A DNA stretch of 33,363 bases from Candidatus Thorarchaeota archaeon (GTDB taxonomy: Archaea > Asgardarchaeota > Thorarchaeia > Thorarchaeales > Thorarchaeaceae), in assembly GCA_048882045.1 (NCBI GenBank), contig JBHLRZ010000005.1, forward strand, positions 119,273-152,635, read 5' to 3'. The stretch's first letter is position 1, and each line of letters starts with the position of its first letter. The notes below the pieces were generated by a model that saw only the letters and a program-made list of their open reading frames with translations, searched no databases and was not told the DNA's origin. The position numbers and the translations under genes were made by a program. Below are positions 1 to 33,363 of the stretch, piece by piece.

Positions 1-126
1 GTCCAAGTCATGATCTAGGTCATGATCCAAATCATGGTCCAAGTCATGATCTAGGTCATGATCCAAATCATGGTCCAAGTCATGATCTAGGTCATGATCC
101 AAATCATGGTCCAGGTCATGGTCCAC
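1..126. repeat. Tandem repeat with a 12-bp unit and a 36-bp higher-order period (3 identical 36-mers at 1-108), encoding HDLD on the minus strand
   Basis: GTCCAAGTCATG-ATCTAGGTCATG-ATCCAAATCATG x3, then degenerate copies; the units differ only at synonymous positions. Confidence 0.95.
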
Positions 127-258
127 ATCACCGAGATCTGAGATTGCTGCGAAAATTCTTCCCAGTGCAAACAATCCGAATGTGTAGAACAGTCCAGCAA
201 TCAGAATCCCAAACGAGATTTCTCTAAGCAACGTCGCAATAGCGAAAATGTCCTGCAT
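1..258 (-). CDS. Partial membrane protein with an N-terminal TM segment followed by an (HDLD)n repeat; NfeD/YqiJ(DUF1449)-like; runs off the window edge
   Basis: Not in the ORF track. Manual translation from ATG 258: MQDIFAIATLLREISFGILIAGLFYTFGLFALGRIFAAISDLGDVDHDLDHDLD..., open to position 1, with a GGAAGGAG RBS-like motif upstream. The family guess rests only on the TM + acidic/His linker layout. Confidence 0.7.
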   Translation of the reverse strand, partial: MQDIFAIATLLREISFGILIAGLFYTFGLFALGRIFAAISDLGDVDHDLDHDLDHDLDHDLDHDLDHDLDHDLDHDLDHDLDHDLD

Positions 259-350
259 CTTCTCTTGTCTGACTCCTTCCGAAATGTAACCCTCACCTTA
301 GGCTACTTGTGTAGCTATTCTCGTGAAGGCAAATAAACCTGAGCTCGTTA

Positions 351-2105
351 CTACATTTGTTCTGGATAGTTCGACCCTATCTGGACACCAATTTCACGAG
401 ATTGAGAAGGGGATGTATCAGATGATTCTTGGATTGCTTGCAATCTAAGTTTCTGCTTTGTCGTTTCAATCTGGAAGGCAACAGTTACGACTATGAACAA
501 AGCTATGTAGAACATTGACGGTTGTAAGGAGATATAATTGGGTGACAAGAAATCAACACCAACCATCAAAGAGATAGAGGCTATCAATACGCCACCAGAT
601 GCTACTATCAATTCTGACCCAATCTTTCGACGAGACTCTTTGAATTCGTACAGATTTCCGATAATTCTCAACACAAGTGCAATCATCAGTAGGAAGTGAA
701 ATGAAATGAGTCCAATTCCATACATCTGACCAATATAGAAACCTAGATCTCGTGCAATCAGCATCATATTATCCACGTAGACCGGTGTGAAAAGATATTG
801 GCTAAACATAATGAGTCCATACAAGAGGTAGACTGAAAGACCAAGATCGATGAAGGCTTCGATTCTCGATCTCTTCCCTATCACAGTGTTAACTTTTCTT
901 ATTGTTATCAGTGCAATACGGAGTAGGAAGTATACAAGCACAGGTATGAAGAAAAGAGGACCGAACCAAATCAACTGACTTAGCGAGGAATTTGAATGCA
1001 GGAGCCCTTGCATCCCCGATGAGAGCCAATTAGAATAAATAGGCCACACAGAGAAGGCAAGTGACCAACCAATGATTCTAGCAACTGTGGATTTCAAAGA
1101 CTCCTTGGCTTCATCAATCAATTTGTTGATGTCCTCTTGAGTTGGTGTGCTTTCAGTATCTTGTCTTATCCAATACAGATTTTGTCCTCTTGTCACTAGT
1201 TGGAAAAATAGGACTGCGCCCCATATAGCTGTGAACGGTTGGATCAGAGTCCAAAGATATAGATGAACAAAGATTCCTGTACGGACCCAGAGGATGGAAC
1301 TGTCAAGGATGAGGAGTGTACTAAAGACAGCTATCACATCCCAATCCTTCAATAATGTAGGATCTAAGGACCTCCTCCGTTTTATACCAATCCAACCCTT
1401 AGCTGTGAAGGCAACACATCCGGGTATGGCAATCAGAATCATGAACCATGGACTTGCATACGACAATGTCAATTGAAGAAAGATGAGGGCTCCAATAATT
1501 GAACCAAGTGTATCGAGTACGAATAGAAGTGTGGATGGGTGATGAATGAGATTCTCAGGAATTGTCAGTAGCCTTTGAATTGGTGACCACTCTGGATAAC
1601 TCCTTTTCCAAAGATGGATGCCCTCTCCCTTTCTCACTCGTATGATTACCATTAATCCTCCAAGTACAATCGTGAGTTGTATAATTAAGATTGTAGACGA
1701 ATCAGTGCTGATCCAGATAGGTCCAATTAGTGTCGAGCATAGACATATGAGAAATGCCCACAATGTGAGGATTCCTAAGGCTTGAAAGAATGTATCGGAG
1801 TATGAGATGGATTCACGAACTCTATCGGTGAACTCTTTTTCGGACTCTTTTTCTATGTCATCAGATGGATATTGGTCAGGAAGCATTGAATGCTTGTATT
1901 CATATGCAACCTCACTCGGAGCTCCAAACTTTGCTACGACTTTCTTTGCTGACTGATGAGTAATCTCACCATCTCCAAGTTCGGTTGCTGTTTCGATCAT
2001 ATAGCTTCTAAGTTCGTTTATGACATCCTCTGAGATTGATTCAGGCAAGTGTTCATTGACCAATGTCAAATACTCTTCAATTATAATCATTGGATCATTA
2101 GTCAT
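351..2105 (-). CDS. Polytopic membrane protein with an N-terminal HAAS/permease-prefix-like domain
   Basis: N-terminal IEEYL..V..HLP....DVINELRSY.IE......KFGAPSEVA.EY is the typical PadR-partner domain, followed by many TM segments. Start moved to ATG 2105, which overlaps the PadR stop (ATGA). Confidence 0.75.
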   Translation of the reverse strand: MTNDPMIIIEEYLTLVNEHLPESISEDVINELRSYMIETATELGDGEITHQSAKKVVAKFGAPSEVAYEYKHSMLPDQYPSDDIEKESEKEFTDRVRESISYSDTFFQALGILTLWAFLICLCSTLIGPIWISTDSSTILIIQLTIVLGGLMVIIRVRKGEGIHLWKRSYPEWSPIQRLLTIPENLIHHPSTLLFVLDTLGSIIGALIFLQLTLSYASPWFMILIAIPGCVAFTAKGWIGIKRRRSLDPTLLKDWDVIAVFSTLLILDSSILWVRTGIFVHLYLWTLIQPFTAIWGAVLFFQLVTRGQNLYWIRQDTESTPTQEDINKLIDEAKESLKSTVARIIGWSLAFSVWPIYSNWLSSGMQGLLHSNSSLSQLIWFGPLFFIPVLVYFLLRIALITIRKVNTVIGKRSRIEAFIDLGLSVYLLYGLIMFSQYLFTPVYVDNMMLIARDLGFYIGQMYGIGLISFHFLLMIALVLRIIGNLYEFKESRRKIGSELIVASGGVLIASISLMVGVDFLSPNYISLQPSMFYIALFIVVTVAFQIETTKQKLRLQAIQESSDTSPSQSREIGVQIGSNYPEQM

Positions 2106-2479
2106 TTCAGGCCTGCCTCCTCTGTCAGTTGCATTAGTTGGTTGTTCAAGCTTTGCCAACTTGTCACCATCCTCCGTAGAATTTTGCGTCCCTCTCTTGT
2201 AACATAGTATAGTCTTCTCCTCTTTCCTGATGTATCAGACCATCTTCCTTCAAGGATCCCTCTTTTCTCAAGTCGTCTTAGCAGTGGATATGTAGTACTG
2301 GGTTCGAGCTGAAGTGAATCAAATTCATCTTGCCCGAGCTTCTTCATGATGTCATAACCATAGGACTCACCATCAAGAATTATTGCGAGAATGGCAAGCG
2401 ATATTGCACCACGCCTAATCTCGGTTGACCAACGTTCGTATTCTATCTCAGGTCCTGATTTGCTATCAACATCGGTCAT
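2102..2479 (-). CDS. PadR family transcriptional regulator
   Basis: IRRGAISLAILAII..GESYGYDI...TTYPLLRRLEKRG.L...W....GKRRRLYYVT.EG; likely start ATG 2479 rather than 2551. Confidence 0.92.
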   Translation of the reverse strand: MTDVDSKSGPEIEYERWSTEIRRGAISLAILAIILDGESYGYDIMKKLGQDEFDSLQLEPSTTYPLLRRLEKRGILEGRWSDTSGKRRRLYYVTREGRKILRRMVTSWQSLNNQLMQLTEEAGLK

Positions 2480-2499
2480 TGGCTTGTGAACCCCAGAAT

Positions 2500-2539
2500 T
2501 ACTACGTAGTACGATATAGTATGTGACACGATATATATC
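2500..2539 (-). promoter_or_regulatory. Putative padR promoter (TATA-like 2530-2539) and palindromic operator (2500-2521)
   Basis: Perfect palindrome TACTACGTAGTA (2500-2511) inside an imperfect IR TACTAcgT-N6-AtaTAGTA; GATATATATC with a purine-rich BRE-like run upstream on the minus strand. Confidence 0.55.
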
Positions 2540-2606
2540 TTGTCTTTTCATGTCACCAAATGGCCCCAGATTCCTTAATATGGGCCGATGAGCTACGGCG
2601 CTTGAG

Positions 2607-3008
2607 GTGCTCGTACTGAGTATTATTGATCATATCACTACGCTATTGGATGAGGTCGAAATCAAGTATACACGTGAAGACAATGTCTTACGAATGCACT
2701 GGAAGACAGACCACTTTGAGGACCTAAAGATCAAGATAGTGACAAACAAGGATGAGTCATGGGCTTACATTGTCGCTCCATTCACGAACTTCTATGAGGT
2801 CGAAGAAAGCAAGAGAATGAAGCTAGCTTATGATATGCTAAAAGAGTCTTGGAAGGCTAATGGTGTTAAGTTTGCTATCGACGACGATGATGATATCATT
2901 GTCATTGCTGAAACCAATGACACAGACCTAACTGGTGATGAGATAAGGACACTAGTTGGCCATGTCGTGCATGCATGTGACACCCTCTGGGAAATCTATC
3001 CAGCATAG
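2607..3008 (+). CDS. YbjN / type III secretion chaperone (CesT)-like acidic protein
   Basis: About 130 aa, acidic, with the pattern ..L..ML..W...GVKFAIDDDDDIIV.AE.....LT..E...LV..V; exact start uncertain. Confidence 0.6.
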   Translation: MLVLSIIDHITTLLDEVEIKYTREDNVLRMHWKTDHFEDLKIKIVTNKDESWAYIVAPFTNFYEVEESKRMKLAYDMLKESWKANGVKFAIDDDDDIIVIAETNDTDLTGDEIRTLVGHVVHACDTLWEIYPA

Positions 3009-3089
3009 TCAATCTGGCCCCTATTGGTATCGGACTTGCATTTCATCTACGCGAATCTTCATAAGTTGGATACAGTTGTTGAACTTGTA

Positions 3090-3629
3090 ATGACCGATAA
3101 AAGCCCTGCAGCTTTCCCTCGAGAGAAGAAGGAACAGCTTGTGAACATCTTCTATCCGAAACGCGCTTCATTCATCTTCTTTTATGTATTCGGAGTTGTC
3201 GTGTTCATTGTTGGGCTCTTGTTCAATGTAGCATCCGCTGGTGAATTCATCATTTACAACTACATATCCTGGTATCTCGGACTTGCTGCGATGATCTTTG
3301 GAGTACTCCTTGTAATTTGGGCTGAAAGCAGACGATGGTTCACCCTATACATAATTACTACATGGAATGTACGAGTACGAAAAGGAATATTCTATAGAAA
3401 GACGGAGAGGGTATTCTATGACGAAATCACTGATGTGATCAGCTGTGGTCCCTCGGATGAGCGTCGCGTTGGAATGGGTGATGTTGAGATATTTTCTCAA
3501 GCTGTGGACGATAAACCCGTATTGGTTTTTGATGGAGTTCACAATCCTGATGGAATAAAGGAGATTATCAACAGATTTATCCAAACAACCCCTGATCCGG
3601 CACATTGGAGTCATCTGGACAGAACCTGA
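3090..3629 (+). CDS. Membrane protein with a bacterial PH domain (bPH_2, YdbS/YdbT-like)
   Basis: Two TM helices, then YIIT..NVRVRKGIF.R..ERV.YDEI.DV......R..GMGDVEI.....VL.FDGVHNP..IKE.I; likely start ATG 3090. Confidence 0.8.
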   Translation: MTDKSPAAFPREKKEQLVNIFYPKRASFIFFYVFGVVVFIVGLLFNVASAGEFIIYNYISWYLGLAAMIFGVLLVIWAESRRWFTLYIITTWNVRVRKGIFYRKTERVFYDEITDVISCGPSDERRVGMGDVEIFSQAVDDKPVLVFDGVHNPDGIKEIINRFIQTTPDPAHWSHLDRT

Positions 3630-3675
3630 AACGAGGGGGATGCTGAGGTCGTATGAACCCTGCACAGCAAGATGG

Positions 3676-6144
3676 CTAAGTGCTTCCTCTCTTCCTTTTC
3701 AACACAACCACTAATGCTAGAACCACCACAATTCCTCCGCCAATGATTAAGAGCATCAGTGGATCTAATCCTCCGACTAGTACATCAAATGATCCCTTGA
3801 CCTGGCTCCAGGTCCCAATAGCACTTTCCATGAAGATTGTGAAGTTTACGGTACCTACAACAGATGGCGTCCAGCTGTATGAATATCTGTCTCCACTTGC
3901 AATCATTGTGTGATTAGAACCATCGTATTCTACAAGTACCTGATTTATTCCAAGGAAGTATGTGACATTTGAGGCAATCTCTACTTCGCTGCCTAGAGGG
4001 ACCGGGGATGGTGTCACAACTGGTCCATCATATTCAGGAACTGAAGTCAAGACTTCGTACTTGAAGCTCAACTCACTCCAAGATGTCCAGATACCCGTGC
4101 TGTCACAAATCCGGATTCTGGAGTAATATCTGGTTCCATCTTCAAGTGGTAGACCTGAATACTCCACTTCGTTCTCTGACCGGACAAAATCTGCGTACAT
4201 ATTGTATGTAAATGTGTCATTTCCTGTTCGGAAATCTCCAAGGTAGTGACAGTACCATGCACGATAGCCTCCTTTGTCTCCTTCTTCAAGACAATACGCA
4301 CTTCCGCTTACCTTTGATGTCCACCTGATTTCTATCAGAAGATCCATCTCGTTGTTATAATAGAAGGAGTTGTCTACATCTATAACCATAACTGTGCCTA
4401 GATTGGGAACAGTGTAGATCGATTCATCTAGAACTTGGGTCGGTGTCACATCCCCATAGTTGACATTCCATGTCCCATTTGCTAATCTGCCTTGCACTGG
4501 AGTTTCGCAGAGATAGACCTCAAAGTTCTCATACGTGACGTCCGAACCTCCCAAGACAGTTCTGAAGTACAATTTATCGATATATCCAGATTTCTGGATT
4601 AATGAGTTGTTGTACTTCCAGACAACTCTGCCTGGTTCACCATCAGTTGTGGCAAAGGGGAACACATTGCCACTGGCTGATCCTGGTGAATTGTATAATT
4701 CAGTCGTAATCAACTCAATGTCGAAGCTGTGACATCGAGTGGCGAGATATCCTGCAGTTGTTGCTGTGTAGTCTCCTGCTCCGTAATCGTAAGCCACCCA
4801 CCCCACAGAGGAGGTCGGATCAAGCTCTGAATGTGCAAGTGTTCCAACTAGACCTGTGAAACGTAATTCGATGATTAGACTCATACCGCGGTTAAGAACA
4901 AACGTGTTCTCAACGTCTATTGTTAGAATGCTGTCGTGAATCACAGCTTCGTACGCTGCATCTGTCAAGACAGTTGTTGGGCCAACTCCCCCGAAGTTGT
5001 CATCAAAAACTCCTCCGAGTGGTCCAATCGTATCGACGTTTGCTATCCTCACAATAAGGTTCTCAAGGGTCAATTTTCCTTCGTCTTCTACAACATAGAA
5101 ATGAAGCTTATCAACAGTCCCAGTCCTATTGATTATTGTATAATCATACTTGAACTGGAATCTAACCTCATCTTCTGTTGCAAATGGTCTTGCGTTCTGA
5201 GAAGCGTTCGCATGGAAAACTGGCTGGATATATGTACTGGAATCACTCAACATCATTGAGTCATTGTATAGTTGATCGTTCCAAACCTCAAATTGATAGC
5301 CATTTTGAAAATCATTGGGATCCTGATCTTGGTGAGTCCATGATATGATTGGTGTTTCATCTTGAATGTAGTCAAGAAGCGGTCCTGAAGAGAGTCCATC
5401 CACTGCAAAGTCGGAAACACTAGGTGTGTAGTAACTCAGTTCCAGATAAGTTGCATTGAATTGCAAATACTCCTGTTTAGCAAAGCTCTTCCCTGTGTTA
5501 ACCAAAGCGTTCTCATTTACGTTCCTTAAGACCTCAGTAAGAATCTTGTCACCAGAAAGTGCTAATCTAACATCATCAGTTACATCCCAACTATACCAGT
5601 TGTTCTCAACAAACATGTCCGGGCTCTCTGGACTGTCAATAATATCCGTGGGAATGGTTGAGAACACAGGCTGATTGTTCCAAGTAATGAGGGTTTCATC
5701 CCATGTATCATCAGAGCAATAGTATACTCCAATAGCTGTATCATTTTCAGTGAATGCCCCTGTCAAATAGGAATGTAATCTTGCTGAAATGAAAGCTGTT
5801 TCCTTAGGAATATGGGTCAAATTAAATGATAAGTAAGATCTGGCCAATCCTACTGAAAGATCAATACCTACCCATAACCCGCCATAGTTTGTAATCCCAT
5901 GATGATTCGTATTAGGAGATGAATTCAGGACTTGTTCATTTTTCCAAACGGGGATGGTAATGCCCCCTCTATCCCCGTCTATAGCAACAGCACCTTCTCT
6001 CTGAATCAGCTCTGGTGCTCTCTCAAATTTTATGTCTACCTGAATAGCAGGTGTGAAGATTGACGCGCAGAAGAATACAATCAGCAAACCAGCAAACACT
6101 CTTCTCCATTTCTTCATGAACTTCCCTCCGAGGTCCTCGGCCAT
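3676..6144 (-). CDS. Secreted surface protein: DNRLRE-like domain, split Fn3/Ig domain with two inserted repeats, Ig domain, C-terminal TM anchor
   Basis: Signal peptide (KKWRR + hydrophobic stretch); ARSYLSFNL, W.E..ITWNNQP and WYSWDVT..V motifs; C-terminal TM + KRKR; many N-x-S/T sequons. Confidence 0.75.
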   Translation of the reverse strand: MAEDLGGKFMKKWRRVFAGLLIVFFCASIFTPAIQVDIKFERAPELIQREGAVAIDGDRGGITIPVWKNEQVLNSSPNTNHHGITNYGGLWVGIDLSVGLARSYLSFNLTHIPKETAFISARLHSYLTGAFTENDTAIGVYYCSDDTWDETLITWNNQPVFSTIPTDIIDSPESPDMFVENNWYSWDVTDDVRLALSGDKILTEVLRNVNENALVNTGKSFAKQEYLQFNATYLELSYYTPSVSDFAVDGLSSGPLLDYIQDETPIISWTHQDQDPNDFQNGYQFEVWNDQLYNDSMMLSDSSTYIQPVFHANASQNARPFATEDEVRFQFKYDYTIINRTGTVDKLHFYVVEDEGKLTLENLIVRIANVDTIGPLGGVFDDNFGGVGPTTVLTDAAYEAVIHDSILTIDVENTFVLNRGMSLIIELRFTGLVGTLAHSELDPTSSVGWVAYDYGAGDYTATTAGYLATRCHSFDIELITTELYNSPGSASGNVFPFATTDGEPGRVVWKYNNSLIQKSGYIDKLYFRTVLGGSDVTYENFEVYLCETPVQGRLANGTWNVNYGDVTPTQVLDESIYTVPNLGTVMVIDVDNSFYYNNEMDLLIEIRWTSKVSGSAYCLEEGDKGGYRAWYCHYLGDFRTGNDTFTYNMYADFVRSENEVEYSGLPLEDGTRYYSRIRICDSTGIWTSWSELSFKYEVLTSVPEYDGPVVTPSPVPLGSEVEIASNVTYFLGINQVLVEYDGSNHTMIASGDRYSYSWTPSVVGTVNFTIFMESAIGTWSQVKGSFDVLVGGLDPLMLLIIGGGIVVVLALVVVLKRKRGST

Positions 6145-6291
6145 CTCTGGACATCATTTCCAAGAAGATGCTCAGTCGAGTCGGATATATGGCAAAACAA
6201 TAGACTTACGACTTATTTCTGTTGTGAGTCTGCAAGTACAGGCCACAAAAATCATTAGCACAAAAGAAATCAAGGTTTGATACACTGAGGA

Positions 6292-7032
6292 ATGTGGGAT
6301 GGTTCAAAGGTGACACGATTCACCATACGGTATGTAGCGTCAGATGGCGAAAAATACCAAGTTGAGAAAGATGACTATTACACTGAGATAGATCTGTCTG
6401 ATTCTGGCATCAAGTCGGTCAGTCTCGAACCTCTAGGTCACTGTGATAATCTTGAGAAGCTGAATCTCGACACAAATCTATTGACTGAGATTGATCTAAC
6501 TCCATTGTCTCTTTGCAGTGGTCTAAAATTGCTTAGTATCACCTCGAATGAGTTGTCTGAAATTGATCTTAGTCCACTTTCAAAATGCTACTCTCTCCAA
6601 GCACTCGAACTATCCGACAACATGTTGTATGAGATTGACCTTGAGCCACTACGAACATGTCCTGAATTGAGATGGCTCTATATTTCTGACAATCGCCTTA
6701 AAGAGATAGATCTCTCTCCATTGCAAAGCAATCATAATCTTCAGTATCTGGTTCTTTCGGGGAATATGATTTCTCAGGTAGACCTGTCACCGTTAGAGAG
6801 AGCAGAGGATCTTCGATACCTCCATCTAAATGAGAACGCAATAGATACACTTGACATATCGGTCCTATTTCATTTCGAATCCCTTGAATCTCTCACTATT
6901 GATGATAGGACACTACTCTTGGCTGATCACAAGCTCAAACATCTACCCTACTTTCCTAATCCAATCAATGATATGCTTGATAATATTGAATGGATTCACG
7001 AACCTTTGAGTCAAAAAGTTGAGAATGATTGA
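6292..7032 (+). CDS. Leucine-rich repeat protein (about 7-8 repeats of 24 aa)
   Basis: Repeated LxxLxLxxNxLxEIDLxPLxxCxx; no signal peptide. Confidence 0.93.
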   Translation: MWDGSKVTRFTIRYVASDGEKYQVEKDDYYTEIDLSDSGIKSVSLEPLGHCDNLEKLNLDTNLLTEIDLTPLSLCSGLKLLSITSNELSEIDLSPLSKCYSLQALELSDNMLYEIDLEPLRTCPELRWLYISDNRLKEIDLSPLQSNHNLQYLVLSGNMISQVDLSPLERAEDLRYLHLNENAIDTLDISVLFHFESLESLTIDDRTLLLADHKLKHLPYFPNPINDMLDNIEWIHEPLSQKVEND

Positions 7033-7113
7033 TACTCCGCCCCATTCCTAGTTATTCCAGTGTATCATCTCGGTGACACTAGCTCTAATCTTGAGTAATA
7101 GGTATAACTACTT

Positions 7114-7770
7114 GTGGACTCGATGACGACCATTGAAGATAACGCTGCAAGGATGACTCTACGTATCGCTGGAGTGTTTCAGGAAATTCGTGATATCTGG
7201 GCCAGGAGACTGGACTCTTACTACTCCCAGATGGAGTCATTAGTGGATGGACAGTGGTTGGAAGCTGCCGACATCTTAGGCATTATCAGGGAAGCAAGGT
7301 TGGCGTCGAGGGAGGCTCTAGATGGACTTGGGAACGACCTTAGTTCCGAGCTTGTTCACACATCCAATGGTGTAGTCGCACGATATGAGGCCATGAGGTC
7401 TTCACTGCTAGAAGAAATCGCAGACTTGAGGAATGAAATCAGTAACCTCTCCTCTGGAGATGAGAATGCAATCCGGAGGGAGAATATTGCTCTCCGTGAC
7501 GCCTTGCTGGCTGTGCCAGAGTTCGACCTTCTCCAGATTATTCAAAGAAACAGGAGGATGACCTATGACCAACTCTGTGAAGAGAGTGGTCAGAAGAAAT
7601 CCGCAGTTCGTAAACAGGCCAAGGAGCTGATGAAGAGAGGTCACATAAATATTGACAAGAAGTCCAGACCCCATGCCATCGTGTATCTGTCAGCTCCGTG
7701 GAGTCAAAGAGGTCTCGACCAACAGGTTCTGGAACCGCCTCCACCTGAGCTGCATTTACCCACACTTTGA
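7114..7770 (+). CDS. Hypothetical protein: helical/coiled-coil N-terminus, C-terminal winged helix, Pro-rich tail
   Basis: FDLLQIIQRNRRMTYDQLCEESGQKKSAVRKQAKELMKRGHI is wHTH-like; heptad pattern upstream; start may be ATG 7123. Confidence 0.6.
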   Translation: MDSMTTIEDNAARMTLRIAGVFQEIRDIWARRLDSYYSQMESLVDGQWLEAADILGIIREARLASREALDGLGNDLSSELVHTSNGVVARYEAMRSSLLEEIADLRNEISNLSSGDENAIRRENIALRDALLAVPEFDLLQIIQRNRRMTYDQLCEESGQKKSAVRKQAKELMKRGHINIDKKSRPHAIVYLSAPWSQRGLDQQVLEPPPPELHLPTL

Positions 7771-7803
7771 ATCTGTGATTTCGAATCTTCGAATAGCACC
7801 ACT

Positions 7804-8784
7804 CTATATGTCTGACTCCTCCATGGAATCAGATAGGCTCTCCATCTCAGACATCATTTGAGAGTCCAAAGGCTGGAGTGTTCCAACATGCTGAAGTTGA
7901 ACTTCACTAGCACCGAATTTCTTCGCAATCTTCTGAACTATTGGACTAGTCCATCTGACGATTAGCTCATTCAATACTATTGTGGGTAGGATGAAAGCTA
8001 TGACTATCAATGGTAGTCCTATTGTCCAACCCAGACTAATTAAGATCTGTCCTGGATTTGGATCTACACCATAAATAACAAACTTCTGGAAGAAGTATCG
8101 ATTGAACATTGTAATTGGAAATGCTAGTATTCCAAATCCGCCAATTAGGTTTGAATACCAACGTCCAATTCCTTCTGTATCAGGACATCTCCTTAACTCG
8201 AGGTGCTTTTGTTTTACATGAGAAACAATTCCTGCATCGTTTAGGATCCAAGTAGAGCCAAAGAGGCCTATGCTGATTGTAAGGGCGGCAAGTGCACCGA
8301 ACGTTGTGAGAAGTGGATGTAGTGATGGTACGATCTGTCGAAACTCCGTTGCTGATACTTCGGGAACTGCAAAGAGAAGTCCTTGAAGCAAACTGATGAC
8401 CAGTTCTCCAAGTGATAAGGCAAACAAGGAAGGGACTACTGCTCTCTTCATTATCCTGATCCAATCAAATCCTTGACCTATACGCATCACATCAATGTCA
8501 TAGGTGGTAATTCGAAACACCTTCGCAATTAGTAGCATGAAGAATGCAATTGGTAGAGAGAGGATCAGAAACTCAAATAGAAACACTGGAATGAGGACTA
8601 TAAGTAAGAAGTTAGCATCAAAGGTCACTGTCCCAGCAACAGCATCTACAAGACTATAATTATCCGCTACCTCTAGTATTCCTAAAGAGAGGGATTGGGT
8701 AACACTAAATGTGACAATAATCCCAATAGCTGAGAAGACTCCTGGTATTATGAATCTCTTATAGTCATCTTTCATCTCTAGCAC
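7804..8784 (-). CDS. Hypothetical integral membrane protein (about 6-7 TM)
   Basis: Long ORF with multiple hydrophobic segments; no family recognised. Confidence 0.7.
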   Translation of the reverse strand: MLEMKDDYKRFIIPGVFSAIGIIVTFSVTQSLSLGILEVADNYSLVDAVAGTVTFDANFLLIVLIPVFLFEFLILSLPIAFFMLLIAKVFRITTYDIDVMRIGQGFDWIRIMKRAVVPSLFALSLGELVISLLQGLLFAVPEVSATEFRQIVPSLHPLLTTFGALAALTISIGLFGSTWILNDAGIVSHVKQKHLELRRCPDTEGIGRWYSNLIGGFGILAFPITMFNRYFFQKFVIYGVDPNPGQILISLGWTIGLPLIVIAFILPTIVLNELIVRWTSPIVQKIAKKFGASEVQLQHVGTLQPLDSQMMSEMESLSDSMEESDI

Positions 8785-8847
8785 AAATGGTTACTCAGTC
8801 ACTGCGTTTCTAAGCATATCGGTGGCATACTCTTGTCCTGCCCAACC

Positions 8848-8908
8848 TTTATATGTAGACATCTACTTAGCTATATGTAGAGCTCTACATATGTAGGTGT
8901 CGACATAT
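8848..8908 (+). promoter_or_regulatory. padR promoter with three PadR-type operator boxes (ATGT-N8-ACAT)
   Basis: TTTATATG at 8848-8855; box 1 ATGTAGACATCTACTT (8853-8868, one mismatch); perfect 20-bp palindrome ATATGTAGAGCTCTACATAT (8873-8892); box 3 ATGTAGGTGTCGACAT (8891-8906) abutting the ATG. Confidence 0.8.
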
Positions 8909-9473
8909 GACATTCAGCAGTATGGGAAGACAACGACCTCATAGAACAAGACTCAGCCCTGTTCAAATCTTGATTCTCGCCATTCTGAAGCAAGGTCCAG
9001 CACATGGATACGTTATACTCCAGAAGCTGGAAGACGAGCTAGAAGGAAGGAAGATCAAGAGTGGAACTGTCTATCCAGCACTCCATAGACTATTGGAGAA
9101 GCAACTCATTACTGGAAAGAACATTCAGCAGGTTGATGGACCCAATACTGTCGAGTATCAGTTGACACAACAAGGACGCAAGATTCTCTCTGGTGAACTC
9201 AAGAATCTGGATTCACAGTGGAGTATGCAACAGAGAATCTGGAGGTTCTTGGGAGAAACAGCTGGTGAAAAGGCGGCTGCGCCTCTATTGGACTGGACTG
9301 TCCGTGAACGTAGCCCGATTGGATTTGCAGCCATGAAACACCGTTGTCAGTGTGGAGGTACTTGTAATGAAAGACACATCGAGTTCCTAAAACAGTATCG
9401 TTCGTACCTCAAACAGGAGCTTGATTGGGTCAGTCGTCGACTAGATGAGATGAAGAGCTCTAACGAAGACTAA
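8907..9473 (+). CDS. PadR family regulator with a C-terminal Cys/His motif and coiled coil
   Basis: ILAILKQGPAHGYVI...SGTVYPALHRL...YQLT..G; tail HRCQCGGTCNERHIEFLKQYRSYLKQELDWVSRRLDEMK. Confidence 0.92.
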   Translation: MTFSSMGRQRPHRTRLSPVQILILAILKQGPAHGYVILQKLEDELEGRKIKSGTVYPALHRLLEKQLITGKNIQQVDGPNTVEYQLTQQGRKILSGELKNLDSQWSMQQRIWRFLGETAGEKAAAPLLDWTVRERSPIGFAAMKHRCQCGGTCNERHIEFLKQYRSYLKQELDWVSRRLDEMKSSNED

Positions 9474-9491
9474 GGAGGTGAACAGCTAGAG

Positions 9492-9701
9492 ATGTGTGAT
9501 GAACACAGAGGTCATGGATACGGTTATCCTTTCATGAGCCCGTTCTCTCGTTGCATGTGCGGTTGTCATGAACAGGATGGCGTAAGCAATGAGACTAGGG
9601 TGAAATACCTGGAAGCAATGAAAGCCAACCTGGAGGACCGTATCAAGCACATCGACGATAGGATCGATGAGATACAGAAGGGTGATGCTCAGAAAGCTTA
9701 G
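9492..9701 (+). CDS. Small Cys/His-rich coiled-coil protein (DUF5320-like)
   Basis: Strong GGAGGTGA RBS at 9474-9481; CMCGCH followed by YLEAMKANLEDRIKHIDDRIDEI. Confidence 0.75.
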   Translation: MCDEHRGHGYGYPFMSPFSRCMCGCHEQDGVSNETRVKYLEAMKANLEDRIKHIDDRIDEIQKGDAQKA

Positions 9702-9883
9702 CCCTCTTATACTATTCATGCGACGTCGCTACTCTTTCTTAACAAGACCTAGTTCATCGTCCAAAGACAGTCAGTTCTCGTAGACATCAGTGTTGTCGGT
9801 TGTGCGTGTTCATTGCACAAACGTTTTAAATCAAAAATATGAATAAGATTCCGCTTCGACTTAGATTATAGAGGACATCATCT

Positions 9884-10456
9884 ATGGAACCAGAGAAACT
9901 TGCGATAGTTGGAGTTGTATTGGTTACAGTGACTGTAGGTCTCTTTATAGGAGCGTCATTTCTGACATTCCCAGCCGCAGATAATGGTGGAGATGAACCC
10001 ACACTAACAAAATACACAACAGATCGAGACCTGGCTGAGCTGGAACTTTCCGTTCCTTCCAGTTGGTCGTTCGAAATGTCTGATGGATCAACTTTGGATT
10101 TGAGTGCTCTGCGAGGACAGGTGGTTGTTGTCGATCTGATGGCAACATGGTGCCCAAGTTGTGCTACTCAGAATACGTATCTCGCAGAGATAAATGACAA
10201 CCTAGTTGGAACTGCTATTGTGATATCTCTGACTGTTGACGACAGTGAAACAGCTGCTATGATGGCTGACTACAAATCAACAAAGGCACTGGATTGGCCT
10301 CACGGGGTTGATACAGGCAGTTCATTTGAGAACTATTTCAATGTTCGAAACATACCCACCTTAGTACTCATAGATGCGGATGGTGTATTCCGATATTTGC
10401 ATGTCGGAACCTGGAGTTCAGCCGCAATGACTGATACTATCGCTTCAATTATCTAG
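9884..10456 (+). CDS. Membrane-anchored TlpA/ResA-like thiol:disulfide oxidoreductase
   Basis: N-terminal TM; LRGQVVVVDLMATWCPSC; cis-Pro loop NIPTLVLIDADG. Confidence 0.9.
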   Translation: MEPEKLAIVGVVLVTVTVGLFIGASFLTFPAADNGGDEPTLTKYTTDRDLAELELSVPSSWSFEMSDGSTLDLSALRGQVVVVDLMATWCPSCATQNTYLAEINDNLVGTAIVISLTVDDSETAAMMADYKSTKALDWPHGVDTGSSFENYFNVRNIPTLVLIDADGVFRYLHVGTWSSAAMTDTIASII

Positions 10457-10471
10457 TAGGAGCTGTGTGGG

Positions 10472-11188
10472 GTGCAGGGACTAGTAGAGATAGGTCTACT
10501 CTTGGCTAAGCTAGCGGGGGTTTTCGGATCAGGTCTCTACTTAGCCATGTCACCATGTCTATTTCCTCTACTTCCACTATTCCTGTTGAATAGTTTGAAA
10601 TCAGAGGACGATCGCAAACGAAGTGTTATTGTCACGAGTGTACTTGTTTTAGGAATACTAGGTTCACTTGCTATCTATTTCTCTATTGCTTTGTTTATCA
10701 GTTCCTTCCTGTTCAATTATTACCTTGAAATCCTTGCAATATTGAGTTTGATAATCATCTTTCTAGGGATTGTCACATTATCTACAACTCTGAAGACGAA
10801 ACTTGGAATTTCGAGTCTGAATCTTAGTTCACAGCCCGAAGCACCATCCAATCTCCTTGGTGTCTTCCTTGTTGGCTTTGGATACTCCATGCTCGCAGCT
10901 CCATGTTCCGGCTCGGTCATACTTGGTGTTATAGGAGTCATTGGCCTTGAAACTAATGTTCTAACATTAATCCTGATGTTCATTGCCCTAGCTATCGCAG
11001 TTGCGATTCCATACTTCACAATAGCAGTAGTGACTGGCGAAGCGAGAGTGAGAATGGCATTCTCACTAAGTCAACATGCCAGAAAGGTCGAGATATTAGC
11101 AGGACTGATTCTAATCGTGTTGGGTGTATTCCTTTTTGCGCAAACGCGTTGGTTTGAGTTCATCTTTGGATTTAGAATCTATGTCTAA
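10472..11188 (+). CDS. ccdA: CcdA/DsbD-family transmembrane electron transporter
   Basis: SPCLFPLLP and AAPCSG Cys motifs, about 6 TM, adjacent to TlpA. Confidence 0.88.
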   Translation: MQGLVEIGLLLAKLAGVFGSGLYLAMSPCLFPLLPLFLLNSLKSEDDRKRSVIVTSVLVLGILGSLAIYFSIALFISSFLFNYYLEILAILSLIIIFLGIVTLSTTLKTKLGISSLNLSSQPEAPSNLLGVFLVGFGYSMLAAPCSGSVILGVIGVIGLETNVLTLILMFIALAIAVAIPYFTIAVVTGEARVRMAFSLSQHARKVEILAGLILIVLGVFLFAQTRWFEFIFGFRIYV

Positions 11189-11234
11189 AACTCTCTGTGC
11201 AAAGATGTAAAACTGAGTTTACTAAACGAAGCTC

Positions 11235-13082
11235 ATGCCCTCGCGCAGTTCGATTGATCTTGATGCTTTGATGACACTCCCCAGAATTTCTTTTGTCAAT
11301 GTGTCACCGAACAAGAGGTATGCTGCAATCATGGTGAATAGACTGCAAGAGAATTATGATGTCTTTCTAAAAACCACCTATAGCCCCGGGGATTTGGTGC
11401 CACTCACGAAGACTCCTGAGGTGACAATTATCTACGATTGGGCTCCTGATTCAAAATCAGTCCTTGTCGGAGAGGATATAGCTCGTAATGAACGCATAAC
11501 ACTCTATCGAGTCTACTTGGATAGCCCTCTTGAGATGAATCCAGTCACGCAACTAGAACCTAACTATTATCTCCGCGATGGTCAGTTTGGACCACGGGGA
11601 AACTACATCACATACGCAATGAACTATGATATCGACACAAAACGTGAAACCGAAACATTTCGCATCGTAGTTCATTACCTAGATTCGAATGACCGAGTTG
11701 TTGTTGCAAGACCTGATAAACCCACGTATCCAGAATTGGAAGTGGATCCGCTCAATCGATACATTCTGTATAAGAGGGCTGATGAGGATCCTTCTGGATC
11801 CCAGTGGTGGATTGTTTCTCTTGATGGCAATGAGGACAGGGAGGTTCTCAATTTCGGACCTAAGGCTAAGGTAAATGCTCAATGGACATATGATAGCAAG
11901 ATTCTCTTCGACACTGATACCTACGAAGGTGAGAAGACAGACCATGTGAGTGTCGGACTGTTAGACATTAACTCTGGAAACATAGACTGGTTGTCAATGC
12001 CAAATAATGGAGCAAAATACAGTTATTCGAGTGTTCCAGATCATTCACATCATATCATTGTGGGGGAGACTGTTGAAGCTAGAAGAAGACCATATATCTA
12101 TGACCTCAAGACTGACATATTACATAGTGCTGTAGCCACCTCTGGAAACCTCTCGCCCATAACGAACCTCGAAAATGATGAATGGATTGGTCTATTCTAC
12201 AGTTCGACTTGTCCGCATAACCTTGTGAGGTTCCAGCTCGGTGATAATGAACCTGAAACCTTCACCTTCCTGACAGATATGCTGGGTCATACTAGTATCA
12301 AAGAGGACGACCTGACACCTGCTGAGGATTTCAGGTGGATTTCAGCTGATAATACAATGATACATGGTTGGCTCTATCAACCTGCAAAACCAAATGGCAG
12401 GACAATCGTCTATATACATGGTGGCCCCACTGCTCATTCTGAGGATTCACTTGATATACAGGTCCAGTACTTCTGTTCAATGGGATACACCATTCTTGAT
12501 CCAAACTATCGGGGCTCTACTGGTTACGGAGTGATATTCCGCGATTTGATCAAGAAGGACGGTTGGGGTGGTCTTGACAAAGAGGATGTTCGAACAGGAA
12601 TCGAGACGCTTATTGAAAAGGGATTTTCAATACCTCACAAGATTGGAATCTATGGAACCAGCTATGGGGGATACATGAGTTGGAATGCTATAACTCACTT
12701 CCCAACGAAGGTTGTGGCGGCTGCTGCACCAATCTGTGGCATGACTGACTTGGTAGTCGACTATGAAACCACTAGACCTGATCTAAGACCATACTCGGAG
12801 GAGATGATGGGTGGATCTCCTACTGAAGTTCCTGAAAAGTATCAGGAGAGGTCTCCAATCAATTACGTACAGAATATCAAAGGGAAACTTCTCATTGTGC
12901 AAGGATTGAGAGACCCCAACGTAACGAAAGCCAATGTTGCTGAAGTGGAGAAGATTCTGGAGAAAAACAAGATATCGTACGAAAAGCTTGTATTTGATGA
13001 TGAAGGCCACGGAATACTTCGTGAAAAGAATGTAAAGATTCTACTTCAAAGATTAGCTGAATTCTTTGATTCATCACTATGA
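11235..13082 (+). CDS. S9 family (prolyl oligopeptidase / acylaminoacyl) peptidase
   Basis: N-terminal beta-propeller; HGGP, NYRGSTGYG, GTSYGG (Ser), DPNV (Asp), DEGHG (His). Confidence 0.95.
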   Translation: MPSRSSIDLDALMTLPRISFVNVSPNKRYAAIMVNRLQENYDVFLKTTYSPGDLVPLTKTPEVTIIYDWAPDSKSVLVGEDIARNERITLYRVYLDSPLEMNPVTQLEPNYYLRDGQFGPRGNYITYAMNYDIDTKRETETFRIVVHYLDSNDRVVVARPDKPTYPELEVDPLNRYILYKRADEDPSGSQWWIVSLDGNEDREVLNFGPKAKVNAQWTYDSKILFDTDTYEGEKTDHVSVGLLDINSGNIDWLSMPNNGAKYSYSSVPDHSHHIIVGETVEARRRPYIYDLKTDILHSAVATSGNLSPITNLENDEWIGLFYSSTCPHNLVRFQLGDNEPETFTFLTDMLGHTSIKEDDLTPAEDFRWISADNTMIHGWLYQPAKPNGRTIVYIHGGPTAHSEDSLDIQVQYFCSMGYTILDPNYRGSTGYGVIFRDLIKKDGWGGLDKEDVRTGIETLIEKGFSIPHKIGIYGTSYGGYMSWNAITHFPTKVVAAAAPICGMTDLVVDYETTRPDLRPYSEEMMGGSPTEVPEKYQERSPINYVQNIKGKLLIVQGLRDPNVTKANVAEVEKILEKNKISYEKLVFDDEGHGILREKNVKILLQRLAEFFDSSL

Positions 13083-13832
13083 AAAGAGGTCCTCGGATTC
13101 TTTTCGGAGGATATCTGAAGCTTTTCCGTCACCAGCTTTGAATTCGATGCCCCGTACGAGCACAACAGGAATTCCTTCATTCGCTTGGCCCATGACAAGT
13201 TCTGCTGCTGCTGCAATCTGATCTGCAAGACAAACAAGAGACCCCTTCAGCTCGCGTTCGTATAGGTCCTCTTTTCCTTTGTTGACAACAAAGGGGGACA
13301 TACCTGCAACACCAATAGCAAGGTTCACTGCGCCTTTCCTCCAAGGTCGCCCTTGAGTGTCTGTTACGATGACTGGTACGTTAAAACCCAATTGCTCTGA
13401 TATTGCTTCATGAATCTTATGAGCTGAACTGTCTGGGTCATTTGGTAAAGCCAGGATAGTGTCTAGAGGGGCGTTACTTTCATCGACTCCAGAGAAGTCA
13501 GTTATTATCCTATGTTTTGTCTTTGTGATGAGAATTGGTTTGTCCTTAATTATTGAGACTGATTCTCGAAGTGCCGCTTCAACACGTTTTGGGTCTTCAC
13601 CTGCCTTTTTAGAAATCTGTCTTGCTTTCTCAGATATTTCCAAGCTTGCCAGCTCGTATAGAGAACCTTCTGCAACGGAGATAATTGAATGAGTGATTAC
13701 AAGAATATCTCCTTCAATGAGGTGGACATCATTTTCATGGATAGAAGATAGAGTGAGTTGAGCTATATCGTCACCTACACTAACTGTAGGAAATCTCTTG
13801 ATAGGAATGAGTTCAATTGTTTGTCCTGTCAT
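13077..13832 (-). CDS. cofE: Coenzyme F420-0:L-glutamate ligase
   Basis: GDILVI.H.I.S.AEG, GVDESN, LP.DPD.SA, VIVTDTQGRPWRKG, ADQIAAAAELVMGQANEGIPVVLVRG; single-domain archaeal length. Confidence 0.95.
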   Translation of the reverse strand: MTGQTIELIPIKRFPTVSVGDDIAQLTLSSIHENDVHLIEGDILVITHSIISVAEGSLYELASLEISEKARQISKKAGEDPKRVEAALRESVSIIKDKPILITKTKHRIITDFSGVDESNAPLDTILALPNDPDSSAHKIHEAISEQLGFNVPVIVTDTQGRPWRKGAVNLAIGVAGMSPFVVNKGKEDLYERELKGSLVCLADQIAAAAELVMGQANEGIPVVLVRGIEFKAGDGKASDILRKESEDLFS

Positions 13833-13846
13833 GCTCTTCCCTTGTG

Positions 13847-14479
13847 CTAAGCATCCTCAATCTCTTCTTCTGGAAGCTCCCTAATAGTCTTTGAGGGCTC
13901 ATAAAACTCTCCAAGACCTGCACTGATTTTCAGGTTCTTTGGGATGAGGTCATAGAGGATGAGTCCTCCAATGATGTTTATTGCAGCTTGGACAACATTC
14001 CACGGAACGATTAGCGCTGATGCAATGACAGCACCATTGACATCATAGAGGAACGGGAGTAGTGCAGGCAGTAGTACAATATTCATGAAGTACATACCCA
14101 CCGACCTAAGAACTGTTCCGCTGACCAAATAGACAGACATTCTGACAGGTTTTGATACATCTCTGTGTCTTAATAACCAATAACCAAGAACCATCCCGAC
14201 GATTGTGAACATCTCTGCAAAGCCTTTGAAAACTGCACCAATCGGATTTCTGTAGGCGATTGCGATGAACATCACTATCATCGATACAATCGATGCAGCC
14301 CAACCCAAGCCTATGTAGATCAAGACCAATGGAATTCCAGTCCAGTCGATTGTGAATCTTGGAGCTGGCATGACTAGAATGTCCGTTACTCCAAGCACAG
14401 GAAAAACCTCGAGTGCAACTATGATAGATGTAAATATTGCAAGTATCGCTATGCTCTTTGAATCCGTTCTCATCTGCAT
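13847..14479 (-). CDS. ECF transporter S-component (RibU/PanT-like)
   Basis: About 6 TM; IA.LAIF..I...L; P.P.FTIDWTGIP resembles the RibU loop; C-terminal IVPWNVVQAAIN. Confidence 0.8.
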   Translation of the reverse strand: MQMRTDSKSIAILAIFTSIIVALEVFPVLGVTDILVMPAPRFTIDWTGIPLVLIYIGLGWAASIVSMIVMFIAIAYRNPIGAVFKGFAEMFTIVGMVLGYWLLRHRDVSKPVRMSVYLVSGTVLRSVGMYFMNIVLLPALLPFLYDVNGAVIASALIVPWNVVQAAINIIGGLILYDLIPKNLKISAGLGEFYEPSKTIRELPEEEIEDA

Positions 14480-14632
14480 GGATAACTAGGTCTCCTCTTA
14501 ACACCTCACAAAGAAAGAAGGGTTGGTTTCGCGCTGTGCAAAACCTCGTTAAAAGGTGATTGCATATGCTTGGTTGTATATATTCAGAGAGTATATATCC
14601 TACATTTTCGATTATTTATATTTGGGATTCGT

Positions 14633-16312
14633 ATGATGGGTAGTCAGAGAGCAACTTGTACCGTAATCTTTGTTATACTCGTAATGGTTGGATTGACTCC
14701 ATCACATGTTCCAGTAAAAATCGAAACTATACAAGCGCCTGAGAGTATGGGGTATCTAGCTGAAGATTCACCGATAATTGTATTCGATTATTCTCACGGT
14801 CAGTTTTCTTCGACAGTAGAACCTCTTGACCTCCTTCTCGAAACAGAACTCGAGAATCTGGGTTATACGGTTGTCTGGGCTTGGGGCGGAATTAACTCAG
14901 CAATTCTGAGTAATGCCACTGGTCTTGTAATCGGTTCAATTTGGGAAGAGTCCAATGCATTTCTGCCTGAAGAAATTCTGGCTATTCAGGCATGGTTCCT
15001 ATCAGGTAGTAAGTTTCTTTGGGTGGGGACTGACGATGATTTCTCTGGTCATACCTACATCAATGATAACATGAATCTGATTTTACAGGGCATTGGCTCC
15101 CATGTCTATCCAGAACCAGTGGGGGTTGGTGACCCGATTATGAACTGCAATGCATCATATCGTGTAATTGCAAATGGGACGAGCGAGAACGAATTTGTTG
15201 CTCCAATCGTTGCAAATGTGTCAGGTGTTTTGATGCATAGCCCAACGATGCTCTATGGGAGTGAAAGTCCAACGAATCCTGGTGTTGGTGTGTCTCCTGT
15301 ACCTCTGGAAGATGTTACTATCGATAATGTCTTTCCGCTCCTTTACTACAGTCAATATGCAACTTGCCTTGATCAGGATATAGTTCCCCCATTTGCTCAT
15401 GAAAATGGTGATTCGGGCGAATTTGTGTGCGCAACACTTGAAACAAATCTTGGATTCACGAATAACTGTGTCGCGATTGTTTCCGGGGCGAATCCATATG
15501 GGAGATACCAACCTATGTTCACATCAGACTATTATGGTAAAAGTCTGGAGGGAGATCTCTTTGTCAAACAGGCTATTAATTTCGGAATGTCATTGGCCAG
15601 TCAACTATCAATTATGAGTCCTCCCGATATCATATACGAAGAAGGAGCAGTTGGATATTACATTGCCTGGCAAGCATTCGACTCGAATCCAAAGTTGTAC
15701 AATATTACTTCGGATCATACGCTCATTAGAGAGGGGGCTTGGAATAGTTCATCCGAGATTTTCATCCTTTCTGTCGATGGACTGAGTCAAGGTGCCTACA
15801 ATTTCACACTGACTGTGGAAAATGAAGCTAATGTCACGCTATCGGACGCAGTGTTAGTAACAGTCGTAGAACAGCACCCGCCTGAGATTAACCATCCGGA
15901 GGACATGAATATCTTTGTTGGTGATGATATCAGTCAGATCATGTGGAACTTTTATGATCAGAGTTTACTATACTATAACATCTCTCTTAACAGTGAGGTG
16001 ATTTTGACTGAGTTTTTGTTTTCAGCCCAATTCAAAAGAGTCATCATTAATCTCGCTGACCTTCCTGTGGGAGTCCATAATTATACCATACATGTTATAG
16101 ATAGAGCGTTTCTTGATGTGACTGATACTGTGTTTGTTGAAGTTCTTGATTTGCCTATTTCTACCACTACAACAACTACAGCAACGACAACCGCTACTAA
16201 TACGACTTCTGACGGGGGGTATGATATTATCGGAACAATGACGTTCATAATCTCAGTAGGTTCTTCGATCGTTATCATCGTCATTGCGATTATCATAATC
16301 AGAAGACGGTAG
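14633..16312 (+). CDS. Secreted surface protein: GldG/DUF4350 (GATase-like)-type N-domain, two Ig-like repeats, Thr linker, TM anchor
   Basis: Signal peptide; IIVFDYSHGQ, F.PEEI.AI..WF..G.KFLWVGTDDD; Ig repeats P.I..P.D......I.W...D; poly-Thr; TM + RRR. Likely start ATG 14633. Confidence 0.72.
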   Translation: MMGSQRATCTVIFVILVMVGLTPSHVPVKIETIQAPESMGYLAEDSPIIVFDYSHGQFSSTVEPLDLLLETELENLGYTVVWAWGGINSAILSNATGLVIGSIWEESNAFLPEEILAIQAWFLSGSKFLWVGTDDDFSGHTYINDNMNLILQGIGSHVYPEPVGVGDPIMNCNASYRVIANGTSENEFVAPIVANVSGVLMHSPTMLYGSESPTNPGVGVSPVPLEDVTIDNVFPLLYYSQYATCLDQDIVPPFAHENGDSGEFVCATLETNLGFTNNCVAIVSGANPYGRYQPMFTSDYYGKSLEGDLFVKQAINFGMSLASQLSIMSPPDIIYEEGAVGYYIAWQAFDSNPKLYNITSDHTLIREGAWNSSSEIFILSVDGLSQGAYNFTLTVENEANVTLSDAVLVTVVEQHPPEINHPEDMNIFVGDDISQIMWNFYDQSLLYYNISLNSEVILTEFLFSAQFKRVIINLADLPVGVHNYTIHVIDRAFLDVTDTVFVEVLDLPISTTTTTTATTTATNTTSDGGYDIIGTMTFIISVGSSIVIIVIAIIIIRRR

Positions 16313-16340
16313 TTATTCAACGTGTAGAGAACAAAGAAGT

Positions 16341-16366
16341 AATCCCCGGTGATTAGACCGGGGATT
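16341..16366. terminator. Hairpin downstream of the surface-protein gene
   Basis: AATCCCCGGT-gattag-ACCGGGGATT, a perfect 10-bp stem starting 29 nt after the stop. Confidence 0.55.
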
Positions 16367-16652
16367 TGTGAATCACAGCAAACTAGTGCTCATGATGTAC
16401 TTGTTCGGTATGCATCTTCATCTCTTGTTGAGAGTTGAATTTCTTTCCGCACATCTTACATTCAAATTGATTTGTCTGATTTTCCATAGTAATCATGTTA
16501 ACTATAGTTTATATGTTATTAACTTTTCTATAAAACCTAATAACTTCATAAGTACCTTTATACAGTCTATTTTTCGAAAAATCAGAAAGTGTATGAACGA
16601 AATGAGTTCATAACAGAAAGTATGATAGAATATTCTGAGGTGAGGATGTGCC

Positions 16653-18965
16653 ATGAAGCACGTCTCGATGAAAATGGTACTAGGTATCGTGATTGCGACA
16701 ATATTTCTTGTTGGAGCAATTGCTGCCCCAGTATCAGCAGTTCAGACAAATATCATAATTGAAGAATATAATCAAGCTTGGAGATCAGGTGCAAACAATC
16801 ACACATACATCTATGTTGAACCTGATCCCTTGAGCTTCATTTCTCACAGCTATATGCATGCAAATGAGGACTTGGACTATACTCAATATAGATACAACAG
16901 TGGCGGCTGGACATCCCCAGGTGGTAGTGTGTCAGAAGGAACCAATGCTCCTTTTGACTGGAGTGTGTTCAACAGTCACCCGAATGGTCCTTTTGCTAAT
17001 GATGCTAGGCTTCCAAAGTTCTATGACTTTGAAGCAGCTGATGGATCTGAGTTTGTTGTGAATACAACTCTAGAAACTCGAACATACTCTCTTGCTTTCG
17101 GTCAGCATACTTCAGTGATTGCAGATGCAGGTTCTCTGTATGTTGGCACATTAGGTATTAGTGGACAGGAATTCGTTCACCTAACGATCGATTCCAAACA
17201 GGATGCTGTTTCTTGGACTGTATATGTCTATGATCCAGAAGGTAGACCCTTGGGTTCCTATATTGGATTTGAAGGTGACATCTGGACAATTCCATTCAAA
17301 CCCTCCATAGCTGGAACATACTACGTGTTACTAACAGCTTCGCCATCATCAGGAACTTTTGCATTGTTTGACTTTCTACCTGTCGCTGTATCTGCAACAC
17401 CGATTGCTCTTGGTGACGTAGTTACAGGAGAACTGAAGACCGGAGAAATAGTAATAGATCCTGAAACTGGTAGCTTCGTTCAAGAGGAAAAGGCTCCTGC
17501 CGCATTTACCTATAGGGTCGATTCTCCTACAGATGTTGCCTCAGTGACCTATGCATTCAACTACGGTGGACTCTTTGACACTCAACCTGAGTACATAATG
17601 TTCACCAGTGGTGCCTTTGTCTATGGTACAGATGGCGGCTCTCGTTATGGCTATAGTGTTGGTTCTCCATCAACTGGAGAATACTTCTATCGAGGAGGGC
17701 CATACTATGTTACAGTCATAGGGGGCGACAACACAGAGTATACTTTGTACAACCGTGTCAACAGCTATGGTGATCTCCCTGTGAACCATGAGTTCCAGTT
17801 TGAGAACTACATGGGTGCAACAACTTCACACGCCTACAGACTTGACATTGATGAACCATCAATACTGAGAATGAACTCTACCGCTGCAGGTGGAGACCTT
17901 ACTGTATACCTAGTTGGTGTCTATGATGACGGTTTCCGCGTTTCCAGAACCATATCTTTTGGTGCAAACATGCAATCATCCAGCGACTACTACTTGCCAG
18001 TGGGTGAGTATCTTGTTGAGATGGTTATCGACGCTGGTGTAAACGAATGGGCTGAATTCAACATAGGTCCAATTGTTTCTGAAACACGAACTAACATCGT
18101 AGATGTGGGTGGTTTCTTCTTTGACGCTGAAACATTCCACATGTACAATCTTACTCTCTTCCTAAACAATGAGGACAACGTGACAGTGGATTTGGAGGTT
18201 ACCCTCTATGATGCTGTAGGGTGGGAGCTATACAGTGTTGGAATGACTCTGGCAAACAGATGGGATGGATCTCAGATAGTTCCTCATCCAAGTATATGGG
18301 ATAATGACACCCTAAGTTATGCATATCAAGCATGGTATGAAGGACAGGCATTCTTGTCAATCTGTGCGTACTCTGTCGATAACAATACACAAGGTGCTAC
18401 AAACGGTTACACGGACTATTCTGTTGATCTCACTCTACAGTGGATGAACATGGACGACCAGTATTACGCAGGTATCGAGAGTCTTGACGTTTCAGCCGGA
18501 TCAGCAAGCACAAACATTACACTCCTAACACCTGCTACTCCAAGCGAGTGGTGGGGAGTGAGGTTAAACGCGACTCCTGGTGTTTGGTACAATGTATCAG
18601 TGATGACTGGCGGTTTGAATGATATAGGCAACGGTATCTTCAGTCTCTACGCTGGTTCGGGTCATTGGACCGGATCTGGTGATCTCGCTGACACCACTGT
18701 TGGCTCAGTTTCTCAATATGAATTCCAGTTCGGAGCTATTTCAGACACAATTCAAATAGACTTCTACGCTCAACGAAACCCAGTTGATGGATTCATCTGG
18801 ATTGAGATAACTCCGATGGAGACAAATCAACTCGAGATTCAACCAATAACACCACTTGGACCTGACATCCTCTCTATTCTAGGAAGTGTGGCTATTCCAG
18901 CAATTATTGGTGTAGGAGTGATAGTTGTAGTCTATATAGTGTATGTCAAGAGATTCAAGAAATAG
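16653..18965 (+). CDS. Large secreted beta-rich surface glycoprotein with PPC-like domains and a C-terminal TM anchor
   Basis: GAGGTGA RBS; signal peptide; VYVYDPEG...P.IAGTYYVLL PPC-like motif; TM + KRFKK. Confidence 0.72.
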   Translation: MKHVSMKMVLGIVIATIFLVGAIAAPVSAVQTNIIIEEYNQAWRSGANNHTYIYVEPDPLSFISHSYMHANEDLDYTQYRYNSGGWTSPGGSVSEGTNAPFDWSVFNSHPNGPFANDARLPKFYDFEAADGSEFVVNTTLETRTYSLAFGQHTSVIADAGSLYVGTLGISGQEFVHLTIDSKQDAVSWTVYVYDPEGRPLGSYIGFEGDIWTIPFKPSIAGTYYVLLTASPSSGTFALFDFLPVAVSATPIALGDVVTGELKTGEIVIDPETGSFVQEEKAPAAFTYRVDSPTDVASVTYAFNYGGLFDTQPEYIMFTSGAFVYGTDGGSRYGYSVGSPSTGEYFYRGGPYYVTVIGGDNTEYTLYNRVNSYGDLPVNHEFQFENYMGATTSHAYRLDIDEPSILRMNSTAAGGDLTVYLVGVYDDGFRVSRTISFGANMQSSSDYYLPVGEYLVEMVIDAGVNEWAEFNIGPIVSETRTNIVDVGGFFFDAETFHMYNLTLFLNNEDNVTVDLEVTLYDAVGWELYSVGMTLANRWDGSQIVPHPSIWDNDTLSYAYQAWYEGQAFLSICAYSVDNNTQGATNGYTDYSVDLTLQWMNMDDQYYAGIESLDVSAGSASTNITLLTPATPSEWWGVRLNATPGVWYNVSVMTGGLNDIGNGIFSLYAGSGHWTGSGDLADTTVGSVSQYEFQFGAISDTIQIDFYAQRNPVDGFIWIEITPMETNQLEIQPITPLGPDILSILGSVAIPAIIGVGVIVVVYIVYVKRFKK

Positions 18966-18973
18966 AACCAATT

Positions 18974-19017
18974 ACATCGGTCTTGACATGTTCGAGACCG
19001 ATGTCCCACTCTTTTTA
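18974..19017 (+). terminator. Stem-loop plus T-tract, probable terminator
   Basis: ACATCGGTCTTGA-catgt-TCGAGACCGATGT (13-bp stem, one G-U pair) followed by CTCTTTTT, just after the stop. Confidence 0.65.
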
Positions 19018-19064
19018 CCCATTGATTCATATCCGTTCAATCTGATTAGAACAAGGGAGATTCG

Positions 19065-19823
19065 ATGTCTGAAGACGACCAAGTTCCTTGGTACGCGAAT
19101 GATAAGATGTGGGAACTCATGGAGCCTGTGATGTTCACAGAAGCTCGTATTGCTTACACACCTGACGAGGTTGACGCCATCAAATCATTGTGCAAGATAC
19201 AACCTGATGAAGCAGTTCTCGATCTCTGCTGCGGTATAGGCCGTCATAGTCTAGAGTTTGCACGACGTGGTCACAGGGTCGTTGGTGTGGATAGGACCAA
19301 GCTCTATTTGGAGAAAGCAAGAAGAAAAGCCGCGGAGGAGCATTTGAAAATCGAATTTGTAGAGGATGATATGCGGACATTTTATCGAAGGTCATCATTT
19401 GATATCGCGCTGAGTATGTTCACTTCGTTCTCATACTTTGAAGATCACGAGGAACAGATGCTTGTCTTGAGAAATATCTATTCTTCACTCAGAGCAGGTG
19501 GCCGACTTTTAATGGAATCTGCCGGGAAAGAGATACTGGCTCGGATATTTTTGAGACACAGTTGGTCAGAATGGCCTCACGGATTTATGCTGGAAGAAAG
19601 GGAACCTATCAACGACTGGAGTAAAATGCAGAATACTTGGATCTTCATTGAACGAAATGGGACAACACACAGGTACAATGTCACACATTGGATCTATTCA
19701 GGAGTCGAAATAAGGGAGATGCTGGAGAGTGTTGGATTCACTGATGTCAAGGTGTATGGTGGCCTTGATGGACGTCCATATGATAACGAAGCAGAGCGAC
19801 TAGTAGTAGTTGCCACCAAGTGA
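19065..19823 (+). CDS. Class I SAM-dependent methyltransferase
   Basis: VLDLCCGIGRH motif I, VVGVD, DDMR, FD...SMFTSFSYF, L..GGRLL. Confidence 0.93.
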   Translation: MSEDDQVPWYANDKMWELMEPVMFTEARIAYTPDEVDAIKSLCKIQPDEAVLDLCCGIGRHSLEFARRGHRVVGVDRTKLYLEKARRKAAEEHLKIEFVEDDMRTFYRRSSFDIALSMFTSFSYFEDHEEQMLVLRNIYSSLRAGGRLLMESAGKEILARIFLRHSWSEWPHGFMLEEREPINDWSKMQNTWIFIERNGTTHRYNVTHWIYSGVEIREMLESVGFTDVKVYGGLDGRPYDNEAERLVVVATK

Positions 19824-19877
19824 CCTTAGGAAACGCTTTTCATTGGAATTTCCTTCTGTCTATGAGAGTGACAAAAG

Positions 19878-21623
19878 ATGTTTCTTACACGTTCAGATGA
19901 CTATCCACTTGAACAGATGATTGATGTCGCCTCTGGTAGAACTCGTGCAGATCTTGTTTTGAAGAATGCCAACGTTGTGAACGTGTTTACAGGAGATGTT
20001 TCGAAGAGCGACATTGCTATTCACCGAGAGTACATCGCAGGCATAGGCAACTACGTTGGGAATGAAACTATCGACCTCAAGGGAAAGTATGTTACTCCTT
20101 CGTTTATTGATGGACATGTTCACGTGGAATCATCAATGGTCATGCCAATCCAGTATGCACGCGCTGTAGTACCGCATGGAACAGGAGCAGTTGTGGCTGA
20201 TCCACACGAGATTGCCAACGTTCTAGGGACTGAAGGTATCCTTTACATGTCAAAGAGCATGAGGGGAGGACCCCTCGAGTTCTACATGATGTTACCCTCA
20301 TGTGTCCCTTCCACGGACCTCGAAACCAATGGCGTAGCACTCGATTTCTTAGACATAAAACCCCTCATGACTGAACACTACGTTCTTGGTCTAGCTGAGG
20401 CAATGAACTATCCCGGTGTTATCTACCGCGACCCCGACATTCTCGAGAAAATTCGTGTCGCTCTCAGAATGGGGAAGATGATTGATGGTCATGCACCTGA
20501 CTTGAAGGGTCAAGATCTCAATGCATACACAGCAGCGAGAATCTCTTCTGACCATGAGTGCAGAACCATTGAGGAAGCTAGAGCGAAACTTGCTGCTGGA
20601 ATGCATATACATATTCGCGAGGGTTCCACTGCTAAGAACCTGAAGGACTTGGCTCCCCTCATAGAACCTCATACAGCCATGTTCTGTAGCTTCGTGACTG
20701 ATGATCGAAACACACTCGATCTTCTCGAACGAGGTCATATCGACAGTATGATTCGTGACTCAATCGAGTCAGGTGTAGATCCAGTCCTGGCTATAAGGGT
20801 CGCAACACTCTCAACAGCTCGACACTACGGTCTCCAATATACTGGAGCTGTGGCTCCTGGGTATCATGCTGACATTGTCGTTCTTGACAATCTTGAGAAG
20901 GTCAATGTCAAGATGGTGTACAAACAAGGAACTCTAGTAGCTAAGGATGGCAAAATGGTCAAAGACTTTGGTGTCGATGAACAACCAAGACTAAGACGCT
21001 CGGTCAACATTCACTACTTGGAACCGCACGACTTCGAGGTTAAGGCTCGAGGAGATCAGATGAATGTCATCGGAATGATTCCGCATCAACTGATCACTGA
21101 GAGACTCATAGAAGATACAAAGATCGAAGATGGCCTTGCAGTGCCTGATATTGACCGCGATATAGCAAAGGTCGCTATCATAGAGCGACACAATGCAAGT
21201 GAACCACGTGCAATTGGATTTGTGAAGGGAATGGGTATCAAGGATGGTGCAATGGTTTCATCCATTGCTCATGATAGTCATAACATAGTTGCAGTCGCAA
21301 CCAATGACAAAGACCTAATTCAGGGTGCAATCCAGATTGTGAGAATGCAGGGAGGAATTGCAATCGCAAGGAATGGGGAGATTGTCGATGCTTTACCACT
21401 TCCAATCGCTGGTCTGATGTCCGATCAGTCTATCGAACACGTGAGTGAGAAATTGAAGGACCTCAAGAAGGCTGCAAAACAACTTGGAACACCACTTGAT
21501 GAACCATTCATGGCAATGGCCTTTCTATCACTACCAGTGATTCCAAAGCTAAAGATTACAGACCTTGGCCTTGTAGATGTTGAAAGGTTCCGACACATAG
21601 ATCTGTTCGACGTCACTAGCTAA
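19878..21623 (+). CDS. ade: Adenine deaminase
   Basis: FIDGHVHVESSM, DPHEIANVLG, PSCVP, IDGHAP, SDHE, IREGS, VTDD, AHDSHNI, FLSLPVIPKLKITD. Confidence 0.96.
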   Translation: MFLTRSDDYPLEQMIDVASGRTRADLVLKNANVVNVFTGDVSKSDIAIHREYIAGIGNYVGNETIDLKGKYVTPSFIDGHVHVESSMVMPIQYARAVVPHGTGAVVADPHEIANVLGTEGILYMSKSMRGGPLEFYMMLPSCVPSTDLETNGVALDFLDIKPLMTEHYVLGLAEAMNYPGVIYRDPDILEKIRVALRMGKMIDGHAPDLKGQDLNAYTAARISSDHECRTIEEARAKLAAGMHIHIREGSTAKNLKDLAPLIEPHTAMFCSFVTDDRNTLDLLERGHIDSMIRDSIESGVDPVLAIRVATLSTARHYGLQYTGAVAPGYHADIVVLDNLEKVNVKMVYKQGTLVAKDGKMVKDFGVDEQPRLRRSVNIHYLEPHDFEVKARGDQMNVIGMIPHQLITERLIEDTKIEDGLAVPDIDRDIAKVAIIERHNASEPRAIGFVKGMGIKDGAMVSSIAHDSHNIVAVATNDKDLIQGAIQIVRMQGGIAIARNGEIVDALPLPIAGLMSDQSIEHVSEKLKDLKKAAKQLGTPLDEPFMAMAFLSLPVIPKLKITDLGLVDVERFRHIDLFDVTS

Positions 21624-21644
21624 TGTCAGTTCTTCGAATTAGGA

Positions 21645-22487
21645 TCAAACAGTGAGATTTAGTTTCTCCCTTGCCCCCTTGAACTGCTTCCTCTTCTTGT
21701 TTCCAACATATATCGCCATCAGTGAACCGATGAATACCAAGATCGTTCCGAACAGAAATGCACCCAGAAGCATCGGAAGGAACACAGGGTTTGGAAGACT
21801 CCGAAGCCCAAACAGTAGACCTCGAAAGAGTAGGTGGGCTACCTCGACGATAAGAATCACCAACAGAGTCAGTCCTGCTCCAAGCTGTCGTTCATGAATG
21901 TAGACTTGAAGAGCTGATTGTAGCAAAATAGCTGCTAATAGATTTCCCAAGATACTCAACAGCAAGAGATTGAGAGGTACTGTAACCCATGATGGTAGAT
22001 CCAAGTAGGTGATGACAGGAACACTCCATGGTGTCAAGTACTGGAAGTAGAGCATCCCAAGGAAGAAGATGAGTTCGAAGACCATCATCACAATAGCTCC
22101 GAAACCAGTTATTCGAAGAATCATATTGTCAATCCTGTCAGCCCAATCCATGTCCACGAGTTTCAGATACTCTTCGTTGAGGGGTTTAGCCCAAGCACTC
22201 TCAGCGATACATGACTCCTTCTCACAGTTAACGACTGTCAGGAGTTTCCCTCCATATTCTCCGACCCTCTTCTGCTCGCAATCCTCACAAACAAGATCTC
22301 CACAGACATGGCAGACATCCTTGGCTAAGGTTCCTGGATGATTTACACAGTCTCTACTCTGGCTTGAACCAAGAATAGGTGCTGCACAATACTCACAGCG
22401 GTTTATCTTGTCTTTATTGAAGACAGACACAGGTCCTCCACACACTGGACAGAGAACTTTTTCCTGAAGTCTGGTTTTCATCGCCAT
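21645..22487 (-). CDS. Zn-ribbon + B-box-like zinc-finger protein with about 4 C-terminal TM helices
   Basis: CPVC..CEYC, then CVNH..CHVC...CEDC..C....C; GGAGGTGA RBS favours ATG 22487. Confidence 0.75.
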   Translation of the reverse strand: MAMKTRLQEKVLCPVCGGPVSVFNKDKINRCEYCAAPILGSSQSRDCVNHPGTLAKDVCHVCGDLVCEDCEQKRVGEYGGKLLTVVNCEKESCIAESAWAKPLNEEYLKLVDMDWADRIDNMILRITGFGAIVMMVFELIFFLGMLYFQYLTPWSVPVITYLDLPSWVTVPLNLLLLSILGNLLAAILLQSALQVYIHERQLGAGLTLLVILIVEVAHLLFRGLLFGLRSLPNPVFLPMLLGAFLFGTILVFIGSLMAIYVGNKKRKQFKGAREKLNLTV

Positions 22488-22492
22488 CCCCT

Positions 22493-23983
22493 TCACCTCC
22501 AGAATGATTCCGCACGTCGGCGATCTCTTTCGCGCCGTGTTCGTTCATGGTCCTGTCTGAATCTCTGTTGATATCTTCGTTCCCATTCTCTTTTCATCTG
22601 TTCTGATCTCTGTTTATCATCCCATGAACGAACTGATGGTCGGAGCTTGGATTCAGTAGCCTTCATCTTCTTGCGTGTTGCCAAGCTCTTGACACGTGCA
22701 TTGTCAACAGACACGAAATCTGTTCGACTGATGATTTTCGCAGCTTCTATGGTTACAGCAATTAGACCTGCATAGAACAGGATGGGGATGATGATTATTG
22801 CACCCAGTAACATGAGTACTCCCGCTAGTATTGGGATTGCTATGATTATGATTATGATAAGAAGGATAGCTCCTGCACAACTGTCTCCTCCTCCACTTCC
22901 TCCGCCTCCTCCAGATTTGCCTATGCTGGCAAGCAGCTCAAGAGGTATCCTCCAGAGGTGTTTCATAGCATTCCCATAAACCCCGAGAAAACTACGATAC
23001 ATACTCCCAACTCTGGAGAATCTTCCGCCTGCGGATGTGAACAGATTATCAATCGGAATGACCAGTGAAGCTGTGGTCACAGCTGGACGATATCTCCCCT
23101 CGAAACACTTCCGACAGAGGTAAACTGCTGAACCTTCCCATTTCTCATCTACAGGTGGTTCCTGGACCGTTAGACATTGCCTGCAGAAATGGTTTCCACA
23201 AACATTGCAAGTCGTAGCGGCAAGATACTCTTCGTGGTTTGTACATGGGACAAACACACTACTGACTCCAAGAACAACACCACAATAGTCGCATGCAACA
23301 GTATTGTCACCCTTGGTCTTTGCCAGAGGTGTTGCACCTCCGCAGTTTGAGCAAAGGATAGCCATTCCTTCCTCAGTGACCATTTTGCGAACATCAAGTA
23401 TTTTCTTTTCTTCACTTAATGAGAGTGGCGTTTCTCCGTCCGATGAAAGCAGAGCTGGTTCCAGGGGACTGGGCATTACTCCAGCTTCAATCAATCCAGC
23501 TGGAGTCATTTCTTTCACGACTGTGACGCCCTTTGGAGGTAATACTTTGTTAGCTCGTATGATGAGATAGAGTATGATCAACGACTGAGAAGCAATGATA
23601 AAAGCCGCAACATTTCCAATCGCAATCTCAAAATTGGGAACTCCAAACAGTGGGAAATTCCATGAATAGGAGAGTCCCTGGACATAGATTAGAAGCGCTG
23701 ACAGTATTACTGCAATGAAACTATACAGCACCTGAGACAGTACGGCCCATCTTCGGAAATCATCAACATAATACCCGATGACTAGACATGGAAAAGCAAC
23801 ACCACCAAAAATCAGGAGAGTGTAGACATATCCCATTGATCCCAATGTCCCTTCAACTGTAGCAATGAGAAGACCAATAGTTGCAATTAAACCAAAGATT
23901 CCAAATGTCATCTGTGTGACGCTGATTAGACGTAATCCTACAGGTCTGTCGAAGACGACGTAGGTCTTTTCCTCCTCGGACAA
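22493..23983 (-). CDS. Membrane protein with a central Zn-ribbon + B-box-like finger, a Gly-rich/hydrophobic hairpin and a charged tail
   Basis: N-terminal TMs; CSNC..CDYC, CTNH..CNVC...CRQC..CRKC; GGGGGSGGGDSC followed by a long aliphatic stretch. Confidence 0.75.
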   Translation of the reverse strand: MSEEEKTYVVFDRPVGLRLISVTQMTFGIFGLIATIGLLIATVEGTLGSMGYVYTLLIFGGVAFPCLVIGYYVDDFRRWAVLSQVLYSFIAVILSALLIYVQGLSYSWNFPLFGVPNFEIAIGNVAAFIIASQSLIILYLIIRANKVLPPKGVTVVKEMTPAGLIEAGVMPSPLEPALLSSDGETPLSLSEEKKILDVRKMVTEEGMAILCSNCGGATPLAKTKGDNTVACDYCGVVLGVSSVFVPCTNHEEYLAATTCNVCGNHFCRQCLTVQEPPVDEKWEGSAVYLCRKCFEGRYRPAVTTASLVIPIDNLFTSAGGRFSRVGSMYRSFLGVYGNAMKHLWRIPLELLASIGKSGGGGGSGGGDSCAGAILLIIIIIIAIPILAGVLMLLGAIIIIPILFYAGLIAVTIEAAKIISRTDFVSVDNARVKSLATRKKMKATESKLRPSVRSWDDKQRSEQMKREWERRYQQRFRQDHERTRRERDRRRAESFWR

Positions 23984-24129
23984 AATATCAATCCCCTTAC
24001 GCGTGCCTGCTAACCCAATCGGTTTACAAAGTTCCTTCGTTCTGAGGACTTAAAACCTCTGTGCCTTCAACGAGATTCCCAAACGAACAACTCTCATAAG
24101 GAGGTTCATCACACAACTTTGTGATTACA

Positions 24130-24312
24130 ATGACCGAGATTCCAATGCCCGGTGATTATGGAGCTCCTGAGAGACAACAACCTCCTCCACAGAAAGGTTG
24201 TTGTACGAGAATCTGTGAGTGTTGGTTGTATCTGCTCTGTGCAGGTATTCTAATCGTCATATTCTTCTTGATCTTATTCGGTTTCATACCGTTGCTCTGG
24301 ATATTTGGATGA
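24130..24312 (+). CDS. Small Pro/Gln-rich, Cys-rich tail-anchored membrane protein (CYSTM-like)
   Basis: MTEIPMPGDYGAPERQQPPPQKGCCTRICECWLYLLCAG + hydrophobic C-terminus; fills an intergenic gap and has a non-random composition. Confidence 0.7.
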   Translation: MTEIPMPGDYGAPERQQPPPQKGCCTRICECWLYLLCAGILIVIFFLILFGFIPLLWIFG

Positions 24313-24391
24313 AAATATTATACAATCCGGCTAGTTTATATCCCATCAGAGAGAGTTAGGACCAGTTATTCAAGTTCGTGGAGTAACACCA

Positions 24392-25051
24392 TTGGCGAAT
24401 ACTGAGGACGAAAGCAGTCGATACCCCTCCCTTGAAGGAGGGCGCATTAGCAGAATCATGAGGGCACTTGAACTAACCAAAGGTGTAGAAATCGCACGAA
24501 GATACCTGGCGATGAATGCGTTCGACGGAGCTCTTACTATGCTGGGACTCATTCTTGGTGGACTGATAACGATCAATCCTCTCGACCCAAATGATGGTTT
24601 CAATGCTATTCTACTTGCTGCAGCAGGAACAAGCATAGCCATGGCGATTTCAGGATTCAGCGGTTCATACCTAGCCGAGAGTGCTGAGAGAGACCGCGAA
24701 GTGGAGGAAATCGGTAAAGCCATGCTAAGTGACATGAGTGAATCAATGTATGCCAAGGCGACAAAGACGACTTCCTTGGTTGTGGCTCTAGTGGATGGAT
24801 CGTCACCAGCAATGGCTGCTTTCATCATCATAATACCGCTCTTCTTTGTTCCTGGAGGATTTCTGGATTACATATCTGCATTCTACTTGGCAATTGCTAT
24901 CTGCATGGTTCTTCTATTCGCACTGGGGCTTTTCCTCGGCGCAGTCTCGAAGAAGAACATGTGGTCGTATGGAGCCAGGACACTCTTCGCTGGGATTATG
25001 ACCGCTATCCTCATGTTCATCATATCCTGGCTTACTGGTGCGAGTGGATAG
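24392..25051 (+). CDS. VIT1/CCC1 family membrane protein (archaeal short type)
   Basis: RRYL.MNAFDGALTMLG, AMAISGFSGSYLAESAE, IEKAML-like IGKAML, LFALGLFLG. Confidence 0.88.
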   Translation: MANTEDESSRYPSLEGGRISRIMRALELTKGVEIARRYLAMNAFDGALTMLGLILGGLITINPLDPNDGFNAILLAAAGTSIAMAISGFSGSYLAESAERDREVEEIGKAMLSDMSESMYAKATKTTSLVVALVDGSSPAMAAFIIIIPLFFVPGGFLDYISAFYLAIAICMVLLFALGLFLGAVSKKNMWSYGARTLFAGIMTAILMFIISWLTGASG

Positions 25052-25054
25052 ACA

Positions 25055-26032
25055 ATGTTCGAAGACCTGCCGAGGGAACATCTCGCCTTCCTCCCAACAC
25101 CCCTTCATGAGATGAGGAATCTCGGAGAGTCTCTGGGATTGAATAGTCTCTGGATAAAGAGAGATGACCAGACTGGTGCTGCTTTTGGTGGTAATAAGAC
25201 CCGCAAACTGGAGTATGTTGTTGGGGATGCAAAAGCAAACAAGGCTGACACACTAGTCACAGTAGGCGGAGTGCAGAGTAATCACTGCAGACAGACAGCA
25301 GCTGTCGCTGCCGCAATGGGTCTTCGTTGCATCCTCCTCCTTGGTGGTGAGGAGCCTGACACCTACACCGGGAATGTGCTGCTGAACAGATTCATGGGCG
25401 CTGAGATGAAGTTCTTTCCTGATGAATCCTACATGACACTCAACACACGAATGGACGAGATCATAAACACGCTGACTGAGTTTGGGCTCACTCCATATGC
25501 CATTCCTGCAGGAGCCGCCATGCCTGTCGGAGTCATCCCTTATGCTAAAGCGATGGAGGAATTGAAGGACCAGTTCATGGTACACGATACATTCCCTGAG
25601 AAACTACTCGTCGCAGTAGGAACTGGCGGAACTCACGCGGGTATGATCATCGGAGCAAACATGCTTGATCTTGATGTGGACATCATTGGCATCACGGTTT
25701 CAGAATCAGCTGAGGAGATGCAGACCAAGGTCAAGAATCTCATAGAACGGACTGTAGAAACCTACCCTGAGATAGGCTCATTCAAACCCAAGATACACAT
25801 TGATGACAGCTTCATTGGAAAGGGCTATGGGATCCTCGAGGATGGTGTCGTGAGTGCCATCGAGATGTTCGCGAAGATGGAGGGCATCATCCTGGATCCC
25901 GTCTACACTGGGAAAGCGGGACTAGCACTCATTCGAATGGCTCTTGCTGGCGACATTAATACTGATACTCCGACACTGTTCTACCACACTGGTGGACAAC
26001 CTGCACTCTTCACCTATGAAGAACTGGGTTAG
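25055..26032 (+). CDS. PLP-dependent D-cysteine desulfhydrase-like enzyme (ACC deaminase/DcyD family)
   Basis: IKRDD, GGNKTRKLEY (PLP Lys), QSNHCRQTAA, GTGGT; LDPVYTGKA and HTGG match the desulfhydrase-type, not ACC deaminase (YEGK/HLGG). Confidence 0.9.
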   Translation: MFEDLPREHLAFLPTPLHEMRNLGESLGLNSLWIKRDDQTGAAFGGNKTRKLEYVVGDAKANKADTLVTVGGVQSNHCRQTAAVAAAMGLRCILLLGGEEPDTYTGNVLLNRFMGAEMKFFPDESYMTLNTRMDEIINTLTEFGLTPYAIPAGAAMPVGVIPYAKAMEELKDQFMVHDTFPEKLLVAVGTGGTHAGMIIGANMLDLDVDIIGITVSESAEEMQTKVKNLIERTVETYPEIGSFKPKIHIDDSFIGKGYGILEDGVVSAIEMFAKMEGIILDPVYTGKAGLALIRMALAGDINTDTPTLFYHTGGQPALFTYEELG

Positions 26033-26226
26033 GTGGCTCTGTGTTGGAACAAGCTTCTTTGATGATAATGTCGTAAATCTTAAGACAAATCTGTGTGCAA
26101 TGAATGTAAATCGAATATCCAACAAAGGTTATCTCGATATCCCAAAACCTTGATTGATCCTTAAACGTCTTTCCAACCGACACTTCCTTGTTCTGCCATT
26201 TTCAATGATATCTAGGAGGAGAGATT

Positions 26227-29200
26227 TTGAGAGAGAAGAAATTGATATTCATAGTCTTTGTATTCGTTGTATGTATACTGTTTTCAATGCCTTTACTGAC
26301 GACAACAGATAATCCTGAAGGATCAACTTATGATATATCGAACAATGAAGCACCAGAAATGAACGAATCTTTTGATATATCGCATACCAACGCTGTTACT
26401 TATACAATCTATCAAACAATTGCTGGTGCATGTACCAATTTCCCAAACATGCAAGATTTGTCGACATCTACTTATGCTACACTCACAGAATCTCCCATAC
26501 CATTCAATTGTCACTATGAACAGCAGTTTCAATTCACAGGTGTCAACTCTGGAAATAATTACAAGCGTCTATTTATCAACTGGAGATCTATGAATGAAGA
26601 AATGAATATAGAAGTATTCACTGGCTCCACTTGGGTATTGATCGCCTTACAATCTATTTCGACTGGAACTTATTCCTATGATGTTTCTCCATATATCGGT
26701 TCATCCTCTAGCTTTTTGATTCGACTCCGGGCTGCCAATCCATTGTTTTGCGGCACATGGACTATTTATGACATGTACTTGCAGAGTAATGAGGCTGCAC
26801 TAGCTTCCATCAACACAGCAATCCCAAGCACTATCTATGCAGATACATCATTCATTTTCAGAACAAATCACTATGATATTGATGGTCAGAGTGATGTTGC
26901 GGGATCTAATTGTTATGGGGCAATTGGAGATGGCACTGATATGATTCGGTTCTATACAACTGGGGGAACTGGAGCTAGACTTGTGACCGTGTATCAAGGA
27001 TCAGCTAGTGTCAGTTGTACTGGTGTCTCTATCACCAATGGGTATCAAATGACATGGACAGTCACCATCCCCTCAAGTTGGAGTCACCACGCAGCCACCA
27101 TTGACACTTGGGCATTTACTTACGATGATCATGGGGCTGGCAGTGGCTGGCAGACACATAACACCAACTCCCTTTTCGATCATTATCCTCAGGCTTCGAT
27201 CTTGGCAGCTGTACCAACCATCATGTATGCAGACACACAATTCTCATTCACGACAACACATACAGATCTTGATGGTCAGAGTGATGTTGCGGGATCTAAT
27301 TGTTATGGGGCAATTGGAGATGGCACTGATATGATTCGGTTTTATGCAACTGGGGGAACTGGGTCTAGGCCTGTGACTGTGTATCAAGGTTCGGCCAGCG
27401 TCAGTTGTACTGGTGCTTCTATCGCCAATGGGTATCAGATGACATGGACAGTCACCATCCCCTCAAGTTGGAGTCACCACGCAGCCACCATTGACACTTG
27501 GGCACTTACTTACGATGATCATGGAGTTAACAGTGGTTGGCAGACACATAACACCAATTCCCTTTTTGATCATTATCCTCAAGCTTCTATCGTCACAGCT
27601 GTTCCATCCTATGTATACGCTGGTGTTCCATTTTCTTTAATCACAAACCACGTTGATATTGATGGAGCTAGTGATCTCCAGTTCTGCTATGTGGGTATAG
27701 GTGATGCAAACGATGACATCCGATTCTATGTCACTCCAGGAGTAGGGTCTCTAACCATTAACTGGCAATATGGAAGTGAATGGGTAATGAGCGCGAGTTG
27801 TACAGGAAGCTCAATCACCAATGGTTTTCAATTGACAACGACATTGACTCTTGACTGGGATTGGGACCACGAATTAGATGTTGACACTCATGCTCAATCC
27901 ATCGATGACTACTCTGGTTCCAGTTCATGGGCATTTGATAACACGAATGGTCATTACGAGAATGATCTCGAGGTGACTTCCTTCCAAGTATCTATCAACT
28001 CAGAAAATGATGCAAACCACAATGGAATTATTGATTTTGCAGAGTGGTTCAAAGGTGGGGTCCAAGTCACTGCTTCTGGCACTGTGATGTATGAGGGTTC
28101 TTTACAGTCTTTTGACTCTGGCTACGCATCTGGGGTGGAAATTCAATTATTTTATGACATAGATCACGATGGCATTCTCGATGACTTAGGTGACTCTTAT
28201 AGAGATACTACAATCTTCTCTGGTTCCTTTTCCTCCATCTTTTACACACCCTCAGCTGGATTTTATGACGCACAAGTAAATGCTCATTTTGATGTAGCAA
28301 TTCAAGGAAGGCCCAGTGGATGTTCTGATGTTACTAGCCCGAGTATCGAGATTACTTCCAAACGCGACAACTCACCGCCTACTACCACGTGGGCGTTTAT
28401 CCTAGACTCGAGCAGTGGAGGGTTGTACGCGCCAATTTACCACTATGATGATGACACGACAATAGATTTCGCCGCTTCAGGATCTGTTGATTCTGCTGGT
28501 GTGGGATTGCACATGTTAGCATATTGCTACAAACTGGATTCGGGTTCATGGAGCTCATGGGTAAGTTCTAGCATCTATGAACTTACTGCAACTGAGGGTA
28601 ATCACACCGCCTACTGTCGAATTCGAGATGAAGTCAACAACTTCGTTGACTATATTGATTGGGGGATTGTTGACACAACAGTCCCAGATTTGGACTCACC
28701 TGATGATTTCACATATGAACAGGGGACGAGTGGACACGGTATCTCATGGGCAATCGGTGACTCCAATCCTTACCAATACCAAATCGATGGCAATGGTTCC
28801 ACAATAGGTCTGACTCATTGGTCTAATGGAACGATTGATTTCAATGTAGATGGATTCACACCAAATGTATACAATTTCACAATCACTGTGATTGACTCAG
28901 CTGGTAACGTAGGAAAAGACACAGTGTTCATAACCGTGGAAGATACCTCAGCACCAGATCTAGATAGCCCCGATGATTTCTCCTATGAACAGGGGACCAT
29001 TGGACACAGTATCTCATGGACATTAGGGGACATTAACCCGTATCAATACAGAGTCGATGGGAACGGAACTACATTGGATTTCACACCATGGACCAATGGA
29101 ACCGTGATCATCGATGTCGATGGGCTCGCTCCGGGTGTCTACAACTACACTATTACAGTGACTGACCTATATGGTAACACAGCAAAGGACACAGTCTATG

Positions 29201-29370
29201 TTACAGTTACAAGCACAACAACCACGACGACTACGCCTACAACGACCTCAACAGTATCACCAACCACTGGTGAGGAAAGTCCTTTCCCCATGCTGGTCCT
29301 CCTTAGCATCAGTGGTGCTATAGTAGCTGCAATTGGATTGTTAATCCTCTTTGTCAGAAGGAAGTCCTAG
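26227..29370 (+). CDS. Large secreted surface protein with three 130-aa repeats, Ca-binding-like loops, Ig-like repeats, a Thr linker and a TM anchor
   Basis: AGGAGG RBS before TTG; signal peptide; internal repeats; two PDLDSPDDF.YEQGT.GH.ISW Ig units; TM + RRKS. Confidence 0.8.
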   Translation: MREKKLIFIVFVFVVCILFSMPLLTTTDNPEGSTYDISNNEAPEMNESFDISHTNAVTYTIYQTIAGACTNFPNMQDLSTSTYATLTESPIPFNCHYEQQFQFTGVNSGNNYKRLFINWRSMNEEMNIEVFTGSTWVLIALQSISTGTYSYDVSPYIGSSSSFLIRLRAANPLFCGTWTIYDMYLQSNEAALASINTAIPSTIYADTSFIFRTNHYDIDGQSDVAGSNCYGAIGDGTDMIRFYTTGGTGARLVTVYQGSASVSCTGVSITNGYQMTWTVTIPSSWSHHAATIDTWAFTYDDHGAGSGWQTHNTNSLFDHYPQASILAAVPTIMYADTQFSFTTTHTDLDGQSDVAGSNCYGAIGDGTDMIRFYATGGTGSRPVTVYQGSASVSCTGASIANGYQMTWTVTIPSSWSHHAATIDTWALTYDDHGVNSGWQTHNTNSLFDHYPQASIVTAVPSYVYAGVPFSLITNHVDIDGASDLQFCYVGIGDANDDIRFYVTPGVGSLTINWQYGSEWVMSASCTGSSITNGFQLTTTLTLDWDWDHELDVDTHAQSIDDYSGSSSWAFDNTNGHYENDLEVTSFQVSINSENDANHNGIIDFAEWFKGGVQVTASGTVMYEGSLQSFDSGYASGVEIQLFYDIDHDGILDDLGDSYRDTTIFSGSFSSIFYTPSAGFYDAQVNAHFDVAIQGRPSGCSDVTSPSIEITSKRDNSPPTTTWAFILDSSSGGLYAPIYHYDDDTTIDFAASGSVDSAGVGLHMLAYCYKLDSGSWSSWVSSSIYELTATEGNHTAYCRIRDEVNNFVDYIDWGIVDTTVPDLDSPDDFTYEQGTSGHGISWAIGDSNPYQYQIDGNGSTIGLTHWSNGTIDFNVDGFTPNVYNFTITVIDSAGNVGKDTVFITVEDTSAPDLDSPDDFSYEQGTIGHSISWTLGDINPYQYRVDGNGTTLDFTPWTNGTVIIDVDGLAPGVYNYTITVTDLYGNTAKDTVYVTVTSTTTTTTTPTTTSTVSPTTGEESPFPMLVLLSISGAIVAAIGLLILFVRRKS
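26803..27970 (+). repeat. Intragenic 390-bp tandem repeat: two near-identical copies and one diverged copy
   Basis: GATGGTCAGAGTGATGTTGCGGGATCTAAT... at 26881 and 27271; unit starts at 26803, 27193 and 27583. Confidence 0.93.
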
Positions 29371-29401
29371 AGATTTCCCATATTCAGAACGAACCCTCAG
29401 A

Positions 29402-30427
29402 TCACATCTCAGGTTTGTCGTTGACTAGAACTATTCGATAACGAGCCTTATTCTCCTTCACCTTCCGAAGCGCATCATTCACTTCTGACATGGGCATCAA
29501 CTCTACCTTCGGCTTGATCCCATTCCCATGTGCGAATGAGAGCATCTCCCGCATTGTGGCACGATTGCCTATGAAGGAACCTATGAGCGACAGTTGGTGC
29601 GCTACTAGATCTGTTGAATTGAACTCAACATCCGGGAAACCAACTAGGACAAATTTCCCGTTTTTCTTCAAAATATTCAACAGTGGCTGCCAATTGATTT
29701 TGGCACTTGCAGTGCATAACAAGAGGTCAAAGCTGAACTCAGCCTGATCCAGGCTAACTTCGTCATTCGAGTCAAGGAAGTGGTCTGCCCCAAAGTCAAG
29801 CGCTTGTTTCTTCTTCTCTGGAGAGGAGGAAATTGCAGTGACTTCATAGTTCAGGGCGTGTGCGAATTGCAATGCTAGGTGACCTAAGCCTCCGACGCCA
29901 ATGATACCAATCTTCTGCTTCTTTTGGGACTCATATGAGCGGAGTGGTGAATAGACTGTGATCCCAGCGCACATGAGCACAGCAGCCACCTCGGAGGGCA
30001 TGGATTCTGGCAATGGGTAGGCAAATCCACTATCCACTTTCACAGAAGAGGCGAACCCGCCATAGGGGGCCCATGTTCCTGAGGGAACTATATCCATGCA
30101 GAGTTGTTCTTCACCCTGGAGGCACCACTCACATTTCTTGCAAGACCTACCCTGCCACCCGATGCCGACCCGGTCTCCTACCTTCAAATCAGATACCGCT
30201 GGACCTACGGCTGAAACATGGCCAACGATTTCGTGACCAGGGACAAAGGGAAATGCGGTTATTCCGTAATAGTTCTCAATTGCGTGGATATCGGTATGGC
30301 ACACACCGCAGTGCGTGACTGAGACCCTGACATCATTCTCTCCCAGTTTGGGTGGTTCGTAAGTGAATGACTCGAGTGGCTGATTCACTCCTTTTGCTGC
30401 GTAGCCAGAGACCTTCTTGGAAGACAT
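29402..30427 (-). CDS. Zn-dependent NAD(P)H alcohol dehydrogenase / aldehyde reductase (CAD/Ahr-like, MDR family)
   Basis: CGVCHTD, PGHE, structural CKKCEWC..C, LMCAGITVYSPL, GVGGLGHLA, KARYRIVL. Confidence 0.95.
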   Translation of the reverse strand: MSSKKVSGYAAKGVNQPLESFTYEPPKLGENDVRVSVTHCGVCHTDIHAIENYYGITAFPFVPGHEIVGHVSAVGPAVSDLKVGDRVGIGWQGRSCKKCEWCLQGEEQLCMDIVPSGTWAPYGGFASSVKVDSGFAYPLPESMPSEVAAVLMCAGITVYSPLRSYESQKKQKIGIIGVGGLGHLALQFAHALNYEVTAISSSPEKKKQALDFGADHFLDSNDEVSLDQAEFSFDLLLCTASAKINWQPLLNILKKNGKFVLVGFPDVEFNSTDLVAHQLSLIGSFIGNRATMREMLSFAHGNGIKPKVELMPMSEVNDALRKVKENKARYRIVLVNDKPEM

Positions 30428-30536
30428 ATTATACTCCTCTCCTGTTCAGAATAATATTCGATTCCTTTTAGACAAGGAAGGATGAAGTTGTAATATCTCT
30501 CCCTTGTATAATAATTCTCTTAATAGAATCCTGAAT

Positions 30537-32027
30537 CTATCTCTTTGATCGTTTCACCACAGCCGCAATTATACCAAGTAAGCAATATAGTATCATGATT
30601 ATCACGGGCACGATTTCATCCAGAATTGAGGCACCGTAGAATGCCACAGCTCTTGATGCTTCCACATAGTAAGTGAGCGGAAAGAAGTACGGGATCATGG
30701 CGATGTATGATGGCATTTGACTCAATGGGAATAAGAGCCCGGATAAGAACATCTGTGGGAGGATGAATACGAGCATGAGCTGTATAACCTGCAGTTCATT
30801 CTTCATCCGAACAGAAATTGCCAGTGCAAGAGTGACAGATCCTATTGCCAGTAGAATAACTAATGGGATCAACACTAAGATGGATGAAAGTATTGTTGGG
30901 GCGATGTAGATTATTACGATGCTAATGACCATTGTCTGAACTAGGAGAACTCCAATGAACGCTACTGCGTACCCGAGTACTATCTCGAGATCCGACAGAG
31001 GTGTACTTTGCATTCTCTCCAAGGTGCCTTGTTGCCTCTCTCGTAAGAAGAAGATTCCTGGAATCAGAAAACCAAAGAATACACTCATGAAACCAATGAT
31101 TGCTGGACCCATGATTTCTATCATCGACATTCCAGCTTCTCCATAGACATATGTAAGATCTATACTGGTCTCACTCTCACGGCCAAATGCCTGCGAGATG
31201 GATTCAGAGAGTGACATCTGTATTGCTGATAATGCTGAAGCCGCTTCTGCAGTTTGTATACCATTTATGAAAAGTTCAATGGGTTGCTCTTCACCATGGA
31301 TCGTAGCTTGCGTGAAATTAACACCTACATAGAGACCTGCTACTACTGTTCTACTTTCTAGTAGTTGATTGACTTCATCACGACTGTCACAAATGGTGAC
31401 AGATACGTTACCATTTTCTAGTAATTTCTCTTCAAAGATATCACCGATGATTGTTGTGAATCCCACATCTTCATTGACAAGAGAGAGGTTGAATGAGAGG
31501 TCAAAGGGACTTGGTGGCAATGGTACTATGAATGTGATATTACGCTGCATATCCATGCCCCCACCTCCGAATACTTCACTGGTAGCCTCTGTAGTGACAT
31601 TTCCTATTATCGCCTGAATAAAATTGGCTTCAACCTCACTAGTCACATTAACATGCAATTCGATGGTGACATTTCCGCCTGTTAGAAGCCCCTCTGTAAA
31701 ATCAAAGGGTAATATGAGGACTGCTTGTACGGAGGTTCCAAATTCATCAAACGCATTAGAACGGGTCCTCTCAAAGACTGTGACATTCTCGTTTTCCTCG
31801 AATAGAGATAATGCAGTGTTTCCGAGACTATCTTCAAGTGGAGTGTCTTGTATACACACAGCTGTTGGGACATTTGCAACATCTCCTGCCAGAATGAATG
31901 ACCACATGAATGTGACTAGGAGTGGTGCAAGAACTGTTAGAGCAAGAGTTGGACGGTCTCGACGAATTTGACGGAAGATTCTCCGTATCATTGTGCCAAC
32001 TCGGTGAGTGCTGATATTGTATCTCAT
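30537..32027 (-). CDS. ABC-2 type exporter permease with a duplicated extracellular domain
   Basis: QIRRD..TL.L....P; RERQQGTLER..STP; PQMFLSGLLFP...MP; PLTYYVEA. Confidence 0.92.
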   Translation of the reverse strand: MRYNISTHRVGTMIRRIFRQIRRDRPTLALTVLAPLLVTFMWSFILAGDVANVPTAVCIQDTPLEDSLGNTALSLFEENENVTVFERTRSNAFDEFGTSVQAVLILPFDFTEGLLTGGNVTIELHVNVTSEVEANFIQAIIGNVTTEATSEVFGGGGMDMQRNITFIVPLPPSPFDLSFNLSLVNEDVGFTTIIGDIFEEKLLENGNVSVTICDSRDEVNQLLESRTVVAGLYVGVNFTQATIHGEEQPIELFINGIQTAEAASALSAIQMSLSESISQAFGRESETSIDLTYVYGEAGMSMIEIMGPAIIGFMSVFFGFLIPGIFFLRERQQGTLERMQSTPLSDLEIVLGYAVAFIGVLLVQTMVISIVIIYIAPTILSSILVLIPLVILLAIGSVTLALAISVRMKNELQVIQLMLVFILPQMFLSGLLFPLSQMPSYIAMIPYFFPLTYYVEASRAVAFYGASILDEIVPVIIMILYCLLGIIAAVVKRSKR

Positions 32028-33037
32028 TGTCTTGACCTCCTGACATAATACGCGAACGCTTCCTCAAGCCCAGGTTGCTTTACAACAAGATCCTTCACTT
32101 GGAAATTAGCTCGTGTTAAGGCCTGAAACACTTTGAATTTGACATCACTATCTGCTGATTTTACAGCGAATCGGTTCTCTTTGACTTCCACGGGTGCTAT
32201 ATGCTCTAAGATGCTCTTGAGTTGAGTAGAATAATTGAAATCAAAAGTACCTGTAATTGTACTCTCTAGAGGGAGTGAGCCAATTAGGTCATCTGGATGA
32301 CCATGTGCAATTAATTTTCCTTCAAAGATCATAGCAACATTATCGCATCTCGTTGCTTCATCGAGATAATGTGTTGTCATAACTATCGTTTTACCTTTAT
32401 TAGCGAGATTATGGAAATGCTCCCAGAATTCCATTCTCAATTCTGGACTGACCCCGACGGTTGGTTCGTCAAGGAATATTACTTCAGGATCATGAGCTAT
32501 TGCGCAAGCAAGACTGACTCGCTGAATTGTTCCACCACTGAGCACATCCACCGTTCGATCTAGTGATTCGGTGATCCGAGTGAGTCTCGCCGCCTCCTCA
32601 CCCAACTGCTTTCTTCTCTGAGTATCCTTAACTCCATAGCACGCTGAAAAGAAATCGATGTTTTGTCGGGCTGTCAAATCTGGGTAGAGGGATTTGAGCT
32701 GGGTCATATATCCTGTACGGGACCGTTCTTCAGTGGAGAGACGATTTGACTCTGTATCTCCAATGTAACACGTTCCACTTGTTGGTTGTAGAATACCTAT
32801 CATCATTCGCACAAGGGTTGTCTTCCCAGCGCCATTTGGCCCGACCATACCAAGAATCGTACCCTTGGGAACGTCAAGTGAGATATTGTCTACCGCAACG
32901 ATGTCTTCGAATCGTTTTGTCACATTGACAGCTCGAATCAATTTCTGATCCTCCAGATGTCCTTCTAATCGATTCTTTGATATACAATCTCTCTTATTGA
33001 TTTTTTGTAAGTGATTACTAACATAAATTTTAAACAA
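32024..33037 (-). CDS. ABC transporter ATP-binding protein
   Basis: GPNGAGKTT, LSGG, IFLDEPT, TTH; true start probably downstream (about 32956); ATGA overlap with the permease. Confidence 0.93.
   Translation of the reverse strand: MFKIYVSNHLQKINKRDCISKNRLEGHLEDQKLIRAVNVTKRFEDIVAVDNISLDVPKGTILGMVGPNGAGKTTLVRMMIGILQPTSGTCYIGDTESNRLSTEERSRTGYMTQLKSLYPDLTARQNIDFFSACYGVKDTQRRKQLGEEAARLTRITESLDRTVDVLSGGTIQRVSLACAIAHDPEVIFLDEPTVGVSPELRMEFWEHFHNLANKGKTIVMTTHYLDEATRCDNVAMIFEGKLIAHGHPDDLIGSLPLESTITGTFDFNYSTQLKSILEHIAPVEVKENRFAVKSADSDVKFKVFQALTRANFQVKDLVVKQPGLEEAFAYYVRRSRQ
33006..33023. promoter_or_regulatory. Putative TetR operator
   Basis: Imperfect palindrome TGTAAGT-gatt-ACTAACA in the AT-rich region between divergent ABC and tetR genes. 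Confidence 0.55.
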
Positions 33038-33067
33038 ACTTGTTCAGTTAATTTCATGGTCATAATC

Positions 33068-33363
33068 ATGCCAAAGGTACTCGATGACGAACAGATTTAC
33101 CGTGCTGTGATTCAAACCGTATCAGAAAACGGGTATACTGGATCTACAACCAAAGAAATGGCTGCTGCTGCTGGTATTAGTGAAGTAACTCTGTTCAGAA
33201 AGTATGGAAGCAAAGAAAACTTGGTCAAAGCTTCAATTTCCTTTATTGTTGGACAAGTGGATCTAAAATCTGCCAGCCAATACACTGGTGATGTCCATGC
33301 TGATTTGACTAGGATGGTGAAGATATACCATGATTTTGCTATCGAGTACGGCGATTTCTTTTC
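33068..33363 (+). CDS. TetR/AcrR family transcriptional regulator (partial, runs off the window edge)
   Basis: Not in the ORF track. Manual translation MPKVLDDEQIYRAVIQTVSENGYTGSTTKEMAAAAGISEVTLFRKYGSKENL is a TetR HTH. Confidence 0.92.
   Translation, partial: MPKVLDDEQIYRAVIQTVSENGYTGSTTKEMAAAAGISEVTLFRKYGSKENLVKASISFIVGQVDLKSASQYTGDVHADLTRMVKIYHDFAIEYGDFF

Follow-up and report, generated by a model that had tools for sequence, protein, structure and literature searches.

An ECF S-component gene paired with cofE in Thorarchaeia as a possible route for import of coenzyme F420

What would a vitamin-type transporter carry when its gene lies directly ahead of cofE in a Thorarchaeial genome? The question arises from a 33,363-nt stretch of DNA from a Candidatus Thorarchaeota archaeon (the window), for which a preliminary description, made from the sequence alone, had placed a RibU-like S-component 14 nt before cofE on the same strand, had noted no other cof genes, and had proposed uptake of FO or F420 species followed by maturation of the glutamate tail. 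The first two of these claims held: the open reading frames and the letters themselves confirm the arrangement (Table 1), the likeness to RibU lies in the fold, and neither the open reading frame list nor Pfam and NCBIfam scans of eight open reading frames (9884 to 19823) revealed any other cof gene in the window. The same scans of these neighbors detected no folate genes.

Table 1. Features of the locus (positions are those of the window).
Feature	Position	Strand	Length	Basis or remark
ECF-type S-component gene	13847..14479	minus	210 aa	Open reading frame and translation
cofE	13077..13832	minus	251 aa	Open reading frame; PF01996 and TIGR01916 matches
S-component/cofE spacer	13833..13846	minus	14 nt	Letters read directly
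Non-coding stretch upstream of S-component gene	14480..14569	minus		Letters read directly
Mem303 membrane protein	7804..8784	minus	326 aa	Multi-pass; uncharacterized Asgard family

The S-component gene, whose ATG is preceded by AGGAGA, encodes a hydrophobic protein with the N terminus MQMRTDSKS, as in its homologs. The open reading frame ends with TAG, followed by the 14 nucleotides CACAAGGGAAGAGC, which are purine-rich and resemble a ribosome-binding site, and then by the cofE ATG; the purine-rich segment within this spacer is GGGAAGAG. Spacers at orthologous loci are approximately 2 to 109 nt, as estimated from the ends of tblastn alignments. The two genes likely form a single transcript, with co-transcription being inferred, and we presume, in the absence of promoter evidence, that the operon promoter is within the upstream non-coding stretch, which also lies upstream of a divergent plus-strand gene of unknown function (14570-16312). 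Across 12500-15500, at E values up to 1, there is no match to any Rfam family, the FMN riboswitch among them.

The S-component protein falls into no family in Pfam (E up to 10) or NCBIfam (E up to 0.01), and it matches neither the NCBIfam RibU model NF010182 nor PF12822 nor PF07155; the sole Pfam hit under the E limit of 10, a 13-residue match to PetM, is noise. In its AlphaFold2 model (pLDDT 86, pTM 0.81), helices are predicted at residues 7-25, 48-58, 60-75, 79-103, 110-140, and 147-178, and this predicted structure has the six-helix ECF S-component fold, with a size that is within the class (about 160-230 aa). The 15 best PDB matches (VIA) are ECF or ECF-like S-components throughout (Z 8.9-19.3), and the top Foldseek matches agree. 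Because the model resembles S. aureus RibU (3P5N; Z 19.3 over 164 aa, rmsd 2.4) and T. maritima RibU (5KBW; Z 19.2) much more closely than it does the remaining ECF S-components (Z 9-13 only), the designation of RibU-like S-component is correct as to fold.

A word-based search yielded 78 homologs, and all those with a taxon name are Asgard archaea; when 1.84 billion representatives were searched exhaustively with a profile, only 98 matched. By these searches, the family is almost confined to Asgard. The remote matches retrieved with the family profile (E 1e-11 to 1e-27) belong to PF12822 or PF07155, and it is only indirectly, via such distant profile matches, that the protein is linked by sequence to the curated S-component families. 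Invariant or nearly invariant polar residues include D45, W46, Y76, R77, N78, K85, E89, R125, N133, N161, Q164, and N168; it is possible that R77, K85, and R125 suit an anionic ligand, although this is an inference and the pocket was not compared. The profile matches TmRibU weakly (E 0.37) but over the entire protein, the two having in common a D-x3-IP motif that follows loop 1 as well as one Asn in TM5 and another in TM6, and some family members are named riboflavin transporter FmnP by JGI.

The downstream gene is a bona fide cofE, coding for coenzyme F420-0:L-glutamate ligase, with the glutamylating activity being inferred from its sequence. The product scores 227.8 bits on PF01996 (cut-off 25) and 247.2 bits, full-length, on TIGR01916 (cut-off 180.65), and with 75 bits it falls below the cut-off of 350 on the FolC2-type model TIGR04132. 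The genome has three CofE paralogs, and a paralog tree places the S-component-linked copy in type C; the type-A paralog, situated among MtrH/MtrA genes, is the closest to the folate-type model (112.7 bits). Type-C CofE is also present without an S gene in genomes carrying CofC/CofD, and the ligase is therefore not exclusive to the proposed import module, which is a point against the F420 reading.

The EcfT/EcfAA' requirement of a group-II S-component is satisfied by two modules elsewhere in the genome, one consisting of EcfT (271 aa), EcfA (274 aa), and EcfA' (284 aa) on one contig, and the other of EcfT (271 aa) and a fused double-ABC EcfAA' of 481 aa on a second; docking of the S-component onto either is inferred. 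EcfT homologs are present in 80 of the 81 family genomes. Another EcfT homolog, 2.7 kb from mer, was considered as a dedicated energizer and rejected, as it belongs to a metal transporter in which a CbiM-CbiQ fusion is accompanied by CbiO.

The adjacency of the S gene and cofE is not a matter of chance, since cofE is immediately downstream, in the same orientation, at 43 of the 56 S-component loci of the Thorarchaeial family, spread over eight genera (g1, g2, g5, g6, g9, g10, g12, and g15), even though identity of the S proteins to that of the window is no more than 38-54%; the linkage that the preliminary description proposed to look for is thus conserved. Twelve S loci do not adjoin cofE, which counts against an F420 reading. 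The preliminary description also held that its idea would be refuted if orthologs were common in genomes lacking F420 enzymes, and this is not seen, as close S orthologs are found only in genomes that retain CofE and F420-dependent enzymes. Weak S-like matches in a second family (E 1e-11 to 1e-17), whose genomes are mostly without CofE or CofD, were dismissed as orthologs and treated as other S-components. Among more distant S relatives, gene contexts are mixed (a thiamine-binding protein, a flavin reductase, MtrH/nitroreductases, or nothing informative), and only in a Thermoprotei relative, at two loci, is the context F420-related, with a cluster of the S gene, an F420-dependent NADP oxidoreductase, and CofE. 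This cluster is possible support from an independent lineage, and the occurrence of RibU-like S-components amid F420 genes hints that deazaflavin transport may have arisen in several archaeal lineages. Nonetheless, given the mixed contexts, we limit the F420 reading to the Thorarchaeial clade, and perhaps that of the Thermoprotei relative, and do not extend it to the whole superfamily.

The genome containing the window, which is 93% complete, encodes Mtd (364.6 bits), Mer (438.9 bits; cut-off 348.7), and an FrhB homolog, and uses H4MPT enzymes; no CofC, CofD, CofG, or CofH was found across it. CofH is missing from all 81 family genomes, compared with its presence in 124 of 301 in the phylum, so that the absence of cofG and cofH, which the preliminary description had also proposed to check, is confirmed for cofH throughout the family and for cofG in the genome of the window. 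We counted the co-occurrence of the S gene with CofC/CofD over 77 family genomes. The S gene is present in 54 and not found in 23, CofD is present in nine, and CofC is present in those same nine, adjoining CofD; the overlap between the S gene and CofC/CofD is zero. This mutual exclusion, which supports the preliminary description, is evident also within four genera (g1, g9, g11, and g14). Its chance probability is 5e-6, uncorrected and with kinship ignored; this value overstates independence, because the genomes are related and are MAGs with 2-9% contamination. In fourteen family genomes, the S gene and CofD both went undetected; most of these are 62-87% complete, but one is at 97%, and they count against the F420 reading. 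When the CofC/CofD-positive genome G152 is compared with its S-positive congener G112, the flanks align and the ~725-bp S gene alone is absent, which is likely a natural deletion; the linked CofE of G152 is broken by a frameshift.

We favor the interpretation that the S-component imports F420-0 or F420-n, rather than FO, and that the glutamate tail is afterward rebuilt or lengthened by CofE. Besides the linkage and the exclusion, it is supported by a fold closest to that of RibU, whose ligand riboflavin is the nearest chemical analog, and by F420-dependent enzymes in a genome with no recognized means of making F420. We place its probability at about 0.6, on the better side of evens, and there are no binding or transport data. 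In this view, the 210-aa protein would act as a group-II ECF S-component, binding and translocating its substrate after docking onto one of the two shared EcfT/EcfAA' modules. Ready-made environmental F420 would be taken up, either as F420-0 or as short or long oligoglutamyl forms, and CofE from the same transcript would add gamma-glutamates to it, fitting the tail length to the preference of the Mtd, Mer, FrhB-type, and luciferase-like enzymes; glutamylation would also keep F420 from leaving the cell, much as the FolT-FolC pair retains folate. What the protein carries, in which direction it does so, and what CofE does once import is complete are all inferred. Because the genomes with the S gene are without CofC/CofD, imported FO could not become F420, and the expected substrate is therefore F420-0 or oligoglutamylated F420; likewise, a module restricted to genomes without these two enzymes is expected to work at a step after theirs. 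The proposal of uptake followed by tail maturation is supported, all of its checks that could be made by computation having turned out in its favor, with the one refinement that F420-0/F420-n is favored and FO disfavored, and the cofactor cross-feeding that it was said to imply is retained as a consequence conditional on F420 import.

Several considerations weigh against the F420 reading. The fold alone cannot reveal which substrate is bound, and the proteins closest to it in structure are riboflavin binders; tailed F420 is bulkier and more anionic than riboflavin; and import of finished F420 leaves the retention of two F420-type CofE paralogs unaccounted for. No transporter for F420, its precursors, or deazaflavin is described in the literature that we searched, consistent with the preliminary description, which was aware of no characterized deazaflavin transporter. 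The words uptake, salvage, and scavenging do not appear in a 2021 review of F420, which says of Thorarchaeota only that they carry "several" biosynthesis genes (PMC8498797).

The alternative that survives best, although we consider it unlikely, is that the protein, as a divergent RibU/FmnP, imports riboflavin or FMN, or that it takes up flavins and deazaflavins broadly but carries mainly riboflavin, with the cofE adjacency reflecting merely loose co-regulation of flavin-type cofactor supply. In its favor are the two RibU proteins as closest solved structures, the weak full-span TmRibU match with its shared motif and Asn residues, the FmnP label, and the location of a more distant Asgard S relative beside a flavin reductase. 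Moreover, RibH is over the cut-off in none of the 81 family genomes, and flavin must therefore be imported, which would give an importer of riboflavin or FMN a use as well. However, the same absence of RibH makes the S-negative genomes riboflavin auxotrophs too, and with the S gene not found in 23 of 77, its presence does not track dependence on external riboflavin. At least nine RibH-less genomes in which no S gene was found, several of them 96-99% complete, are exactly the carriers of CofC/CofD, a pattern that a need for riboflavin does not predict. A different S-component, of the Pfam "riboflavin" family PF07155 (92-132 bits), occurs in almost all genomes of the family, that of the window and every CofC/CofD-positive one among them; it could serve riboflavin, and the S-component of the window is therefore not the general riboflavin importer of the family. 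The lack of any NCBIfam match, RibU model included, may also speak against this alternative, and it provides no rationale for a tight, conserved operon with cofE.

It is very unlikely that the locus serves salvage of folate or a pterin (e.g., of methanopterin type), with the CofE-like enzyme being a FolC2-type ligase that traps the pterin. CofE homologs can act as folylpolyglutamate synthases, as illustrated by Chlamydia CT611, which makes up for the loss of folC in an E. coli mutant (PMC1971073), and the genome does have H4MPT enzymes; the linkage of FolT and folC is the classic precedent for an importer paired with a glutamate ligase. The linked CofE nonetheless exceeds the cut-off of the F420 equivalog and not that of the FolC2-type model (247 bits against 180.65, and 75 against 350, respectively), the S-component model is far less like FolT (Z 9-10) than RibU (Z 19), the most folate-leaning CofE is the type-A copy adjoining MtrH/MtrA and not the linked one, and the exclusion between the S gene and CofC/CofD is left unexplained. 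Similarly improbable is import of FO, the bare deazaflavin, with an unrecognized enzyme standing in for CofC/CofD: producers excrete FO, the closest analog of riboflavin, and FO synthase is missing across the family (CofH in 0 of 81), but the genomes able to use FO, with CofC/CofD and no CofH, are exactly those without the S gene, no CofD-like candidate passes in the genome of the window, and CofE requires the phospholactyl carboxylate of F420-0 as its acceptor.

Returning to the F420 reading, the system may possibly have an accessory part in Mem303, a protein of ~300 aa that travels with type-C cofE. In tblastn searches, its gene directly follows type-C cofE in other genera, in the order S-CofE-Mem303 at three loci (one in g10 and two in g9) and CofE-Mem303 at two (one each in g8 and g9); in the window it is 4.3 kb downstream of the S/cofE pair, on the same strand but beyond a block of plus-strand genes. 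The relatives tested have no Pfam match, and in the Atlas the Mem303 relatives are Asgard clusters only, without a Pfam family.

A bolder reading, which as a whole we would neither bet on nor against, is that the S-component is the first identifiable coenzyme F420 importer, that obligate F420 auxotrophy is the rule among the Thorarchaeia of this family, most of them running an H4MPT C1 pathway on cofactor from neighbors such as methanogens, that Mem303 possibly belongs to the import system, and that lineages have switched repeatedly, even within a genus, between two grades of deazaflavin scavenging, FO plus CofC/CofD and finished F420 plus the S-component. If F420 import is correct, the partial cof sets of Thorarchaeia reflect dependency on other organisms and not assembly gaps, and F420 joins the cross-fed cofactors of anoxic sediments. 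Metabolic models of these relatives of the ancestors of eukaryotes assume a working F420-dependent Wood-Ljungdahl branch and would therefore be affected; F420 as a medium supplement is a hint for cultivation. The S-component is a small, expressible protein, and the intrinsic fluorescence of the ligand makes binding easy to measure; an F420 importer could also be put to use where F420-dependent biocatalysis is wanted in a host lacking F420 of its own.

Among known systems, RibU (S. aureus 3P5N; T. maritima 5KBW/5KC0) shares with the Thorarchaeial S-component the six-helix fold (Z 19 over 164-166 residues), a similar size, a stand-alone gene with the shared EcfAA'T module encoded elsewhere, and likely a ligand class of tricyclic (deaza)flavins. 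They differ in that structural alignments show only 15-20% identity, the charged set R77, K85, E89, and R125 is unmatched in the weak TmRibU alignment, the Thorarchaeial operon partner is cofE, and the Thorarchaeial distribution follows the absence of CofC/CofD and not riboflavin auxotrophy. Compared with methanogen CofE (TIGR01916), the linked ligase is a full-length match over the curated cut-off and of the same single-domain archaeal type of ~250 aa, but it occurs without CofC/CofD/CofG/CofH, is one of three paralogs, and is coupled to a transporter gene. The FolT-FolC pair follows the same logic, a vitamin S-component encoded with a ligase by which the cofactor, once taken up, is given a gamma-glutamyl tail, and the CofE and FolC reactions are analogous (PMC1971073); in the Thorarchaeial pair, however, the cofactor is a different one, the S-component matches FolT much more poorly in structure (Z 9-10), and the ligase is of the CofE/COG1478 type instead of the Mur-ligase type of FolC.

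The preliminary description, made from the DNA alone, placed an S-component gene directly before cofE and read the pair as a candidate F420/deazaflavin salvage system. The arrangement is confirmed: both open reading frames (ORFs) were recovered, and the TAG stop of the gene for P0001, the S-component, is followed by 14 purine-rich bases (CACAAGGGAAGAGC) running up to the ATG of P0002. The latter is CofE, scoring 227.8 bits to PF01996 and 247.2 bits to the NCBIfam equivalog TIGR01916 (cut-off 180.65). Two large ORFs adjoining the operon, the nearer transcribed divergently from the S-component gene, have no match in Pfam or NCBIfam.

Coordinates of the genes discussed, on the window unless another contig (C) or locus (L) is named; G000 is the window's own genome
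Feature	Position	Strand	Remark
P0001, S-component ORF	13847-14479	-	210 aa
P0002, CofE ORF	13077-13832	-	251 aa
Large ORF	14570-16312	+	580 aa
Large ORF	16653-18965	+	770 aa
Mem303-family gene	7804-8784	-	
Mem303-family paralogues	G000 C34:1442-2284; C6:19038-19958		own genome
Mem303-family genes elsewhere	L056 2330-3241; L063 301-1218; L010, L027, L031		
EcfT + EcfA + EcfA'	C1		own genome, apart from window locus
EcfT + fused EcfAA'	C69		own genome, apart from window locus
PF07155 S-component	C66:7115-7582; L076 1453-2016		own genome
CbiM-CbiQ fusion protein, with CbiO and peroxiredoxin genes	G000 C9:68249-71332 (L046 4249-7332)	-	591 aa
Type A CofE	G000 C14:36099-36878 (L035 7100-7879)	-	
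G152 syntenic locus	L063 (G152:C3:137405-140944)		
Thermoprotei clusters	L085 4001-5999; L091 5001-7156		metagenome contigs; RibU-like S-component (PF07155/PF12822)

Neither Pfam nor NCBIfam has a model that P0001 matches. Its homologues in a word-based search number 78; those with a taxon name all belong to Asgard groups (Thor-, Loki-, Hod-, Sif-), and JGI labels some of the 78 'riboflavin transporter FmnP'. When the family profile was run against 1.84 billion representative proteins, only 98 relatives came back, and the distant ones tested are mostly PF12822 members, one also belonging to PF07155. A structure model built from a 40-sequence alignment (A1; pLDDT 86, pTM 0.81) has six long helices and a β-hairpin in loop 1. 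In an exhaustive structural comparison, with which the Foldseek ranking agrees, its top match is Staphylococcus aureus RibU (Z 19.3, rmsd 2.4, 164 aa), closely followed by Thermotoga maritima RibU (Z 19.2), both clearly ahead of about 12 other ECF S-components (Z 9-13) and unrelated helical proteins (Z <7). From the structure and profile searches together, P0001 represents a divergent, almost Asgard-only S-component branch whose shape is nearest that of a riboflavin binder. Four charged residues (R77, K85, E89, and R125) are invariant or nearly so in the family and have no counterpart in the alignment with T. maritima RibU, itself weak; they would suit an anionic ligand, although their position in the pocket is not established.

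The linkage extends well beyond the window. In a phylum-wide sample of 301 genomes, nearly all members of the P0001 family fall in f1, the family to which the window belongs (the window's genome and 53 of 76 others); f2 and f21 have a few matches, and f20 has weak S-like ones. All 56 f1 S loci were examined; in 43, cofE is the next gene downstream, in the same orientation and 2 to 109 nt away. These loci come from genera g1, g2, g5, g6, g9, g10, g12, and g15, and their S proteins are only 38 to 54% identical to P0001. Twelve loci are unlinked (g3, g11, g13, g14, g16, and one of g2), and one stops at a contig edge.

The S gene and the biosynthetic genes for CofC and CofD exclude one another. 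Of the 301 phylum genomes, 197 encode CofD. In f1 just 9 of 76 do, and the same nine encode CofC, from an adjacent gene. No f1 genome combines the two sets: the S gene was found in none of these nine, and CofC/CofD in none of the 54 S-positive genomes. Were genomes independent, which they are not, zero overlap would arise by chance with a probability of 5e-6. The pattern is seen when genera are compared (only CofC/CofD in g4, g7, and g8) and again within g1, g9, g11, and g14. In the CofC/CofD-positive g9 genome G152, one locus aligns with that of its S-positive congener G112 (L027) upstream (82% identity) and on the cofE side (71%), the ~725-bp S gene is absent, and the neighboring CofE is frameshift-split; precise loss of the S gene is the probable explanation, although assembly error is not excluded. 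Fourteen f1 genomes have neither S gene nor CofC/CofD; most are 62 to 87% complete, and G124, at 97%, is a genuine exception.

The window's genome (93% complete) encodes a number of proteins tied to F420: Mtd (364.6 bits), Mer (438.9 bits; cut-off 348.7) with two Mer-like paralogues, an FrhB-family protein, and three CofE paralogues, and no CofC, CofD, CofG, or CofH was found in it. CofH is absent from all 81 f1 genomes searched (phylum, 124/301). Thorarchaeota are described as carrying only 'several' F420 biosynthesis genes (PMC8498797), a remark that these gaps fit.

The salvage reading is thus supported in every comparative test available, and remains biochemically unproven. The cargo proposed in the preliminary description, FO or F420, held only in part. 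Because S-positive genomes lack CofC and CofD, they cannot convert FO, and the genomes able to use FO are those without the S gene; the expected cargo is thus F420-0 or an oligoglutamylated F420, to be re-tailored or trapped by CofE after import. We favor import of F420 by P0001 with a probability of about 0.6, without biochemical proof, and on balance lean toward a new specificity inside a known transporter class. Probable independent support comes from a Thermoprotei relative (E ~1e-19 to the P0001-family profile), whose S-component gene is followed after 6 to 28 nt by an F420-dependent NADP oxidoreductase gene and then a convergent cofE. Other distant relatives examined have gene contexts unrelated to F420.

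The main alternative, that P0001 imports riboflavin or flavins broadly, appears unlikely. No f1 genome (0/81) has RibH above cut-off, whereas the search control was positive in all 14 reference genomes; f1 archaea, including those lacking the P0001 family, must therefore import flavin, and the family as a whole is probably riboflavin-auxotrophic, as inferred from this absence. A separate S-component matching PF07155 (Pfam 'ECF-type riboflavin transporter'; 92 to 132 bits) is encoded almost throughout f1, all nine CofC/CofD-positive genomes among them. Its cargo is uncertain because the solved structure nearest to it is 4HZU, the HmpT/pyridoxamine S-component (E 1e-15), but as a general vitamin importer, carrying riboflavin or a pyridoxamine-type compound, it is the likelier candidate. 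Whatever it carries, P0001 presence tracks CofC/CofD absence, not riboflavin need.

Folate salvage, with CofE acting as a folylpolyglutamate synthase, an activity known among CofE homologues (PMC1971073), is improbable, since the S-linked CofE scores above the F420 model's cut-off but falls well short of that for FolC2-type TIGR04132 (75 bits for P0002; 350 required), and FolT is a poor structural match to P0001. The f1 CofE paralogues form three clades. Type A, deeply divergent and single-copy in every family genome examined, leans most to the folate-type model (TIGR01916, 191.5 bits, just above cut-off; TIGR04132, 112.7 bits); it lies among two mtrH genes, mtrA, DUF2114, and a LarC-like nickel-insertion gene, and might glutamylate a non-F420 substrate such as a pterin. 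The highest CofE score (263 bits) belongs to type B. The S-linked clade, type C, is also present in some CofC/CofD-positive genomes that lack the S gene, which is compatible with an ordinary F420 ligase role.

For the proposed F420 import system, the window's genome encodes two energizing modules away from the S gene, as is typical of group-II ECF transporters. A third EcfT-like match proved to be a CbiMQ-CbiO metal transporter; this cluster, 1.6 kb from the bona fide mer gene, a neighborhood recurring in g1 genomes G137 and G146, probably serves cobalt or nickel uptake and has no bearing on the S-cofE finding. Mem303 proteins, an uncharacterised Asgard-only membrane family (~300 to 326 aa) without a Pfam match, may belong to the same transport system as S-CofE. 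Their gene directly follows type C cofE in g8, g9, and g10 (S-CofE-Mem or CofE-Mem); one of three paralogues in the window's genome is encoded divergently to the gene of a weak PF12822-like S-component on C34 (27.9 bits, under cut-off).

Elsewhere in Asgard, several families have CofD without CofH (f12, 16/19 versus 0/19; f27, 10/11 versus 0/11; f16, 5/5 versus 0/5; f3, 4/4 versus 0/4; f15, 3/4 versus 0/4) and might depend on external FO, so deazaflavin scavenging could be common in the phylum. Family f24 has CofE in 6/7 genomes and neither CofD nor a P0001-type S-component. No description of an F420 importer was found in the literature searched. If the import reading is true, Thorarchaeia depend on F420 producers for the cofactor, and the proposed S-CofE module would parallel the FolT-FolC pair in its logic.
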